From positions 79,409-143,408 of the forward strand of contig JBMNQN010000001.1 of the NCBI GenBank assembly GCA_050944155.1: a DNA stretch of 64,000 nt. The letters are read 5' to 3'. Made by a program: the position numbers and the translations under genes. The notes beneath the pieces are model-generated. The model was not told the DNA's origin, made no database searches, and saw only the letters and a program-made list of their open reading frames with translations. Of the stretch, positions 1 to 64,000 are shown one piece after another. Source of the DNA: Candidatus Methanomethylophilaceae archaeon (GTDB lineage: Archaea; Thermoplasmatota; Thermoplasmata; Methanomassiliicoccales; Methanomethylophilaceae). Within the stretch, counting starts at the first letter, position 1, and the number at the start of each line of letters is the position of its first letter.

Positions 1-234
1 CCCATTTACACGTGGGTCTGGTACTTCATAGAAAACACTGCGGTATCGACGATCATCAACGTCCCCTGGGCAGTCGTCAATCTTACCCAGTCCTTCGTAC
101 TCCCCGTATGGATTCTGATATACACTCTGATAAGCATACCCATCGGACAGCTGATCAACAAAATCATAAGATATCTCCTGCTGAGCAGACGCTTGGCGGA
201 ATTGGACGCCGAAGAGCGGCAGGCAACGGTCTGA
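1..234 (+). CDS. C-terminal part of DUF106/EMC3-TMCO1-like membrane protein (5'-truncated by window)
   Basis: Frame 1 reads PIYTWVWYFIEN...LPVWILIYTLISIPIGQLINKIIR...TV* and is hydrophobic. Its TGA overlaps the cmk ATG (TGATG). DUF106 precedes cmk in the conserved archaeal gene order. Confidence 0.7.
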   Translation, partial: PIYTWVWYFIENTAVSTIINVPWAVVNLTQSFVLPVWILIYTLISIPIGQLINKIIRYLLLSRRLAELDAEERQATV

Positions 235-773
235 TGAGAATTACCATCAGCGGTCCTCCCGGTTCCGGCAAGACCACCGCATGCAGAAACCTTTCCGAAG
301 CTTTGGGATACGAAGCCGTGGTTTTCGGCAGTCTGTTCAGGCAGAAGGCGGCGGATATGAACATATCTGTTGCCGAACTTGGAAAGATGGCGGAACAGAA
401 TCCGGAGATAGACAGGGAAATAGACTCTGAAATTCTCAGAATAGCCGAGTCCAACGAAGACATTATTCTGGAATCGAGACTTTCCGCCTATCTCACCAAA
501 AGAAACGGAATCGATGCTTTCAGAATACTCATCCGCGCAAGTCCCGAGGTGCGGGCGGAGCGCATATGCGGCAGGGAATCCTGCGGTTACGATACCGCAT
601 GCACGGAAACCGCCGAACGCGAGAAATCGGAAGCCAAACGGTACATGAAATATTACGGCATAGATTTGGGGGATCTGAGCGTTTACGATCTGATTGTCGA
701 TACCGACAATCTCGCTCCGGAACAGGTTACCGCCGTAATTCTCGGAGCTATAAATGACAGAATGGCTGGTTAA
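234..773 (+). CDS. cmk: Cytidylate kinase (archaeal)
   Basis: MRITISGPPGSGKTT P-loop, IDxEID, ESRLS, YDLIVDT motifs. The real start is ATG 234, not the ORF-track start at 12. Confidence 0.93.
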   Translation: MRITISGPPGSGKTTACRNLSEALGYEAVVFGSLFRQKAADMNISVAELGKMAEQNPEIDREIDSEILRIAESNEDIILESRLSAYLTKRNGIDAFRILIRASPEVRAERICGRESCGYDTACTETAEREKSEAKRYMKYYGIDLGDLSVYDLIVDTDNLAPEQVTAVILGAINDRMAG

Positions 774-1731
774 AGACCCGGACACCCTTCAGGACAGATG
801 GGGTAAAAGACCGTCGGACCGTACCACAGGGGAACTTTTGGAAGCGGGAGTAATAGTTCTGGACAAACCCCGCGGCCCCACTTCCCACCAGGCGGCCGCA
901 TGGGCCAGAGACGCTCTTCATACCGAAAGAATAAGCCACGGAGGGACTCTCGACCCGAAAGTCAGCGGTGTCCTTCCCGTAGTCACGGGAAAGGCGGTGC
1001 GTCTGACGGACGTTCTTCTTTCCTCGGACAAGGAATACGTATGTTCGATGAGGCTCCACGGAGACAGGGACGGTAAGGAAATAAGGAAAGTGTTTTCCGG
1101 GTTCGAAGGTACGATACGGCAGACGCCTCCGGCGCGTTCTTCGGTAAAAAGAAAGCCCAGGACGCGCACCGTAAAGGAATTGGAAATATTGGAAATCGAA
1201 GGCAGGGACGTTCTTTTCAGAGTATCCTGCGATGCCGGGACCTACATACGCACTCTCTGTACGGATATCGGAGATGCGCTGGGATGCGGCGCAAATATGG
1301 CGGAACTGCGGCGCACCCGTTCGGGAAGAATGACCGAAAAAGACGCGGTAAGTCTTCAGGACCTGAGGGACGCATACATGTTCTGGCAGGAAAAAGGAAG
1401 GGAAAACTGGCTGCGCAGTATGGTGAAACCCGTCGAGTATCTTACCGAACCGCTTCCGAAAATAGTAGTCAAGCCGACTGCGGTCGATGCGGTCTGCCAC
1501 GGCGCGGATCTGACCGTTTCGGGAATCCATAAACTGGAAAAGGGAATCAGAAGAAACTCCGTCGCTGCGATGGTCACCGCAAGAGGCGAACTGATCGGAA
1601 TAGGAAAGACGATTATGTCTTCTCCGAAAATCATGGCTTCGGAAAAGGGCACGGCGGTGAAAACCGAAAGGGTAATTATGGAACCGGGACATTATCCCAA
1701 GATGTGGAAATTCTCTACGGATTTACACTGA
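754..1731 (+). CDS. truB: H/ACA-guided/tRNA pseudouridine synthase Cbf5 (TruB family, PUA domain)
   Basis: DKPRGPTSH, HGGTLDPKVSGVL, GTYIRTLC, ELRRTRSG motifs and a C-terminal PUA domain. Confidence 0.96.
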   Translation: MTEWLVKDPDTLQDRWGKRPSDRTTGELLEAGVIVLDKPRGPTSHQAAAWARDALHTERISHGGTLDPKVSGVLPVVTGKAVRLTDVLLSSDKEYVCSMRLHGDRDGKEIRKVFSGFEGTIRQTPPARSSVKRKPRTRTVKELEILEIEGRDVLFRVSCDAGTYIRTLCTDIGDALGCGANMAELRRTRSGRMTEKDAVSLQDLRDAYMFWQEKGRENWLRSMVKPVEYLTEPLPKIVVKPTAVDAVCHGADLTVSGIHKLEKGIRRNSVAAMVTARGELIGIGKTIMSSPKIMASEKGTAVKTERVIMEPGHYPKMWKFSTDLH

Positions 1732-1778
1732 GAACCCAAAATCTAATAACGACCAACGGTTAAGGTCAGAGAGATAAA

Positions 1779-2117
1779 ATGGCATTGTTTTCCGGAAAAA
1801 AGACCGTGTTCGGACCCGAGGTTATTTCGGTGGGAGAATTCGATCCCGAAGCCGATGGAGGGTACAGGAACGTAATCTGCACCCGGATCGAAGTAAAACC
1901 CAAACGTCATCTTTTCGTAAAAGTGAAGTCGGATTTCCCGGTGGACCTGGCTGTGCTGAATCAGCGCGGACAGCCCATAGGTCACAAAGACGGAGTGACC
2001 GATTACACCCTGGGACCGATTTCCACCGAGGACTGGACGGAAATGGGATTCATTCTGGGTCTGTTCAGAGGGGACAAGGCTAAGGCGGAAGTCGAAGCCT
2101 GGATGGAGAGGAAATGA
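1779..2117 (+). CDS. Hypothetical protein (beta-rich, 112 aa)
   Basis: Clean ORF with genome-like codon usage; ATGA overlap with the next gene. Confidence 0.75.
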   Translation: MALFSGKKTVFGPEVISVGEFDPEADGGYRNVICTRIEVKPKRHLFVKVKSDFPVDLAVLNQRGQPIGHKDGVTDYTLGPISTEDWTEMGFILGLFRGDKAKAEVEAWMERK

Positions 2118-3253
2118 AACACAAACTGGAGAAGGGGAACAAAGGAGCGTTTTGGTCCACCAGAATGTCGTCCGAACTGAGTCTCGTCAGGAAGTCCGAC
2201 AGGAACATCGTTCTTCTAACCGTCATATCTCTCATTCCGTGCATCATTGCTTATTATTTTCTTTCGGAGACGGGAAAGTACGGTACGTACGATCTGATTC
2301 CGATTCTGACTATGCCTCTGTTCTTCGCCGGAGTTCTGGTGTACGTGGGACAGAAGAGATGGAAGCAGTTTCTCGTAATATTGGTGATAACCGCGGTTCT
2401 GGCCGTACTTTGGTATCTGGAATATGTGGACATTTCCGTAACGGTTCTGTTTTTCGTTATGTTCATACTCATAGGAGCCACGGGAGTGGTTTTCCTCGCC
2501 GAAGCGATTCAGAGGGCAATATTCTACCGGGTCGTGCATTCCATCGAGTACATGAACGTGAAGAAAAAACTGTCTCTCTGGGACAAGTCGGTCGCCTTCT
2601 TGTTCAACGTACCCGACGACCTGGATACGCGCAACATAACCATGAATTACAATCTGCAGAGAACGTCCATACCCTGGAAGGAAATGATGCAGACGATAAT
2701 GACCGCTCTGATGCTGGGTATGTTCATTTGGATTTACGTTTCCATGAATCCGTCCTTCATGCAGACGAAAATCATAGACTCGATACCGGTCTTTATGTTC
2801 TCTCTGATTCTGATCATACCCCTCTTAGTTCTTCCGCTGACGATATTCAAATCTCTGGACGTGAGGGTGGAAACCAATTACCGTGCGTTCCGCATTCACA
2901 ACGGGGCCATGGAAACCCTGAAGAGAATGGCCCTGCCCATAATGGCAGCGCTGTTTTTCGTTCTTCTGGCTATTAACAAATCCGACCCGCTCAGAGTGCT
3001 GACGTTCATAGGGATATCCGCGTTGGCCATAATTTTCGTCGTGGGATACACCTGCATATTCTTCTACACAACCAACGAAAGGGAAATCGTTTCCGATATC
3101 GTGGCCAAGTGGAAGATATTCCGTCCCGTTCCGATTTTCGCCGGATTGGAGGAGGAAAGGGGAAAACAAGCTCCCGCTATGGACGGACTGCCGGGAACCC
3201 CGGTAAGAGACAGAACCGATTTCGGAGAGCTGATTTTACCGCCGTTAAGGTAA
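2114..3253 (+). CDS. Multi-pass membrane protein of unknown function
   Basis: 379 aa with about 8 hydrophobic segments; translationally coupled to the upstream ORF. Confidence 0.8.
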   Translation: MKHKLEKGNKGAFWSTRMSSELSLVRKSDRNIVLLTVISLIPCIIAYYFLSETGKYGTYDLIPILTMPLFFAGVLVYVGQKRWKQFLVILVITAVLAVLWYLEYVDISVTVLFFVMFILIGATGVVFLAEAIQRAIFYRVVHSIEYMNVKKKLSLWDKSVAFLFNVPDDLDTRNITMNYNLQRTSIPWKEMMQTIMTALMLGMFIWIYVSMNPSFMQTKIIDSIPVFMFSLILIIPLLVLPLTIFKSLDVRVETNYRAFRIHNGAMETLKRMALPIMAALFFVLLAINKSDPLRVLTFIGISALAIIFVVGYTCIFFYTTNEREIVSDIVAKWKIFRPVPIFAGLEEERGKQAPAMDGLPGTPVRDRTDFGELILPPLR

Positions 3254-3685
3254 TCAGAGGAATTTCGGGTTGGCCCTTCCCGGAGACGAAAGGGATTCGA
3301 AAATCGGTATGAAAACCTGACCGGAACTGTACCCTTCGGTTTTGTTCAGACCAATGAGTTCGGGTTCTTTCTGATTGGTTATTATGATTTTGTATCTCTG
3401 TTCGACGTTGTCGGCGGTTATGAACGGGGCTTCGTACGCGGTCGCAATTTCAAGAGCAACTTCGGCGGCGTCCTGGATTTCTTCGGGAGTCATGCTGTCC
3501 GGCACGGTCACTATGAAAGAGCATTCTTCGGTTTCTCCGTTGATCATGAAACTGATTTCGGATTCGCTGATGCATTTTCTGAAGAATTCGGCCTTTTCGC
3601 CGTCTCCGGCCGATTCGCACATTTTTTCCGCAAAAACACTCGGAATGTCCAAATAAATCGCTTCTTTACCGAGAATTTTCCACAT
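3254..3685 (-). CDS. Hypothetical acidic protein
   Basis: ORF from MWKILGKEAIYLD; AT-rich promoter-like stretch upstream; divergent from trpS. Confidence 0.65.
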   Translation of the reverse strand: MWKILGKEAIYLDIPSVFAEKMCESAGDGEKAEFFRKCISESEISFMINGETEECSFIVTVPDSMTPEEIQDAAEVALEIATAYEAPFITADNVEQRYKIIITNQKEPELIGLNKTEGYSSGQVFIPIFESLSSPGRANPKFL

Positions 3686-3801
3686 GATATCCGATTCGCA
3701 AACATATAGATAAGAGGTTCGTTTCCGTTGGTCTGGAAAAATATTCCCGCGGCATGACGGAAAGATTAAAACCGTTGTGATGGGTGAAGGTTGCGTTCGC
3801 A

Positions 3802-4932
3802 ATGGCAGAGGATTTTACGGTTACGCCCTGGGAAGTGACGGGGGATATTGATTACGATTTGCTCCAGAAGCGTTTCGGAACCGTTCCCATAGACGATTCG
3901 TTGCTTTCCCGCATTTCCGGATACGGCGGAATACATCCGATGCTCAGACGCGGAATATTCTATTCCCACAGGGATCTTAAAACCGTTTTGGACGAGTACG
4001 ACAAGGGAAACAAATTCGTACTGTATACGGGGAGAGGTCCCTCCGGAAATACACATCTGGGTCATATCATGCCCTGGATTTTCAACAAGTGGGTCCAGGA
4101 TGTTTTCGGATGCGAAATGCTGTTTCAGATCACGGACGACGAAAAGTTCCTTTTCAAGGATATGACCCTCGAAGACACCAAGAGAATGGCTTACGAAAAC
4201 GCTTTGGATTTCGCCGCTCTGGGTTTCGATCCGGAGAAGACGAAAATTCTCCTGGATACGGAAAACATACGGACGCTGTATCCAATCGCTCTCAAGGTAT
4301 CGAAAAAGACCACTTTCTCCACGGCCAAAGCCGTTTTCGGATTCGATAATTCCACCAACATAGGTTCGATATTTTTCACTTCGATTCAGGCCGCGCCCGC
4401 CTTCCTTCCCACGGAAATGGCGGGAAAACCGGTGCCCTGTCTCATTCCCTGCGGAATAGACCAGGACCCTCACTTCAGGGTTGCCAGGGATGCGGCTCCG
4501 GGACTGGGATATCCGAAACCCGCCATGATTTACTGCAAAATGTTCCCCGGACTGAGCGGCGGAGGAAAGATGTCCTCTTCCGACGAAAATTCCACGATAT
4601 ACACTACCGACGATGCGAAAACCGTGAAAAAGAAAATCGGGAGAGCGTTCACCGGAGGCTGCGTTTCCGTGGAAGAGCAGAGACAGAAAGGGGGAAATCC
4701 CGAAGTCTGCGCGGTTTTCGATTACTTTTATTTCATGTTCGAGGAAGACGATTCGAAACTCAACGAACTGGCCGAAAGATGCAGATCCGGAGGGATACTG
4801 TGCGGCGAATGCAAGGCCAGACTCACGTCGAAAATCAACGTATTTCTTGCGGACCATCAGGCCAAGCGCGAGAAAGCCGCTGATGCGGTGGAAAAGATGG
4901 CCTGCGGCTTCGAATGGAAGAGGAACGATTGA
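3802..4932 (+). CDS. trpS: Tryptophan--tRNA ligase
   Basis: FTVTPWEV, YTGRGPS..HLGH, CGIDQDPHFR and KMSSS motifs. Confidence 0.97.
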   Translation: MAEDFTVTPWEVTGDIDYDLLQKRFGTVPIDDSLLSRISGYGGIHPMLRRGIFYSHRDLKTVLDEYDKGNKFVLYTGRGPSGNTHLGHIMPWIFNKWVQDVFGCEMLFQITDDEKFLFKDMTLEDTKRMAYENALDFAALGFDPEKTKILLDTENIRTLYPIALKVSKKTTFSTAKAVFGFDNSTNIGSIFFTSIQAAPAFLPTEMAGKPVPCLIPCGIDQDPHFRVARDAAPGLGYPKPAMIYCKMFPGLSGGGKMSSSDENSTIYTTDDAKTVKKKIGRAFTGGCVSVEEQRQKGGNPEVCAVFDYFYFMFEEDDSKLNELAERCRSGGILCGECKARLTSKINVFLADHQAKREKAADAVEKMACGFEWKRND

Positions 4933-6429
4933 ATGGATATCAGCTACAACGAAACAAAACTGCTTCTGGCACTTAACAAAAACGGTAAGAGAATTTCACC
5001 CGAGGAATTGATTTCGGAAGGAATTTTCTCGCTGGAAGTGGAGGTGATGGGTGCCGCTTCATGGCTGGAATCCAAGGGATTGGCTTCGGTCGAAGAAGAA
5101 ACCGAAGTGTATTACGAACTTGCCGACCGTTCCGCGGTCGAAGACGGTCTCCCCGAGAGGAAAGCAATCGAAGCTATTGCCGCCGCGGGGGGCAGAATGG
5201 ATATGTCCGACCTTGCCGAAGCCGTTCCGGGGGAGGACAGAATCGCCGTGGGATGGCTTAAAAGAAAAGGTCTCGCCGACATATCCTCCGAGAACGGAAA
5301 AAAAGTTCTGGCACTTACCGAAAAAGGACTTTCCTCGACAGGAAAGAAAATGCCGATAGAGGAATTTCTGGAAAAGATGGCCTCCTCTCCCGTTAAGAGT
5401 TCGGACGCTCCTTCCGAATTCATAAAAGAGCTGAAGGGAAGAGGCGGAATAATCAAAGAATCCCCGTCTGTCCGCAGAACCGTATCCATAACCGAAGAGG
5501 GAAAACGCATTGCGTCTTCCGGACTGGAACTCAAAAAGGAGATAACGGACATAACAGACCGCATAATCCAGAGCGGAGAATGGCGCGACGCGGAGTTCCG
5601 GAGATACGACGTAAAGACGTTTGCTCCCTCCGTGTACCCGGCGAAAAGGAGTCCGATAACGAGGCTGAGCGATCAGATCGGCAGAATGCTTCTGGATATG
5701 GGCTTCACGGAAATGTCGTCCGAATACGTCCAGCCCTCTTTCTGGAATATGGACGTTCTTTTCACCCCTCAGGACCATCCCGCGAGAGATCTTCAGGATA
5801 CTTTCTACCTCGAGCACCCCGCTTCCATCAAAGAGGAAAACGAAGAATTGGTGGAAAAAATCAAAAATCTCCATGAAAACGGAGGAGATGCCGGTTCGAC
5901 GGGATGGGGCGGAAAATGGTCCAGAGAATTTTCGGAATCCGCCATACTGAGGACGCACAGCACGGTCAGCAGCATCCGCTACATAGCCGAACATCCCGAT
6001 GCTCCCTGTAAGGCATTTTCGATATCCAGGATATTCAGGAAAGAATCCGTGGATTCCACCCATCTTCCCGAGTTTACTCAGATTGAAGGCATAGTCATAG
6101 ACGAAAACGGAAACTTCGACATGCTCATCTCCCTGATCCGCGAATTCTATTCGAGGATGGGATTCGATCAGATTAGGATAAGACCCGCTTACTTCCCGTA
6201 CACGGAACCTTCCCTGGAACTCGAAGTGTTCTTCAACGGAAAATGGATGGAACTCGGCGGGGCGGGCATATTCAGACCGGAGGTCGTGGAGCCCTTCGGA
6301 GTGAAGTATCCAGTTCTCGCATGGGGCTTCGGATTCGAAAGACTGGCTATGCTGAAATGGAACATAAGCGACATCAGAGACCTTTACATATCCGATATCG
6401 ACGTTCTCAAAGAAAGCAGAGTCTTATAA
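4933..6429 (+). CDS. pheS: Phenylalanine--tRNA ligase alpha subunit (archaeal long form)
   Basis: FWNMDVLFTPQDHPARDLQDTF, THLPEFTQIEG, YFPYTEPS and WGFGFERL motifs. Confidence 0.97.
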   Translation: MDISYNETKLLLALNKNGKRISPEELISEGIFSLEVEVMGAASWLESKGLASVEEETEVYYELADRSAVEDGLPERKAIEAIAAAGGRMDMSDLAEAVPGEDRIAVGWLKRKGLADISSENGKKVLALTEKGLSSTGKKMPIEEFLEKMASSPVKSSDAPSEFIKELKGRGGIIKESPSVRRTVSITEEGKRIASSGLELKKEITDITDRIIQSGEWRDAEFRRYDVKTFAPSVYPAKRSPITRLSDQIGRMLLDMGFTEMSSEYVQPSFWNMDVLFTPQDHPARDLQDTFYLEHPASIKEENEELVEKIKNLHENGGDAGSTGWGGKWSREFSESAILRTHSTVSSIRYIAEHPDAPCKAFSISRIFRKESVDSTHLPEFTQIEGIVIDENGNFDMLISLIREFYSRMGFDQIRIRPAYFPYTEPSLELEVFFNGKWMELGGAGIFRPEVVEPFGVKYPVLAWGFGFERLAMLKWNISDIRDLYISDIDVLKESRVL

Positions 6430-7644
6430 GTCGAAGACGGCGGGTTTCCCGTTCTTTACCTGTTTGTAAAGGAGCTCTATGGTTTCCCTGCGGGATTCGT
6501 TGCGACTGGATCTCAGAGCCTTTCCGAGACGGCTCATACACTCGTCTTTTTCTCCTCTGGCATATGCTATTCCGGCGCGCATGAGCTGTATTTCGTCGAA
6601 ACGGGATACGTCTCCGGATTCGGTGAAACGTGCAACCGCGTCCGAAAGCGCTTTGTCTGCTTTTTCGTATTCTCCGATTGTGTACAGGGCTCTGCCCATG
6701 AGCATGGCGGCTCTGGCGGTTCTCTTTTCCGAGTAGATTTTCTTCGCGTCGGACAGGGCACCCTCCGCGTCTTTTTTGATAAGTTTGATTTCCGCGCGTA
6801 TTATTTCGGGTTCGGAAGAACCTAATTTTTCTAGTTCTTTCGCGCACTTTTCCGCATATTCCCAATCGCCGCAGGCTACGGCTATTTCGGACTTTATGCT
6901 GAGCAGGGCTTCGGCGCTGTCCCCCGTTTCCGGTATTGTTTTGACTATTTCCAAAAGGTCGTCGTTGTGATTTTCCAGAAATTCTTCGGATTTCCTAATC
7001 AGCATCTTTCTGGCTTCGGTCATCCTTCCCGCCGCAGAGAGGTGGTAAAGTCTTTCCTGAATGTCCCCTCCGTTGTCCATCCACCAGTCGGCGGCGGCGC
7101 TGTTCCATCTGCGTACCGACTCTTCGTCAACGGCTTTAAGATAGTTTTTCTTGACTTCCGCGGACAGCGTAACGGTGCCGTCATGGGCGCACGGAATCAC
7201 TCCGGATTCGGTAACCGGCAGGGATTTTTTGTTAACGGGTACTCTTATGGCGCACACGAGTCCCAGTGCTTCCCTGTCGTAATGGGACAGTTTGTCCCAC
7301 ATGAGCGCCGGGTCGCAGCGTCTCATATCCAATACGGTTTCCACCGGAACTCCCGCTTCTTTGAATTTCTGCTTCAGATGTTCCGCTTCTGTCTTGCCTT
7401 CCGGTTCCAGATAGTAAACTCTGCGTCTGATTCCGGAACCTATAACATGAACCTGATTTTCCTTGACCTTTCCGGTCTGTCTGAGTTTTTTCAGTTCGAG
7501 GGAAGCGTGGGCCCTGGATATTCCGACCGAGGAAGCTATGCCGTCCTGGGTCAGATCGAAAGGAAGATTGTAGACCTCGTCCTCGTCTATCATTTTGAAT
7601 CGGTCGAGGTGAAGAAGAATTCTTTCGCGTATGGTAACGTCCAT
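6424..7644 (-). CDS. Winged-HTH plus TPR-repeat putative transcriptional regulator
   Basis: N-terminal LTQDGIASSVGISRAHASLELKKL HTH followed by helical TPR-like repeats. Confidence 0.75.
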   Translation of the reverse strand: MDVTIRERILLHLDRFKMIDEDEVYNLPFDLTQDGIASSVGISRAHASLELKKLRQTGKVKENQVHVIGSGIRRRVYYLEPEGKTEAEHLKQKFKEAGVPVETVLDMRRCDPALMWDKLSHYDREALGLVCAIRVPVNKKSLPVTESGVIPCAHDGTVTLSAEVKKNYLKAVDEESVRRWNSAAADWWMDNGGDIQERLYHLSAAGRMTEARKMLIRKSEEFLENHNDDLLEIVKTIPETGDSAEALLSIKSEIAVACGDWEYAEKCAKELEKLGSSEPEIIRAEIKLIKKDAEGALSDAKKIYSEKRTARAAMLMGRALYTIGEYEKADKALSDAVARFTESGDVSRFDEIQLMRAGIAYARGEKDECMSRLGKALRSSRNESRRETIELLYKQVKNGKPAVFDL

Positions 7645-7730
7645 GATGCTTCGTCATAACTTAATGCGTTAATATTTCTTTACTCGCTTCAAGAAAACTA
7701 TCTAGTAGGGCGCGATGCACTACCGGTTTT

Positions 7731-8567
7731 ATGGAAAGGCTTCTGATCTGTACAGAATCCGACCCGCCATCGGTCAATATGAGGGATTCTCTCGAGGAAC
7801 TCGGAGAGTGGGAACCGATCGGTTCGAAAGACGGAACATCCGTGGTCCGCTGCGGCAGCGATTACATAATGTCTTCCAAGCGCTGGCACGTGGAATTCGA
7901 AGACGTCCTGGAGGTTGCGGGAAGATTCGGAGTGCATCCCGATCTGACAGTTTTCATGTCCCGTCATTCTTCGGAAAGTAAAAAACCCGTGCTCACCGTG
8001 CATCCGATAGGAAACTATCATGGAAACGATTTGGGAGGAAAAGAAAAAACTCTGGTAAAATCCGCGCCCGCGCCCATGAGCGCCGCGCTAAGAAGCATAA
8101 GCGCCCTGAACGACATAGAAAATATGGACGTTTCTTTCGAAGTCACCCATCACGGACCGTGGCTGGACTGTCCCGTATTCTTTATCGAGGTCGGAAGCGG
8201 AGTTCCCCAATGGGGCAATAAACATGCCGCAGAAATTCTGGCACTGGCTCTTATGAATTACAAAGAAGAAAACTATCCCGTTGCCGTGGGTGTGGGCGGA
8301 GGCCATTACGCACCGAGATTCACCGAAGCGGTTCTCGGGCGCAAAGTCGACATAGGCCACATGATTCCCAACTATCAGCTGGACGGAAGGGACAGGGAGG
8401 ACATAGCCAGAATGATGCGCGAAGCCTGTTCCGCATCCGATACGAAAACCATTCTGTTGCACAGAAAATCCATGAAAGGCGTGTGTGCGGCCGAAATAAA
8501 AGAAATAGCGGAATCCGAAGGATTCGAAGTCGCGAGCTCTTCGGATTTCGAAGAACTGGGTCAGTGA
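7731..8567 (+). CDS. dtdA: D-aminoacyl-tRNA deacylase (archaeal Dtd2)
   Basis: SRHSSES, LTVHPIGN, FEVTHHGP, FIEVGS and GGGHYAPRF motifs. Confidence 0.93.
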   Translation: MERLLICTESDPPSVNMRDSLEELGEWEPIGSKDGTSVVRCGSDYIMSSKRWHVEFEDVLEVAGRFGVHPDLTVFMSRHSSESKKPVLTVHPIGNYHGNDLGGKEKTLVKSAPAPMSAALRSISALNDIENMDVSFEVTHHGPWLDCPVFFIEVGSGVPQWGNKHAAEILALALMNYKEENYPVAVGVGGGHYAPRFTEAVLGRKVDIGHMIPNYQLDGRDREDIARMMREACSASDTKTILLHRKSMKGVCAAEIKEIAESEGFEVASSSDFEELGQ

Positions 8568-9244
8568 GACCTGACGACGGTTCCTTTTATTTTCTCTCCC
8601 AGTATCGCCGATTTCAGATCGTTAAGGTCGCGCCCGTAAACCACGTAGATATCTATGCGGCTTTCTTTCGCAACCTGAACTCCCAGAGGATCGAAAACTC
8701 CGGATCTGGAAGCTCTGTGTCTTCCGTACACCAGTTCTTCGAGTCTGTCGATGGTTATTTCGGAATACCTTTCGGCGTGTCCGTTTGCCCTCGGGTCGTC
8801 GGAATATACCGCATCCACCGAAGTGGCGTTTATTATGCGGTCGGCTTTGACCTCTCTTGCAAGCAGCGCCGTAACTCCGTCCGTGGTGTGTCCAGGTTCG
8901 GTTCCTCCCATGACAACGATTTTTCCTTTTCCGCCTTTTTTCGCGGCCTCTTCAACCGTTAACGGAATATCGGGATAGCACCAATCTCCGAGAGCAAGAC
9001 CCAGAAGTCCCGCGTTCATGCGGGTGGCCCCTATGCCGAGCAGATCCATCTGATCTACGGTACCGCCCAGTTCGGCTGCGACGGAGGCGTAATATCTTGC
9101 GGTTTTGCCCCCTCCGCACACTACATAAATCTGGACCTTGTCCGCAAGGTCTTTCAGCATTCCGGCCAGACGTTTTATGTAAGAGCCGTCGTCGTCCCCC
9201 GGAATAAGGACCGAGCCGCCTATGGAGATTACGATTTTTTCCGT
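8561..9244 (-). CDS. pyrH: UMP kinase (probable non-canonical ACG start)
   Basis: KIVISIGGSVL, VCGGGKTAR, GGTEPGHTTD and DAVYSDDP motifs. No in-frame ATG/GTG/TTG before the first motif outside the prf1 ORF; SD-like GGTGGT lies 3 nt before ACG. Confidence 0.92.
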   Translation of the reverse strand, partial: TEKIVISIGGSVLIPGDDDGSYIKRLAGMLKDLADKVQIYVVCGGGKTARYYASVAAELGGTVDQMDLLGIGATRMNAGLLGLALGDWCYPDIPLTVEEAAKKGGKGKIVVMGGTEPGHTTDGVTALLAREVKADRIINATSVDAVYSDDPRANGHAERYSEITIDRLEELVYGRHRASRSGVFDPLGVQVAKESRIDIYVVYGRDLNDLKSAILGEKIKGTVVRSH

Positions 9245-9303
9245 GATACCACCAATACTTATATTACGGAGGCTGACTTGACATAAAAATATTAGGTGCG
9301 CAG

Positions 9304-10536
9304 ATGAGCGATTCAGGTATTTCTGAAAGGGCAAGGTACGATTTTAAGAAAGCTATGCAGGAGATTATGCAGTACCGAGGCCGCAACACCGAATTGATTT
9401 CCGTATATATTCCGGAATCGAAACAGATTTCGGAGGTTATGGCGTATCTCAGGGAAGAACAGTCCCAGGCCTCCAACATAAAATCCAAAACGACGATGAA
9501 AAACGTCACGAGCGCAATAGACTCCATAGCCGCCCGTCTCAAAACGTACAAAAGTCCCCCGCCTAACGGTCTGGTGATTTTCTGCGGCGAAGTCCCCAGA
9601 GCAGGGGACCAAACCAAAATGGTTCAGTACACCATCGAACCGCTGGAACCCATAACCGCATTCATTTACAGATGCGATTCGTCATTCTTCACCGAACCCC
9701 TTGAGTCCATGCTTCTGGACAAAACTTCCTACGGACTCATAACCATAGACAGAAGGGAAGCAACTGTGGGAATCGTCAGCGGTTCCAGAATAATCGTCAT
9801 GAAGCACTTCGATTCCCTGGTCCCCAGCAAGCACCACCAGGGAGGTCAGTCTTCCGTCCGTTTCGAAAGGCTTATTGAAATAGCCGCCCACGAGTTCTAC
9901 AAAAAAGTCGCAGACTACTGCACCGAAGCCTTCCTGGACAAACCGGAACTCAAAGGAATCATCGTCGGCGGTCCCGGGGCAACAAAGGACTTTTTCGTCA
10001 AGGAAGAGTACCTGCACCACGAACTCAGAAAGAAAATCGTTCAGCCCCTTTTCGATACCGGAAACACTGACGAATCGGGTCTCAGGGAACTCGTGGAAGC
10101 CGCGAAAGACACAATGGAAGGTATCAAGCTCACCGACGAAAAGAAACACATGCAGAGGCTCCTCGGAGAAATCAGAAAAGCCGACGGAGGGCTTTCCGCA
10201 TACGGGGAAGACGAAGTCCGCACGGCAGCGGAAATGGGGGCCGTGGACACTCTTCTTCTTTCCGAATCCCTGAACAAAAGACGCATTACTCTGGAGTGCG
10301 GTTCGGGGCACGTAACCAAAGTCACCGTGGACAATGCGGACGAAAAGTTCGAATGTCCCGAATGCGGCTCGGCCGCCCAGGTAACCGAAGACAAAGATCT
10401 CATTGACGATTTCTTTGAAATCGCCGACGAGTTTTCGACGGATCTTCAGATAATATCTCCGGACTCCGAAGAGGGGGATATGCTTATCAGGGCGTTCGGA
10501 GGAATCGCCGCCGTACTCAGATACAGAATTTCGTGA
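9304..10536 (+). CDS. prf1: Peptide chain release factor aRF1
   Basis: NIKS, YRCDSSF and GGQS motifs; Zn-ribbon-like insertion (CGSGH...CPECG) in the C domain. Confidence 0.97.
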   Translation: MSDSGISERARYDFKKAMQEIMQYRGRNTELISVYIPESKQISEVMAYLREEQSQASNIKSKTTMKNVTSAIDSIAARLKTYKSPPPNGLVIFCGEVPRAGDQTKMVQYTIEPLEPITAFIYRCDSSFFTEPLESMLLDKTSYGLITIDRREATVGIVSGSRIIVMKHFDSLVPSKHHQGGQSSVRFERLIEIAAHEFYKKVADYCTEAFLDKPELKGIIVGGPGATKDFFVKEEYLHHELRKKIVQPLFDTGNTDESGLRELVEAAKDTMEGIKLTDEKKHMQRLLGEIRKADGGLSAYGEDEVRTAAEMGAVDTLLLSESLNKRRITLECGSGHVTKVTVDNADEKFECPECGSAAQVTEDKDLIDDFFEIADEFSTDLQIISPDSEEGDMLIRAFGGIAAVLRYRIS

Positions 10537-10546
10537 AGGAATCGAA

Positions 10547-12298
10547 ATGGAAATAACGTCTGTTTTCAGAAAAGAAGTTTCGGATGCGGTCGCCGGAGTC
10601 CTGTCGGAAATGGGATACAGCGGGGATTTCGTCACGGAGGTACCTTCCGTGGGAGACGCGGATCTTGCCGTTCCCTGTTTTGCGTTCGCAAAAACGATGA
10701 AAGCCTCCCCGAAGGACATTGCCCTGAAAATCGCAGAACGCATAAAGCCGTCGGGAACCGTGGGCTCGGTATCCGCGGTGAACGGATACGTTAATTTTTC
10801 GATAAGCACCGACGCACTGATATCCGGGACTCTCGGAGAGATAGTGTCGAAGGGAAAGGATTACGGAAGCTTCCCTCCCAACGGAGTGAGAGTCAACGTG
10901 GAGCACACGTCCACCAATCCGACCGGACCGATTCACGTGGGACGTGCCAGAAACCCGATAATCGGAGATACTCTGGCGAGATGTCTCAAAATGTGCGGTT
11001 ACGACGTGACCACCGAATACTACGTGAACGACGTGGGAAAACAGGTCGTGGTTCTCACATGGGGAGTGGAAAACATTCCGAAAGGTTCCCTGGACGAGGG
11101 AGACAGAGACAAGACGGACCACAAACTCGTCGCATACTACAGGGAAGCCAACAAACGGATGGAAGAGGACCCGAAAGCCGCCGAACAGATTTCGGAAATG
11201 CTGAGGGAGTTCGAAAAAGGAGACAGAAAGGTCATCGATTCCGTCCGCCACACGGCCGAAATCATGATGGAAGGGTTGAAGGAGTCCCTTTCCGGCATCA
11301 ACGTCGAGCTGGACAGATACACATGGGAATCCGATTTCATAGCCGACGGTTCCGCGGCTTCGGTGGTGTCGGAACTCAAAAAATCCGAATATGCCGGTCA
11401 GACCGAAGACGGCGCATGGTTCGTCGATATGGCAGAATTCGGCATCAACGGGAAAAATACCAAATTCACTTTCACAAGGTCGGACGGAACGACTCTCTAC
11501 ACGACCAGAGATCTTGCGTACCACCTTAACAAATTCTCCAGGTCCGACAGGGTCATAGACGTTCTTGGCGAGGATCAGAAACTCGGGTCGAAACAGTTGC
11601 GCATAGCTCTCAAGATGATCGGCTGCGACAGGGAGCCCGAACCCATGTTCTACTCTTTCGTATCCCTGCCCGAAGGCAAAATGTCCACCAGAAAAGGCGT
11701 CGTCGTTTACCTGGACGACCTGATAGACGAGGCGGTGGAACGCGCTTACGGCGAGATAAAGAAAAGGCGCACGGAAGATTCCGAAGACGGTCCGCAGAAT
11801 TTACGCGGAATGTCCGAAGAAAAAATGAGGGAAACCGCCCGCATTATCGGAGTCGGCGCCGTAAGATACAACGTGATAAGGGTTCAGCCGGAAAAACAGT
11901 TCACGTTCAAATGGGAGGAGGCCCTGAATTTCGACGGAAACAGCGGGCCGTATCTTCAGTACGTCCACGCCAGGGCTTCGAGCATTCTCCGCAGAACCGG
12001 CGAATTCGAATTCGATACCGATCCGTCCAAACTCACCGACGAATACGAGATAAAGCTGGTGAAGGTTCTTTCCAGGTTCGGCAACGTGATAAAGGAGGCT
12101 GGAGAACAGAAGAGAGTCAACGTTCTTCCCGCCTACGGACACGAAGTCGCCTCCGCGTTCAATCAGTTTTACGTTTCCGTCCCCGTTCTCAAATCGGGAG
12201 ACAGGATGAACGCGCGTCTGACCCTCGTATACTGTACAAAGACGGTTCTTGCGAATGTTCTCGACTGTCTGGGTATGGGTGCTCCGGAGGAAATGTGA
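10547..12298 (+). CDS. argS: Arginine--tRNA ligase
   Basis: EHTSTNPTGPIHVGRARN, KMSTRKG and GNSGPYLQYVHAR motifs. Confidence 0.97.
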   Translation: MEITSVFRKEVSDAVAGVLSEMGYSGDFVTEVPSVGDADLAVPCFAFAKTMKASPKDIALKIAERIKPSGTVGSVSAVNGYVNFSISTDALISGTLGEIVSKGKDYGSFPPNGVRVNVEHTSTNPTGPIHVGRARNPIIGDTLARCLKMCGYDVTTEYYVNDVGKQVVVLTWGVENIPKGSLDEGDRDKTDHKLVAYYREANKRMEEDPKAAEQISEMLREFEKGDRKVIDSVRHTAEIMMEGLKESLSGINVELDRYTWESDFIADGSAASVVSELKKSEYAGQTEDGAWFVDMAEFGINGKNTKFTFTRSDGTTLYTTRDLAYHLNKFSRSDRVIDVLGEDQKLGSKQLRIALKMIGCDREPEPMFYSFVSLPEGKMSTRKGVVVYLDDLIDEAVERAYGEIKKRRTEDSEDGPQNLRGMSEEKMRETARIIGVGAVRYNVIRVQPEKQFTFKWEEALNFDGNSGPYLQYVHARASSILRRTGEFEFDTDPSKLTDEYEIKLVKVLSRFGNVIKEAGEQKRVNVLPAYGHEVASAFNQFYVSVPVLKSGDRMNARLTLVYCTKTVLANVLDCLGMGAPEEM

Positions 12299-12795
12299 TG
12301 GAAATCAGAAAACTCAAGCTGAAGGATTTGGAAGGAGTACGTAATCTGGAACTCTCCTGTATCAGAGAATATTTTTCGGAAACCATAGAGAACAAATGGG
12401 AAGACCTTCCCGCCGAGTGGAAAGACAATCTCGGCGCCAGCAGCAAAAATCATTTCAAAGCGTATCTGGACAGCGGACTCAGTTTCGTGGCCGAGGAAGA
12501 CGGCGAAATAGTGGGTTTCCTTTTCGCCCAGATGCTGCACCATATAGGCGACGCTGAAAATATGGTCTGGATAGAAAATATGGGCGTACACCCGTATTTC
12601 AGACGGAACGAGATAGCCTACAGAATGCTTATCGCGTGTATAAAAGAAGGCAGAGCCATGGGTGCCGATGTGGCCCACAGCACGATACCCAGAGATAATG
12701 CGCCGTCCATACTGCTCCACAAGAAAGCCGGATTCTTCATGGACCCGAGGCAGGTCGCGTTGATCGACCTCAAGGATCCGAAACTGAAACTCTGA
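12298..12795 (+). CDS. GNAT family N-acetyltransferase
   Basis: FVAEEDGEIVGF, MGVHPYFRRNEIA, NAPSILLHKKAGF; TGATG-coupled to argS. Confidence 0.88.
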   Translation: MEIRKLKLKDLEGVRNLELSCIREYFSETIENKWEDLPAEWKDNLGASSKNHFKAYLDSGLSFVAEEDGEIVGFLFAQMLHHIGDAENMVWIENMGVHPYFRRNEIAYRMLIACIKEGRAMGADVAHSTIPRDNAPSILLHKKAGFFMDPRQVALIDLKDPKLKL

Positions 12796-13477
12796 ATCTC
12801 CCGGCAGTTTCGTCAATGAGTTCCGTTTCTTCCCGGGTGAGACCCGTTTCGTCGAAATCGAACAGTTCTCCGAAACCATCCCGTATATTTTTCACCATAA
12901 CATCTCTGGAAACCGAATGACCCAGACACTCGTTTACCGATGTGATTCCGTCATAGTTTCCGTGTTTCACAGGTTTAAGAATTTCTCCAGCAAGAGGTTC
13001 CGGTTCCATTATGAGGGTACCGTGATGGAGCACGAATCCGTCGCGGCGGTACTGTGCGCTTCCGGATATTTTCTTACCTTCCGAGAGTACGTCGTTGGGC
13101 TCTTTGAAAAAAGCATTTACGCCGGTTCTGCGCAGAGCCGAAATCAGGCATCCGCACAATCTTTCGTAAGATTCTGATTTCTTTCCGAAATTGTCCTCCG
13201 CAACCACGGAATAGATAATCTGGGACGTTCCGGTGAACACGGTACTGCCACCGCTTATGCGTCTGACCGCGGAAACGCCGTATTCCTTCAGTTTCCCGCA
13301 CCGGACGTCTTCTTCGATGTTTCTGAAACGTCCCAGGGAAACCGCAGGGCGGTTTCTCGAATATACCATGACCGTGCACGGCGCGAGCTTTCCGGAAACA
13401 TGCCCGAAAACGGCCGAATCCGCCGCCGCACCCCGCTCCGGATCCACATGACCCAGATCTGTGAATCTGCAGTTCAC
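12770..13477 (-). CDS. Lipoate-protein ligase A family protein (catalytic domain only)
   Basis: VSLGRF, VRRISGGSTV, PNDVL..GKKISGSAQ and HHGTL motifs. GTG start overlaps the upstream TGA. Confidence 0.88.
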   Translation of the reverse strand: MNCRFTDLGHVDPERGAAADSAVFGHVSGKLAPCTVMVYSRNRPAVSLGRFRNIEEDVRCGKLKEYGVSAVRRISGGSTVFTGTSQIIYSVVAEDNFGKKSESYERLCGCLISALRRTGVNAFFKEPNDVLSEGKKISGSAQYRRDGFVLHHGTLIMEPEPLAGEILKPVKHGNYDGITSVNECLGHSVSRDVMVKNIRDGFGELFDFDETGLTREETELIDETAGRFRVSVSDP

Positions 13478-14139
13478 TTGCGTTTGCTCTGGTATCTTCT
13501 TCTTTCGGTGGTGGTCTTGGTGGTTTTCGGAGCCTCTTTCGCGGATCTTCTGTTCCTTTCCTGCTGCTCCATTTCCGTGAACGTCATGGTCTTTTCCTTC
13601 TTGGGAACGTTGCGTCCCCTGACGTAGAACGCGACGGCTATGAGGATGACCACCAGTATTATCGCCACATACGTCGTCCAATCGGACCATATCGAGTGGT
13701 TTACGTTAATGACGACGTTGGCATAGTTCAGAGAATTTCCGTAAGAATCGGTGACGAACTCCACCTCGGGGGTAAGCGATTCTCCGTGAACCGTGAGGCT
13801 CTTTTCTCCGGAAGAACCGATCATGAATACGAGGGAAGCGACGGTAATTCCTCCGTTCCCCGAAACGGTAATCTCCGTACTGGCTAATTGATCTGTGCTG
13901 TTCTGGTACGTTACGTAAACCCGTACCTTAGCTTCTTCGGCGTTGTTGTTGATTATCGGTACGTCCAGGTGTCCCTCGGTTCTGTTGTCGAATCCGCCGT
14001 AGCCTATGTCGGAAGTCAGAATCATAAGGCTGCTGGATGCGGGCGCGGAATCCGCCTCATCCGAATCGATGATTCCCGCAAAAGGCAGAACTGCCGCTAT
14101 AACGAGAACCGTTGCAGCCAGGATAATTTTGTTTTTCAT
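13474..14139 (-). CDS. Secreted/membrane-anchored protein (signal peptide, Ig-like domain, C-terminal TM helix, basic tail)
   Basis: MKNKIILAATVLVIAAVLPFAG signal; TM segment YVAIILVVILIAVAFYV; K/R/T-rich tail. Confidence 0.8.
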   Translation of the reverse strand: MKNKIILAATVLVIAAVLPFAGIIDSDEADSAPASSSLMILTSDIGYGGFDNRTEGHLDVPIINNNAEEAKVRVYVTYQNSTDQLASTEITVSGNGGITVASLVFMIGSSGEKSLTVHGESLTPEVEFVTDSYGNSLNYANVVINVNHSIWSDWTTYVAIILVVILIAVAFYVRGRNVPKKEKTMTFTEMEQQERNRRSAKEAPKTTKTTTERRRYQSKRK

Positions 14140-14148
14140 CGGTAAACC

Positions 14149-15306
14149 TCAGGTTATTATTTCTTCCAGGCGCTCCTGTTCTATTGCACGCCTGATTTCC
14201 ATGGAAAGTCTTCTGCCCGTGCTCATCTCCTTTCTCCAGAGCGCATTTCCGTAAGGGTGTCCCACGGACATGTGGACGTTGGTTCCTCCGCCTATGCGGG
14301 GCGCAACGTCGTAAATGAAGAAATTGAGATCTTTGTCGACGCAGGTCTGCAGGCAGAACGGACCTATTATTCCGGGGTCGTAATACTTCTTGGAGGCCTC
14401 CACGTATTTTTCGGCCATGGCAAACGCCTTGTCCAGAAGAGACTCTCTGAGAGTGGCCGAGTTATGTCCGCATACGGTGTACTCGGGAATCACTCCCATT
14501 TCTTCCAGTTCGACCTGCTGTTTTCCGGGCAGCCTCGCGTATCCGTCCAGAGAGCTTTCGAATCTCCAGTCGATTCCGAGAAGCTCGAGTTTTTCTCCTT
14601 TTTCTTCCAAGGGAGAGTAGAAGAAATCCAAATTGAACACGGGACCGATGATGTACTGTTCCATTCTGGCGTGTTTAAGGAAATCTTCTTCGATGACGCC
14701 CTGCGAAATCAGTTCTTCGGATTTCTGCACGAATTGATCGTAATCTTTGACGGTGAAGAATCCTCTCTCGAGTTTTTTGGTCTTATGATGGACCTTGATT
14801 ATTGTCAGGTCGTTGATGTCTTCGGGTTTTTCGACCTTTTTGGGGAACGGAAGACCCGCTTTCTCGAGAATCCAATAATAATCCCTTTCGTCACCTCTTT
14901 CTTCCGAGCGCAGAAGGTTTCTGCTGCCGACGATGGGAACGGCGAAATCGTTTTCGATTGCGTCTATGCCGCAGTACGCCACAAGAGAACGGTTGGGAAC
15001 GAACAGTACGTTGTTTTCTATGAGACCGTTCTGGATTTCGGGTTTGAGAATGTCCGAGAATCTGTCGAGAACCACGGTTTCGTCTACGGCTCCTCTGACT
15101 ATTTTTCCGGAGCCGTCCCTCTGGGCTCTGAAGTAGTTGTTGAAAGTTTTCTCCCTGCCTTTCTGGCACACGGCCACGGTTCTGAATCCCTCGGAAACGG
15201 CTCCGTCGCAGGTGTCAAGCGCCGAGTGGGATCCGAGCACTCCGACTTTGGCTTTCTCGGGATTAATCTTTTTCAGGTTCCTGATTACCGTGTCCCTGTC
15301 TATCAT
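14149..15306 (-). CDS. purP: PurP-family formate--phosphoribosylaminoimidazolecarboxamide ligase
   Basis: LGSHSALD, VPNRS, ERGFF, ATLRESLL, GPFCLQT and APRIGGGTN motifs. Confidence 0.92.
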   Translation of the reverse strand: MIDRDTVIRNLKKINPEKAKVGVLGSHSALDTCDGAVSEGFRTVAVCQKGREKTFNNYFRAQRDGSGKIVRGAVDETVVLDRFSDILKPEIQNGLIENNVLFVPNRSLVAYCGIDAIENDFAVPIVGSRNLLRSEERGDERDYYWILEKAGLPFPKKVEKPEDINDLTIIKVHHKTKKLERGFFTVKDYDQFVQKSEELISQGVIEEDFLKHARMEQYIIGPVFNLDFFYSPLEEKGEKLELLGIDWRFESSLDGYARLPGKQQVELEEMGVIPEYTVCGHNSATLRESLLDKAFAMAEKYVEASKKYYDPGIIGPFCLQTCVDKDLNFFIYDVAPRIGGGTNVHMSVGHPYGNALWRKEMSTGRRLSMEIRRAIEQERLEEIIT

Positions 15307-15442
15307 TTCGTTCCTCTCGTTTCCGTAATCCGTCCCTTATATTATATTTTGTTGAAACGGGGACGTGTATCATCTGAAACGCCGTATTTTCCATAGAAGG
15401 TAAAAATACGGCCGCGGTCCTAGATATCGGCGGATGGTGCGT

Positions 15443-15550
15443 ATGTCGGAACTGTGGTTCGATACCGAAGGGATGATGTCCGCCGGATACCTCGGCGAAT
15501 GCGAAATCTGCGTTCCCGTTTCCGGTACCGTCTTCATAGACGGCATGTAA
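15443..15550 (+). CDS. Putative 35-aa acidic small protein with CxxC
   Basis: MSELWFDTEGMMSAGYLGECEICVPVSGTVFIDGM*; GGTG SD-like motif upstream; below the ORF-track length cutoff. Confidence 0.4.
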   Translation: MSELWFDTEGMMSAGYLGECEICVPVSGTVFIDGM

Positions 15551-15879
15551 GCGGACATCAAACGTTTTAGGGGCAACCCGTCCGAACGTTCCGAAGGCCC
15601 CGGATCGTTTCAGAACACATAACGGGCCTTACCTTCGTTTTTCGTTCTGTAAAAAAAAGACTCATCCCCCGACCGAGTTCATCGCATGTGCCAGACACAG
15701 ATATTTTCTTCAAATCCAAGCAGAAAATAAGTGCAAATAGCGACGCTTCGAAACACTCCGTGAGCAGGAGACGGTTACGGATTCTTCGGCTCCGCAAAAG
15801 TTTCCGGAAAGATTCGGACAACCATATTAAATACGAACAAAACCTACCGTTTTCTGCAAATAATTTAGGATGGGGATGC

Positions 15880-18800
15880 ATGAACTATAGAACGCTAGTC
15901 GGGATGCTAGCGGCGGCCTTCGTAGTTTTGGCTGCGGCAGCAATGGTTATGGACGGCGGAGACGCCGACGCGTATACGGACGAATCGGGTATAGAGTTCA
16001 GGATCGACGGAACCGAAGCCGCCGTCGTTTCATACGGCGGAGACGCCGGAAATCTGATTATACCCGCAGAAATTTCCACGGATACCGGAACTTACGGCGT
16101 ATCGGCCATCGATCGGGACGCCTTCAGAGGAAACGAAGTTCTGGTTTCGGTTTTCATACCCTCTTCGGTGAAAACCATCGGAGCGGGAGCGTTTATGGAA
16201 TGTCCGTATCTGGAATCCATTGAGGCAGACCCGTCGAACGATGTTTACGATACCGTTTCCGGTTCCCTGTTCTCCGAAGGCGGAGCATTCCTCATACAGG
16301 TGCCGGGTGCCGCGTCGTCCGTCGACATCCCCGAACAGACGTCAGGCATCCACAGGCGGGCGTTCGTCGGCTGCAGTTCCGTAGATTCGATAACCGTGGA
16401 CGAAAACAATTCATTTTACGTAACCGTCGACGGCTCTCTCTACACGGCCGACGGAAAAACGCTTGTACGCGCGGTAACCGGAATATCGGATTTCGCCGTT
16501 CCGGAGAACGTAGAGGAAATTGCGGCGGCCGCATTCTACGGCAACACCGATTTGATCTCGGTGTCGATACCGTACGGAGTCGAAACCATAGGCGAAAGCG
16601 CCTTTTACGGATGCATCAGTCTTGTCTCCCTGAAGATTCCCGCAAGCGTGACCGATATCGGCAGATTCGCCTTCGAGAGATGCGGTTCTCTCAGCTCGGT
16701 GACTCTTCCCGATACGGTATCTCTGGGATACTGGGTATTTCAGGGATGCAGCGCGCTCGGACTGATTACGGTTACGGGCGACACGGTTACCGATTACTCG
16801 GGCTTTGTTTCCGGAACATGGGCTTCCGGAGCGATAATCATCATAAACAGCACGGCCCCCGTCGATCTTTCGGCGGCAGTATCCGGCGCAGCCGGATTCG
16901 GAATATCCGGTAAGACGGAAAACACGGTGAACCATCCCGCCATACTTTCCGAAGAAGGAAATCCCGTCGATGCACCCGTTCCCGGAACCATATATCTGAA
17001 GACCCAGGACGGCAAATGGAAAGCCACCAGCGACAGGGCCGCAGTGATATTCGATTCCGCGGGAGACACCGTAGGACTTTCCGCGACAGCGGGAATGACC
17101 GCCCCTCTTCCCGCAGATCCGGTCATAACCGGAAAAAGATTCGCAGGATGGTATTCGGACATAGAACTTACCCGGGCCTGGGATGCGGATACGCTGGTTA
17201 ATTCCGGAGTCACGACCGTGTATGCGAAATGGTACACCGTTCTCGACGATGTGCCGCCCGCAGCCGAACCGGTATACAACGGCGCGGAACAGGCTGGAGT
17301 GCTTCCCTGCGAAGGATACATAATATCCGGAAACACCGGCGTTAATGCGGGAAGCTACACGGCTTCGGTCGTACCCGCGGAAGGATACGAATGGTCCGAC
17401 GGAACCACCGACGAAAGAACGGTGCACTGGAAGATTCTGCCTGCGCCTCTCACCGTGAAGGCGTCCGATAAAACCGCCGTATATCTTGGCGGTGTTCCGG
17501 AATTCGAAGTCGAATACACGGGACTGGCAGGGGAGGACACCCCGGAATCTCTGAACGGAGAACTGATTTTCGTCTGCGCTTACGTTAACGGAGACGGAGT
17601 CGGAGATTACGAAATATCCGTCGAAGGTCTGGCGTCTTCCGATTATTCCATAACTTTCGCAAAAGGAACTCTCAAAATCACGCCGGCCGACATAGAAGCG
17701 TCGGTCGAACCTTACGGCGGAATCTACGACGGAGAAGGACACTCCGTTTCCGTTTCGGTTTCCAGTCCCGGAACTCCCGTAATCAAGTTCGGAGAAACCG
17801 CCGAAGACTGTGTTTACGACTCGATCGAGAAGACGGACGCGGGAACCTATACGGTATACTACAGAATAACCATGGCCAATTACAAGGATTTGGAAGGTTC
17901 CTCTCGGATAGTCATTCAGAAAGGAACCATAGATTCTTCGAACCTCGAATGGGGAGACGGAACCAGGGAATTCGACTACGAAGAAGGAAAAACCGTTACG
18001 ATCGAACTGAGCGGCAGTCTGCCCCACGGCGTGGAAGCGTACCGTGCCGGAGTGTACAAAGCATCTGCATCCGGAACCTACCTGGCGTACGCGGTTTTCG
18101 AATTCGACGAAGCGAACTACAACCAGCCCGATCCGATGTACTTCGAATGGAGGATAATCGGAACACCCGTATCCGAACCCGAGGCGATAGGCGATTTGGT
18201 CTACACCGGAAAAGCCGTCTCCGGAGTAATCAACTTCGAACCGGACGGTACCAGCAAGATATACAGAACGGTTTACGGAACCGCGGCGGAAACGGATGCG
18301 GACGAATACAGAGCATTGGTCGCGCCGCAGCCCCAGTATACCTGGAAAGACGGAACCTCGGATCCGGTAATGATTCACTGGTCGATTTCCAAAGCGGAAA
18401 TAGACATGGAAGCGTTCTCCTGGGATTATTCGGAGAGTTTCGTCTATGACGGAGAAGAAAAGAAAGTCGATCTTCTCTGCGAAAAACAGCCCTTCGGAAT
18501 AACTTCCTGGACGGTTTCCGGAAATATCGGAACCAAAGCCGGAATCTATACGGCGGAAGCGGTATTCGAATACGACGCACGCAACTTCTTCGCTCCCGAA
18601 TTCGGAAACCTGGAATGGGAGATAAAGAAGGCCGACATAGTTACCGACGGACTTCAGTGGAATTACTCGTCCGCGTACACCTATAACGGTTCGGAACAGG
18701 GCGGTTTCGCAATAGTCGGAGATCTTCCCGCCGGAATAACGGGTCCCGCCGTGATTTCCGGAAACACCGCGACAAATGCCGGAACGTACACTGCGGAAGC

Positions 18801-19218
18801 GGTATTCCCGTACGATTCCGAAAACTATAACGAACCGGTATTCGCACCGATAAAATGGGAGATTCTTAAAGCGGAAATAGACCTGTCCGGACTGTTCTGG
18901 GACTATACGGAACCTCTGATATTCGACGGAACTTCCAAGACTGTTCTCCTTGCGGGAGAACTTCCCGTCGGAGTTTCCGAAATAGCGTACGAAGGGAACA
19001 CTGCCACGGAAACAGGAAACTATACCGCATCGGCGGTACCGGTGTACGATTCGCTGAATTACAACGAACCGGCCGCGATCCCGGACCTTGAGTGGGAAAT
19101 CCGCTATTCCGGCGGAGCTATGTCTTCCGGAGGAGCCAGTCTCGTGACCGGAGTCGTCATAGCCGCAGCAACCATTGCGGCTCTGGGCGGAGCGGTTCTG
19201 GCGGTAAGGAGACTCTGA
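15880..19218 (+). CDS. Adhesin-like surface protein (signal peptide, BspA/LRR_5 repeats, Listeria-Bacteroides repeat, MBG-like domain, tandem repeats, C-terminal TM anchor)
   Basis: IPSSVKTIGAGAF / IPYGVETIGESAF LRRs; GKRFAGWYSD...TVYAKW; recurring WxYSxxxxYDG...GNxxTxAGxYTAxA units; ends LGGAVLAVRRL. Start is ATG 15880. Confidence 0.9.
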   Translation: MNYRTLVGMLAAAFVVLAAAAMVMDGGDADAYTDESGIEFRIDGTEAAVVSYGGDAGNLIIPAEISTDTGTYGVSAIDRDAFRGNEVLVSVFIPSSVKTIGAGAFMECPYLESIEADPSNDVYDTVSGSLFSEGGAFLIQVPGAASSVDIPEQTSGIHRRAFVGCSSVDSITVDENNSFYVTVDGSLYTADGKTLVRAVTGISDFAVPENVEEIAAAAFYGNTDLISVSIPYGVETIGESAFYGCISLVSLKIPASVTDIGRFAFERCGSLSSVTLPDTVSLGYWVFQGCSALGLITVTGDTVTDYSGFVSGTWASGAIIIINSTAPVDLSAAVSGAAGFGISGKTENTVNHPAILSEEGNPVDAPVPGTIYLKTQDGKWKATSDRAAVIFDSAGDTVGLSATAGMTAPLPADPVITGKRFAGWYSDIELTRAWDADTLVNSGVTTVYAKWYTVLDDVPPAAEPVYNGAEQAGVLPCEGYIISGNTGVNAGSYTASVVPAEGYEWSDGTTDERTVHWKILPAPLTVKASDKTAVYLGGVPEFEVEYTGLAGEDTPESLNGELIFVCAYVNGDGVGDYEISVEGLASSDYSITFAKGTLKITPADIEASVEPYGGIYDGEGHSVSVSVSSPGTPVIKFGETAEDCVYDSIEKTDAGTYTVYYRITMANYKDLEGSSRIVIQKGTIDSSNLEWGDGTREFDYEEGKTVTIELSGSLPHGVEAYRAGVYKASASGTYLAYAVFEFDEANYNQPDPMYFEWRIIGTPVSEPEAIGDLVYTGKAVSGVINFEPDGTSKIYRTVYGTAAETDADEYRALVAPQPQYTWKDGTSDPVMIHWSISKAEIDMEAFSWDYSESFVYDGEEKKVDLLCEKQPFGITSWTVSGNIGTKAGIYTAEAVFEYDARNFFAPEFGNLEWEIKKADIVTDGLQWNYSSAYTYNGSEQGGFAIVGDLPAGITGPAVISGNTATNAGTYTAEAVFPYDSENYNEPVFAPIKWEILKAEIDLSGLFWDYTEPLIFDGTSKTVLLAGELPVGVSEIAYEGNTATETGNYTASAVPVYDSLNYNEPAAIPDLEWEIRYSGGAMSSGGASLVTGVVIAAATIAALGGAVLAVRRL

Positions 19219-19225
19219 AACCCTT

Positions 19226-19269
19226 TCGGGAAACCTTCCGGTACACAAAAGTGCCGGAGGTTTTCCCGA
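19226..19269 (+). terminator. Long stem-loop just after the adhesin stop
   Basis: TCGGGAAACCTTCCGGTAC-ACAAAA-GTGCCGGAGGTTTTCCCGA inverted repeat. Confidence 0.55.
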
Positions 19270-19444
19270 TGTGCCACGAATAAGAAACTGTAAGCCGAAA
19301 AGGAAAATCGGCCTGCATCAGTCCGTCTGCAATCAAACTTCGAAACGGTGACAGAATTATATCGGAACGGAATTAAAGAAGTATTTCGGATTAGTTTTCG
19401 CCGCCGTTATCGTCCTCTAAGGTGTTCCGTCCGAAAACCATTGC

Positions 19445-19528
19445 ACATAGTGAAAAAACGGTGAATGCGTGGGATGACCGAGATCATCTTGTCACGCCTT
19501 ATTTCACTGACATAAAATTTCACTATGT
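19445..19528. other. 84-nt nested imperfect hairpin (possible structured RNA)
   Basis: Nested arms ACATAGTGAAA/TTTCACTATGT, GTGAA/TTCAC, GCGTG/CACGC and GATGA/TCATC. Confidence 0.45.
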
Positions 19529-19569
19529 TCCAAATAACCTTATGTTTAGAACATCAGCCAGATAGGAAG

Positions 19570-19645
19570 TGGTAGCCTCGCGCAGATTCGAACTGCGGTC
19601 CCAAGATCCAGAGTCTTGAATGATTGACCACTACACTACGAGGCT
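19570..19645 (-). tRNA. tRNA-Gln(CTG), CCA encoded
   Basis: AGCCTCG...CAAGA-CT-CTG-GA-TCTTG...GTTCGAATC...CGAGGCT-A-CCA cloverleaf. Confidence 0.97.
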
Positions 19646-19694
19646 GTTAAGTCCTCCAACGCGGTAATATTTTAATACTTTTCGTCGGAGGGTT

Positions 19695-20321
19695 TCACTG
19701 AACGGCTTTTTTGACTTCGGAGAATATCTCGTCTATCGAACCCGTGCCTTTTATCGTGACGAGTTTTCCTTTCTTTCCGTAATATTCGATCAGGGGGAAA
19801 GTGTTCTCGCGGTAGACTTTAAGCCTGTTTTTCACGGTTTCGGGTTTATCGTCGTCTCTTTGGTAGAGTTCGCCTCCGCATTTGTCGCATACGCCGGGGG
19901 CTTTCGGAGGGTTCGAAGTGAGGTGGAACACCGAGTTGCAGGAAGGACACGAGCGCCTCTGGGTAAGCCTTTCCACGAGTTCCTCGTCGTCTACGTCGAG
20001 ATTTATCGCAAGATCCACGTCAATTTCTTTTTCCAAAGCGTCGGCCTGTTCGATGGTACGGGGGAATCCGTCGAAAATGACGCCTCCCTCGGTCTGAGCG
20101 ATTTTTTCTTTCATAAGACCGATAATCAGGTCGTTGGGCACCAGTGCGCCGCTGTCCATGTACGTTTTGGCTTTGAGTCCCAGTTCCGTTCCGTTTCTTA
20201 CGGCTTCCCTGAGCATGTCTCCGGTGGAAAGTCTGGTGTATCCCAGTTCGGAACTCAGTTTCTCTCCCTGGGTACCTTTGCCCGATCCCGGGGGTCCGAG
20301 CAGTACTATCTTGGATTTCAT
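19695..20321 (-). CDS. adk: Adenylate kinase (bacterial-type, Zn lid)
   Basis: LLGPPGSGKGTQ, LSTGDMLR and FDGFPRT motifs; CPSC...CDKC lid. Confidence 0.95.
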   Translation of the reverse strand: MKSKIVLLGPPGSGKGTQGEKLSSELGYTRLSTGDMLREAVRNGTELGLKAKTYMDSGALVPNDLIIGLMKEKIAQTEGGVIFDGFPRTIEQADALEKEIDVDLAINLDVDDEELVERLTQRRSCPSCNSVFHLTSNPPKAPGVCDKCGGELYQRDDDKPETVKNRLKVYRENTFPLIEYYGKKGKLVTIKGTGSIDEIFSEVKKAVQ

Positions 20322-20416
20322 AGCATCCCGCATCGGGTTACCCGTTATAGCACTTTTGTTCTCCCTGTTTTTCCATTGGTATACTTTATAAGCTATGAGC
20401 GGGAATACATCTAACG

Positions 20417-21859
20417 GTGTTTAAAATGGACAGGAAGATACTTGACAGAATCGAGAAGGTCGTAGGCAAGGAAGGTTATTCCGTAGACCCTGCGGTTCTT
20501 TACATATACGGATTCGACGCGTCAATCTATCATCACACTCCCGATGTGGTCGTGCAGCCCCGTACGACCGAAGAAGTTTCCGAAATAATGAAAATCGCGT
20601 ACGAATACGGAATACCCGTAACTCCCAGGGGAGCAGGAACCGGACTCTGCGGATCCGCGGTACCCATTCACGGCGGAATAGTTCTCGCCATGCAGAAGAT
20701 GAACAAGATCAAAAAAATAAGCGTAGCGGATCTCTGGGTCACCGCCGAAGCCGGCGTTGTTTACAACGATCTCAACGAAGCGCTCTCGGAATACGGATTC
20801 TTTTTCCCCCCTTCCCCGGGTTCGGGGGAAGCCTGCACCATAGGAGGAATGGTGGCCAACAACGCATCCGGCATGAGAGCCGTGAAATACGGAGCGACCA
20901 GGGATTTCGTGCTCGGTCTCACTTTCGTCAAAGCCGACGGAGAGATCGTCGTAGCAGGAACAAACACCATTAAAGATTCGTCCGGATTCCAGCTGGCACG
21001 TCTCATGTGCGGCTCCGAAGGACAGCTGGGAGTCATAACCGAAGTGACTCTGAAGCTTACTACCAAGCCCAAGAAATCCGCGTCCTGCATATGCGCCTTC
21101 GACGACGTGGAAGCGGCGGGCAGATGCATATCCAACATCATAGCCAAACCCCTGATTCCCGCGTCCTGCGAGCTTATGGATTCTCTCGCCATATACGCGG
21201 TTAACAAAGCCAGGGGCAACCCTCTCCCCGACTGCAACTCCCTGATCGTAGTGGAAGTGGACGGCGAGACCGACGAGATAATAGAACGCGACCTGAAAAT
21301 CGTGGAGGAAGTCGCCAAAGAGAGCGGCGCTAAAGAGGTAATACCTTCCCACGACAAGAAGGAAATCGCCAAATGGACCGATGCAAGAAAATCCGTTATG
21401 ACATCTCTGTCCGCGCTCAAACCCGGACACGTGTCCGTTTCCCTTGCGGACGACATGGGCGTCCCCATTTCCAAAGTCCCCGAAGCGGTCAAGGCGTTCG
21501 AAGAGATTGCCAAAAAGTATAACGTTACGATAGCCACCTACGGCCACGCTTCCGACGGAAACCTGCACACAAAGATGGTTCTCGATCCGTACAGCAAAGA
21601 CGACTGGGACAGAGGTGTCGCCGCCGTCGGCGAAATATTCGAGAAGTGCATCGAACTGGGCGGAACCGTCTCCGGAGAACACGGAATCGGCATGTCCAAG
21701 GCGGCGGATTTCATCAAAGAGAGGAATTCCAACCTGAAGACTTACGCCGAAATCAAAAAGGCCATGGATTCCAAGAACATCCTCAACCCCGGAAAATCTT
21801 TCGAGTTCGAAGGAAACACCCTCAGAGGACTCAGATATCCCTGCAAAGAATATCAGTGA
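20417..21859 (+). CDS. FAD-linked oxidase, GlcD/D-lactate dehydrogenase family
   Basis: PRGAGTGLCG, TIGGMVANNASG..AVKYGATRD, GSEGQLGVITE, GHASDGNLH and GEHGIG motifs. Start may be ATG 20426. Confidence 0.9.
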   Translation: MFKMDRKILDRIEKVVGKEGYSVDPAVLYIYGFDASIYHHTPDVVVQPRTTEEVSEIMKIAYEYGIPVTPRGAGTGLCGSAVPIHGGIVLAMQKMNKIKKISVADLWVTAEAGVVYNDLNEALSEYGFFFPPSPGSGEACTIGGMVANNASGMRAVKYGATRDFVLGLTFVKADGEIVVAGTNTIKDSSGFQLARLMCGSEGQLGVITEVTLKLTTKPKKSASCICAFDDVEAAGRCISNIIAKPLIPASCELMDSLAIYAVNKARGNPLPDCNSLIVVEVDGETDEIIERDLKIVEEVAKESGAKEVIPSHDKKEIAKWTDARKSVMTSLSALKPGHVSVSLADDMGVPISKVPEAVKAFEEIAKKYNVTIATYGHASDGNLHTKMVLDPYSKDDWDRGVAAVGEIFEKCIELGGTVSGEHGIGMSKAADFIKERNSNLKTYAEIKKAMDSKNILNPGKSFEFEGNTLRGLRYPCKEYQ

Positions 21860-21863
21860 GCGT

Positions 21864-22493
21864 TCAGAAGAATACTCCCATAACGATCAGGACTTCCAGG
21901 ACGCCTGTCGCAAGCATGGCGCCCCACACTCCCGTGTTCCATTTGATGATTTTCGAACCGTCGAGGGGAGGGAACGGGATAAGGTTGAACAGTGCCAGTA
22001 TTGCGTTCAGATATGCTATCATGAACAGAATGATATTGCCGGTTAACAGCCAGAGTGCTATTCCGACGGCGCCTATAGTCAGATTCACGGCCGGACCGGC
22101 GGCGCTGATTTTACCGTTCTGAACGTTATTGATACGTCCGTTGATCCAGACAACGCCCGGAGCGGCGAACAGAAATCCGCTGAACGATATGGCTACAGCG
22201 ATGAGAAGTCCGGGAATAGACATCCTGTATTCGGACCATGCCCCGTATCTCTGAGCCAGAAATTTGTGTCCCAGTTCGTGGGGTATGAAACTCATCGTCA
22301 CGAGAATTAGGCATATCACGTACATGGTCAGGAAAGCGTAAATCCCCATAGACCACTGTCCGGACATCATTGCCAGGGTAAACGCGAGAGCCAGCATAAG
22401 GACGGAAATTATTATCTCCCTGATCTCGCGTTTGCTGAATCTCGGCCCCCCGTATCCCGGGGTTATGTTGTAAGCTCCTGAGATGCCGTCCAC
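21864..22493 (-). CDS. Site-2 protease (M50) family membrane metalloprotease
   Basis: HELGH, AAGPAVN and NLIPFPPLDG motifs within TM segments. Confidence 0.92.
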   Translation of the reverse strand: MDGISGAYNITPGYGGPRFSKREIREIIISVLMLALAFTLAMMSGQWSMGIYAFLTMYVICLILVTMSFIPHELGHKFLAQRYGAWSEYRMSIPGLLIAVAISFSGFLFAAPGVVWINGRINNVQNGKISAAGPAVNLTIGAVGIALWLLTGNIILFMIAYLNAILALFNLIPFPPLDGSKIIKWNTGVWGAMLATGVLEVLIVMGVFF

Positions 22494-22554
22494 GGTCGCA
22501 TAACCGTCTTATCGTTTATAAGGTTAGAGTCCATCATCATAAACGGAGGAAACC

Positions 22555-24480
22555 ATGGCGGGGAACATTGCACACGGAAAAAAGGCGGCACGCTGGTGCG
22601 ATCGCTGCGGTACGCTTCTGCTAGGAAATTCGTGTTCTCTGTGCGGTTCTTCCGGAAGGATATTCGAAATCAACAGTCCCGGAGACATACGTCCATGTTT
22701 CGGGGAATCAAAAACAATGATACTGGGTCTTTTCGAAGAAGCCTTCGGTACTTCGGAACCTCTCGAAGGCAAAGCTGTTTTCCTCAACAAAGTTCCCGGT
22801 GAAGACCGTACCGACGAGATAATCGCTCACGGGGCAGTTCTGGGTATTGCCCGTTTCGACATGCGGAAAAACAGGATGATGCTGGAAATCAGACAGCCCG
22901 GCGCGGATTTTTTCAACGGATGTGCCAAGAAAAACATCGTTACTTTTGCGGGTATGTCCGGGCACCTCAAGGGCAAAAACATTCCCGGTAGCAACATTAC
23001 GGAAATTACGGGGGAATACCGCGAAGGGGACACCCTCATTGTAAGAAAGGGAATAAAATACGGACCCGGAATTGCACTCACCGATTCGGATCTGGCACAA
23101 GATTCTCTCAAGGCGGTGAAAATAAGGGATCTGAATCCCTCGGAAGACCGTCCGTTCTCTCCGGATTCCGACCGTTCCGTTTTCGTTAAAGCCAACTCCG
23201 TCCGTATGGATGAAATGGAAGCGGAGGCCGTGCGTGAAATCCGCACTGCACTGAAAGGAAACAGACTTCCGGTCACCGCTTCCTTTTCCGGCGGGAAAGA
23301 TTCTCTGGTCGCCGCGTTTCTGACCGAAAAGGCTCTAGGGAAAAAACCGATATTGATTTTCATAAACACCGGTCTCGAATTTCCGGAAACTCTGGAATAC
23401 GTCGGAAAGTTTTCCGAAAGTTACGATCTGAGAACAGCGGACGCGGGTACCGCGTTCGCAGACAACGTAGACGCTTTCGGCCCTCCGGCGAAAGATTTCA
23501 GATGGTGCTGCAAAGTGTGCAAGCTCGGCCCGGTGACCGAGCTCATAGCAAAAGATTTTCCGAAGGGCACGGTGACCGCGGAAGGAAACCGTTCCGCGGA
23601 ATCGTATTCCAGAGCCGGCACGCCTCTGATGTCCGTAAACCCATTCGTTCCGGGACAGACCAACATCAATCCGGTGAGAAACTGGATTGCCGCCGAAATA
23701 TGGTGCTACATATTCGGCAGAAATCTTCCGTACAATCCCCTTTACGACAGGGATTTCGAAAGAATCGGATGTTACATGTGCGCATCCTGTCTTTCCAGCG
23801 AGTGGAGGAACACGGGAAGGATACACCCGGAGATGTATTCCCGGTGGGAAGAGTATCTTCACGAATATGCCGAAAAGAGGGGGCTTCCTCCGGAATACGT
23901 CGACATGGGATTCTGGAGATGGAAGGCTCTGCCTCCGAAGATGGTTCTCCTTGCGGACCTTCTCGATCTGAATCTGAAACCCTCTTCATCTTCGGGAATA
24001 TCCATGAAAGTTCTGAAAGGAGCGTCCGTATGCGAAGCGGGAGGGTATTCCGCGGAAGCCGTTGTTACGTTACCGCGCAACAGGGATTTTTCATACACGG
24101 CGGATTCTCTGCGCACCGTCGGGACGGTAAAATATTCTCCGGATTTTGATATAGCGTTTGTGAGAACTCCCAGAGGAACGGCGAAAGTCTTCGGAGGAGG
24201 ACAGGTTTCCGTAACCGCGAAAACAAGCAGAAACGCCGAATTCATGCTGGAAAAAACCGTCAAAGCCATGGTAAGAAGTATGATGTGCACCTCATGCGGA
24301 ATCTGCGCAAAGAAATGTCCCAGACGGGCCATTAAGATATCCGGAGGCATGAGAGTGGACCCCAAAAGATGCACGTCATGCGGTGCCTGCGAAAGATCCT
24401 GCATGGTCATACATTATTACGACCGTCTGACCGGCGTACAGAACAAAGAAAAATCCGGAAACCGCCGGAGAAAGACCTAA
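22555..24480 (+). CDS. PAPS-reductase-family protein with N-terminal Zn ribbon/PUA-like region and C-terminal 4Fe-4S dicluster domain
   Basis: SFSGGKDS PP-loop, RWCCKVCK, RIGCYMC; CTSCGICAKKCP and CTSCGACERSC ferredoxin motifs. Confidence 0.88.
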   Translation: MAGNIAHGKKAARWCDRCGTLLLGNSCSLCGSSGRIFEINSPGDIRPCFGESKTMILGLFEEAFGTSEPLEGKAVFLNKVPGEDRTDEIIAHGAVLGIARFDMRKNRMMLEIRQPGADFFNGCAKKNIVTFAGMSGHLKGKNIPGSNITEITGEYREGDTLIVRKGIKYGPGIALTDSDLAQDSLKAVKIRDLNPSEDRPFSPDSDRSVFVKANSVRMDEMEAEAVREIRTALKGNRLPVTASFSGGKDSLVAAFLTEKALGKKPILIFINTGLEFPETLEYVGKFSESYDLRTADAGTAFADNVDAFGPPAKDFRWCCKVCKLGPVTELIAKDFPKGTVTAEGNRSAESYSRAGTPLMSVNPFVPGQTNINPVRNWIAAEIWCYIFGRNLPYNPLYDRDFERIGCYMCASCLSSEWRNTGRIHPEMYSRWEEYLHEYAEKRGLPPEYVDMGFWRWKALPPKMVLLADLLDLNLKPSSSSGISMKVLKGASVCEAGGYSAEAVVTLPRNRDFSYTADSLRTVGTVKYSPDFDIAFVRTPRGTAKVFGGGQVSVTAKTSRNAEFMLEKTVKAMVRSMMCTSCGICAKKCPRRAIKISGGMRVDPKRCTSCGACERSCMVIHYYDRLTGVQNKEKSGNRRRKT

Positions 24481-24511
24481 AAGTTATATTACCGGAGCAG
24501 ATGGCCGTTCC

Positions 24512-25219
24512 ATGGAGGCAGCTCTGGGAATAGCCGCTGTAATAGGAATAGCTCCCGCGATGGCACTGATGTACCTGGTTCTGAGGAAATACACCTATCC
24601 CGTAGCGGAGAGACCCTTCTTCAGCGACCCGATATTTTTCTCTCTTTTCGTGGCCGGACTGATTGCGGGAACGATCCTCTTTGCCGTTTACACCTATTTC
24701 TGGGGAGCGGCACTCCTTAATGCGATTCTTTTTGCGATTCTGGAAACGATAATCATTCTCGTGGTACTGAATCTAAAGAGATTCCACGGCAAATCGGACA
24801 CGATATTTTACGGATACGGAATGGGTCTGGGACTGGGAGCGACCATGTCCATGGGCATGGCATATTATCTCACTAAAATCGCCGGAACCACGGACCTGTC
24901 TTCGGTGTTGATTCTGATTATTATGTCTATATCGAAGACCCTTATTCTGGGTGCCGTGGGCCTGAACGTGGGAGAAGCGGTTGCGAAACTCAGGCTGCTG
25001 GAGTTCACTTCGCAGGCCGCGGTCGTAAACATGATTTACCACCTGGTTCTGGTTCCCTGGTTCATGGGTTCCGGTTCGATCTATTCCTATCTGGCACTTG
25101 CTCTGGGATTCGCTGTTTCCGCAGTATACTTTTACAAAATGGCCTTCGTTTCCCTGCCTTATACGGTACGTGCGGTCCTCAAGCAGGAAGGCAAGAAAAG
25201 AAAAGACATTCCGAAATGA
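24512..25219 (+). CDS. Multi-pass membrane protein (PrsW-like topology)
   Basis: About 7 TM segments; YGYGMGLGLGA glycine motif. Confidence 0.7.
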   Translation: MEAALGIAAVIGIAPAMALMYLVLRKYTYPVAERPFFSDPIFFSLFVAGLIAGTILFAVYTYFWGAALLNAILFAILETIIILVVLNLKRFHGKSDTIFYGYGMGLGLGATMSMGMAYYLTKIAGTTDLSSVLILIIMSISKTLILGAVGLNVGEAVAKLRLLEFTSQAAVVNMIYHLVLVPWFMGSGSIYSYLALALGFAVSAVYFYKMAFVSLPYTVRAVLKQEGKKRKDIPK

Positions 25220-25660
25220 TTAGGCGCGGTATTTTCCCGTTTCCGTTTCGAAAACGATACACTGTTCCAGCATGGCGCCGAGAATCTTCTCCGGATTTTT
25301 TCTTTCGATTTTTTTCATGTCTTCGAGAGTAAAAGTTCCGAATATTTCGGTCAGGCCAGAAGCCAGGATTTCCATTTTGGTTTCCATATCCTGGCAGTGT
25401 TCGTATTTGTATTCCAGCGTAGAAATCGGATCGGCGTTTTCGATTCTTTTTCTCGCTTCCGGGTCTTCTCCGGGGTCGGTGAAACCGGTCATTTCGGAAA
25501 GAACCGCTCTTACGGTGCTCTGATCCGAATTTCTGTAAAACACCGAAACGTTCGCGTTCGTAACGTTCTTTCCGCAGTAGGGACACGCCGAAGTTTCCGA
25601 GGAGAAATCGACTATTCTCAGTCTCCCGCAGGAACACTTAGTTATGGCGTAATCGTTCAT
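25220..25660 (-). CDS. Zn-ribbon hypothetical protein
   Basis: MNDYAITKCSCG...CPYCGK; ATGA overlap with the pdaD stop. Confidence 0.75.
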   Translation of the reverse strand: MNDYAITKCSCGRLRIVDFSSETSACPYCGKNVTNANVSVFYRNSDQSTVRAVLSEMTGFTDPGEDPEARKRIENADPISTLEYKYEHCQDMETKMEILASGLTEIFGTFTLEDMKKIERKNPEKILGAMLEQCIVFETETGKYRA

Positions 25661-26130
25661 AGGTACTCCGTAAACACCAGGGATGCCACGCAGCATCCGT
25701 AATTTCCGGAAGGGATTCTCAGTTCCTCGGTTACGAAAAATATCTCTCCGAGTTCGGTGTTCCTGATTCTCCCCATCTCTTCCATTTTCCATTTAAGGTC
25801 GTCTTTCAGGGATTTTTCGGAACCGTAAAGATGGCCCTCGGCCACGTATCCGCCCTTTCCGTCCTTCCGGAAGGCGTATCCTATGCCTGCCGAAATGGTC
25901 TCTCCCTCCTGGCCTCTCATCTGTGCCAGCACGCAGTGCGTTACTGCTCCCATGGGTATCGCTTTTTTCTCGGTGAGTTCGGCTCCTACGGGTATGACCG
26001 AAGAAACGGAAACCAGGTTCTGTTCGCCTATTCCGGCTTCTATGAGTGCTACGTCGAAGGCGTTGAGCTGGGAGACCGGACTGACCGCCGATCCCGAAGT
26101 TACGAAAAATTTCGAAGGAATCAATTGCAT
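25657..26130 (-). CDS. pdaD: Pyruvoyl-dependent arginine decarboxylase
   Basis: LNAFDVALIEAGI..QNLVSVSSVIP self-cleavage (SS) motif; GYVAE. Confidence 0.92.
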   Translation of the reverse strand: MQLIPSKFFVTSGSAVSPVSQLNAFDVALIEAGIGEQNLVSVSSVIPVGAELTEKKAIPMGAVTHCVLAQMRGQEGETISAGIGYAFRKDGKGGYVAEGHLYGSEKSLKDDLKWKMEEMGRIRNTELGEIFFVTEELRIPSGNYGCCVASLVFTEYL

Positions 26131-26158
26131 ATTTTCACCATTAATCTTTGTTTTGGGT

Positions 26159-26905
26159 TTATCCGTAGAGGTGGTTGTCGTCCTCCGGAGGTTTGGCTTC
26201 CCCTATTTCCGTCTGAGAACGAATTCTTTTCTCCAGCTCTTCGGCTTCCTGAACCAGGGGCGTGAGATCGATGTCTTTCAGTTCGGGAATCACGTCGGTA
26301 AGTTTTTTGAGAACTTCCGCGGCGGACCTGGGGTCGGGAAGCTGGGCTTCCGCAGGGGAAAGTATCGTAACCACGTCTATGTTCCGTTCCTTTCCCTCGA
26401 AGAGCATCACTCCGGTGAGTCCCTTTATCATTCCGTTTTCCAGGGGTTCGAGTCCGAAACCCTTTATCATTTCCCTGGCCCGGGGAGAGTTTCCTGCCGC
26501 AAAAGAAACGTCGTCCGAGGAGTATCTGGGTATTCCTTCCAGACATACCACCGTTTTGACTCCGTATTCTTTGCACATATCCAGTATTTCTCTGGCCAGG
26601 ATACAGCACTGTCTTGCATCGGGTGCTATTTCGGAAGTTATCACCATGAGGTCGTTGCAGCGTCCCTCTTTCTCGTCGCGGCAGAAACCGTGTACGCGGA
26701 TGGGAGGGTAAGGGTCTCCGTTGATGAGTATGCTGTACGGGCTCATGTTGTCGGAATACATTCCTCTCAGTACGGGCATCTTCAGTTCCCTGACGATGTA
26801 GCTGCCGATTATGGATCCCACCAGCCCCACCGTGGGGAAACCGACGATGGCGACCGCATCGTTCAGTCCGCTGTCGTCGTATCTGAAGACGTTGAGCTCT
26901 GACAT
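26159..26905 (-). CDS. PAC2 family proteasome assembly chaperone
   Basis: GFPTVGLVGSI, GLTGVML, PDPRSAA and IDLTPLVQEAEE motifs; C-terminal HbYX motif LYG. Confidence 0.9.
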   Translation of the reverse strand: MSELNVFRYDDSGLNDAVAIVGFPTVGLVGSIIGSYIVRELKMPVLRGMYSDNMSPYSILINGDPYPPIRVHGFCRDEKEGRCNDLMVITSEIAPDARQCCILAREILDMCKEYGVKTVVCLEGIPRYSSDDVSFAAGNSPRAREMIKGFGLEPLENGMIKGLTGVMLFEGKERNIDVVTILSPAEAQLPDPRSAAEVLKKLTDVIPELKDIDLTPLVQEAEELEKRIRSQTEIGEAKPPEDDNHLYG

Positions 26906-26954
26906 GGGCCGGTGATTAACATCAATCTATTAATCTGTTCTACGTTAACCCTCC

Positions 26955-28220
26955 ATGAATTTCATAGACGTAACCGAAACGGCGGGCGGCATCCCCGTCA
27001 TAACGGAAAACATACCCGGATGCGGAAGCGCAGGTTTCATGGTCGCCGTCCGCACGGGATCCAGGGACGAGGACAGAAAATCCCTGGGCATTTCTCACCT
27101 GCTGGAACATGTAGTTTTCAGAAGAACAGAATCCCGCACTTCCTACCAGATGGCCAAAGAGATGGAAGGCGCGGGAGGGATGATGAACGCGTTCACCGGA
27201 AAAGAGGTCACCGGATTTTACGGGATAACGCTGAAAGAAACGTCGGCGGTGGCAAAAGAGATGGTGGCAGACATAGTGGCGCACCCGATGCTCGGAGACG
27301 AGGACACCGAACTCGAGAAGAAGATAGTTCTTCAGGAACTGAGCATGATAAAGAACGACCCGGAGTCCTACATCCACGACCTTTTCGACGAAACCGTATG
27401 GGAAGGACACGAACTGTCCCAGACACCCGGCGGAAAAGAACGCATAGTGGAAAAACTGACCCACGAAGATTTGAGGGCGTATTACGAAGACAGGTACGGA
27501 AGGCCCAATTTCGCCGTGTTCGCGGCCGGAGCCGTAAACGGTAAAGATACGGCGGCATGGGCGTCCGGGTCCTTCGACGGCATGGAAGCCGCCACGGCGC
27601 CGGTCAGGAAGAAACCTCCGGTTCCGAAAGCCAAATACAGATTCTTTTCCAACAAATCCGATCATTATCAGGTGGCCATGGGATTCCCCGCGTACGTCAA
27701 AGAGGACGGAAACAGGGCCGCATCGGAACTTCTTTCCGGACTTCTCGGTTCGGGGACCTCTTCCAGGCTGTTCCAGGAAGTCAGGGAGAAGAACGCGCTG
27801 GTTTATTCCGTCTATTCGGCTTTGGACGAAAGCACCGATTCCGCCTATCTGGGTATTTACATGTCGTCCACCGCGGAAAACGTACTTCCGTCGGTAAACG
27901 CGGTTTCGGGGGTTCTCAGATCCCTGACGAAAGAAGGTCTGGAAAAGGGCGAACTGGAACGTACCAAGAATCTGATCAAAGGGAGCATAATCAGGAGCCA
28001 GGAATCCACCGTGCGCAGGATGAACCGTCTCGCCAGGGAATACATGCTTACCGGAAAAGTGCGCACTCTCGAAGACAGAATAGCGGATATAGAAAATGCC
28101 ACGGAAGAGGACGTTCTCGCGGTCGCCGAAAAAACAATCAGGGCGGAAACGCTGAATACGGCGGTTCTGGGAAAAGCCGACAGGACGATAAAAGAAGCGG
28201 ATTTCTCTTCCGTTTTATGA
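26955..28220 (+). CDS. M16 (pitrilysin) family Zn peptidase
   Basis: GSRDE..GISHLLEH (HxxEH), NAFT and SSRLFQEVREK motifs. Confidence 0.93.
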   Translation: MNFIDVTETAGGIPVITENIPGCGSAGFMVAVRTGSRDEDRKSLGISHLLEHVVFRRTESRTSYQMAKEMEGAGGMMNAFTGKEVTGFYGITLKETSAVAKEMVADIVAHPMLGDEDTELEKKIVLQELSMIKNDPESYIHDLFDETVWEGHELSQTPGGKERIVEKLTHEDLRAYYEDRYGRPNFAVFAAGAVNGKDTAAWASGSFDGMEAATAPVRKKPPVPKAKYRFFSNKSDHYQVAMGFPAYVKEDGNRAASELLSGLLGSGTSSRLFQEVREKNALVYSVYSALDESTDSAYLGIYMSSTAENVLPSVNAVSGVLRSLTKEGLEKGELERTKNLIKGSIIRSQESTVRRMNRLAREYMLTGKVRTLEDRIADIENATEEDVLAVAEKTIRAETLNTAVLGKADRTIKEADFSSVL

Positions 28221-28706
28221 CCGTGAAGACCAGAACGTGTCGATGAGGTGGAGTACGGCGCTGACCGCGCTGGGGACCGAAGCTTCCACCGCCGGCGTCA
28301 TGGTTTCGCTCACGGTCTGAATGTCTTCCGCTTCCACCGCCACGTATTTCACAGCGTCGGGCATGTATTCCGGGTCCATCTGTCTTCCGATTTTCAGAGC
28401 CGTCGCAAGGTTTACGTCGTGGGGGGACGCGGATGCAACCGTGGATTCGAAATCTTCCGGATCGAACAGCATAACCGTTCCGGGTTCCACCGCTCCCGTG
28501 CGTATGCAGTCCACAATCACGGCGAAACGGAATCCGGTAACCAGCGGAATGATATCCAGGCCTCCCACGGCCTCCTGGCGGGTTTCCACGTTTTTCAGTT
28601 TCAGTCTCTCCACTTCTTCGGCTATCCGGAGGCCGACGGCGTCGTCGCACATAATGGGACTTCCCAGTCCGATTACAACCGTAGCGTCCCTGACTCCTTT
28701 TTCCAT
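28215..28706 (-). CDS. Hydrogenase maturation protease
   Basis: IGLGSPIMCDDAVG, VIVDCI and SPHD motifs. Confidence 0.9.
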   Translation of the reverse strand: MEKGVRDATVVIGLGSPIMCDDAVGLRIAEEVERLKLKNVETRQEAVGGLDIIPLVTGFRFAVIVDCIRTGAVEPGTVMLFDPEDFESTVASASPHDVNLATALKIGRQMDPEYMPDAVKYVAVEAEDIQTVSETMTPAVEASVPSAVSAVLHLIDTFWSSRS

Positions 28707-28777
28707 CGCAGAGACAACGGTCCTCCCGATTATTACGTTTCCGCAAGAATTAATACGGTACGAAACTCTGTTGCGGC

Positions 28778-29581
28778 GTGGACATAAGGGCCAGAACGTA
28801 TCTCGTTGTCAACGGAAAAACCGTTACGACGCGTCAGCTGGAAGTTCTCGAAAAGGTAAGAGCCGGAGGCAGCATGACTGCTGCCGCCGAAGATTTGGGC
28901 ATATCCGCCCCGGCCGTTCACAAATATATGTGCCAGATTGAGGAAGCGGCGGGAGTTCCGATTTACGTTTCCGTTCCTTCCGGAACCCGTCTGACCGCCG
29001 CGGGAAGAGAAATAGCCGATACGTTTGCGGCAATGGAGCTGCGCAGCCGCACCGAACGCAAATTCACCATATGCTGCAGCCCCGTCACCGAAGATCTTAT
29101 GATGTCCGTCATGTCGGCTCTCAGGATGACCGACTCCGAGCTGATTATCTCGGACGACGAAAATAATCTGCGCATGATGAAGGAACACATGGCCGACTAC
29201 GCGGTTCTGGACGACCCCATGTATCTTTTCGAAGCCGAAGAATTCGAGTGGATGGAAATCGGATACATGGGTATGGTTCTCGTGGACAACGGTTCTTCGT
29301 TCATACGTTACAGATACGGGGCACAGAGGGTTGCATACATGTATCTGGATTCCATAGACAGGGAATACACTGTGGATTCGGTAACGTATTCCCTTCCGGA
29401 GCTTCTCGGCTCCAATAAGAGTTTCTTCATAGACGAGTTTCTGCTGCAGAGAAAAGGGCTGAGACTCAAAAGCGCGGTGGATCCGAAAATGCTCAGACAC
29501 ACGATAAACGCGATATACAGGAAGGAAACGGAGCAGATTTCGAAACTCAACCGGGCGCTTATTTCCAGGCGCGTGGAGTGA
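28778..29581 (+). CDS. LysR/ModE-type HTH transcriptional regulator
   Basis: GSMTAAAEDLGISAPAVHKYM...GTRLTAAGRE HTH_1 signature. Confidence 0.82.
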   Translation: MDIRARTYLVVNGKTVTTRQLEVLEKVRAGGSMTAAAEDLGISAPAVHKYMCQIEEAAGVPIYVSVPSGTRLTAAGREIADTFAAMELRSRTERKFTICCSPVTEDLMMSVMSALRMTDSELIISDDENNLRMMKEHMADYAVLDDPMYLFEAEEFEWMEIGYMGMVLVDNGSSFIRYRYGAQRVAYMYLDSIDREYTVDSVTYSLPELLGSNKSFFIDEFLLQRKGLRLKSAVDPKMLRHTINAIYRKETEQISKLNRALISRRVE

Positions 29582-29582
29582 G

Positions 29583-29598
29583 TTAACCGATTAGTTAA
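29583..29598. promoter_or_regulatory. Candidate operator (inverted repeat) upstream of hdrC
   Basis: TTAAC-N6-GTTAA between the regulator stop and the TATA-like TTATATAG (29625-29632). Confidence 0.3.
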
Positions 29599-29662
29599 TA
29601 CATCCTTGCGGGCGACTGTTCCCATTATATAGAGCAAAGTAATGCAAACTTCAGGTAGTACT

Positions 29663-30157
29663 ATGGTAACACCGAATGTCGAATTTGCTAAAGAGATTGC
29701 GGACGCCGGCGGCGCCGAAGTCAAGATGTGCTTCCAGTGCGGTACCTGCACTGCGAGCTGCCCCTCGGGAAGACACACCTCCTACAGAGTAAGAAAGCTC
29801 ATGAGGATGGCCCAGCTCGGAATGAAAAACGAAATTCTCTCCAGCGAGGAACTCTGGGACTGCACCACCTGCTACGCATGCGAAGAGAGGTGCCCCCGTA
29901 CCGTTCCCATAGTTGACATAATCATTTCGCTGAGAAACATGGCGGTCGCCGAAGGTCACATGTTCGAGAACCACAAGAAGACCGCCCAGTCCCTCTACAG
30001 CATAGGACACACTGTCAGCATCAACGATTCCGTCAGGGAGAAGAGAACGGCCCTCGGTCTGCCTGCCGAACCCCCCACGGTTCTTTCCAACCCCGAAGCA
30101 ATGGCCCAGCTCAAGAAAATCCTCGATGCTACCGGCTTCGACAAGATAGTGGAGTGA
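29663..30157 (+). CDS. hdrC: CoB--CoM heterodisulfide reductase subunit C
   Basis: CFQCGTCTASCPSG and LWDCTTCYACEERCPR motifs; AGGT SD before ATG 29663. Confidence 0.95.
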   Translation: MVTPNVEFAKEIADAGGAEVKMCFQCGTCTASCPSGRHTSYRVRKLMRMAQLGMKNEILSSEELWDCTTCYACEERCPRTVPIVDIIISLRNMAVAEGHMFENHKKTAQSLYSIGHTVSINDSVREKRTALGLPAEPPTVLSNPEAMAQLKKILDATGFDKIVE

Positions 30158-30162
30158 TTAAG

Positions 30163-31008
30163 ATGGCAAAATACGCATTTTTCCTTGGTTGCATTGCGCC
30201 TCTCAGATACCCCGGAATCGAGAAATCCACGAGAGTGGTCTGCGAATCCCTGGGTATAGAACTCGTAGACTTCAAGGACGCCAGCTGCTGCCCCGCACCC
30301 GGTGTCATAAGAGCTTTCAGCAAGAATGCCTGGCTGGCCGCCGGAGCGAGAAACCTCGCTCTCGCAGAGAAAGAAGGCCTCGACATCCTTACCATATGCA
30401 ACGGATGTTTCGGATCCCTGTTCGACGTGGCTCACGAACTCAGAGAGAGCCCCGAGAAGCTTGAAGAAGTCAACAAAGTCCTTGCCGAAATCGGTCTCGA
30501 ATACAAGGGAACAACCAAAGTGTACCACTTCGCGGACGTTCTCTACAGAGAGGTCGGAATCGAGAAGATCAAAGAAGCCATCAAGAAGCCCCTGGACTAC
30601 AAGGTCGCAACCTTCTACGGATGCCACTTCCTTAAGCCCAGCAAGTACAAATCCATCGACGACCCCGAGAACCCCCACGTTCTCGACGAACTGGTGGAAG
30701 CCACCGGAGCACAGAGCATGCCCAGAATGCAGAAGATGATGTGCTGCGGAGCAGGAGGAGGAGTAAGGGCTTCCTTTGCCGACGTTGCGATGAAGTTCAC
30801 CGAACAGAACCTGAAGAACATGGTCGAAGGCGGCGCGGAATACATAGTGGACGTATGTCCTTTCTGCCACCTGCAGTTCGACACCGGACAGCCGGAACTC
30901 AATTACAGCCTCCCGGTTCTCCACCTCTCTCAGCTGTACGGCATCGCCATGGGCATGAACGCGGACGAGCTCGGTCTTTCCGCGCACAAAGTGCCCGTGA
31001 AACTCTGA
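30163..31008 (+). CDS. hdrB: CoB--CoM heterodisulfide reductase subunit B
   Basis: YAFFLGC..P.RYPGIE, SCCPAPG, CNGC, YGCH, CCGAGGG and CPFCHLQFD (two CCG domains). Confidence 0.96.
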   Translation: MAKYAFFLGCIAPLRYPGIEKSTRVVCESLGIELVDFKDASCCPAPGVIRAFSKNAWLAAGARNLALAEKEGLDILTICNGCFGSLFDVAHELRESPEKLEEVNKVLAEIGLEYKGTTKVYHFADVLYREVGIEKIKEAIKKPLDYKVATFYGCHFLKPSKYKSIDDPENPHVLDELVEATGAQSMPRMQKMMCCGAGGGVRASFADVAMKFTEQNLKNMVEGGAEYIVDVCPFCHLQFDTGQPELNYSLPVLHLSQLYGIAMGMNADELGLSAHKVPVKL

Positions 31009-31016
31009 AACCTTTC

Positions 31017-31052
31017 AAGGGGCTCCGGCCCCTTTTCCTTTTTGATTTTTTT
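31017..31052 (+). terminator. Hairpin plus T-tract terminator after hdrB
   Basis: AAGGGGC-TCCG-GCCCCTT followed by T-rich runs. Confidence 0.7.
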
Positions 31053-31268
31053 TCGATTCCGTATGATTTTTCCGTTAAGGTTCCGGCTGGAAAAAAGACT
31101 AAACTTTAATATATAAGCGGTACCAACCATATTGTAAATTATTAGTACAAAGAGGTTAATTTTAACATACTGGCTATTGATTATTATAAAACAAATTTAA
31201 TAAATTTCATCAGCATAGATTTTAATAGAACAATCGAATCACGGATTCAGTCATAAAGGTGAAACAAA

Positions 31269-32006
31269 ATGGCAGCACCCAGAAAAGGAAGCTCGGGCCG
31301 CAAGGTAAAAGACAAGTGGAAAGCGAAGGAGTGGTACAAGGTACGCGCTCCCCGTATGTTCAATGAAACCGAAATCGGAGAGACGCCTGCGGCGGATCCC
31401 GAATACCTCATCGGAAGAACCTCCGAAGTCACCGTTCAGGATCTTACCGGCGACCTGTCCAAGATGCACATAAAGCTGAAATTCAAAATCAACGAAGTGG
31501 AAGGCTACGACGCGAAGACCGTGTTCGTGGGACACGACCTCACCGTGGATTACGTAAGAAGGCTTACCCGCAGAAAGAAGACCAAGACCGATCACGTCGT
31601 GGACATCGTAACCAAAGACGGTTTCACGATGAGACTCAAGACCATGTCCATTGCCGAAAAGCGCATTCAGACTTCCCAGGAGGAAGCGATGAGGCGTCTG
31701 ATCGGAGAAACCCTCACTGAAATGGGCAAGGAGAAGACGGTTGCCGACTTCGTAAAAGAAATAGTATCCGGCGATCTGTCCAAGAACCTCGCCAAAGTGT
31801 GCCGCGAAGTGGTTCCCGTAAAGAGGATCGAAATCCGCAGGTCCGAGATACTCGGCCGCGGAGGCGAAGAACCGGAGTCCATAATCGAAACTCCGGCTCC
31901 CGAAGAGAGCTCCGAACCCGAGCCCGAAGCGGAAACCGAATCCGAATCCGAAACGGAAGAAAAAGCCGAAGCGGAGAAGGAAGAGGAGAAAGAGGAAGAG
32001 GAATAA
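31269..32006 (+). CDS. rps3ae: 30S ribosomal protein eS1 (S3Ae) with acidic tail
   Basis: KDKWKAKEWY, DLTVDYVRRL and EIRRSE motifs; Glu-rich C-terminus. Confidence 0.96.
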   Translation: MAAPRKGSSGRKVKDKWKAKEWYKVRAPRMFNETEIGETPAADPEYLIGRTSEVTVQDLTGDLSKMHIKLKFKINEVEGYDAKTVFVGHDLTVDYVRRLTRRKKTKTDHVVDIVTKDGFTMRLKTMSIAEKRIQTSQEEAMRRLIGETLTEMGKEKTVADFVKEIVSGDLSKNLAKVCREVVPVKRIEIRRSEILGRGGEEPESIIETPAPEESSEPEPEAETESESETEEKAEAEKEEEKEEEE

Positions 32007-32065
32007 ACTCCTCTTCCCAAACCTTCTTAAGCGAAAACCCGTTACACGCACAAAAACCAATTAAT

Positions 32066-32170
32066 GCCGAGATGGCTCAGCCTGGTGGAGCGTCGGACTC
32101 ATAGGGTTCTGGTCTTCAGACCTCTTCCAGGGAAATCCGAAGGTCCTGGGTTCGAACCCCAGTCTCGGCA
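32066..32170 (+). tRNA. tRNA-Met(CAT) elongator with 31-nt canonical intron (about 32104-32134)
   Basis: GCCGAGA...TCGGA-CT-CAT-A | intron | A-TCCGA...GGTTCGAACC...TCTCGGC-A. Confidence 0.92.
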
Positions 32171-32248
32171 CCTTTATTTTTTAACTCCGGTCCGGCATAA
32201 GCGCCTGCCTCGTTCATCTTTTATATTCTACAGCGTTTAGCCTCATGC

Positions 32249-33442
32249 ATGAGGGTAATCATCTATACGGGAAAGGGAGGAGTCGGAAAAACATCCGTAT
32301 CCGCCGCCACCGCGCGCAGACTGGCAAAAATGGGATACCGCACACTGGTCATGAGCACGGATTCCGCTCATTCCATGGGGGATTCCCTCGGTATTGAACT
32401 TCCGCCCGACGTTATGAATATAGAAGAGAACCTCGACGCGCTGGAAATCGACATAATACACGAAATGAGAACCAAATGGTCTGCCATAAGCAGGTACATT
32501 TCGGCGTTCATGCTCTCCCAGGGCCTTAACGAAATTTCCGCGGAAGAGATGGCGATAGTACCCGGGATGGAGATGGTTGCAGCCCTGTTCTATCTGAACC
32601 AGTTTGAAGAGGAAGGGATTTACGACGTCGTGGTCATGGACACCGCCCCCACGGGGGAAACGATCAGACTTCTGAGTTTTCCGGACGTATCCAACTGGTA
32701 CGTGGACAGGATATTCGGTCTGATGAAAAAGTTCATCGCGGTGGCAAGAGTGACCGTGGCCAAGGTAATGGACTTCCCCCTTCCGGACAAGGAAGTCATG
32801 AACAGTATGTCCGAAATAAAACAGAAGATGACTTCGGTGAAGAAGATTCTGGAAAATCCGAAACAGACTTCCGTACGCCTGGTTCTCAACCCGGAACGCA
32901 TGGTTATCAACGAGACCATGCGCGCATACACATACCTGAGTCTCTACAACTTTAACGTGGAATGCCTGGTAATCAACAAAATCTATCCCAAGGAAGGCAT
33001 GGAAAGCGGTTATTTCCATGAAAGGCTCGGCGAGCAGGAAAAATACATGAAGGAAATAGACCACGCGTTCCAGCCCATGAAGATGATGCACGCCTACCTG
33101 ATGCCCACAGAGCTCCGCGGGCCGGAAAAATTGGACGCTCTGGCGGAAATGATCTTCGGAGATTCCGATCCGTCCCTGTTCTATGCGGAAGAAAGTCCCA
33201 TACGTTTCGAGTTCAAAGACGGTTTCGATCACCTGATACTCAAGATGCCCTTCGTAACCAGGGACAAAATCGACCTGTTCAGAGGAGAGAACGACAATCT
33301 CATCATAGAAGTGGGAAGCCACAAGAGAACCGTCACGCTTCCCATGACTCTCAAGGACGCGGAAGTCCTGGGAGCGGAACTGAAGAACGGGGAACTGATA
33401 GTTAAGCTAAAACGGCAGGAAGCCGATACATCCCGAAGGTGA
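32249..33442 (+). CDS. ArsA/Get3 family ATPase with C-terminal HSP20-like domain (Get3d-type)
   Basis: GKGGVGKT, STDSAHS and DTAPTGET motifs; C-terminal LKMPFV..DKIDL...LIIEVGSHKR.V.LP...GELIVKL. Confidence 0.9.
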   Translation: MRVIIYTGKGGVGKTSVSAATARRLAKMGYRTLVMSTDSAHSMGDSLGIELPPDVMNIEENLDALEIDIIHEMRTKWSAISRYISAFMLSQGLNEISAEEMAIVPGMEMVAALFYLNQFEEEGIYDVVVMDTAPTGETIRLLSFPDVSNWYVDRIFGLMKKFIAVARVTVAKVMDFPLPDKEVMNSMSEIKQKMTSVKKILENPKQTSVRLVLNPERMVINETMRAYTYLSLYNFNVECLVINKIYPKEGMESGYFHERLGEQEKYMKEIDHAFQPMKMMHAYLMPTELRGPEKLDALAEMIFGDSDPSLFYAEESPIRFEFKDGFDHLILKMPFVTRDKIDLFRGENDNLIIEVGSHKRTVTLPMTLKDAEVLGAELKNGELIVKLKRQEADTSRR

Positions 33443-33446
33443 TACC

Positions 33447-33923
33447 GTGACGGAAGAAAAAGGATACAGCGAGGATTTCGAAAGCGAGTTGGAAGAGTTC
33501 GTAAAAGAAAACAGGGAGATGCTCGAAAAACTTCTGGAGAAGACCAGGAGGGACGAGCGTTCCGAAAAGATCCACGGGGCCAAGGACAAAGCCAAAACCA
33601 AAGCCGAAGAAAAGATGAAGGAAGTCGTTTACTTTGCCACCAACCCGGAGATGCATTCCCACTTCATGGCGGCGGGATTCCAGTTTATGATGGGCGTCAA
33701 CGCCGCAATAAAGGCTATGCCGCTTCCCGATTTCGTCAAAGAATCCATAGATTCGATGGAAGAAGCCAGGGAACAGACCGCGGAGAGGATGCGCAAGTCG
33801 AAATCCGACAGTTCCGACGAAAAACCGAAGACCGGACGAATAGAGATAAGCGTCTCCGAACCCGAGGAGCCCCAGTCCAAGCCCAAATCATCCAGATCCA
33901 GAAAGAAAGCGCCGGAAGAATGA
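33447..33923 (+). CDS. Charged helical hypothetical protein, probable ArsA partner
   Basis: GGTGAT SD with GTG start; coiled-coil flanks around the amphipathic segment HFMAAGFQFMMGVNAAIKAMP. Confidence 0.75.
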   Translation: MTEEKGYSEDFESELEEFVKENREMLEKLLEKTRRDERSEKIHGAKDKAKTKAEEKMKEVVYFATNPEMHSHFMAAGFQFMMGVNAAIKAMPLPDFVKESIDSMEEAREQTAERMRKSKSDSSDEKPKTGRIEISVSEPEEPQSKPKSSRSRKKAPEE

Positions 33924-33924
33924 A

Positions 33925-34500
33925 ATGGAATCTTTCGGTGAAAGGGCCGTAAGAGCAGCCAGGGAAGCTGCCGAAAACGAAACCAGAGGCGACGGCAGAA
34001 ATCCCGATCCGGGCAGCGGATTCGATAGGAAGAGCGGAGTTTTCGTAACCATAAACACGGCGTCGGGAAACCTCAGAGGGTGCATAGGATATCCGGAACC
34101 GGTTCTGCCTCTGGGAGAGGCGTTGATATCCGCGGCCCGTTCCGCATGCCACGACCCGCGTTTCAGACCTCTGACTCCGGAAGAAGCCGCCGAATGTATT
34201 TTCGAAGTGACCGTCCTTACGCCTCCGGAACGCATCCAATACTCTTCGGAGAAGGAACTTCTGAATCAGATAGAGATAGGAAGAGACGGGCTGATCATAA
34301 CCATGATGGGCCGCCGGGGCCTGCTTCTTCCGCAGGTCCCCGTGGAATGGGGATGGAACAAAGAAGAATATCTGGAAAATCTCTCCATGAAAGCCAATCT
34401 TCCTCCCGGCGCGTGGAAGAGCAAATCGGCGGTAATCGAAAAATTCGGCGGAGAGATATATGCCGAAGAATCTCCCCGCGGCAACGTAATCAGGAAGTGA
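33925..34500 (+). CDS. AMMECR1 domain protein (TIGR00296-like)
   Basis: GVFVTI...LRGCIG, DPRF, GRDGLI and GLLLPQV motifs. Confidence 0.93.
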   Translation: MESFGERAVRAAREAAENETRGDGRNPDPGSGFDRKSGVFVTINTASGNLRGCIGYPEPVLPLGEALISAARSACHDPRFRPLTPEEAAECIFEVTVLTPPERIQYSSEKELLNQIEIGRDGLIITMMGRRGLLLPQVPVEWGWNKEEYLENLSMKANLPPGAWKSKSAVIEKFGGEIYAEESPRGNVIRK

Positions 34501-34504
34501 TACC

Positions 34505-35767
34505 GCGGCGCCGGATTTGGTTTTGGCAGGACGGGCGTTCGTTAACGGCGCACTCAAAGAAACGGAAGTGGGGATAACCCACGGGAAGATCGTTTATGTG
34601 GGACCGTCGGCGGACCGGGGCGGCCGCAGAATCGATTTGGGAACCAGCAGGATAATGATTCCCGGAGGCGTGGATCCCCACGTGCATTTCAGAGATCCGG
34701 GAATGACCCACAAGGAAAGTTTCGAAACCGGTTCCATGTCGGCCGTGTGCGGAGGAATAACCTGCGTTCTGGATATGCCCAACACCAAACCTCCCGCAGC
34801 GGACGAATATACGGTACGTGACAAAAAAGCCAGACTCAGAGGGCGTTCTTACTGCGATTACGGGCTGTTCGGCGCCGTAAGCCACGGACGTTCCCCCGCC
34901 AAAATGGCCGGAATGGTCGCAGGATTCAAGCTGTTTCTGGGCTCTACCACCGGAAACATTCTGGTTAAAGACGATTCGGACATAGAAGCGGCGTTCGGGG
35001 AAATCAGAAAAACGGGGAAACCCGTAAGCGTTCATTCCGAAGACGAAAAGATGATTTCCAAGGAATACGAAAAAGACTGTGCCGATCATAACAGGAACCG
35101 TCCGATTTCCGCCGAACTCAACGGAATCAGAAGACTCGCAGGATACAAAGGAATGAAAATCAACATATGCCACTGCACAACCGCAGAATCTCTGGCACTT
35201 TCTTCTTCTCTGGGTTTTACCACCGAAGTCACCATGCATCATCTCATGTTCGACATAGGAAACGTTTCCGGAGCGAACTTCAAAGTTAACCCCCCTCTGA
35301 GAAACGGAAAGACCCGCGAAGCTCTCGTCGAAGCGTTCAGGAACGGGGCAGCCACGATGATAGGCAGCGATCACGCCCCCCATGCCCCCGACGAAAAGAG
35401 TCTGGAGTTCGATTCGGCGCCCAGCGGAGTTCCCGGAGTGGAAACCACTCTGCCTATGATGATGGATGCCGTAAGGACGGGAAAACTGTCTCTGGAACAG
35501 ACGGTAAGGATGTGTTCGACGGCTCCGGCCGGAGTTTTCGGAATGGAAAAAGGATCTCTAGAGGTAGGAAAAGACGCAGATCTGGCTATTTTCGATTTAC
35601 GCAATCATTCGGAAATAAAAGTTCCGAAACTTCACAGCAAAGCCGGTTACAGTCCGTACGCCGGATTCGAAGCGGTGTTCCCAGATACGGTTATTCTCAG
35701 GGGAGAGATTCAGCTCGAGGACGGAGAATTCTGCGGAGAAACCATGGGAGCTGATATAATTGGTTAA
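34505..35767 (+). CDS. pyrC: Dihydroorotase (start GCG 34505 or TTG 34517)
   Basis: DPHVHFRDPG, DMPNTKP, KVNPPLR, SDHAPH and GVPGVET motifs. Confidence 0.9.
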   Translation, partial: AAPDLVLAGRAFVNGALKETEVGITHGKIVYVGPSADRGGRRIDLGTSRIMIPGGVDPHVHFRDPGMTHKESFETGSMSAVCGGITCVLDMPNTKPPAADEYTVRDKKARLRGRSYCDYGLFGAVSHGRSPAKMAGMVAGFKLFLGSTTGNILVKDDSDIEAAFGEIRKTGKPVSVHSEDEKMISKEYEKDCADHNRNRPISAELNGIRRLAGYKGMKINICHCTTAESLALSSSLGFTTEVTMHHLMFDIGNVSGANFKVNPPLRNGKTREALVEAFRNGAATMIGSDHAPHAPDEKSLEFDSAPSGVPGVETTLPMMMDAVRTGKLSLEQTVRMCSTAPAGVFGMEKGSLEVGKDADLAIFDLRNHSEIKVPKLHSKAGYSPYAGFEAVFPDTVILRGEIQLEDGEFCGETMGADIIG

Positions 35768-36872
35768 TTTCAACATAGATTATTCGGGAGTAAGGGGCAG
35801 ACTTGTAGAATGCCCGCCCCAATGCGGAATGTGCTGTCTCTGTCAGCCCGAAGTGCTCCCGGAAGAAAAACCGTATTTCGAGAAAAATCATCCAGAAAGC
35901 CTGGTGAAAACAAGGTCTCCTTACCCCTACACGGCACTTGCCATGAAGAAGGGACGCGGATCCTGCGTTTTCCTCAACGGAAGAAGATGTAAAATTTACG
36001 AGCACCGCCCGGCGTACTGCAGACAGTTTCCCATACACATATACGCCGGAGAGAAAATTTCGGCGGAACTGGATCTTTCCTGCAGAGGCGCATGGACCGG
36101 CAGGGGAACGGATGCGGAAACCGAGGCCAAAAAAATAGCGGAAGCGGCCTCCGGAAGAATACACAAAGCTTTCCGGGAATCCAAAAAGGTTTACGACGAA
36201 TTTTACGGAAACTGCATGATGGCGGGGGTTATGGGAGACCCGGCAGCGCTGCGCGGCAGCATATCCGATTCTCTTTACAAGTTCACCGATCCCGGTTACC
36301 TCGGAGCGGTTCTCGAAACGTCTCTGACGGAAGATTCGATGGGATTGGAAAAAATCAGGAATTTCCGTCCCTTCGGTTCGGAAACGGAGGAAACCGCAAG
36401 AGCCGCCGCCATGGACTCCATGTCCGCGGAAGATCCTCTGAGTCTTCCGGTTTACTGTGACAGCGAATGGAACTGGAACATGTTCAGGGCAGGAAACGGC
36501 AGGATAGAATGGATGGTCATGGACGACGACGGGGATTTAGAAAGCAAAGATTCCTCTCCCGCGTCGGAGATCCCCCTCAAGCCTCCGGAAGGAGACGGAA
36601 AGGATGTACTGGCACAGTATATTTCCGTGCTCAACGGAAGGGAGAGTTTCATGGGCAGCGTGTTCAGCAACATGGACGCCGGAGGATACGAAGACTCCAT
36701 GTCCAACTCGTACTACGGAACGGTTGCGGTTTCAGTACTGGATCTTATGTGGAGGGCATCCGTATTGGATCATTTCATGGGAACCGGAACGGGTGCCGAA
36801 GGAATCAGAGAAGCCGTGATATTCTACGACATGGACCGTTTGGACGCCCCCTCCATAGGTGCCTTTGTATGA
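35760..36872 (+). CDS. YkgJ/CxxCxxCC cysteine-cluster protein with long C-terminal extension
   Basis: CPPQCGMCC...CVFL...CKIYEHRPAYCRQFP...CRG. Confidence 0.85.
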   Translation: MVNFNIDYSGVRGRLVECPPQCGMCCLCQPEVLPEEKPYFEKNHPESLVKTRSPYPYTALAMKKGRGSCVFLNGRRCKIYEHRPAYCRQFPIHIYAGEKISAELDLSCRGAWTGRGTDAETEAKKIAEAASGRIHKAFRESKKVYDEFYGNCMMAGVMGDPAALRGSISDSLYKFTDPGYLGAVLETSLTEDSMGLEKIRNFRPFGSETEETARAAAMDSMSAEDPLSLPVYCDSEWNWNMFRAGNGRIEWMVMDDDGDLESKDSSPASEIPLKPPEGDGKDVLAQYISVLNGRESFMGSVFSNMDAGGYEDSMSNSYYGTVAVSVLDLMWRASVLDHFMGTGTGAEGIREAVIFYDMDRLDAPSIGAFV

Positions 36873-36942
36873 CGCGCGGACGCGTACAAGCTGATAACCT
36901 TCAAATACTGAATCCTTTATGGGTTAGTCCGGAGGCCCTTGA

Positions 36943-37158
36943 ATGTTGAAACCGTTGGCGGTGCTGGGAAAGGCGGCGAATAATAACGTTATCGTCGTTC
37001 TCCGCGGCAAGAAGGAATTCAGAGGCGTGCTGGACGGCTACGACCAGTACATGAACGTCGTGCTGAAGAACGCCGAAGAACTTCAGGAGGGCCAGTCCGT
37101 CGCCAGGTACAGGATGGCATTGGTGCGCGGCGACAACATAATTTACATTTCGCCATAA
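36943..37158 (+). CDS. Sm-like archaeal protein (SmAP1/Lsm)
   Basis: [14 protein letters not shown]...[11 protein letters not shown]; conserved Sm-rpl37e linkage. Confidence 0.95.
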
Positions 37159-37169
37159 GGAGTGATAAC

Positions 37170-37340
37170 ATGGGAACAGGAACACCGGCACAGGGAAAGC
37201 ACAACACGAACAAGACGCACATCCCCTGCCGCAGATGCGGGAAACGCTCTTACAACATGAGAGCTGGAGTATGCGCATCCTGCGGATACGGCAAGACCGC
37301 AAAGCTCAGGTCTTACAACTGGGCTAAGAACCGCGATTAA
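37170..37340 (+). CDS. rpl37e: 50S ribosomal protein eL37
   Basis: [51 protein letters not shown]; GGAGTGAT SD; absent from the ORF track. Confidence 0.96.
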
Positions 37341-37349
37341 GTGAGAAAA

Positions 37350-38771
37350 ATGACCGGGCCAAAACACAGTTGCGGCGTTGTTGGAATCAGCGCCGAGAAC
37401 AATGTCGTGCCCGCTCTTCAGAAATCCCTGATGATAATCCAGCACCGCGGTCAGGAGAGCGCGGGCATTTCGGTATACAATTCCGAAGGTTCCATTGACA
37501 CGGTAAAGGACGAGGGTTTGGTTCAGAACGCCCTGCCGAAATATATTCTGGGAAGGTTCAACGGAAAAGTGGGAATCGGCCATGTCAGATATTCCACGTC
37601 CGGGCCGAAGAACTCGTCAAACGCGCAGCCTCTTGCGTCGACAACCAATTACGGTCCTCTCGCCGTTGCGCACAACGGGGACATAACCAATTTTTCCGAG
37701 CTCAAAAGCAAGTACATGGCTTCCGGATGGTCTTTTTTTACGGATTCGGACAGCGAACTCATCACCAAAATTCTGAGTAAATATTCTGCCGTTTATACGG
37801 ATCCCATAAAAGCGCTGAAAGCCACCTGCGGAGAACTCGACGGTTCTTTTTCCCTGGCGGTTCTTCTCAACGGAAGGCTGTTCGGCATAAGAGATCCCAG
37901 GGGAATGAGGCCCCTGTGCATCGGAAAGATCAGGGACGGATACATGATTGTCTCCGAAAGCGCCGCGATAGACGCTCTGAACGGAGAATTCGTAAGAGAC
38001 GTTATGCCCGGCGAGATTGTCGAAATCTCGGAAAAAGGGATAACCAGCCATCCTTACAACATAAACTCGCCCAAGGCCTACTGCATGTTCGAGTGGGTGT
38101 ACTTCGCGAGGCCCGACTCGGTCATCGACGGACGCGAAGTGTACGACGTGAGAAGAAAAATCGGAGAGGTTCTGGCAAGGGAATGTCCCGCCGACGTGGA
38201 CCTGATAATGCCCATACCCGACTCCGGACGTGCACACGCCATAGGTTTCTCGGTGGAATCCAAAATTCCCTACGAAGAGGGATTCATGAAAAACCGTTTC
38301 GCCGAACGCACGTTCATTCTCCCGGATCAGAAATCCAGGGAAGTCGCGGTTTCCACCAAAATGAACCCGATAAAAAGCACGGTCCGCGGAAAGAAGATTC
38401 TCATCGTCGACGACAGCATAGTCAGGGGAACCACTCTCAAGAAGCTGATCAGCATGCTTAAGGGTGCCGGGGCGAAAGAAGTCCACGTGCGCATCGGATG
38501 TCCTCCGATAGTCGCTCCGTGTTATTACGGCGTGGACATGAAAACCAGAGACCAGTTCATAGCCACGGGCCATTCCGTGGACGAGATAAAAGAGATAATA
38601 GGCGCCGACAGCCTCGCATACATAAGCATAAAGGGTCTGCTGGAGGCGGTGGGAAAGCCGGAGGGCGAACTCTGTCTGGCATGCGTATGCGGAAAATATC
38701 CCACCATTATTCCCGGAGAAGTCCACAGACACCAGGCTACGCTCAAAGAAAATTACGACGGCTCCGCATAA
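37350..38771 (+). CDS. purF: Amidophosphoribosyltransferase
   Basis: CGVVG, QHRGQESAG, GHVRYST, CMFEWVYFARPDS and VDDSIVRGTT motifs. Confidence 0.97.
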   Translation: MTGPKHSCGVVGISAENNVVPALQKSLMIIQHRGQESAGISVYNSEGSIDTVKDEGLVQNALPKYILGRFNGKVGIGHVRYSTSGPKNSSNAQPLASTTNYGPLAVAHNGDITNFSELKSKYMASGWSFFTDSDSELITKILSKYSAVYTDPIKALKATCGELDGSFSLAVLLNGRLFGIRDPRGMRPLCIGKIRDGYMIVSESAAIDALNGEFVRDVMPGEIVEISEKGITSHPYNINSPKAYCMFEWVYFARPDSVIDGREVYDVRRKIGEVLARECPADVDLIMPIPDSGRAHAIGFSVESKIPYEEGFMKNRFAERTFILPDQKSREVAVSTKMNPIKSTVRGKKILIVDDSIVRGTTLKKLISMLKGAGAKEVHVRIGCPPIVAPCYYGVDMKTRDQFIATGHSVDEIKEIIGADSLAYISIKGLLEAVGKPEGELCLACVCGKYPTIIPGEVHRHQATLKENYDGSA

Positions 38772-38806
38772 ACCTTTAATAGAAACAAATAATCACTGGC
38801 AACATC

Positions 38807-38882
38807 GGGCAGGTAGATCAGTTGGAAGATCGCTACATTGGCATTGTAGAGGTCGCGAGTTCGAATCTCGCCCTGTCCACCA
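38807..38882 (+). tRNA. tRNA-Ala(GGC), CCA encoded
   Basis: GGGCAGG/CCTGTCC acceptor stem with G3:U70; CTACA-TT-GGC-AT-TGTAG anticodon arm. Confidence 0.97.
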
Positions 38883-38999
38883 CTTTCTGAATTTCCCGTT
38901 CTTTCCGGAGTTGCCGCAGATTCGGGATACACTCCCGAACGCCTATGGACGCGGCATTCCGCCCTCATTCAAAGAAATTATAACCGTTACGGATATTCC

Positions 39000-39596
39000 G
39001 TGGTTATGGATACGGAAACAATCATAGAATCGCTGAAAATGCACATGCCCGAAGTGGTTCTGATTGTAGGAGGACTGCTTGCGGTTCTCATAGTTTATTT
39101 TTATCTCAAGAACGAAACTTCGGCGGGTTACAAACTGTCGGTGTTTCTGGGTCTGATCGTCGGAGTTCTCATGATATACGTGGCGACGGTTTCCTGGTCG
39201 GGACTTGCGGTTTCGACGGCAATTATAGTCGTCGTGGGGGGTTTCACTCTGGTCATAAGGCCGTTCAGATCCGTGAACTTCGCGGTCATACTGGCACTGC
39301 TGGTCATGGCCGTGGCGTACATACTGCTGGGAAGCCTCGAAGGTTCCCAGGTTTACAACATAGATATCTCGTTCCTTGCGAGCGGATGGCCGAGAATAAT
39401 AGTCGCCGTGGTTGCCGGGGCGTTGACATACATGATTACCAATTTCATAGAAGAAGCGATAAAAATATTCGGAAAACTTCTGAATTGGTGGCCTTTCCTG
39501 ATGATACTCGGTCTGATCTGTATTGCGGAAGGAATATCCGTCGGTTTGGGACACGGTTCTGTTTACGAACTCTACCTCAGCTATACCGGAGAATAA
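39000..39596 (+). CDS. Multi-pass membrane protein of unknown function
   Basis: About 6 TM segments; start may be ATG 39006. Confidence 0.8.
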   Translation: MVMDTETIIESLKMHMPEVVLIVGGLLAVLIVYFYLKNETSAGYKLSVFLGLIVGVLMIYVATVSWSGLAVSTAIIVVVGGFTLVIRPFRSVNFAVILALLVMAVAYILLGSLEGSQVYNIDISFLASGWPRIIVAVVAGALTYMITNFIEEAIKIFGKLLNWWPFLMILGLICIAEGISVGLGHGSVYELYLSYTGE

Positions 39597-39653
39597 GCAG
39601 TCCGACATGTTCCGTGTAAAGATTTATATTACAGGAGTCGTTGTTGGGTGAGT

Positions 39654-39758
39654 GGGCCCGTGGCTTAGCCAGGATATAGCGCTGGCCTTCTAAGCCAGAC
39701 GCCTCGGGTTCGAAAGTCTCATTGAAAAAAGAGACCGAAATTCCCGACGGGCCCGCCA
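39654..39758 (+). tRNA. tRNA-Arg(TCT) with 27-nt non-canonical intron at 59/60 (39715-39741)
   Basis: GGGCCCG/CGGGCCC-G-CCA acceptor; CTGGC-CT-TCT-AA-GCCAG anticodon arm. A perfect BHB in the T-arm restores TTCGAAT on splicing. Confidence 0.93.
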
Positions 39759-39799
39759 CAGGAAACCGTTGAGAAACGGCAGTCCAAGGAAGGTAAAAT

Positions 39800-39907
39800 A
39801 TGAAGAGAAGTTCACGCGCCTGGAAGAAACGCGGAAACCAGCGTTGGAAATGGCGCAAGAAGAAGATGAGAAGGAGAAAGAGAGCAGCGAAGATGCGCAA
39901 GGCTTGA
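39800..39907 (+). CDS. rpl41e: Ribosomal protein eL41 (L41e), 35 aa
   Basis: MKRSSRAWKKRGNQRWKWRKKKMRRRKRAAKMRKA* contains the RWKWxKKxxRRxKR eL41 core; SD GGAAGGT. Confidence 0.9.
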   Translation: MKRSSRAWKKRGNQRWKWRKKKMRRRKRAAKMRKA

Positions 39908-39929
39908 TCAATCAGAGTCATTCTGACAA

Positions 39930-40101
39930 GGGAGTATAGGCTAACCTGGCAGACTGGCGGGCTCCAGTTATCGAGCGTGATTTGATTGAGTTGGCTGACA
40001 GTTGTGATGAATAACTGGAGCGATGACTCAATAATTTCGCGGAGGGTAGCTCCCTCCGTGGTGGAAACCCGCTGATGGGGGTTCAAATCCCTCTGCTCCC
40101 A
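39930..40101 (+). tRNA. tRNA-Trp(CCA) with about 99-nt intron (about 39968-40066)
   Basis: GGGAGTA/TGCTCCC-A acceptor; GCGGG-CT-CCA-G | intron | A-CCCGC; GGTTCAAATCC T-arm. Confidence 0.93.
39968..40066 (+). ncRNA. Intron-encoded box C/D guide RNA (predicts Cm34 of tRNA-Trp)
   Basis: GTGATGA box, then ATAACTGGAGC complementary to the pre-tRNA GCTCCAGTTAT, then an ATGA D-like box. The N+5 rule lands on C34. Confidence 0.8.
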
Positions 40102-40123
40102 CCTTGCGCATCCCCGGTGCCAT

Positions 40124-40180
40124 TACCTTTCGGTCACGGAAGGTATTAACCTCTTTCGACTCTTTTTCTTTGCTATTTTT
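40124..40180 (+). terminator. Hairpin plus T-tract after tRNA-Trp
   Basis: TACCTTTCG-GTCA-CGGAAGGTA followed by T-rich runs. Confidence 0.55.
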
Positions 40181-40379
40181 TATATCTGCAATATTGCAAA
40201 CTCGGTTTTTATCGAAAGTCAACGGACTGCGCTGACATCGGTTCTCATGAGATCCAGGCCGGATGCGTTATTTCCGTAAGGTTCACTTTGTAAAGAACCG
40301 AGCCCACAAATTTGCGGTCGCACAGCTGTGCTACGAGGGCTTCGGAAGCCATGGTAACGGCACGTAACGCTACCGGAAC

Positions 40380-41744
40380 TCAGTTCTTGAAACTGTGTAT
40401 GGGTGCGGGTATGCGGCCTTTGCGGTTTACGAATCCGGCACATCCGAATTCGTTCACCGGCATGACGGGTCCTCCGCCGAGAAGTCCGCCGAATTCCGCT
40501 CTGTCTCCCGCCTTCTTTCCCACGACGGGAATGAGTCTGCATGCGGTGGTCTTCTGATTCACCATACCGATGGCCATTTCGTCGGCTATTATTCCGGAAA
40601 TCGTCTCCTCGGAAGTGTCTCCCGGTATAGCCACCATGTCCAGTCCCACGGAGCATACGCAGGTCATGGCTTCCAGTTTTTCGAGAGTAAGGGCGCCGCA
40701 TTCGGCCGCGCGCACCATGGAGCTGTCCTCGGATACGGGGATGAACGCACCGCTCAGACCTCCCACGTATGACGAAGCCATCACGCCTCCCTTTTTCACC
40801 TGATCGTTGAGTATGGCGAGAGCGGCGGTGGTTCCGTGCGCTCCGGTTCTTTCGATACCCATCTCTTCGATGATGTCGGCTATGCTGTCTCCCACCGCGG
40901 GAGTCGGTGCCAGGGACAAATCCACGATTCCGAAGGGAACTCCCAGTCTGTTCGACGCTTCCCTTGCCACCAGCTGTCCCACTCTCGTGACTTTGAACGC
41001 AGTTTTCTTTATGGTTTCGCAGAGGACTTCGAAATCTTCCCCTTTGACTTTGGATACGGCGGTTTTCACCACTCCGGGACCGGAAACTCCCACGTTGATT
41101 ACGGTTTCAGGTTCGGTGACTCCGTGGAACGCACCCGCCATGAACGGGTTGTCGTCGGGCGGGTTGCAGAAAACCACAAGTTTGGCGCATCCCACCGAAT
41201 CGTGTTCCTTCGTAAGTTCTGCGGTTTTCTTTATGATTCGGCCCATTTTGCGGACGGCGTTCATGTTTATTCCCGCCCTGGTGGAACCCAGGGAGACCGA
41301 ACTGCAGATTCTTTCGGTGGAAGCTAAGGCTTCCGGTATGGAATCTATGAGAAGAACGTCCGAATCGTTCATTCCTTTCTGAACCAGCGCGGAATATCCT
41401 CCTATGAAGTTGACGCCTATCTTTTCGGCCGCTCTGTCCAGGGTTTTCGCGATTTCGACGAAATCTCCCGCGGTCCTGCAGGCGGAAGCTCCGACTATGG
41501 ATACCGGCGTCACCGAAACGCGTTTGTTCGTTATGGGAATGCCGTATTCCAGTCCTATTTCGTCTCCCACGGAGACCAAATCCTTTGCTTTGTCCGTGAT
41601 TTTCGCGTAGACGGCATCGCAGAGTTCGTCCAGATTTCTGCTGCAGCAGTCCGTCAGACCGATTCCCATGGTTATGGTCCTGACGTCCAGGCTTTCGTCC
41701 TTGATCATGGTGTTCGTTTCGAACACTTCTTCAAGTTCCACCAT
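40380..41744 (-). CDS. DUF711/UPF0210 (PFL-like) protein
   Basis: [38 protein letters not shown] and C-terminal [10 protein letters not shown]. Confidence 0.93.
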
Positions 41745-41748
41745 GGAA

Positions 41749-42021
41749 TCAGATCCTGTGCATCATGTTGAAGATTTCTTCGTGCTGGGCCTGTATTATG
41801 CAGCCGACTTTCTCGCCCACCTTTTTCAGGTCCTCGGTCAGATCGTTGAAGCTTTTTACGTAAGCGGAAGTGTCAACGATCATCATCATGTTGATGTATT
41901 CGTCCACGGTGGTCTGTTTGATGTCGAGAATGTTGATATCGTTCTCTGCGAAGTAGTTGCACACGGCGGCGATGATGCCCGTGTGATCTTTTCCCACAAG
42001 AGTGACTATAGTTTTGCTCAT
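41749..42021 (-). CDS. ACT domain protein (UPF0237)
   Basis: [13 protein letters not shown]...NILDIKQT...[12 protein letters not shown]; usual partner of DUF711. Confidence 0.92.
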
Positions 42022-42022
42022 T

Positions 42023-43591
42023 TCATCCCTTCCTTTCGCTCAGCGCGATGGCATATTCCAGCGAATCCACCAGCGCTATAAGGCTGGCTTCTATGACGTT
42101 TTCCGACACGCCCACGGTGGTCCAGCTTTCGTTTCCGTCGGTAGAGCGTATAAGAACTCTCACCGGGGCGGCGGTGGCCGCTTTTTCGTCCAATACTCTT
42201 ACTTTGTAGTCCGACAGGCGTATGGAGTTGAGAACGGGATAGAATTTGGACAGCGCTTTTCTGAGGGCGTTGTCCATGGCGTTGACCGGACCGTCTCCGT
42301 CGGATGCGGTGTGTTCGATGTTTCCTTCCCGGTCCTTGACTTTGATGCTGGCTTCCGAAATAAGTTTGCCGTTTTCCGTCTCGTCTATGAACAGCCTGAA
42401 TCCGGCTATGGTGAAATGGGGTTCGGCTTCCTTTCTGAGCCTTTTCACGAGAAGTTCGAAACTTGCGTCGGCCCCTTCGAACTGGTATCCCTTGGATTCC
42501 AGTTCTTTGACGGTGGCAGTAATCAGTTCGCTGTCGCATCCTTCTTCGGTTATGCCCAGCTCTTTGAGTTTTTCGGAGATGCTCGCTCTCCCGGACATAT
42601 CGGAAACAAGAACTCTGCGTCTGTTTCCCACGGTTTCCGGGTTAATGTGTTCGTAGGTTCTCGAATCCTTCGCAAGGGCGGAAACGTGCATTCCCCCTTT
42701 GTGGGCAAAGGCTTTCTCTCCCACGTAAGGCATGGAAGACGGCGGAACCGTGTTGGAAACTTCTCCCACGTATTTCGACAGTTCCGTGAGTTTGGAAAGA
42801 TCCTTCACGTTTGTGTTTCTCCCCATCTTCAGCATAAGGTTGGGGATTATCGAGCACATGTTTGCGTTTCCGGTTCTTTCGCCTATTCCGTTCACGCAGC
42901 CCTGAACCATTTCCGCTCCCGCCTTGACCGCGGCAAGAGAACATGCCACGGCGAGTTCGGAGTCGTTGTGGCAGTGGATTCCTATCTTCGCATCGATGTT
43001 TTTCTTCACGGCGGATACCGCGTCCGCGATTCTGTCGGGAAGGGTTCCTCCGTTGGTGTCGCACAGAACTATCCACTCCGCTCCCGCTTCCGCCGCGGCG
43101 GATACGGCTTTCATGGCGTACTCCCCGTCGGAATAGAATCCGTCGAAGAAATGTTCGGCGTCGAACATGACTTTCATTCCGGATTCAACGAGGAATTCTA
43201 TGCTTTCCTTTATGATTGCCAGATTTTCTTCCTTGGAAATGTTGAGTGCCTTCTCCACGTGAAAATCCCAGGTCTTTCCGAATATGCACGCCCATTCCGC
43301 GCCGGACCCGGCGATATTCCTGAGATTCGTATCCTCTTCGGCTTTCATGCCGCGCCTTCTGGTGCTTCCGAAGGCGCACAGTTTCGCATGAGACAGATTC
43401 AGGTCTTTGGCTTTGGAAAAGAATTCCGTGTCGACGGGATTGGAACCGGGCCATCCTCCTTCGACGAAATCCATTCCGAACCTGTCCAGTTCCGTCAGGA
43501 TATCCAGTTTGTCCTGGACCGAAAAAGAGATTCCTTCGCTCTGTGCGCCGTCTCTGAGGGTTGTGTCGTATAATACGACCTTCAAGTTCAT
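42023..43591 (-). CDS. cimA: Citramalate synthase (CimA/LeuA-related)
   Basis: [40 protein letters not shown] and DYKVR motifs. Confidence 0.9.
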
Positions 43592-44586
43592 TCCTCCCGG
43601 TTGTCCATCACCGCTATCAGGTCGCTGAGTACGGCGGACGCCGTTTCCAGTCTTCCCGCCCCCCGTCCGGTTATGGTTACGGGACCGGCCAGGTCGCTCA
43701 GGATTTGCGCAGCATTGAGCGTTCCGTTAACCGCAAGAGGGTGTCCTTTGGGTATGAGCCTGGGGGCGACTTCCAGTTTCGTGTCCGTGACTTCGCCTAT
43801 CAGGCGTATGACCATGTTGCGGGATTTGGCCAAAGCTATCGCCTCTTCGGTTATTCCCGTTATTCCGGTAATCGAAACGTCGGAAAGCACCACGTCCCGG
43901 TGGAAAACCGAGTTGGCAAGTATGACCGCTTTGCAGGCGCTGTCGTATCCTTCGACGTCTCCTGCCGGGTCGGCTTCGGCATATCCCAGCTGCTGGGCTT
44001 CTTTGAGCGCCTGGCCGTAGGGCTGTCCGCTGTCCATTTTGCTCAGTATGTAGTTGCAGGTCCCGTTCAGGATTCCCCGTATCGACTTTATGTTCTCTCC
44101 CACGAGGAGATCGTGGCAGAGGTTGATTATGGGCATTGCGCCTCCTACGGAACCTTCGAATTTGAATTTGCATTTTTTCTCTCTGGCTAATGCGATAAGT
44201 TTTCCGAAGGAAATCGCCAGAGGACCTTTGTTCGTCGTAATCACGTCCTTTCCGCATTCCAGGGCGTGGGTTATGTTTATCAGCCCCTGCCCTCCGTCTT
44301 CGTAGTTGGTGGGGCTTACTTCGATCAGTATGTCGTAATCGACCGAATCCAGAACTTCCAGGGCGTCAGTGTAGGTTTTCTTCCCCACCTTACCCGTTTC
44401 CGTTTTGACGGAGACCAAATCCAAAGGTGCCAGTCCTTCGGGGTCGGTTATGTACGTGCGGGAATCCATGACTCCCACGATTTTCACGTTCTTTCCGTAA
44501 CGCTTCTTGAAAAATTCTTTTCTGGATTCGAGAACTTCCGCCACTCCCTGTCCGACGGTTCCGAATCCCGCTATGAACAGACGCAT
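43588..44586 (-). CDS. hom: Homoserine dehydrogenase
   Basis: [43 protein letters not shown] and GRGAG motifs. Confidence 0.96.
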
Positions 44587-44587
44587 T

Positions 44588-45100
44588 TCAGAGCCCCCTT
44601 ACGTACGTTATCGCGCCTTCTTTGCAGGCCGCCCTGAGGAATCTGTCCAGTTTGTCCAGATCCTTTTCGTCGCGGACCTTTACGGAAATCATAGCCGTGC
44701 GTTTTTCGCTGGAGGTGTTTCCGGAAGAGTACTGGATATCCACCGAATCGATGTTCACGGCGGCCGAAGCCTCGTCCATGAGCTGTTCTATGTAAGATGC
44801 GGTTATGTTTCCTATGAGCATGTATTCCATGGAAAAAGTGCTGTACACGGATCCGATGCTGGATATGATGATGTCCTTGGATTTCCAGATGTTTTCCAGT
44901 TTTTTGAGCTGTTCGGCGTCTTCGACCTCGAAGGTCACGTCCAGAGAGATTCTGCGGTTCACTATCTGTTCCCTGTCGTGAACAACGCCCATGATGTTGC
45001 CGCCGACCATGGATATCGGTTCGAGGGAGCCTACCAGCTGTCCGGGAAGATCTTTGACGTACAGTTCGGCATTTACTATCATTTGCTTTCCGTCTGACAT
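44588..45100 (-). CDS. Tandem ACT-domain protein (probable regulatory partner of Hom)
   Basis: KDLPGQL...GGNIMGVVH; start at MSDGKQ after a GAGG SD; directly upstream of hom. Confidence 0.82.
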
Positions 45101-45258
45101 TCCTCTCTTATTAATTATATTATCGCCCGCGCGGTTCCGCACACACAATCGGGAAATGCACAGTGCCAGTACCGTTTTTTGCTTATATTCGGAGGTAAAC
45201 GAAAACAAGACGGCGGCGGGAATAAAAATTCTCCGAAAGAACGCATATTTCTAGAAGA

Positions 45259-45334
45259 TGGTGCGGACGCCGGGATTCGAACCCGAGTTCTAACCTTGGC
45301 AAGGTCAAGTGATAACCAGCTACACCACGTCCAC
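45259..45334 (-). tRNA. tRNA-Gly(GCC), CCA encoded
   Basis: GTGGACG/CGTCCGC-A-CCA acceptor; TGACC-TT-GCC-AA-GGTTA; GGTTCGAATCC. Confidence 0.95.
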
Positions 45335-45435
45335 AGGGTAAGCCCAAGATTGACTTTTTGATTATAAATTTTGCCTTGTTTCGGTGACGAATCCTTAAAT
45401 AACACTTCCATATTGGCAACACCTGAGGTAATAAG

Positions 45436-45585
45436 ATGGCGCGCTTTAAAGAGGCCGAAGAAAGGCTCCTTAACAAATCGGTATGCATGAACTGCTATGC
45501 TACGAATCCGCCCAAGGCCGAAAAGTGCCGTAAATGCAGGTACACCAAACTCAGGCCCAAGGCGAAAGAAAGCAGAAAGCAGTGA
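45436..45585 (+). CDS. rpl40e: 50S ribosomal protein eL40
   Basis: [49 protein letters not shown]; GAGGT SD; absent from the ORF track. Confidence 0.96.
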
Positions 45586-45699
45586 TCTCATGTCCTTTTC
45601 GGGGGTCCGGGGCTCCGGTGCCGCCGGATTTTTCCCGTTCTCCCGCCGGACTTGGGTTAATATAGTCCTTGGGCAGTCCGTATATCCGGAGACAGACGG

Positions 45700-46599
45700 A
45701 TGAAAATTCTCGTTGCCGAAGACAATACGGCCATTCAGGAAATTCTCAGAGAGATTATCGTCTCTACGGGTAACGAGGCTATTCTGGCATCCGGAGTAAA
45801 AGACGCTTCGGACGCGGTATTCGAATTCAATCCCGATCTCATTTTCCTGGATATGTACCTGGAAGGGGAACCGGGACTCAACGTCATAACCACGGTTCAC
45901 GAAGAAGACGTCTCCTACCCGATGAAAGTGTACATGATCAAAAACAGCAGAGATTATGTACCGAAGGACAACGCGTTCATCGTCGGCGAGATAGAGAAAC
46001 CCTTCGAAAGTTCCGAAATCGTCAGAATAATAAGCGAAGCGGAAAAAATACCCGAAGAGGTTCCCGCGCCCGTTCCGGAAAAACGTCCGATATGGAAAAG
46101 AAAACGCACCGAAAAGGTACAGAACGTCGAACCCGAACCTTCGGAACTTCCCGCCGGAAAAGCTTATCTTTTCATAGGAAACGGTTCGGACGTGGCTTAC
46201 GCACATGCCATTGAATTTCTGACCGCAGGTTACGATCTGATGGTGATCACCGGAAGCAAAATCAAAGCCGTCAGGGACAAAATGAAATCCGAATCGGTGC
46301 AGGTGATGGCGCTGTCTTCCAAATCCCTGCTGGGATACAAGGACGCAAAAAAACTGGGCACGCTCACCGAATCGGTAAACGCATTCATAAGGGAAAAAGA
46401 ACGCCCGGTCATTCTTTTCGACAATCTTTCCGTGCTCATAGAGAAGAACGGAGCCAACCGCATTCTGACGATGCTCAGGCAGCTTACGTCCGACAACGCG
46501 GAAACGGCAACCTTCATTATATCCGCGGAGGAAGGCTCTCTCGGAAGCAGGGAAATCGAAATAATGGCCAGCAACATGACGGTCAGGACACAGAACTGA
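45700..46599 (+). CDS. Response-regulator receiver domain fused to a DUF835/RecA-like domain
   Basis: ILVAEDN...DLIFLD...EKPF receiver; C-terminal PVILFDNLSVLIEKNG resembles DUF835. Confidence 0.78.
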   Translation: MKILVAEDNTAIQEILREIIVSTGNEAILASGVKDASDAVFEFNPDLIFLDMYLEGEPGLNVITTVHEEDVSYPMKVYMIKNSRDYVPKDNAFIVGEIEKPFESSEIVRIISEAEKIPEEVPAPVPEKRPIWKRKRTEKVQNVEPEPSELPAGKAYLFIGNGSDVAYAHAIEFLTAGYDLMVITGSKIKAVRDKMKSESVQVMALSSKSLLGYKDAKKLGTLTESVNAFIREKERPVILFDNLSVLIEKNGANRILTMLRQLTSDNAETATFIISAEEGSLGSREIEIMASNMTVRTQN

Positions 46600-46608
46600 G
46601 GCACTCGG

Positions 46609-47871
46609 ATGATAATAGAGAAAGTATGGGCAAGAGAAGTACTCGATTCCCGCGGCAACCCCACGGTCGAGGCTGAAATAACGGTATCGGGACACAGAAT
46701 CACAGCGATAGCTCCTTCCGGAGCATCCACCGGCACGTGGGAAGCGCACGAACTCCGCGACGGAGGAAAACGCTACGGAGGAAAAGGCGTTCTCAAAGCG
46801 GTGGAAAACGTCAGAACGGAAATATCCGGAATTCTGACGGGAACCGATCCGGCCGATCAGGAAGCCGCCGACAGAGCGATGACAGAACTGGACGGCACTC
46901 CGGGCAAAACCCGTCTCGGAGCGAACGCGACCGTCGCCGTATCTCTGGCGGTCGCCAAAGCGGGGGCTATGGCCGAAGGGGTTCCTCTCTACGAACACAT
47001 CGGAAAAGGAAAAGTTCTGCCGGTGCCCATGTTCAACATAATAAACGGAGGAAAACACGCCGGCGGGAATCTGAAAATTCAGGAATGCATGCTCGTTCCG
47101 GCGGGACTTCCCAGCTATTCCGAATGTCTCAGGGCGGCTTCGGAAATCTACATGTCGCTGAAAAATCTGCTTAAGAAGAAATACGGTCCTTCCGCCGTGA
47201 ACATAGGGGACGAGGGAGGTTTCGCTCCCCCCGTAAACACCGTGTCGGAAGCTCTGGAGACGATTCTGGAAGCCGCTTCGGACGCGGGATACGCTCCCGG
47301 GAAAGAAATATTCCTGGCGATGGATGCGGCGTCTTCCGAATTTTTCGAAAACGGACGCTACGACGTGGACGGCATGAGCCTGACGGCCGTAGAGCTTTCC
47401 GACCACTATGTTTCGCTGACGAAGGAATTCCCGCTGGTAAGCATCGAAGATCCCTTTTTCGAAGACGATTTCGAAACCACCGCGCAGCTCACTAAAAAAA
47501 TCGGAAACAAAGTTCAGATTGTGGGGGACGACCTTTTCGTCACCAATACGGAACGTCTCATGCGGGGAATAAAGGAAGGCGCGGCGAACGCCCTTCTCCT
47601 GAAAGTCAACCAGATAGGAACGGTAACCGAATCGGCGGAAGCCGCAGGTGCCAGTTTTGAAAACGGATACCGCGTCATCGTGTCCCACAGGTCCGGAGAA
47701 TCCGAAGATACTTCCATATCCGACCTGTCGGTGGGATGGGGAACCGGACAGATCAAAACGGGAGCTCCCGCCCGCGGAGAAAGAACTGCGAAGTACAACA
47801 GACTTCTGAGAATCGAAGAAGAACTGGGAAGCGCCGCGGTTTTCCCCGGAAAGAAAGCTTTCGGACTCTGA
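46609..47871 (+). CDS. eno: Enolase
   Basis: REVLDSRGNPTVE, GDEGGFAP, SHRSGE and RTAKYN motifs. Confidence 0.98.
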   Translation: MIIEKVWAREVLDSRGNPTVEAEITVSGHRITAIAPSGASTGTWEAHELRDGGKRYGGKGVLKAVENVRTEISGILTGTDPADQEAADRAMTELDGTPGKTRLGANATVAVSLAVAKAGAMAEGVPLYEHIGKGKVLPVPMFNIINGGKHAGGNLKIQECMLVPAGLPSYSECLRAASEIYMSLKNLLKKKYGPSAVNIGDEGGFAPPVNTVSEALETILEAASDAGYAPGKEIFLAMDAASSEFFENGRYDVDGMSLTAVELSDHYVSLTKEFPLVSIEDPFFEDDFETTAQLTKKIGNKVQIVGDDLFVTNTERLMRGIKEGAANALLLKVNQIGTVTESAEAAGASFENGYRVIVSHRSGESEDTSISDLSVGWGTGQIKTGAPARGERTAKYNRLLRIEEELGSAAVFPGKKAFGL

Positions 47872-47875
47872 TACT

Positions 47876-49072
47876 ATGGCAAAACTTTTCATCGCCGACG
47901 AAAACGACGTCCGTTCCGGAAAGACCATGGACGTTTATTTCGAACGTACCAAACGCATCCTGGAAGCGAAGGGACTTGCGGGAACGAAGGTGTGCGCGGA
48001 ATTCACCGGCAGCGCCCTTCCCGACGGGTGGAACCGGGCAGTGTTCTGCGGACTCGAAGAAGTGATACGTCTTATGGAGGGTCTCCCGGTAAGTATAAGC
48101 GCGGTTCCCGAGGGTACGGTTTTCAGCCCCAGGACTCCGGCGAGCGTAAGGGTTCCCCTGATGAACTTTTTCGGAGCCTACACGGATTTCGGAATCATGG
48201 AAACCGCCGTGCTCGGGATGATATGCCAGGCAACCGGAGTTGCGACCAAAGCGGCACGCACAAAAATCGCCGCCAAGGGAAAACCGGTGATAGCGTTCGG
48301 AAACAGAAGGATGCACCCTGCAATCGCCGGAATGCTCGACCGTTCCGCTTACATAGGAGGATGCGACGACGTTTCGTCATGGATAGGCGCGGAGTTCATC
48401 GGAAAGGAACCTCTGGGAACCGTTCCCCACGCGCTTCCGCTTATGATGGGAAGCAACGACGCCGCTTTCAAGGCCTTCGACGAAATAATCGAACCCGGAG
48501 TTCCCAGAATAATGCTCATAGACACCTTTTCCGACGAACGCACGGCGGCCGTCGAAGCCTGCAGAACCGTCAAAAATCTTGCCGGCGTAAGGCTGGACAC
48601 GCCCGGATCCCGGCGCGGGAATTTCAAAGACCTGATAAACGAAGTCCGCTGGGAGATGGATATGCAGGGATTCGGAAAAGTGAAGATAATCGTTTCCGGA
48701 GGATTGGACGAGGAAAGCGTCGCACAGCTCGCGGACACCTGCGTTTCAGGGTTCGGAGTCGGAACTTCCATATCCAACGCCCCTACGATGGATTTCTCTA
48801 TGGACCTTGTGGAGAAAGACGGAAAACCCATATCGAAAAGAGGAAAGTTCGGCGGACGGAAATATCCGTACCGCTGTCCCGAATGTTACACCATGGGAGT
48901 TTCCCTGTCTCCCGACGACACGATAACCTGCGGCTGCGGCTGTACGATGGAAATGATTGAAAAACCGGTACTCGTGGACGGTAAGCGCGTATCCCCGGAA
49001 GTGTCTCCGGAAAACATCCGCGGATATGTCATGGAACAGCTCCGGCACATAGAAAATTCCGACGGAAAATAA
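47876..49072 (+). CDS. pncB: Nicotinate phosphoribosyltransferase (archaeal type)
   Basis: DVYFERT, FGNRRMHP, GTVPHA, VRLDTPGSRRG, SGGLD and SKRGK motifs. Confidence 0.92.
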   Translation: MAKLFIADENDVRSGKTMDVYFERTKRILEAKGLAGTKVCAEFTGSALPDGWNRAVFCGLEEVIRLMEGLPVSISAVPEGTVFSPRTPASVRVPLMNFFGAYTDFGIMETAVLGMICQATGVATKAARTKIAAKGKPVIAFGNRRMHPAIAGMLDRSAYIGGCDDVSSWIGAEFIGKEPLGTVPHALPLMMGSNDAAFKAFDEIIEPGVPRIMLIDTFSDERTAAVEACRTVKNLAGVRLDTPGSRRGNFKDLINEVRWEMDMQGFGKVKIIVSGGLDEESVAQLADTCVSGFGVGTSISNAPTMDFSMDLVEKDGKPISKRGKFGGRKYPYRCPECYTMGVSLSPDDTITCGCGCTMEMIEKPVLVDGKRVSPEVSPENIRGYVMEQLRHIENSDGK

Positions 49073-49369
49073 CGGTATTTTCTTCCGTTTTTCATACGCG
49101 GAAATGTGCTTCGGTGTTACCGAAACGGTCCCGTTAAATAGCCTGCCGCAGGCCCTTATGCACCCCTCCCATCCAGGTAACAGAAAGCTTATATGTAGTC
49201 TATAGATTGGTTAAAATGGCGCTTGCAAGGCATTGTTTGATGGGTGCAGGAGCCTTGCACGAAGCACTGTCAACTCGGGGGAAGTAAGATAGAAAATCTA
49301 TCGGAATCGGCGGAACTGTGCCTTGACGGCATTTTCAAAAACACTCTGGATTCTGTACCGGCCGGGAGT

Positions 49370-49552
49370 ATGATGAACGTCTACTGCAACTGCGGCAGAA
49401 TCGTCTGGCTGGACCGGTCCAGTATGATACTCAAACTCAGCATGGGCAAGAGCCTGGAATGCATGCAGTGCCGCAACAGAAGAATCTCGGAAGAGATAGA
49501 TTCCGTCGACAGACACTTCCGCGGAGAGGACGAAGTTTCCGCGGAATACTGA
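49370..49552 (+). CDS. Small Zn-finger protein (60 aa)
   Basis: MMNVYCNCGRIVW...LECMQCRNRRISEEID; GGGAGT directly before the ATGs. Confidence 0.75.
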   Translation: MMNVYCNCGRIVWLDRSSMILKLSMGKSLECMQCRNRRISEEIDSVDRHFRGEDEVSAEY

Positions 49553-51826
49553 TCATTCTTTTTCCGCTTTTTCCGCCGCGGGTTTTCTCCGTCCGGAACA
49601 GTCGGGGTTGATGCACTCTTCGGATTTTCCGAAAATTATCACGGGAGCTCCGCAGGCTTCGCATTTCTTATCCGTGGGCTTGATCGTACCCCTGGGTCTG
49701 AGAGGATACGTCTGAGTGCACGCAGGCCATTCGGTGCATCCCGCAAATCTTTTCCCGGCTTTGGAATACATCATTCTGATGGTTCCCTTTCCGCAGGTGG
49801 GGCAGGTACCGAGATGCGTGCGTTTCGTATTTGTGGGACATTTCGGGTCCACGCATTGGGTCAGCGGAGGGTTCCCCCGCCTTACGACGCGTATCTGCGG
49901 AAGCCCGCATTCGGGGCACAGGGATTCCAGGGGCTGCACCGAAGCTCCCCTGGGAAGGGGAAATGTGCATTTGCAGTCCGGATATCCGTCGCATCCGATA
50001 AAATTCCCGTTTCTGGATTTTTTGATCGTGAGGTTGTTCCCGCATTCTTTGCAGGTGCCTATGTGCTGCTGGGTACGCAGGGCGGCTTTGATTTCGGTAC
50101 CGATTGCTTCCTTCTCGGCCTCTATCTTGGAAGAGACGCTGTGAAGCATGTCCTGGGACTCTTTCACCACTTCGTCCAGGGTCCTTTCCCCGCTTCCTAT
50201 CCTGATCATGTCCTCTTCGAGTCTGGCGGTCATGTCGGGTTCGGTTATTCCGCCGCCGTGTTTCATGAGGGCTTTGGTCAGAGCTATCCCCCCGGCGGTG
50301 GGAACCATGTAGTTCCCCTGAACGTAATTTCTGGAGTACAGTTTGCTTATGATATCGTGTCTGGTACTCTTGGTTCCCAGCTGCAGGCGGTCCATTTCCT
50401 GAATGAGGGATCCCTGGTTGTACCTGTAGGGCGGTCTTGTTTCCGACTCTTCGAGTTCCATGGAACGGACGTCGAGAACGTCTCCCGCTTCGAGTTTGGG
50501 AACGGACACGTCTTTCGATTTGAGGTATTTGCCGTAATACTTCTTCCATCCCTTGTTTTTGAGTTTGTATCCTTCGCATTCGAAAGGCTCGCCGGCAACT
50601 TCCACCGTGCACTTCGTTACTTCGGCGGTTGCGGCCGGGGCGAGGGTGGCCATGAATCTTCTGACTATGAGTTCGTAAAGTTTCCACTTGTCCCCTTTCA
50701 TCTTGTCGGAACGGGCGACCGCGGTGGGATATATGGGCGGATGGTCGGTTGTTCTTCTTTTTCCTTTGGAAGGATAGATTTTCTCCTGTGCCAGTATCTC
50801 CTCGGCTTCCTGTTTGAAATCCGAATCTTTCAGCTTTTCGAGTATGCTTCTGAGGTTGACGCTCTTGGGATATTCTGTGTTCTCAGTACGGGGATACGAG
50901 ATGTATCCTCCCGTGTAGAGGTCTTCGGCAAGCTTCATTGCGGCCGCGGGAGGTATTCCGATTTTGTTGGCTTCGACCTGCATCTGCGTGGTGTCGAAGG
51001 GCGGAGGTCTGAATTCTTCCTTCTCTTCGCATTCGAAGGACAGAACCTTTCCGGTTTTTTCCGAAGACACTTTTTCGTAAAGGGCCTTGGCTTCCGCTTC
51101 GTTCTTGAAAGGATTTCTGGTGTGTCCGCCGGGAAATGCCAGCATTCCGAATTTTCCTTTAACGTTCCAGAAAGGTTCCGGAACGAAATTTTCGATTTCG
51201 GTGTGTCTGTCCACCAAAAGCTTGAGAGCGGGACTTTGGACTCTGCCCACGGACATGAAATTCTTGCCCACCTGTCCGGAGGCCAGGGAAATCTGTCTGG
51301 TAAGAACGGCACCCCATGAAAGATCTATGATCTGTCGTGCTTCCGCCGCGTCGGAAAGACGTTTGTCCGGAAGAACCAGGTTATCGAATGCCGCTTCCAC
51401 TTCCGCTTTGGTAAGGGCGCTGAATCTGGCTCTTTTAACTTTAGACATGTCGACGCCGGCAGCGACGACCGTCTCCATACCGATGAGTTCTCCTTCCCTG
51501 TCGTAGTCCGTGGCTATTATGACTTCGTCGGCGGAAACCGCGGCTTCCCGTATTCCCGCGAGAACGGACTTGACTTTGACGGTTTTCACCTGAGGAGCAT
51601 AAACGAGATCCGTGGGAGATCCGGCGCTCCAGTCGTTGTATTCGGCCGGATAATCCAATTCCAGTATGTGTCCGCGGAGACTTATGACATCGTAATCGTC
51701 TCCGCCGGAAGAGAAGGAAATCGCCGAGGCACCCGCAATTTTTTTCGAGGAATATTTTCCGTCGGACAGAATGGCGGAAATTCTCCGGGCGGCGTTGGCC
51801 TTCTCGGTGATAATCAGTTTTTTCAT
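49553..51826 (-). CDS. topA: DNA topoisomerase I (type IA) with C4 Zn ribbons
   Basis: IITEK, ATDYDREGE, SVGRVQSP, GYISYPRT and LGTKSTR motifs; repeated CxxC/GCxxYPxC. Confidence 0.96.
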   Translation of the reverse strand: MKKLIITEKANAARRISAILSDGKYSSKKIAGASAISFSSGGDDYDVISLRGHILELDYPAEYNDWSAGSPTDLVYAPQVKTVKVKSVLAGIREAAVSADEVIIATDYDREGELIGMETVVAAGVDMSKVKRARFSALTKAEVEAAFDNLVLPDKRLSDAAEARQIIDLSWGAVLTRQISLASGQVGKNFMSVGRVQSPALKLLVDRHTEIENFVPEPFWNVKGKFGMLAFPGGHTRNPFKNEAEAKALYEKVSSEKTGKVLSFECEEKEEFRPPPFDTTQMQVEANKIGIPPAAAMKLAEDLYTGGYISYPRTENTEYPKSVNLRSILEKLKDSDFKQEAEEILAQEKIYPSKGKRRTTDHPPIYPTAVARSDKMKGDKWKLYELIVRRFMATLAPAATAEVTKCTVEVAGEPFECEGYKLKNKGWKKYYGKYLKSKDVSVPKLEAGDVLDVRSMELEESETRPPYRYNQGSLIQEMDRLQLGTKSTRHDIISKLYSRNYVQGNYMVPTAGGIALTKALMKHGGGITEPDMTARLEEDMIRIGSGERTLDEVVKESQDMLHSVSSKIEAEKEAIGTEIKAALRTQQHIGTCKECGNNLTIKKSRNGNFIGCDGYPDCKCTFPLPRGASVQPLESLCPECGLPQIRVVRRGNPPLTQCVDPKCPTNTKRTHLGTCPTCGKGTIRMMYSKAGKRFAGCTEWPACTQTYPLRPRGTIKPTDKKCEACGAPVIIFGKSEECINPDCSGRRKPAAEKAEKE

Positions 51827-51927
51827 CAGGGCAGGCGACTATCTAAGAATTATATAATCGTTGGCGACCGAAAATATGTATCCCGAAGGCGGAAATAATA
51901 TTACCCGAACAGTACGTCTCTTTAACC

Positions 51928-52467
51928 GTGACCATAGAAGACGCGGTTTCTTCCCTCGTAAAACACAGAGGGGTGAAAAAAGTCGTAATCATCGACGATA
52001 CGATGAAAAACCGTATCAGGGAAGAAGAGAGCCAGATAGTCAGTTCTTTCGGAATGCCCGTAATCAACGAGGGTATGAGGCTCTGTTTTTCTTTCGATTA
52101 CGCACTGTGCATCTACTGCGACGTGACTTTCGAAAAGCCTGAAACGAGCACTCTGTTCATGAAAGACAGGAGCGGAAGGGTCGTGGGACAGGACGTCACC
52201 GAGGCCATGAAAGACAGCATTCCCGACAACGAAAACACCATCTGGATCTCCGACGATTTCGTGATGTATTCCAACACGGACATGGCTTCGGAAATAGATG
52301 TGGTGATGACCTCTTTCGAATACCACGGGTTCTCCGAAGAGGACGGGGTGGCCAGAGCCGCCGTGTTCTACCCCGCTCCAAGTACGGACTGCATAATCAG
52401 ATCCGCTTACGGCGGCCCCTACGAATCGGAAATCGCAACCGCAGTTATGGGCGTGAAACTTCTTTAA
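51928..52467 (+). CDS. Hypothetical protein
   Basis: 179-aa ORF with genome-like codon usage, filling the gap between topA and nikR. Confidence 0.7.
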   Translation: MTIEDAVSSLVKHRGVKKVVIIDDTMKNRIREEESQIVSSFGMPVINEGMRLCFSFDYALCIYCDVTFEKPETSTLFMKDRSGRVVGQDVTEAMKDSIPDNENTIWISDDFVMYSNTDMASEIDVVMTSFEYHGFSEEDGVARAAVFYPAPSTDCIIRSAYGGPYESEIATAVMGVKLL

Positions 52468-52910
52468 TTCTGTTTTCTGGCACCGAGATGGTGCATGTTT
52501 CCGGATTTGGGGGAAACCATGGTAAGTCTGCCTCTGAGGACGCCTCTTATGGACGTAATTTCGGATGCGAGTTTCTTCAGGGTTCCCAGGGTTCCTTCCA
52601 CGATGAGAATTTCCATGCAGCGGTCGTGATCCAGGTGCACGTGTATGGATGTGTTCACGTTTCCGACACGTTCGTGCTGAATTTCGGTGAGTCTGTCTCC
52701 CACGTTGGTGACGGTGTGGTCGTAAACCATGACGATCACTCCCACCATGTACTGATCGTCGTTTTTCCATTCGCTTTCGGCCAGAGAATCCCTCACCAAA
52801 TCCCTGATGGCTTCGGACCTGCTTACGTAGCCTTTGGTCGATATCGATTTATCGAATTCTTTCAGGAGTTCGGGTTCCAGCGAAACGCCTATGCGCGTTA
52901 TTCCTTCCAT
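52464..52910 (-). CDS. nikR: Nickel-responsive regulator NikR
   Basis: RIGVSL ribbon-helix-helix, SRSEAIRDLVR, YDH, QH and HVHLDHDRCME motifs. Confidence 0.96.
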   Translation of the reverse strand: MEGITRIGVSLEPELLKEFDKSISTKGYVSRSEAIRDLVRDSLAESEWKNDDQYMVGVIVMVYDHTVTNVGDRLTEIQHERVGNVNTSIHVHLDHDRCMEILIVEGTLGTLKKLASEITSIRGVLRGRLTMVSPKSGNMHHLGARKQN

Positions 52911-53000
52911 GGTGTCCGATTGAATTTATGAAGTAATAATACTGTCGGGTTTTTTGCCCCTAAAGGACATAATACTTGTTCGGCGATAACAACCACGTCC

Positions 53001-53795
53001 ATGGAAATACTGTCCGATGCATACGCCAGGTACGTATCCGAATCCCTGAATTCCGCCGCCGGGGAACTGCTGAGCGGAGAAAAAACGGCGGTTGCGTTCT
53101 CCGGAGGGCTGGATTCCGGCATCGTCGCCGCACTGTGCAAAAGATACGCGGAGAGCACAGTTCTGTACACGGTTGGGACCGAGAAATCCTACGACGTTCT
53201 GCGTTCGGCTTCCGCCGCGGAAGCTCTGGGTCTTAAGCACAAGTACATCGGGATAGGAACGGAGAACATAGAATCCGTTCTGAAAGAAATGATACGCGCG
53301 ACGGGAACCGAAGACCCTCTGATACTGTCGTTCGAAGTTCCCACGTTCTGCGTAATGAAACATTCCGCCGAAAAAACCGTTGCGGGAGGAATGGGCGCGG
53401 ACGAACTTTTCGCGGGATACATGAAGTATGTGGGTCTTTCCGAAAACGAATACCGGGAGATGCTTTCCGAAGACCTGCCGAGGCTGGAAAAAGCGTTGGA
53501 GTTCGAAAGGAAAGCCGCGGAGCATTTCGGAAAAAAGGCGGTCGCTCCGTTTTCCCACGGGACGGTGCGCAAAACCGTTTCGAGGATTCCTTACGAGTAT
53601 CTGTCGTCTTCCGGTCCCGCGGAAAGGAAAACCCTTCTGAAAAAAGCCGCATCGCATCTCGGATGCGGATTTCTGGCTTCCGCGGAAAAGAAAGCTGCGC
53701 AGTACGGTTCGGGAGTTTCCGGGCTCATAAAAGCCAAGGCCAAAGAGAAAGGACTTACCCTGCCGGAATACGTTTCTTCCCTGGCGGAGGATTGA
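53001..53795 (+). CDS. Asparagine synthase C-terminal-domain-only protein
   Basis: AFSGGLDS, GMGADELFAGY and KKAAQYGSG motifs; no N-terminal glutaminase domain. Confidence 0.88.
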   Translation: MEILSDAYARYVSESLNSAAGELLSGEKTAVAFSGGLDSGIVAALCKRYAESTVLYTVGTEKSYDVLRSASAAEALGLKHKYIGIGTENIESVLKEMIRATGTEDPLILSFEVPTFCVMKHSAEKTVAGGMGADELFAGYMKYVGLSENEYREMLSEDLPRLEKALEFERKAAEHFGKKAVAPFSHGTVRKTVSRIPYEYLSSSGPAERKTLLKKAASHLGCGFLASAEKKAAQYGSGVSGLIKAKAKEKGLTLPEYVSSLAED

Positions 53796-55120
53796 CTCTT
53801 TATAAGCCCGCTGATATCACGCAGTACGTGGCAACCGAAAAAGGGTCCGAAGAATTCCTTGCGTGGTTATACGGTCTGAGCAGGCACGGAATCAAACTGG
53901 GTCTCGAAAATACAAAGGAACTTTTGAGAAGACTGGGAAATCCCCAGGAGCATTTCAGAAGCGTGCACGTGGCGGGAACCGACGGAAAGGGTTCGGTGTG
54001 CGCCATGATAAATTTCATTTTGACGACGTCCGGAGTACGTACCGGGCTGTACACGTCCCCCCACATACTGAAATTCAACGAACGCATTTCCGTGTGCGGA
54101 GTTCCCATTTCCGACGCAGAGCTTTCCCGTTTGGCCGAGAGAATCGTACCTCAGGTGAACGAAATGGCCGACAGCGGAATGCTCTGCACGTTTTTCGAAG
54201 CGACGACGGCCATAGCGTTTCTGTATTTCAAGGAAAAAGGGGTGGAATACGCCGTTGCGGAAGTGGGTATGGGTGGAAGATTCGACGCCACCAACGTTAT
54301 CCTTCCGGATGTTACGGTGATAAACGGCATAAGCATGGAACACACGGAATATCTCGGAGATACCATAGAAAAAATAGCCTTCGAAAAAGCGGGAATAATC
54401 AAACCCGGGGTTCCGTGCATAACCGCAAACACCGGGCCCGCATATTCGGTAATAAAAGAGGTTGCGGAGGAGAAACGCGCTCCACTGATCGGAATAAATC
54501 CCGACGATATCGAAGTCACCGGAATAACCGATACCCATACAAATTTTTCATACGGAGGAGAGACGTACGGGGTGTCGGTACCCGGCCGCCATCAGGCCAA
54601 AAACGCGGTACTGGCTATGGAGGCGGTATCGAGACTTCCGGTATATCCCGAATGCGATATAAGAAAGGGTCTCGAATCCGTGTATTGGCCGTGCAGGATG
54701 CAGAGAATTCAGGGAACGCCGTTCATAGTGGACGTCACCCACACTTCCGCGGGAGCAAAAGATCTGTGCACCGACTGTAAAGACATATACGGCAGGGTTA
54801 CGGCGGTTCTCGGCATACTTTCCGACAAAGACGCGGACGGAATTTCCGAAAGCATATGCGGAATCGCCGAACGCGTAATCATTGCTTCCCCGAAAACTCC
54901 CCGCGCCGCTTCTCTCCGGAAAGTGAGGGATGCCCTTCTGAAGTACGGGGCGGACGTGACGGAAAAAGATTCCGTGGCCGAAGCGATGGAAGAAGCGATA
55001 AAGGTTCACGGCGATGAGCCCATTCTGGTGACAGGGTCGTTCTATACGGCAGAAGAGGCGGTAAGATGGCTGAAAAAGACATATCCCGGATGTTGGACAT
55101 ACTCTCCGAAATCTATGTGA
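53792..55120 (+). CDS. folC: Folylpolyglutamate/dihydrofolate synthase
   Basis: HVAGTDGKGS, YTSPH...ERI, EVGMGGRFDATN, EKAGIIK and TGSFY motifs; TTG start after GGAGG, overlapping the upstream TGA. Confidence 0.93.
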   Translation: MTLYKPADITQYVATEKGSEEFLAWLYGLSRHGIKLGLENTKELLRRLGNPQEHFRSVHVAGTDGKGSVCAMINFILTTSGVRTGLYTSPHILKFNERISVCGVPISDAELSRLAERIVPQVNEMADSGMLCTFFEATTAIAFLYFKEKGVEYAVAEVGMGGRFDATNVILPDVTVINGISMEHTEYLGDTIEKIAFEKAGIIKPGVPCITANTGPAYSVIKEVAEEKRAPLIGINPDDIEVTGITDTHTNFSYGGETYGVSVPGRHQAKNAVLAMEAVSRLPVYPECDIRKGLESVYWPCRMQRIQGTPFIVDVTHTSAGAKDLCTDCKDIYGRVTAVLGILSDKDADGISESICGIAERVIIASPKTPRAASLRKVRDALLKYGADVTEKDSVAEAMEEAIKVHGDEPILVTGSFYTAEEAVRWLKKTYPGCWTYSPKSM

Positions 55121-55734
55121 AAGGAGCTTATCCCGGCAGATCCTCGGAAGGTCTGAATCCGGAATGGCCCTGCGATCCCTTTCACGTTCTCATAGCGACC
55201 ATACTGTCCCAGAGGACCAAAGACGACAACACGCGCAAAGCGTCGGACCGTCTTTTCACCAAGTATCCTACGATGGAATCCATCGCCTGCGCCGATCCCG
55301 GGGACGTTGCGGAACTCATCCGTCCGGCGGGATTCCCCAAACAGAAAGCATCCGCGATAGTGAAGTGCTGCAAAATTCTGACGGAAGAATACGGCGGCAG
55401 GGTTCCCGAAGAAACGGAAAAGCTGCTGGAATTACCCATGGTGGGAAGAAAGACGGCGGCATGCGTCCGCTCCTATGCGATGTGCATCCCGTCGGTGTGC
55501 GTGGACACCCACGTTCACAGAATCGCGAACCTTATGGGACTCGTAAATACGAAAACTCCCGAAGAAACGGAATTCGCCCTGATGGAAATCACCCCCAGAG
55601 AGCGTTGGTCGGACATAAACAGATACATAGTCCGCCACGGCCAGGAGATCTGCAAACCCAACCGCCCCGGGTGCGACAGGTGTCCCGTGGCATTCATGTG
55701 CGATTACGCCGAATCCCGACAGTCCCTTATTTAA
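55066..55734 (+). CDS. nth: Endonuclease III
   Basis: LIATILSQRT, LPMVGRKTA (HhH), VDTHVHR and C-x6-CxxC-x5-C Fe-S motif. Confidence 0.95.
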   Translation: MAEKDISRMLDILSEIYVKGAYPGRSSEGLNPEWPCDPFHVLIATILSQRTKDDNTRKASDRLFTKYPTMESIACADPGDVAELIRPAGFPKQKASAIVKCCKILTEEYGGRVPEETEKLLELPMVGRKTAACVRSYAMCIPSVCVDTHVHRIANLMGLVNTKTPEETEFALMEITPRERWSDINRYIVRHGQEICKPNRPGCDRCPVAFMCDYAESRQSLI

Positions 55735-55756
55735 CGAAAGATGGCATTTCCCGTTT

Positions 55757-56137
55757 GTGCATGAGGTATCGGTCATATCGGATATCGTGAACGCGGTTCT
55801 GGAAAAGCTGGAAGAGTATAACGTCGAGTCGGTGAAATCCGTGGAAATCGTCGTCGGCGACATGACCCAGCTGGGCGAGGAACAGCTGTCTTTCGCGTAC
55901 GAAGTGGTGACCAGGGGAACCATTCTGGAAAATTCCGAACTCGTAATCGAAAGGGAACCCATCGAAGTCGAATGCAAAGGATGCGGATACAGCGGGCCCG
56001 TGAAGGTGATCGAATCGGGAGATTACGTTTCCCACTCGATACCCATACTTTCCTGTCCCGAATGCGGGGGTAAAATCAAAGTAGTGGCGGGACAGTCCTG
56101 CCGCATAAAATCCTTGGAAATAACGGAGGCTTGCTGA
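55757..56137 (+). CDS. hypA: Hydrogenase nickel metallochaperone HypA
   Basis: MHE N-terminus; CKGC...CPECG. Confidence 0.95.
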   Translation: MHEVSVISDIVNAVLEKLEEYNVESVKSVEIVVGDMTQLGEEQLSFAYEVVTRGTILENSELVIEREPIEVECKGCGYSGPVKVIESGDYVSHSIPILSCPECGGKIKVVAGQSCRIKSLEITEAC

Positions 56138-57216
56138 TGTTCAAATACAGAGAAGAAGAAACTGCCAAAAGAATCGTCAGCGGAATAAAGGGTCTGAACG
56201 TCGAGTGCAAACTTATGCACATATGCGGGACCCACCAGGATACGATAGTCCGTTTCGGCCTGGACCAGATGCTGGAAGACGCCGGAATCGAAATACAGCA
56301 GGGCCCGGGATGCCCGGTGTGCGTAACCACGTCCAAAGAAATCGCGGAAATAATCACACTGGCCAAAAACGGAATCACCGTGACGGCTTTCGGCGATATG
56401 ATGCGCGTCCCCACTCCGATAGGATCTCTTTTCGAAGCCAAAGCCGCAGGTGCCGACGTCCGCATAGTATATTCCATAGAAGACGCCGTCAAAATGGCGG
56501 AGGCCCAGGAAAAACCTCTGGTTTTCGCCACTGCGGGATTCGAAACCACCGCGCCTTCCACCTGCGTTCCCCTGAACAGGGAAAACCTTCCGAAAAATTT
56601 CTCCGTATACAGCTGCCACAGAGTCTGCCCTCCGATAATACAGGCTCTGCTGGATATGGGCGAAAACAGAATCGACGGATTCATCATGCCCGGACACGTG
56701 GCGGTAATAACCGGGGCGGAAATGTTCCGTCCGTTTTCGGAAAAGTACGGAATTCCCCAGGTGATAGCCGGATTCGAGCCCCTTGACGTTCTGATGTCCT
56801 GTTACATGCTCGCGAAACAGATTTCGGAAGGGCGTCACGAGGTCGAAAACGAATACAAACGTCTGGTGAGAGAACACGGCAATCAGAAAGCCAAAGAACT
56901 CATGGACCGCACCTACGACCTTGCGGACAGAACCTGGAGGGGATTCCCGGTCATAAAGAAAAGCGCCCTGGAGCTCAAGCCCGAATATTCGGACAGGGAC
57001 GCGACCAAAGTCCACGAAGACATCATCGCAAAGACTCCCGAGGTGGAAGAAGAAGCCAAGGGATGCAGATGCGGAGAAGTTCTGCGCGGTCTTCTGAAAT
57101 CCGAAGAGTGTCCCATGTTCGGAAAAATATGCAAACCCAGCAGTCCCAGCGGGCCCTGCATGGTCTCCGCCGAAGGAAGCTGCAACATAGCCTACAGATT
57201 CTCTGGAAAAAGGTGA
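56137..57216 (+). CDS. hypD: Hydrogenase formation protein HypD
   Basis: CGTH, GPGCPVC, GFETT, PGHV and GPCMVSAEGSC motifs. Confidence 0.97.
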   Translation: MFKYREEETAKRIVSGIKGLNVECKLMHICGTHQDTIVRFGLDQMLEDAGIEIQQGPGCPVCVTTSKEIAEIITLAKNGITVTAFGDMMRVPTPIGSLFEAKAAGADVRIVYSIEDAVKMAEAQEKPLVFATAGFETTAPSTCVPLNRENLPKNFSVYSCHRVCPPIIQALLDMGENRIDGFIMPGHVAVITGAEMFRPFSEKYGIPQVIAGFEPLDVLMSCYMLAKQISEGRHEVENEYKRLVREHGNQKAKELMDRTYDLADRTWRGFPVIKKSALELKPEYSDRDATKVHEDIIAKTPEVEEEAKGCRCGEVLRGLLKSEECPMFGKICKPSSPSGPCMVSAEGSCNIAYRFSGKR

Positions 57217-57220
57217 AAAA

Positions 57221-57775
57221 ATGGAACCCATACCCGCGCCGCCCAGCGGCAAGAAAAGCGTACTGATTGTGACCAACGATTCGGGGGTTTTCCTCAGCAA
57301 TAAGCTGGAGGCGGCCAAAGATCTGTTCGGGGGAAGATTCACGGAAGTGAAAAACTTCTACGAAAAAATCGATTCCGAATTCGGAGACGGAGGAACCAAA
57401 GAGCTTACGGTTTCTTTCGCCGTAATCTCCACGCTGTTCGGATTCGTTCCGGGCAACTACATGGTGAGCAAATACTCCTATGTGATGGAAAACAAGGAAC
57501 AGTATCTCGCGGCTCAGGAGAGGAAGGATTACGCCGGAATCATGGGTTACATCTCCAACGCTTACGACCTGGTCATCGTCTGCGTTCCCAAAGAGATGTT
57601 CAGGATTCTGGCGGAAAAAGGAGCCCTCATAGAGGGAAAAACCGCAGCCGTCACCGCAAAAGAATTCGAGCCCATGTGTAAAGAAAACGGATGGACGTTC
57701 CTGGAAAGGAAAGGTGCCAGAATCGGAAAAGAGAACGCCGAAAAGCTGCACGGGCTTATTGCGGCTCTCGTCTGA
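57221..57775 (+). CDS. Hypothetical protein, weak resemblance to DUF6884/YaaA-like fold
   Basis: AAKDLFGGRF and VISTLFGFV...KY echo the A.dLY.G and IlSa.yGl motifs; GGTGA SD. Confidence 0.6.
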   Translation: MEPIPAPPSGKKSVLIVTNDSGVFLSNKLEAAKDLFGGRFTEVKNFYEKIDSEFGDGGTKELTVSFAVISTLFGFVPGNYMVSKYSYVMENKEQYLAAQERKDYAGIMGYISNAYDLVIVCVPKEMFRILAEKGALIEGKTAAVTAKEFEPMCKENGWTFLERKGARIGKENAEKLHGLIAALV

Positions 57776-58439
57776 AGGACTTAACGAGTTCTTTGGTCTC
57801 TCCGCTCACTCTGCGGGATTCGGTTATCTTCCGTACGGCCAGGTTCTGGATTTTCGGGTCCATATTACCGCTCAGGAACGCTTTGGACGTTTCTTCCGGG
57901 TAATCTATGTAGCAGTACGACAGCGCCCACGCCGTTCCCATGCTGCCGTAATAGCCTGCGTGCTTCACGGACGAGAGATGTGCCAGCACTCCGTTTATGT
58001 GTCCGGCGTCTATGAAGTTGTACAGCATCATCACGGCTCCGATCCTTACGGGAAATTCCTCTCCCGTCTCCAGCATTTCGGTGCAGAATTCCCATAAACC
58101 GTCTTTCGATCCGCCGTCAGCTTTCCAGTCTCCGCAGAGACTGTCGCAGACCGCCCAGTTATCGACGGAAGGGACGAATTCTCTCGTAAGTCCGATACGT
58201 TCTTCGGAGGACATATCCGCTCCGGCAATCACGAACGCACGGAGCATGTCCTCTTCGAAACATTCCGATTCTTCCTCAAGGAAAGAGTGCCAGTCGTTCT
58301 TCATGATACGGGATGCAATCTTTCTGAGCTTCGGGATTCTCACCCCCAGAATGTCTTCCCTTCCCGGAATCAGCTTCATACTGAATTCCCTGTATTTAGG
58401 ATCGGCAAGCTCCTCCAGTTCTTTTTTCAGGGACGTCAT
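57756..58439 (-). CDS. AlkD-like DNA alkylation repair protein
   Basis: LGVRIPKLRKIA, VDNWAVCD and YYGSMGTAWALS motifs. Confidence 0.9.
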   Translation of the reverse strand: MTSLKKELEELADPKYREFSMKLIPGREDILGVRIPKLRKIASRIMKNDWHSFLEEESECFEEDMLRAFVIAGADMSSEERIGLTREFVPSVDNWAVCDSLCGDWKADGGSKDGLWEFCTEMLETGEEFPVRIGAVMMLYNFIDAGHINGVLAHLSSVKHAGYYGSMGTAWALSYCYIDYPEETSKAFLSGNMDPKIQNLAVRKITESRRVSGETKELVKSFRREPQ

Positions 58440-58912
58440 GCGAATTTCTCCTCAAGTGCCAGCAGTCTGTATTTCATCTGACTTCCTCCGCCGTAGAAAC
58501 CCACCCCTCCGGACGAAGGTACTACGCGGTGGCAGGGTATGAAAATGGGAATTGGATTTTTGCCGCAGGCCGTTCCGGCGGCGCGGTACGCTTTGAGATT
58601 TCCCGAACGTTTCGCAAGTTCGGAATACGTTATCGTTTCCCCGTAAGGAATTTTGGATATTTCTTTCCAGACGGAAGAGGCGAACTCCGTCCCTTCGGCA
58701 CGCAGCGGAAGACAGAATTTTTTTCTTCTTCCGGAAACGTATTCTTCCAGCTGTCCTCCCGCTTCCGCGATAATCTCGGTCTCCTTTACGCATGCAACCG
58801 GAAGATTGCAGGAAGGAAGATACAGACCCGTAATGTTTCCCTCTCCGTCTTCAGTGATGCTGATTTTTCCGATGAGCGTGACGTAAGTGAATATGTACTC
58901 CGTTTCCGCCAT
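58436..58912 (-). CDS. ogt: Methylated-DNA--protein-cysteine methyltransferase
   Basis: IPYGETITYSELA, RAAGTACGKNP and PCHRV motifs. Confidence 0.96.
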   Translation of the reverse strand: MAETEYIFTYVTLIGKISITEDGEGNITGLYLPSCNLPVACVKETEIIAEAGGQLEEYVSGRRKKFCLPLRAEGTEFASSVWKEISKIPYGETITYSELAKRSGNLKAYRAAGTACGKNPIPIFIPCHRVVPSSGGVGFYGGGSQMKYRLLALEEKFA

Positions 58913-58949
58913 AATGAAGGTTTATCTTTTACGTTCGTAATTATGTTTC

Positions 58950-59864
58950 GTGATAATCTGCGCAAGCAGGAGAACCGACATACCCGCATTCCACTCCGAA
59001 TGGATGATGAACCGGCTTCGGGCGGGATACGCTCTCGTGCGCAATCCGGTCTGCGAAGAAACCGTTTATAGGGTCGATCTGAATCCGAACGGCGTCGGAT
59101 GCATATACTTCATGACGAAAAATCCGGAACCGATGATCCGGCATCTGGACGAAATAGAAGATCTGGGACATAAAGCGATGTTTCAGATTACCGTCACGCC
59201 TTACGGAAAAGAGATCGAGCCCGGAGTTCCCGATAAAGGAAAGGTTGCCGATTCTCTGAAGGAAGTCTCGGAAATCCTCGGAAAAAAGAGAGTAGTGTGG
59301 AGGTACGATCCCGTGTTTTTCGACGGAAGACACAGCATGAAGTATCACGAAAGGAAATTCAGGTTATTCTGCAGCGAATTTTCCGGATACACGGAAAGAT
59401 GCATTTTCGGTTTCCTTGACGTTTATTCCAAATTCAACAGATTCGGAGGGCCGAGGTTTTCCGTTCCGTCTCCCATGCAGCGGGAGGATTTCATGAGGTT
59501 TGCGGGATCCGTTGCCAAAGAATACGGAATAAAGCCCACGTGCTGTCTGTCCGGAGGCAGACCCGAATACGGAATCGGCGGCGAACCGTGCATCGACGGG
59601 GATACCCTGCGTTCCCTGAGCATACCTTACGACGGCACCCCGGGACGTCTCAGGGACGGGTGCGGATGCATCAGAAACATCGACGTGGGGGCGTACGACA
59701 CCTGCATGCACGACTGCGTCTACTGCTACGCGAATTCCGTATCTAGGAAAGGACGTTCCCTGAAGGAATACGACCCGAAGTCCGAGATTCTTTTCGGGCG
59801 GGTGTCCGAAGACACGGATACAGTTCCGATAACGGACAGACGTTCAAGACTGGGGGACTTCTGA
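58950..59864 (+). CDS. DUF1848 family protein
   Basis: MIICASRRTDIPAF, WRYDP and DVGAYDTCMHDCVYCYAN motifs. Confidence 0.92.
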   Translation: MIICASRRTDIPAFHSEWMMNRLRAGYALVRNPVCEETVYRVDLNPNGVGCIYFMTKNPEPMIRHLDEIEDLGHKAMFQITVTPYGKEIEPGVPDKGKVADSLKEVSEILGKKRVVWRYDPVFFDGRHSMKYHERKFRLFCSEFSGYTERCIFGFLDVYSKFNRFGGPRFSVPSPMQREDFMRFAGSVAKEYGIKPTCCLSGGRPEYGIGGEPCIDGDTLRSLSIPYDGTPGRLRDGCGCIRNIDVGAYDTCMHDCVYCYANSVSRKGRSLKEYDPKSEILFGRVSEDTDTVPITDRRSRLGDF

Positions 59865-60824
59865 CCCTTCTCTTTCCAGTTCTCTTTTCATTCTTCTCTT
59901 GGAGAACAAATACGAATCCATGAACACGACCCAGCAGATTTCTATCACGATGGACGTGGCTATGGCGACCATGGCCATTCCTATGGCCGGACCTTTGAGA
60001 ACGGCAACGCACATAGCTATGGCGATGCCCTTGTTGCGGTAGGAAACCATCAGCACGTCGGTGACTCTCTGGGACCAGGGAATCCCTATTTTCTTTTCCG
60101 AAAGCTCCACTCCCAGCCCGAGACCCAGAGTTCTCAGCGCGGCAATCAGAGCGAAAAGAACCAGAGGGGTGGCTTCGGAGGGGAATATGGTGGCCCCCAC
60201 AGAAAGAATCACGAGGAACGATATGAAAAGATTCATCATTATCGACATGGTGGCTCTTTCGATCTTCACCTTTGTCAGAAGTCTTGAGAGAACCAGCGGG
60301 ACCCCGATTATTTCCACCACGGTTATTACCACGTCTTTCATTTCGACGGATTCGCCCAGCAGGGCGTAAATCACCAGGGGAATCCATGCCAGGGATATGA
60401 CGTAAACGATTATCGTTCCCCTTGCGGCATGTTCCATATCCCCCCTGAGTATGTACGAAAGGGGAACCACCGAAGCGGCGAAGGGAGCTGCGGCGACGAA
60501 AACCAAACCTACGGCGTACTGCGACCAGGAAGTGTTCTTCATGAGAAGGTATCCCGCAATCGGAATGGACGCGGCGACGAATATTCCCAGAATCACGGCT
60601 CTGAGCACCGACTTACGGTGGGTAATCGGATTCAGATTTTTGTACGGAATTCTGGAGAGGGATACGGTCATCATCGTGGCAAGAATGAAAACCGTCAGAT
60701 TCGCTCTGCGCTTGGCATTAAGTATTTCGTCCGGAAAATATCCGGAAACGTTCAGAATCAAAGCAAAAATCATCGAAACGGAAAGCATCGCAGCGCTGCT
60801 TGCTAAAAAATCCTTGGCTTTCAT
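59844..60824 (-). CDS. BASS/bile-acid:Na+ symporter-like transporter
   Basis: About 10 TM segments; GLVFVAAAPFAAS....SYILRGD and RNKGIAIA motifs. Confidence 0.75.
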   Translation of the reverse strand: MKAKDFLASSAAMLSVSMIFALILNVSGYFPDEILNAKRRANLTVFILATMMTVSLSRIPYKNLNPITHRKSVLRAVILGIFVAASIPIAGYLLMKNTSWSQYAVGLVFVAAAPFAASVVPLSYILRGDMEHAARGTIIVYVISLAWIPLVIYALLGESVEMKDVVITVVEIIGVPLVLSRLLTKVKIERATMSIMMNLFISFLVILSVGATIFPSEATPLVLFALIAALRTLGLGLGVELSEKKIGIPWSQRVTDVLMVSYRNKGIAIAMCVAVLKGPAIGMAMVAIATSIVIEICWVVFMDSYLFSKRRMKRELEREGSEVPQS

Positions 60825-60854
60825 TAACCTGAACCATAGTTAACATTATCTAAA

Positions 60855-61793
60855 ATGATTATGTTCGAATATCCCGTGTCAGGAGTGGCTCCGGTAAAGG
60901 CCGGATGGTACAATGCGTTCAGACCCTGGACGCTTCACGGTGCGATAGTACCCGTACTTCTCGGAGGCGCGGTCGCTCTGAAAAACGAAGTTTTCACCCT
61001 TTGGGTTTTTCTGCTCGTTATGGCCGGAGGCATACTTCTGCAGTCCGCAGCTAACCTTCTGAACACCTACGGAGACTTCGTAAAAGGAACCGATACCGAA
61101 GAAAACCATACAAGATCTCCGGAACTCGTTACCGGAAAACTGAAACCGAAGGAAGTTTTCCTGGCGGGTCTGGCATGTCTCGGAATAACCGCACTGATTG
61201 GTGTCGCTCTGATATGGCATATAGGGTGGGGCATTCTGATTTTCGGTCTGCTGGGTATATTCGGCGCGGGAACGTACACGGTGGGCATTTCGTACAAATA
61301 CATGGCGATGGGGCAGCTGAGCACGTTCTTCCTGATGGGAATACTGATGCCCGCCGGAACGTATTATTCGATGGCTGGCACGGTACCGTTGGAAGTCGTT
61401 CTGCTGGGTCTTCCCAACGCGTTCATGATAACGGGGGTTCTGAGCGGAAACGAAACCAGAGATTACCACTCAGACAAAGAAGCGGGCGCGAGAACCTTTT
61501 CCGGTCTGATGAGTTATGAAAATTCGTTGAGATATTACCGTGCCATAAACGCCGTCGGATATCCGATTCTTATCCTTTTGATAGCATCGAAAACGATTCC
61601 TTGGGCATCCGCAATCGCATTGCTGGCACTTGTCGATTATCGCAGACTTTACATCGCTTCCAAAAACGCTCCTACGGACAGCAAAGCAAGCTTTATGCTG
61701 GTTCCCGAAGCCTTCAGAAACAATTGGCACTTCGGGGTGCTTCTGACGGCAGGTTATTTAATAGGGACGTTTCTGATTCCGGGGTTGATCTGA
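60855..61793 (+). CDS. menA: MenA/UBIAD1-type prenyltransferase (DHNA polyprenyltransferase-like)
   Basis: RPWTL, NLLNTYGDFVKGTD, YKYMAMG and NETRDYHSDKEAGART motifs. Start may be ATG 60861. Confidence 0.85.
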   Translation: MIMFEYPVSGVAPVKAGWYNAFRPWTLHGAIVPVLLGGAVALKNEVFTLWVFLLVMAGGILLQSAANLLNTYGDFVKGTDTEENHTRSPELVTGKLKPKEVFLAGLACLGITALIGVALIWHIGWGILIFGLLGIFGAGTYTVGISYKYMAMGQLSTFFLMGILMPAGTYYSMAGTVPLEVVLLGLPNAFMITGVLSGNETRDYHSDKEAGARTFSGLMSYENSLRYYRAINAVGYPILILLIASKTIPWASAIALLALVDYRRLYIASKNAPTDSKASFMLVPEAFRNNWHFGVLLTAGYLIGTFLIPGLI

Positions 61794-62542
61794 TGCAGGA
61801 AAACAAACAGCTGGGAAACCAATTCGAAGGAAAAGACGCTTACGTCAAAGACGTTTTCACCGAAATCGCAGAGTATTACGATGAAATGAACGACATCATG
61901 TCCATGGGCATGATTCAGCGCTGGCACAGATTCATGATGAAAAAACTGGGCGATATTTCCGGCGGAAAATGCCTGGACGCGGGAGCGGGAACCGGAGAAA
62001 TATCCTTCCATCTCGCGGAGAAAGTCGGACCGGAAGGGAGCGTTACGGCACTGGACATAACCCCGGCCATGCTGGTTCTGGCAGAAAAGAAAGCCGCCGA
62101 AAAGACGCTTCCGATCAAAATCGATTTCGTAACCGGCGATGCTCTGAATATGGAATTCGAAGACGAAACCTTCGACGCGGTGACGTCCGGATACATGCTC
62201 AGAAACGTTACCGACATACCGAAAGCGGTGAGCGAAATGTACCGGGTTCTCAAGACGGGGGGAGTCTGCGCCGTGGCGGAACTGGCGAAACCCGACAACC
62301 GTCTGGTCCGTCCCTTTTACAATTTCTACATGAACCGTATCATTCCCCGCCACGGGAGAAAGTACGACAAAGGACAGTCCATCGACGGAAGGGAACCGGC
62401 GTACGATTGGCTGACCGCGTCTATAGAGGGATTCCCCTACGGAAAGGCGATGGCGGAAATATTCCGCCAAGCCGGATTCCGGGAAGTGGAATATTATTCC
62501 AAAACCTTCGGCGCGGTCAACATCTACGTGGCAAAGAAGTGA
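61793..62542 (+). CDS. menG: MenG/UbiE-type SAM-dependent C-methyltransferase
   Basis: VFTEIAEYYDEMNDIMSMG..W, LDAGAGTG, LRNV.D and EMYRVLK.GG motifs; TGATG-coupled to menA. Confidence 0.88.
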   Translation: MQENKQLGNQFEGKDAYVKDVFTEIAEYYDEMNDIMSMGMIQRWHRFMMKKLGDISGGKCLDAGAGTGEISFHLAEKVGPEGSVTALDITPAMLVLAEKKAAEKTLPIKIDFVTGDALNMEFEDETFDAVTSGYMLRNVTDIPKAVSEMYRVLKTGGVCAVAELAKPDNRLVRPFYNFYMNRIIPRHGRKYDKGQSIDGREPAYDWLTASIEGFPYGKAMAEIFRQAGFREVEYYSKTFGAVNIYVAKK

Positions 62543-63955
62543 TCAGGGTTTGCTTTTGGCGCTTCCGTAGAACGCTTTGATTGCTTTGTAAAGCATGTAC
62601 ACGTCCGCTTTCGAAGTCACTTCCAGGGGTGCGTGCATGGACAGGACGGGAACGCCCATGTCCACGGTGTCGAGGTTGTGAAGGGAGATTTCGGAAGCTA
62701 TGGTTCCGCCTCCTCCCGCTTCGATCTTTCCCAGTTCTCCCACCTGCCAGGGCACGTTCGCTTCGTCGAGAATGCTTCCCAGGAAACTCATGGTTTCGGC
62801 GGAGGCGTCGTTGGTGGAGTATTTTCCTCCGGCTCCGGTGTATTTGGAAACGACCGGACCGCGTCCCAGGTAGGAACAGTTGGTGGGTTCGAACACGTCC
62901 ATGAAAGCGGGATCTATGGCTGCGTTCACGTCGCAGGAGAGACAGACGGACCTCTGAAGGATGTGGCGCACTTTAAGTCCGTAAGTATCGGCAAGGTCTT
63001 CCATGAAGTCCCTGAAGAAGAACGACCTCATTCCGGTGTTTCCGTCCGAACCCGTTTCTTCCTTGTCGGCGAAAACCGTGAGAGTGGTGTACTCCGGATC
63101 TACGGTTTCTATTTCCGCCGCGAGAGACGCGTATGCGCACACGCTGTCGTCCTGTCCGTACGCTCCTATCATGGATCTGTCGAGACCGAAATCCATGGGT
63201 TTTGCCGAGGGAACCGCACAGAGTTCGGCGGTAAGAAAGTCTTTTTCGGTGATTCCGTACTTTTCGGAAAGGATGTTCATCACGTTCAGTTTCACTTTGT
63301 CGGAAATCTTTTCGTCGTCGTAGGGCCAGGAACCCACCAGAACGTTCAGGTTTTCGGGATTGAACGCTTCCGAAACAGGCTGTTTCATCTGGTTCCTTGC
63401 GAGGTGGGGAAGCAGATCGGTAACGCAGAACTGAGGTTCGCCGTCGGCCTCGCCTATGCAGACTTTGACCTTTCTGCCGTCTTTGAGGCATACGACTCCG
63501 CGTATGGAAAGGGGAATCGCGAACCACTGGTACTTCTTTATGCCTCCGTAGTAGTGGGTTTTGAAGTAAGCCATTCCGGTGCTTTCGAAAAGGGGATTGG
63601 GTTTGAAATCCAGACGGGGGCTGTCGATGTGGCTTACGCCTATGCGCAGTCCTTCGGAAATCGGTTTCTTTCCCACCGTAACCATAAGAAGGCTCTTCCC
63701 GCGGTTGTTCATGTAGAATTTGTTGCCGGGTTTGTACTTCTTTCCTCTTACGTATTCCGTGTATCCTTTGCTTTCCAGCAGAGGCACGGTGTAGTCGACG
63801 ACTTCGCGTTCGGTCTTGCAGCCGAGGAATTTTTTGTACCCTTCGCAGAATTCGGACGCTTCGGCCATCATCGAATGATCGATTTCGCCGAGGCTCTTGG
63901 GTTTTATGAGAATTTCTTCCGCCAGTTTCTGGCCTTTGGTTTTTTCTTCTTCCAT
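62543..63955 (-). CDS. M18 family aminopeptidase
   Basis: HIDSPRLD, THYYGGIKKYQW, GQDD, DKEETGS, GGGTIA and LSMHAP motifs. Confidence 0.92.
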   Translation of the reverse strand: MEEEKTKGQKLAEEILIKPKSLGEIDHSMMAEASEFCEGYKKFLGCKTEREVVDYTVPLLESKGYTEYVRGKKYKPGNKFYMNNRGKSLLMVTVGKKPISEGLRIGVSHIDSPRLDFKPNPLFESTGMAYFKTHYYGGIKKYQWFAIPLSIRGVVCLKDGRKVKVCIGEADGEPQFCVTDLLPHLARNQMKQPVSEAFNPENLNVLVGSWPYDDEKISDKVKLNVMNILSEKYGITEKDFLTAELCAVPSAKPMDFGLDRSMIGAYGQDDSVCAYASLAAEIETVDPEYTTLTVFADKEETGSDGNTGMRSFFFRDFMEDLADTYGLKVRHILQRSVCLSCDVNAAIDPAFMDVFEPTNCSYLGRGPVVSKYTGAGGKYSTNDASAETMSFLGSILDEANVPWQVGELGKIEAGGGGTIASEISLHNLDTVDMGVPVLSMHAPLEVTSKADVYMLYKAIKAFYGSAKSKP

Positions 63956-64000
63956 GCGGGACCGCATGGTCTCCTCGGTACTTGATTTTTATTCGGATTT

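Follow-up and report, generated by a model that had tools for sequence, protein, structure and literature searches.

Genes and features of the locus

The window, by which we mean the whole 64,000-nucleotide stretch of DNA that was analyzed, contains three closely spaced genes on its forward strand: a tRNA-Arg(UCU) gene (39654–39758, with the gene body at 39654–39755 and an encoded CCA to 39758), rpl41e (39800–39907), and a tRNA-Trp(CCA) gene (39930–40101). They are preceded by a BRE/TATA promoter (39617–39630), recognized by a matrix match and with the TATA sequence TTTATATT at 39623–39630, and followed by a terminator region (40137–40181) in which a hairpin (40137–40158) is succeeded by runs of five (40163–40167) and six (40176–40181) T residues; a hairpin and T-rich tract are found at the equivalent position in relatives. 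Spacer 1, the 41 nt between tRNA-Arg and the orf (39759–39799), contains a hairpin (39761–39785; MFE −8.6 kcal/mol) that begins 3 nt past the CCA of tRNA-Arg and has the inner stem CCGTT-GAGA-AACGG at 39766–39779. This is followed by an SD-like GGAAGGT (39788–39794) 5 nt upstream of the ATG, and an alignment shows that a purine-rich GGAAGG or AGAGGA is kept at this position. Spacer 2, the 22 nt between the orf and tRNA-Trp (39908–39929), folds into the hairpin TCAGA-gtcat-TCTGA (39912–39926). A sequence-only reading of this DNA had listed the TATA box, both tRNA genes, the spacers with their hairpins, the SD, rpl41e and the terminator, and each of these is present where it had been placed.

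The 35 codons of rpl41e specify a protein similar to the ribosomal L41e chains (eL41, also eS32) of solved archaeal ribosomes. A phmmer comparison with the PDB gives full-length, collinear matches over residues 1–33 of 35–37 to 6sw9_0 (E 0.0018), 9fny_A2 (E 0.002) and 6skf_Bk (E 0.0032), the E-values being weak because the protein is short and of low complexity. The orf has no match in Pfam (E up to 0.1, including PF05162, Ribosomal_L41) or in NCBIfam (E up to 10). PF05162 also finds nothing in the whole genome, and its cut-off is passed in none of 14 control genomes, two of them archaeal; this model thus does not detect archaeal L41e. L41e was detected in 116 of the 151 genomes sampled across the phylum Thermoplasmatota, and its 87 distinct DNA sequences translate into 58 different proteins. 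An alignment of the protein has 15 invariant columns.

Introns of the two tRNA genes

Each of the two tRNA genes is the sole copy detected in the assembly, and each contains an intron. ARAGORN fails to call tRNA-Arg(UCU) at 39654, and the Rfam tRNA model gives it just 31.1 bits, because a 27-nt insert (39715–39741) sits in the T-loop; with the insert removed, a 78-nt tRNA-Arg cloverleaf is obtained whose length and layout match those of intron-less genes of relatives. The insert is a predicted intron at position 59/60 with a strict hBHBh′ motif, its splice sites placed by the rule quoted in PMC4090602. The helices are the T-stem (39704–39708/39743–39747), a central TTCG/CGAA and an inner GTCTC/GAGAC, and the bulges, AAA and ATT, are 3 nt each. 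The structural features by which archaeal BHB introns are recognized are found here: two 3-nt bulges, a 4-bp helix, flanking helices, and restoration of the cloverleaf. The motif is present in all 27 distinct homologous sequences, with compensatory changes in the inner helix, which is uninterrupted and at least 3 bp long in 24 of them. Ten loci have an intron-less tRNA-Arg, nine with the same short promoter-less spacer and one truncated at a contig end, and the intron is dispensable for the layout.

The tRNA-Trp gene was called by ARAGORN with introns allowed. Its 3′ end encodes CC-T and not CCA; about half of the genome's 40 tRNA genes encode CCA. The intron, of about 99 nt, is at the canonical position (39968–40066, from ARAGORN with boundaries set by reading) and has a C′ box TGATGA at 40005–40010. 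A guide at 40011–40022 is complementary to the anticodon loop (39961–39971), with 11 of its 12 bases pairing, and the fifth base upstream of the D box faces C34. The D box is ATGA rather than CTGA, the C box is degenerate, and the Rfam match of the intron in the window is weak (sR33, 12.8 bits, E 1.8); homologous introns in relatives match sR3, with 41.1 bits in the locus L086. Introns of this C/D-guide type are known biology and lie outside any new system.

Promoter and transcripts

A promoter matrix was built from the sequences upstream of this genome's own tRNA genes (38 regions, median score 10.8). In 39560–40200 there is a single good match (9.8 at 39619), 35 nt 5′ of G1 of tRNA-Arg; most tRNA genes of the genome have their box at −33 to −40, with which this one agrees, and transcription is predicted to start a few nucleotides 5′ of 39654. 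The second-best match in the same interval scores 6.2 at 39790 and overlies the SD and ATG, and nothing in 39631–39929 exceeds this, although a matrix made from the genome's own tRNA promoters only could let an atypical promoter escape. The best score in the 60 nt upstream of tRNA-Trp is 0.4 and there is no box; it is the single one of this genome's 40 tRNA genes without any A/T-rich box in that interval, and almost all of the others have a promoter of their own. The earlier impression that there is no clear internal promoter is borne out by this genome-derived matrix, both the orf and tRNA-Trp being without a good box. These observations support one putative promoter serving tRNA-Arg, rpl41e and tRNA-Trp in this genome and its family.

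Contigs assembled from RNA libraries bridge the genes. Those of one sample extend from 39685 to beyond 40500, from 39692 to 40234 and from 39716 to 40262, and one from a second study spans 39841–40463; all are unspliced, and no spliced joints, transcription starts or processed ends were seen in RNA-library contigs over the unit. They are compatible with co-transcription and do not prove it: a contig can join genes that are not transcribed together, DNA may be present in RNA libraries, and contigs show no ends. The unit is covered, and no RNA-library contig covers 39382–39627 in any of four runs. This gap was considered as a hint that transcription begins near tRNA-Arg and set aside: missing coverage does not count as a result, and the contig starts at 39685–39716 lie in sequence identical in relatives, which would break assembly.

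Gene order in relatives

DNA of the unit has matches in 38 of 41 relatives. The nearest records place the window in a Methanomethylophilaceae-like family of the order Methanomassiliicoccales. An rpl41e orf followed by tRNA-Trp is found throughout the order and in 17 of the 21 other Thermoplasmatota families sampled. Of 44 wider loci, 37 have tRNA-Trp after L41e on the same strand, 29 of these called by ARAGORN and eight by eye. tRNA-Arg(UCU) upstream of rpl41e is frequent, yet occurs in fewer families than does tRNA-Trp downstream. The spacer from the orf to tRNA-Trp is 9–26 nt in all 45 distinct parsed loci of the order, which leaves no room for a promoter. Spacer 1 is 31–48 nt in the window's family, with matrix scores of at most 6.2 from matches that overlie the SD or fall within the tRNA. 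A box scoring 4.7–9.7 is present at −41 to −63 from the ATG in 14 loci of other families and in a single genus of this one (L022, 61 nt). In three of the four genomes of one genus an insertion of 0.7–1.3 kb separates tRNA-Arg from the box before rpl41e.

The rpl41e–tRNA-Trp pair is apparently ancestral in Thermoplasmatota. Loss of the promoter-like box before rpl41e appears only in the window's family, whose spacer 1 has the hairpin; since sister families keep that box and one genus has tRNA-Arg split off, the three-gene fusion would be specific to this family. Part of what the sequence-only reading had named as grounds against it is seen here, namely the promoter-like box before rpl41e in sister families and the displaced tRNA-Arg of that genus. 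Gene order is conserved as far as rpl41e followed by tRNA-Trp is concerned, and the choice of AGA and AGG codons varies. In a DPANN phylum the tRNAs neighboring L41e, where present, are those for Glu, Leu, Met or Val. The neighbor survey covered Thermoplasmatota and small-genome, DPANN-like genomes; sampling through a record labeled Methanosarcinales, meant to reach another euryarchaeal phylum, arrived only at the latter.

Spacer hairpins and a long-range helix

Hairpins just 3′ of tRNA-Arg and 5′ of tRNA-Trp recur across the family with differing sequences. For 36 distinct spacer-1 sequences the mean MFE is −10.05, compared with −6.36 when shuffled; for 27 distinct sequences of the stop codon plus spacer 2 the signal is weaker (−3.76 versus −0.95). 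RNAalifold found no consensus structure in a MAFFT alignment of the 36 spacer-1 sequences, and the evidence comes from folding sequence by sequence, the sequences being related and non-independent.

The end of the orf is also complementary to the tRNA-Trp trailer. The segment GATGCGCAAGG (39892–39902), which runs from the last base of codon 31 through codons 32–34 to the first base of codon 35, has its exact reverse complement in CCTTGCGCATC (40102–40112), the first 11 nt of the trailer, beginning directly past the discriminator A40101. The resulting 11-bp helix is present in the MFE fold of 39880–40125. Among 34 distinct combinations of orf end and trailer in the family, the mean duplex energy is −20.7 kcal/mol, compared with −9.2 kcal/mol for shuffled trailers, and 32 reach −12 kcal/mol or lower; a second family has such a helix in three of three. 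Compensatory changes link the two strands: codon 31 AAG→AAA with trailer C→T (in L008 and L014), codon 32 ATG→TTA or TTG with trailer T→A (four combinations), and codon 33 CGC→CGT with trailer G→A (one combination). One of these is at a synonymous codon position.

Pairing in the fixed register is 0.639, narrowly above that with permuted trailers (mean 0.609, maximum 0.623 in 500 permutations), the excess being narrow because the orf end is almost invariant. Counts of covarying columns fail to tell the true register (8) apart from shifted registers (4–9), and the case for the helix is made by the fraction paired, the duplex energies and the named compensations. Among 21 loci that were parsed beyond the order, no native trailer surpasses the shuffled ones by over about 1 sd; eight more loci were not parsed by the pattern. 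The helix was considered as a bulge-helix-bulge substrate and rejected, its stem having no bulges in the MFE fold. We regard it as a new feature, apparently conserved with compensatory changes in two families. The covariation between orf end and tRNA-Trp trailer argues that both evolve as parts of one RNA, and since the helix spans four sense codons it must open for translation.

Interpretation

From this anatomy, promoter pattern, conservation and covariation we infer a three-gene RNA unit with one promoter, in which the cuts that process the tRNAs free the L41e mRNA and in which the hairpins and helix aid processing; we consider this reading probable. Transcription would run from the single box at 39617–39630 through tRNA-Arg(UCU), rpl41e and tRNA-Trp(CCA) to the T-tracts at about 40163–40181. 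An RNase Z-type activity would cut at the 3′ end of tRNA-Arg, before or after the encoded CCA, and RNase P at the 5′ end of tRNA-Trp, to release an mRNA of about 170 nt with a 5′-proximal and a 3′ hairpin protecting its ends. Both introns, the one at 59/60 in tRNA-Arg and the one with the putative C/D guide in tRNA-Trp, would be excised by the splicing endonuclease. The 11-bp helix would enclose spacer 2 and the entire tRNA-Trp in one domain, and may either insulate the long pre-tRNA-Trp or keep the 3′ end of the mRNA paired with the trailer; our guess is that a folding or processing stem is its likeliest role.

That the arrangement is instead a passive relic, the L41e mRNA being an unprocessed or randomly trimmed precursor and the hairpins and helix having no role in its ends or stability, we regard as unlikely. 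The hairpins are in part as such a relic would have them: z-scores of individual spacer-1 sequences are modest (+0.4 to −3.6), and only six of 27 spacer-2 hairpins reach 5 bp and −5 kcal/mol. Of the 36 distinct spacer-1 sequences, 32 nevertheless form a hairpin, differing in sequence, with 5 bp or more and −5 kcal/mol or lower, and the helix is upheld by compensatory changes, including the synonymous one. The tRNAs, moreover, need the cuts of RNase P and a 3′ nuclease in order to work, and since they must be cut out, the mRNA ends would be set near 39759 and 39929.

The helix could have a more active part, as a translation-coupled switch in which a ribosome at the end of the Trp-rich orf frees, for processing, the 3′ end of the sole tRNA-Trp, which is otherwise held closed. 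We consider this decidedly unlikely; were it true, maturation of tRNA-Trp and its C/D guide would be tied to ongoing ribosomal-protein synthesis, and in this family both ends of the ribosomal-protein mRNA would be made entirely by tRNA-processing enzymes.

Another possibility is that rpl41e is transcribed from an unrecognized promoter of its own within the 3′ portion of tRNA-Arg, such as the A/T-rich intron loop about 80 nt before the ATG, so that only rpl41e and tRNA-Trp are co-transcribed, like their counterparts in sister families. Many intron loops of the family are indeed A/T-rich (ATTGAAAAAA, ATAAAAA, GATAAAAAA), sister families have a box ahead of the orf, and RNA-library contigs begin within tRNA-Arg at 39685–39716, which is also the shared sequence that would break assembly. 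We judge it quite improbable: no part of 39631–39929 rises above the 6.2 noted above, and a start inside the tRNA poorly explains a hairpin directly 3′ of it. The T-loop intron itself is rejected as a promoter, as it has no matrix match and in several genera its loop is G+C-rich (GTCAA, CCGCAAA) or the intron is missing, with an equally short spacer.

The sequence-only reading had gone further, taking the flanking tRNAs as those that decode the mRNA and proposing that its translation reports the supply of charged tRNA-Arg(UCU) and tRNA-Trp, with T-loop intron splicing gating mRNA release. The orf is rich in these residues, with ten Arg codons (four AGA, one AGG, four CGC, one CGT) and three TGG among 35, and the genome's single genes for both tRNAs lie in the unit. 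The intron puts a helix in place of the T-loop, which could hinder RNase P and RNase Z given their tRNA recognition, and the orf-end/trailer helix is a possible physical link from translation of the last codons to the 3′ end of tRNA-Trp. This regulatory proposal is very improbable, as AGA plus AGG make up five of the ten Arg codons versus 46% genome-wide (600 long orfs), a share that varies from 0 to 0.89 among the 87 distinct Thermoplasmatota orfs and is 0 of 10 in a locus (L027) with tRNA-Arg(UCU) directly upstream; the three Trp residues are kept without exception throughout the protein family, also in the Pyrococcus L41e of solved ribosomes; and Lys, the most frequent residue (11 of 35), has no linked tRNA-Lys. 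The box before the orf in sister families, the distant tRNA-Arg of one genus and the different tRNAs beside L41e in DPANN also speak against it, and a splicing gate cannot be integral where intron-less genes share the promoter-less layout.

For the three-gene unit, the most likely advantage is that a strong promoter of tRNA type simply co-expresses components of translation, rather than any codon-specific feedback.

Comparison with known systems

tRNA–mRNA co-transcription is known from mitochondria and bacteria and is little documented on archaeal chromosomes. A literature search found no account of a tRNA-Arg/rpl41e/tRNA-Trp unit and no paper with an L41e term among three or more terms for L41e, tRNA-Trp and Thermoplasma, and PMC3432209 holds nothing relevant to the unit; a Thermococcus tRNA-Arg co-transcribed with a snoRNA is the sole such case reported in the main text of PMC4247193. 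We regard the unit described here as a real and moderately interesting variant of such co-transcription, in which, over the greater part of a phylum, the sole tRNA-Trp gene, without its own promoter, would be carried along on the mRNA of a ribosomal protein. One order contains three states, with a box of its own before the orf, with tRNA-Arg split off, or fused, box-less and with a hairpin spacer, and this series is natural material for the question of how an mRNA copes with processed versus primary ends. The coding-sequence/trailer helix offers a compact and testable example of codon choice under constraint from RNA structure, and T-loop and double tRNA introns are seen in a lineage other than those to which they are usually ascribed. 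Central concepts are unchanged, and archaeal RNA-processing laboratories gain a defined substrate.

Punctuation of mitochondrial polycistronic transcripts by tRNAs was reportedly described by Ojala and colleagues in 1981. It is also treated in PMC3790967. As in mitochondria, tRNAs here flank an mRNA in what would be one transcript, and RNase P and RNase Z cuts would form the mRNA ends. The present locus differs in being chromosomal and archaeal, in having one short mRNA between two intron-containing tRNAs, in its real spacers (41 and 22 nt) with hairpins and an SD, and in not being part of a genome-wide arrangement, nearly all other tRNA genes having their own promoters.

Bacteria have mixed tRNA–protein operons, such as thrU-tyrU-glyT-thrT-tufB of Escherichia coli and tyrT with the small basic Tpr peptide. 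These share with our unit the combination of tRNAs with genes for translation-related or small basic proteins, a common promoter and separation by processing. Here the domain and the enzymes are different, a tRNA also lies 3′ of the orf and would depend on it for transcription, and a helix between coding sequence and trailer brackets the downstream tRNA. In archaeal and bacterial rRNA and tRNA precursors, leader–trailer processing stems enclose the stable RNA. The helix 39892–39902/40102–40112 similarly closes off a stable RNA as a domain, except that its 5′ strand is protein-coding (codons 31–35); it lacks a bulge-helix-bulge and is not an obvious splicing-endonuclease substrate.

Archaeal tRNA-Trp introns with a box C/D guide for 2′-O-methylation of their own tRNA are established (Omer 2000, Clouet d'Orval 2001 and Singh 2004, as given in PMC4090602). 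The tRNA-Trp intron described here resembles them in its length, canonical position, C′ box and anticodon-loop guide with C34 at the predicted target position, and departs from them in its non-canonical D box, ATGA, and weak Rfam score. The review PMC4090602 describes non-canonical BHB introns at position 59/60 as characteristic of Crenarchaeota and Nanoarchaeota, and gives each tRNA gene of Euryarchaeota no more than a single, canonical intron. The tRNA-Arg intron is like the 59/60 introns in its strict hBHBh′ motif, 3-nt bulges, 4-bp central helix and T-loop location; unlike those reviewed there, it is found in Thermoplasmatota, where such introns sometimes occur in addition to a canonical one.

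Organization of the unit and its promoter

The unit lies on the forward strand and opens with a TATA-like box (TTTATATT, 39623-39630), followed by tRNA-Arg(UCU) (39654-39755, with an encoded CCA to 39758), a 41-nt spacer (spacer 1), a 35-codon ORF (rpl41e, 39800-39907), a 22-nt spacer (spacer 2), tRNA-Trp(CCA) (39930-40101), and T-tracts 3' of a hairpin (40163-40167 and 40176-40181). The box and tRNA-Arg were placed by reading the sequence, and tRNA-Trp, which has a 99-nt intron, by ARAGORN with introns allowed; default ARAGORN settings detected neither tRNA, and Rfam matched the 5' part of tRNA-Arg alone (31.1 bits). This is the sole tRNA-Arg(UCU) gene in the assembly. Upstream, a 198-aa membrane-protein-like ORF (39000-39596, forward strand) with weak family matches (TctB, E 0.008; TcpD domain, E 0.053) ends 58 nt 5' of tRNA-Arg, and its 3' end is kept there within the genus. 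Elsewhere in the window's own assembly (G000), the same intron-containing tRNA-Tyr(GUA) gene is present at two contig ends (C2:1 and C4:102034), probably the mark of a repeated sequence or a break in the assembly.

Neither Pfam nor NCBIfam yields a match to the ORF; its protein aligns full-length with the L41e chains of Pyrococcus and Thermococcus ribosomes of known structure (E 0.0018-0.01), chains that recent entries also call eS32. Of 151 genomes sampled from the phylum, 116 contain L41e; its alignment has 15 invariant columns, among them all three Trp. Among named records, the closest are assemblies labelled Methanomassiliicoccales, Methanomethylophilaceae, Methanoplasma and Methanoprimaticola. 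One record titled Faecalibacterium sp. CAG:74 (L100) contains the tRNA-Arg/L41e/tRNA-Trp unit of archaea, with 97% identity at the protein level, and this bin therefore probably contains a foreign contig. Another, titled uncultured Methanosarcinales (L126), has as phylum relatives 0.5-2.1 Mb genomes with DPANN-like L41e, and its label may be unfitting.

The sequences 5' of 38 tRNA genes in this genome yielded a 12-nt promoter matrix (median score 10.8; most boxes begin 33-40 nt 5' of the tRNA). The only good match within 39560-40200 scores 9.8 at 39619, 35 nt 5' of tRNA-Arg; the next best (6.2, at 39790) lies over the SD/ATG, and the best within 60 nt 5' of tRNA-Trp scores 0.4. Inspection by eye of 40 tRNA genes showed an upstream A/T-rich box for all except tRNA-Trp. 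The features listed in the sequence-only reading are confirmed in the sequence, and its proposal of a single-promoter, tRNA-flanked mRNA with terminal hairpins is supported.

Metatranscriptome contigs from three runs of one sample (39685 to beyond 40500; 39692-40234; 39716-40262) and from a second study (39841-40463) bridge the tRNA-Arg intron, ORF, tRNA-Trp and trailer. All are unspliced and lack joints; they show no ends and prove no single transcript.

Gene order and promoters in relatives

Among 41 relatives within the order, 38 have DNA that matches the unit; 36 loci were taken from these, and further loci were added later. Spacer 2 is 9-26 nt in all 45 distinct parsed loci. Spacer 1 is 31-48 nt in the window's family and has no box (matrix scores no higher than 6.2, lying over the SD or within the tRNA); in one genus of this family (L022) it is 61 nt, with a score of 6.7 at -53 from the ATG. 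At 14 loci of the other six families spacer 1 is 59-70 or 675-1305 nt, and matches of 4.7-9.7 lie at -41 to -63 from the ATG, the boxes including AAAGGTTATTAA, AAAATTTGATAA and similar sequences. In three of four genomes of one genus, 675-1305 nt are inserted between tRNA-Arg and the box, which stays with the ORF. Comparison across the order thus indicates that rpl41e and tRNA-Trp are a general co-transcribed pair, to which only the window's family has fused tRNA-Arg under a shared promoter. The 0.7-1.3 kb segment directly 3' of tRNA-Arg in L030, L032 and L034 may be a case of insertion beside a tRNA gene, and in L032 and L034 it seems to contain an opposite-strand gene.

Across the phylum, a same-strand tRNA-Trp follows L41e in 37 of 44 further loci (29 found by ARAGORN and 8 by eye, the latter having a second, T-loop intron), and no tRNA is near L41e in the remaining 7. 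The L41e→tRNA-Trp order occurs in 17 of 21 families outside the order; tRNA-Arg(UCU) is found upstream on the same strand in six of these families. In a DPANN phylum, a tRNA (Glu, Leu, Met, Val or Gly) lies within 300 nt of L41e in 7 of 32 loci, and never one for Arg or Trp in that range. Some Woesearchaeota- and Nanoarchaeota-type genomes have L41e 45-140 nt 3' of tRNA-Glu on the same strand (DPANN loci L108, L113, L123, L124, L141, L160, L172 and L177), and L41e may have come to lie downstream of a tRNA gene on more than one occasion.

A helix between the coding sequence and the tRNA-Trp trailer

Bases 39892-39902 (GATGCGCAAGG), extending from the last base of codon 31 through codons 32-34 to the first base of codon 35, are perfectly complementary (antiparallel) to 40102-40112, the first 11 nt past the tRNA-Trp discriminator. 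This long-range helix, which we add to the structures previously listed, appears in the MFE fold of 39880-40125. Among 34 distinct ORF-end/trailer combinations of the window's family the duplex averages -20.7 kcal/mol (32 at -12 or below; shuffled trailers, -9.2), and in all three loci of a second family it is -14.0 to -20.6 kcal/mol (shuffled, about -7); energies are at control level in the other five families of the order and in 21 parsed loci outside it. Compensatory changes pair codon 31 AAG→AAA with trailer C→T (L008 and L014), codon 32 ATG→TTA/TTG with T→A (four combinations), and codon 33 CGC→CGT with G→A (one combination); L047 and L048 also have AAA at codon 31, with trailer indels that a fixed register does not align. 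The statistics for a fixed register are not as clean: the fraction paired is 0.639, versus 0.34-0.45 in shifted registers and a mean of 0.609 (maximum 0.623) when trailers are permuted, and the number of covarying columns was not discriminating. The helix indicates that the end of the ORF and the tRNA-Trp trailer have evolved together within one RNA.

A second trailer hairpin (within 40113-40160) lies 3' of the helix strand and precedes a T-rich tract. Its place is kept in relatives while its sequence varies (e.g. GCCCCCC...GGGGGC), and it may serve in termination or, alternatively, be a small stable RNA derived from the trailer.

Of the 36 distinct family versions of spacer 1, 32 fold into a hairpin (5 bp or more, -5 kcal/mol or lower) that starts 2-4 nt past the tRNA-Arg end and is followed by unpaired GGAAGG or AGAGGA; stems differ among genera. 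Mean MFE is -10.05 versus -6.36 in shuffles. The sequences are kin and RNAalifold found no consensus structure in a MAFFT alignment of the family spacers, so the evidence for this hairpin is no more than suggestive. The hairpins of spacer 2 give a weaker signal.

Codon use and tRNA introns

The proposal that translation of the ORF reports the supply of charged Arg and Trp tRNAs is wrong, or at least unsupported. AGA and AGG make up 5 of its 10 Arg codons, versus 46% in 600 long ORFs of the genome; across 87 distinct Thermoplasmatota ORFs the AGR share ranges from 0 to 0.89 and declines with GC3 (r -0.45), one locus (L027) has tRNA-Arg(UCU) directly upstream of an ORF without any AGR codon, and the three Trp are a trait of the L41e family.

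The tRNA-Arg insert is a textbook hBHBh' motif, with T-stem TCGGG/CCCGA, central helix TTCG/CGAA, bulges AAA and ATT, and inner helix GTCTC/GAGAC. Following the BHB geometry given in PMC4090602, cuts placed 3' of the second base in both bulges remove a 27-nt intron at 59/60 (39715-39741) and leave a 78-nt cloverleaf with T-loop TTCGAAT. The motif is kept in 27 of 27 distinct homologous sequences, the inner helix varying with compensatory changes, and this is the sole intron of its style in the assembly. Ten loci have an intron-less tRNA-Arg; nine of these share the promoter-less spacer, and the remaining one (L120) is cut off inside the ORF. The intron is thus not an essential part of the layout. 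Across families of one order, tRNA-Arg(UCU) has no intron, a T-loop intron only, an anticodon-loop intron only, or both (L001-L036, L044, L053, L088, L092, L094-96, L098, L120 and L132 compared), which looks like repeated gain or loss.

Two introns are found in the tRNA-Trp downstream of L41e in other Thermoplasmatota families (L052, L054, L055, L057, L058, L062 and L086), one of C/D type in the anticodon loop and a second at a 59/60-like place in the T-loop (GGGTTCAAA...GAAATTCCCAG); such genes escape ARAGORN. For Euryarchaeota, the review PMC4090602 describes single canonical introns only.

The tRNA-Trp intron of the window contains a C' box together with a guide that can pair with the anticodon loop and places C34 at the target position; its D box is non-canonical and its own Rfam score weak, and homologous introns of relatives reach Rfam family sR3. 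A C/D-guide intron in archaeal tRNA-Trp is already known (PMC4090602), and the intron described here is probably that element. In the set of papers searched, we found none joining L41e with tRNA-Trp or Thermoplasma. Three points make the unit interesting above all: the reliance of tRNA-Trp, across the phylum, on the promoter of an r-protein gene; the promoter loss confined to the window's family; and the helix that joins coding sequence and trailer.

Follow-up and report, generated by a model that had tools for sequence, protein, structure and literature searches.

A tRNA-Arg(UCU) gene interrupted within its T-loop was identified in the genome of a Candidatus Methanomethylophilaceae archaeon. 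The gene lies on the forward strand of the window, the whole stretch of 64,000 nt of DNA that was analysed, and carries a 27-nt intron between tRNA positions 59 and 60 that is flanked by a strict bulge-helix-bulge (BHB) motif. Very probably, this is a functional, single-copy tRNA-Arg(UCU) gene whose 59/60 BHB intron is removed by EndA and whose exons are joined by RtcB, with an intron at least as old as the order; the cleavage and ligation of the precursor are what we infer from the motif, the restored tRNA and the comparative data presented below. The host assembly comprises 1.04 Mb in 27 contigs with a G+C content of 51.8%, is 92% complete and carries mcrA. The host is a small methanogen. 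The features of the gene, with the evidence for each, are as follows.

39616..39631, forward strand: putative archaeal promoter, a purine-rich BRE-like GTAAAGA followed by a TATA-like TTTATATTA (role proposed from sequence only)
39654..39758, forward strand: pre-tRNA-Arg(UCU), 105 nt (sequence read)
39654..39714, forward strand: 5' exon, 61 nt (sequence, Rfam tRNA, ARAGORN on the spliced sequence)
39704..39708, forward strand: TCGGG, T-stem positions 49-53, pairing with CCCGA at 39743-39747 as the outer helix h' (fold)
39709..39712, forward strand: TTCG (T54 T55 C56 G57), pairing with the intron CGAA at 39736-39739 as the central 4-bp helix H (fold)
39713..39715, forward strand: 5' bulge AAA (A58, A59 and intron base 1), with the predicted 5' cut at 39714/39715
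39715..39741, forward strand: 27-nt intron at tRNA position 59/60 (sequence, fold, ARAGORN on the spliced form)
39716..39735, forward strand: intron hairpin, with helix h formed by GTCTC (39716-20) and GAGAC (39731-35) and a 10-nt A-rich loop
39740..39742, forward strand: 3' bulge ATT (two intron bases and T60), with the predicted 3' cut at 39741/39742
39742..39758, forward strand: 3' exon, 17 nt, consisting of T60, CCCGA, CGGGCCC, the discriminator G and CCA (sequence, ARAGORN)

The 5' exon contains the 5' strand of the acceptor stem, the D-arm, the anticodon arm, the variable loop, the 5' strand of the T-stem and T-loop positions 54-59. The acceptor stem is formed by GGGCCCG (39654-60) and CGGGCCC (39748-54), the D-arm and anticodon arm are normal, and the anticodon TCT is located at 39689-39691 in the anticodon loop CTTCTAA. 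The terminal CCA of tRNA-Arg(UCU) (39756-39758) is encoded in the genome. The putative promoter is centred approximately 27 nt upstream of the mature 5' end, and the promoter role of the BRE-like and TATA-like stretch is assigned from the usual layout of archaeal promoters.

The two 3-nt bulges are on opposite strands, 4 bp apart, and the whole motif corresponds to hBHBh', with a 5-bp helix, a 3-nt bulge, a 4-bp helix (4/4 pairs), a second 3-nt bulge and a second 5-bp helix, so that the flanking helices h and h' have 5 bp each. The cut after the second bulge base is given in the available part of PMC4090602, and the cut sites 39714/39715 and 39741/39742 are predicted from it. Excision of 39715-39741 gives the T-loop TTCGAAT, with the junction between TTCGAA and T, in a standard cloverleaf. 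ARAGORN identifies the spliced sequence as tRNA-Arg(tct) of 78 nt and places the junction after nt 61, i.e., at 59/60. An unconstrained minimum free energy (MFE) fold of the 105 nt returned the identical BHB at -47.2 kcal/mol (z = -4.17), and none of 200 shuffles was as stable. The sequence-only reading, which had proposed a 27-nt intron at 59/60 with a strict BHB and a normal 78-nt tRNA after excision, matches the sequence base for base and agrees with both the MFE fold and the ARAGORN result. A self-splicing group I or group II intron was rejected as an explanation, as the intron has 27 nt against the hundreds of a catalytic core and the only Rfam family matched in the window is tRNA.

Under strict criteria, the two strands of the 1.04-Mb genome contain 19,710 hBHBh' motifs. 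Excision restored a tRNA in three of them: tRNA-Arg(UCU), tRNA-Leu(UAA) and an artefact within the tRNA at window positions 32066-32170. The hBHBh' motif by itself is within chance expectation; the case is made by combining it with the restored cloverleaf and the comparative data. The tRNA-Arg(UCU) gene was not detected by ARAGORN, either by default or with -i, and the Rfam tRNA model gave a partial match (39654-39712) of 31.1 bits, just over the 29-bit threshold; the earlier expectation that default tRNA scans can miss this gene is borne out by both programs. ARAGORN -i also made errors elsewhere, reporting a tRNA-Gln with a 2029-nt 'intron' and typing both tRNA-Leu(UAA) and tRNA-Met(CAU) as Ser. 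According to the available part of its description, tRNAscan-SE 2.0 in archaeal mode seeks non-canonical introns by default (PMC8450103).

Five intron-containing tRNA genes were found in the genome, among which only tRNA-Arg(UCU) has a non-canonical intron. The BHB motifs of the three located in the window are compared below.

39715-39741: intron of tRNA-Arg(UCU), central helix 4/4 pairs, flanking helices 5 outer and 5 inner pairs
32104-32134: intron of tRNA-Met(CAU) at 37/38, central helix 3/4 pairs, 2 inner pairs
39968-40066: intron of tRNA-Trp at 37/38, central helix 3/4 pairs, 3 inner pairs

The BHB of tRNA-Arg(UCU) is thus stricter than those of the two 37/38 introns of the window (4/4 and 5/5 vs 3/4 and 2 or 3 inner pairs), as had been noted from the sequence. 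Outside the window, the tRNA-Leu(UAA) gene (C1:10118-10220), which ARAGORN -i mistypes as tRNA-Ser(tga), has a 16-nt intron with a strict BHB (C1:10157-10172). A tRNA-Tyr(GTA) with a 34-nt intron was found at the very ends of two contigs (C2:1-110 and C4:102034-102145), and the two copies are probably one gene at an assembly break.

The order was surveyed for this intron, as the sequence-only reading had suggested. With the 105 nt as BLAST query, the tRNA was detected in 218 of the 261 genomes of the order. The intron-bearing T-arm pattern (CTTCTA..GGGTTCGAA..CGRAANTCCC, exact match) is present in 120 of the 261, distributed over 31/40 genera and 7/7 families, and a reversed-pattern control gave no match in the 261 genomes. 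By family, the pattern was found in 74/173 genomes of f1, 1/1 of f2, 15/47 of f3, 3/4 of f4, 1/1 of f5, 9/10 of f6 and 16/24 of f7. Within the genus of the host, 12 of the 15 other genomes match, and the three that do not are 72-83% complete. Intron-bearing genomes include ones of 98-99% completeness.

An uninterrupted T-loop pattern was found in 84 of the 261 genomes, approximately 79 after the exclusion of four intron-bearers whose intron starts with TCCC (G037, G042, G043, and G052) and of an unrelated site (G092). It occurs in 47/62 genomes of genus g25, 9/12 of g6, 6/8 of g4, 1/2 of g19, 4/4 of g16 and 12/17 of g12. The intronless orthologs of g25, g6, g4, g16, g12 and one g19 genome read GGGTTCGAATCCC, which is the predicted splice junction. 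Judged from this distribution, we suggest that the ancestor of the order already had the 59/60 intron and that several precise losses followed. The two g19 genomes differ, one (of G069 and G070) having the 59/60 intron and the other an uninterrupted T-loop, a difference that looks like a recent loss or gain. Outside f1, most tRNA-Arg(UCU) genes have a second intron of about 20-30 nt at 37/38 (L154-L183, L027, L031, and L032), and in genus g12 the 37/38 intron is kept while the 59/60 intron is lost.

Orthologous introns at 59/60 range from 19 to 28 nt in 52 distinct sequences of relatives. When these 52 distinct T-arm and intron sequences were aligned, 98.1% of 726 cells were paired and seven pairs showed changes on both sides; none of 500 shuffles reached any of the observed measures, and a shift of the partners by 1 to 3 columns lowered pairing to 22-68%. 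The search pattern sets the outer and central helices (GGG/CCC fixed); every cell of the outer helix is paired in the 52 sequences, and the independent covariation evidence comes from the intron helix only. All five pairs of this helix have compensatory changes among the 52 sequences, and its first pair is C-G in 26, G-C in 25 and U-A in one. Some relatives (L199, L201, L195, and L202) have a mismatch in the first three pairs of the intron helix. The ends of the intron differ by family, with GT.../...AC in f1 vs CC.../...GG elsewhere. The intron is retained under selection for the motif while the sequence of its stem drifts.

Beyond the order, a looser pattern was searched in an even sample of the phylum (401 genomes) and matched in 39. 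The matches outside the order are four genomes of family f45, one of family f28 and one chance match with a matching control; among the 43 genomes listed for the other orders of the class, the looser pattern was not found. A pattern scan of a public species collection retrieved at least 120 loci, and the lineage counts from it represent a sample. Among the matches listed, true 59/60 introns number 58, intronless tRNAs with a chance match downstream (mostly bacterial) 43 and unclear cases 19. By record title, the true 59/60 loci among the matches listed are of the Methanomassiliicoccales type (at least 17), the Micrarchaeota type (at least 17), Woese/Nanoarchaeota (at least eight), Thermoplasmatales, Thermoplasmata, Thermoplasmatota or Euryarchaeota (at least six), Asgard (at least three), Marsarchaeota (at least two), Methanosarcinales or Methanothrix (at least two), bacterial bins that are probably contaminated (at least two) and Nanohaloarchaea (at least one). 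Two contigs, L051 from a Faecalibacterium sp. CAG:74 bin and L142 from an Eggerthellaceae bin, contain an archaeal intron-containing tRNA-Arg(UCU) as in this methanogen family and are probably mis-binned. A predicted 59/60 intron in tRNA-Arg(UCU) is widespread among Archaea.

This spread can be read in two further ways. One is that position 59/60 of tRNA-Arg(UCU) represents a second, very old 'quasi-canonical' site, a T-arm twin of 37/38 that was inherited from deep archaeal history. Under such deep inheritance, the same tRNA would carry the intron in Methanomassiliicoccales, Micrarchaeota, Woese/Nanoarchaeota, Nanohaloarchaea, Marsarchaeota and Asgard, and the intron would persist under an EndA of strict specificity because it is an exact mimic of the canonical substrate. 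We regard an origin of this depth as rather unlikely. The other is that the BHB intron is real yet young and mobile, having spread in the way proposed for Thermoproteales, by intron transposition or by horizontal transfer. Recent intron transposition has been described in Thermoproteales (available part of PMC4090602), tRNA-Arg(UCU) has a 59/60 intron in many distant phyla, and one g19 genome has the intron while the other lacks it, all of which would fit mobility. Against this, the intron is common to all seven families at the identical site of the identical tRNA, its sequence diverges between families in step with their relatedness (f1 vs elsewhere), and no similar intron was found in the other tRNAs of the genome. 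A young, mobile intron is accordingly given little credence, and an intron at least as old as the order is preferred.

Another reading concerns the function of the gene. A second tRNA-Arg(UCU) was not found by ARAGORN -i, the Rfam tRNA model (39 matches over the whole genome), BLAST or a relaxed BHB-splice scan in the 92%-complete assembly, of which the missing 8% could hold another copy. An intronless tRNA-Arg(UCU) elsewhere, which the sequence-only reading had named as a point that would count against splicing, is absent from the assembly by all four routes. The relaxed scan reduced 296,358 candidates to 66 calls, each of which is a known tRNA or an edge artefact; tRNA-Arg(CCU), Arg(CCG), Glu(CUC) and Lys(CUU) are absent from these calls. 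Among the Arg codons of 438 long ORFs, AGA ranks first, with a share of 32.9% and a frequency of 19.9 per 1000 codons. As the only tRNA-Arg(UCU) found serves the commonest Arg codon, the gene must work and the intron must therefore be removed. For the AGG codon (11.7 per 1000 codons), tRNA-Arg(CCU) was likewise not found by ARAGORN -i, the Rfam tRNA model or the relaxed BHB scan; either tRNA-Arg(UCU) reads AGG too, or the Arg(CCU) gene is in the unassembled part.

The gene could instead be a pseudogene, inactivated by a 27-bp insertion, with a working tRNA-Arg(UCU) in the unassembled 8%. The completeness of 92% and the failure of ARAGORN and the Rfam tRNA model to see a whole tRNA are in keeping with such a loss of function. 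The insertion is, on the other side, at the identical site in 120/261 genomes, some of them 98-99% complete, and these 120 genomes are without the intronless pattern except for the TCCC-start introns and the unrelated G092 site. The intron helix covaries, the exons are intact and form a perfect cloverleaf, and AGA remains the commonest Arg codon. An inactivated copy is thus very improbable, and a working gene with a removable intron is retained as the explanation.

Genes for the splicing machinery were identified in the genome. EndA is encoded by one ORF of 349 aa on contig C14, in which Pfam finds two PF01974 and two PF02778 stretches (tRNA_int_endo and tRNA_int_endo_N). This ORF aligns end to end with its best solved relative, 5x89, a fused two-unit EndA. 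A whole-genome search of the 92%-complete assembly did not find a second endonuclease gene, and both PF01974 matches are in the one ORF. The EndA subunit type, a check raised by the sequence-only reading, is two-unit by the Pfam matches, and the enzyme is probably a homodimer. RtcB ligase is encoded on contig C2. In the available parts of the literature, the alpha4 and alpha2 euryarchaeal enzymes are stated to require a strict 3-4-3 hBHBh' (PMC3239211; PMC4033280), and the typical alpha4 enzyme is stated to cut strict motifs 'located at the canonical position' (PMC3239211). The perfect motif at an odd site would fit an EndA of the strict-motif type, and the two-unit EndA presumably acts independently of intron position.

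Under the preferred reading, the gene would be transcribed as a 105-nt precursor, in which T-loop positions 54-57 would pair with the 3' end of the intron and the 5' part of the intron would form its own 5-bp hairpin. A two-unit EndA, probably a homodimer, would cut at 39714/39715 and 39741/39742. The ends left by EndA would be a 2',3'-cyclic phosphate and a 5'-OH, with RtcB then joining the exons and circularising the intron. Joining by RtcB would give the T-loop TTCGAAT in a 78-nt tRNA whose CCA is already encoded in the genome. Modification to T54 and psi55 would follow splicing, since both bases are paired in the precursor. With a cut after the sixth base of its 7-nt loop, the T-stem-loop would match an anticodon stem-loop cleaved at 37/38 in geometry; an endonuclease of strict motif requirement may therefore be able to process 59/60, which may also be the reason that the site recurs.

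Eight RNA runs from four studies (biogas, anaerobic-digester and wastewater metatranscriptomes) were available, and the contigs of four runs were examined. These contigs contain no exon joint and only the unspliced form, for which DNA carry-over is indistinguishable from transcription. One contig spans 39685-40160 unspliced, and DNA may be in the library. That the 27 bases are retained, the tRNA functioning with an enlarged T-arm or an additional hairpin, would agree with the absence of a spliced form from the metatranscriptome contigs (DNA carry-over being possible) and with the stable hairpin in the fold, but is hardly credible, as T54-G57 are paired with the insert in the precursor fold and leave no T-loop, the T-loop of related genera is an ordinary one of 7 nt at the exact junction, EndA and RtcB are encoded, and drift is seen in the hairpin sequence but not in the two 3-nt bulges, which stay 4 bp apart, as expected of a cleavage signal and not of a structural arm. 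Removal of the intron by EndA, with joining of the exons by RtcB, is the reading kept here.

The only gene found for reading AGA, the most-used Arg codon, is thus invisible to ARAGORN and half-found by the Rfam tRNA model. As scanners miss the gene, annotations and tRNA-completeness estimates for the order can wrongly report a missing tRNA-Arg. The gene also provides a clean natural case for the co-evolution of intron motifs and endonuclease types: in a lineage whose EndA is of a type described as dependent on a strict motif, the single non-canonical intron has a perfect motif and is held across the order. The several precise losses suggested above offer material on how archaeal tRNA introns vanish.

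Two neighbouring features lie downstream of the gene.

39800..39907, forward strand: ORF of 35 codons for a highly basic peptide starting MKRSSRAWKKRG..., between tRNA-Arg and tRNA-Trp and preceded by GGAAGG
39930..40103, forward strand: tRNA-Trp(CCA), with a 99-nt intron at 37/38 (39968-40066)

BLAST found the same ATGAAGAGA... start 3' of tRNA-Arg in many relatives. Pfam gave no match for the 35-aa basic ORF or for an upstream ORF of 221 aa. Within the tRNA-Trp intron, a box C-like GTGATGA (40004-40010) and a box D-like CTGA (39995-39998) can be seen, reminiscent of the C/D guide RNA in the Haloferax tRNA-Trp intron. No C/D family was matched at the Rfam gathering threshold in the window.

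The intron adds one more case to a known kind at a known site, and it leaves the knowledge of the mechanism unchanged. The available part of PMC4090602 lists 59/60 among the non-canonical intron sites of Archaea and describes such introns as concentrated in Crenarchaeota and Nanoarchaeota. The sequence-only reading had taken non-canonical sites to be typical of Thermoproteota (Crenarchaeota) and some DPANN, with Euryarchaeota mostly using 37/38, and the available parts of PMC4090602 and PMC3239211 agree with it. A literature search, which did not extend to GtRNAdb, found no published account of a 59/60 intron in Methanomassiliicoccales. The available text of Borrel 2014 (PMC4153887) does not mention tRNA introns, and, in the accessible part of the supplement to the tRNAscan-SE 2.0 paper, the sole entry on a Methanomassiliicoccus genome is a Lys-TTT difference.

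Three known systems can be compared with this gene, the first two on the basis of the available parts of their descriptions. In ARMAN-2 (Ca. Micrarchaeum), a 59/60 intron with a strict hBHBh' occurs in pre-tRNA-Pro(GGG), and one with a relaxed motif in pre-tRNA-Cys(GCA) is cut in vitro (Fujishima et al., 2011; PMC3239211). The T-loop position 59/60, the strict hBHBh' of Pro(GGG) and removal by a protein endonuclease are the points of likeness. The differences are that ARMAN-2 belongs to a DPANN lineage, that its introns are in other isoacceptors (Pro and Cys vs Arg(UCU) here), that its EndA is a three-unit epsilon2 enzyme of broad specificity whereas the EndA here is two-unit, and that 56% of its tRNA genes are disrupted, whereas the present genome has five intron-containing tRNA genes with one non-canonical intron. 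The second system is formed by the non-canonical BHB introns under (alpha-beta)2 EndA, which occupy sites other than 37/38, including 59/60, and are missed by standard finders, as is the intron described here (PMC4090602). Their hosts often have relaxed hBH/HBh' motifs, up to three introns per gene and signs of recent transposition (PMC4090602); in the present case, a single strict motif is conserved across an order. The third comprises the canonical 37/38 introns of Euryarchaeota, in which a 5-bp stem with a 7-nt loop is cut between loop bases 6 and 7 by the same enzyme and the 3' end of the intron pairs with four loop bases as the central helix, as proposed for tRNA-Arg(UCU). The two differ in the arm that is interrupted, the anticodon arm in the canonical introns and the T-arm here, and in the central helix, which has 3/4 pairs in the 37/38 motifs of the window.
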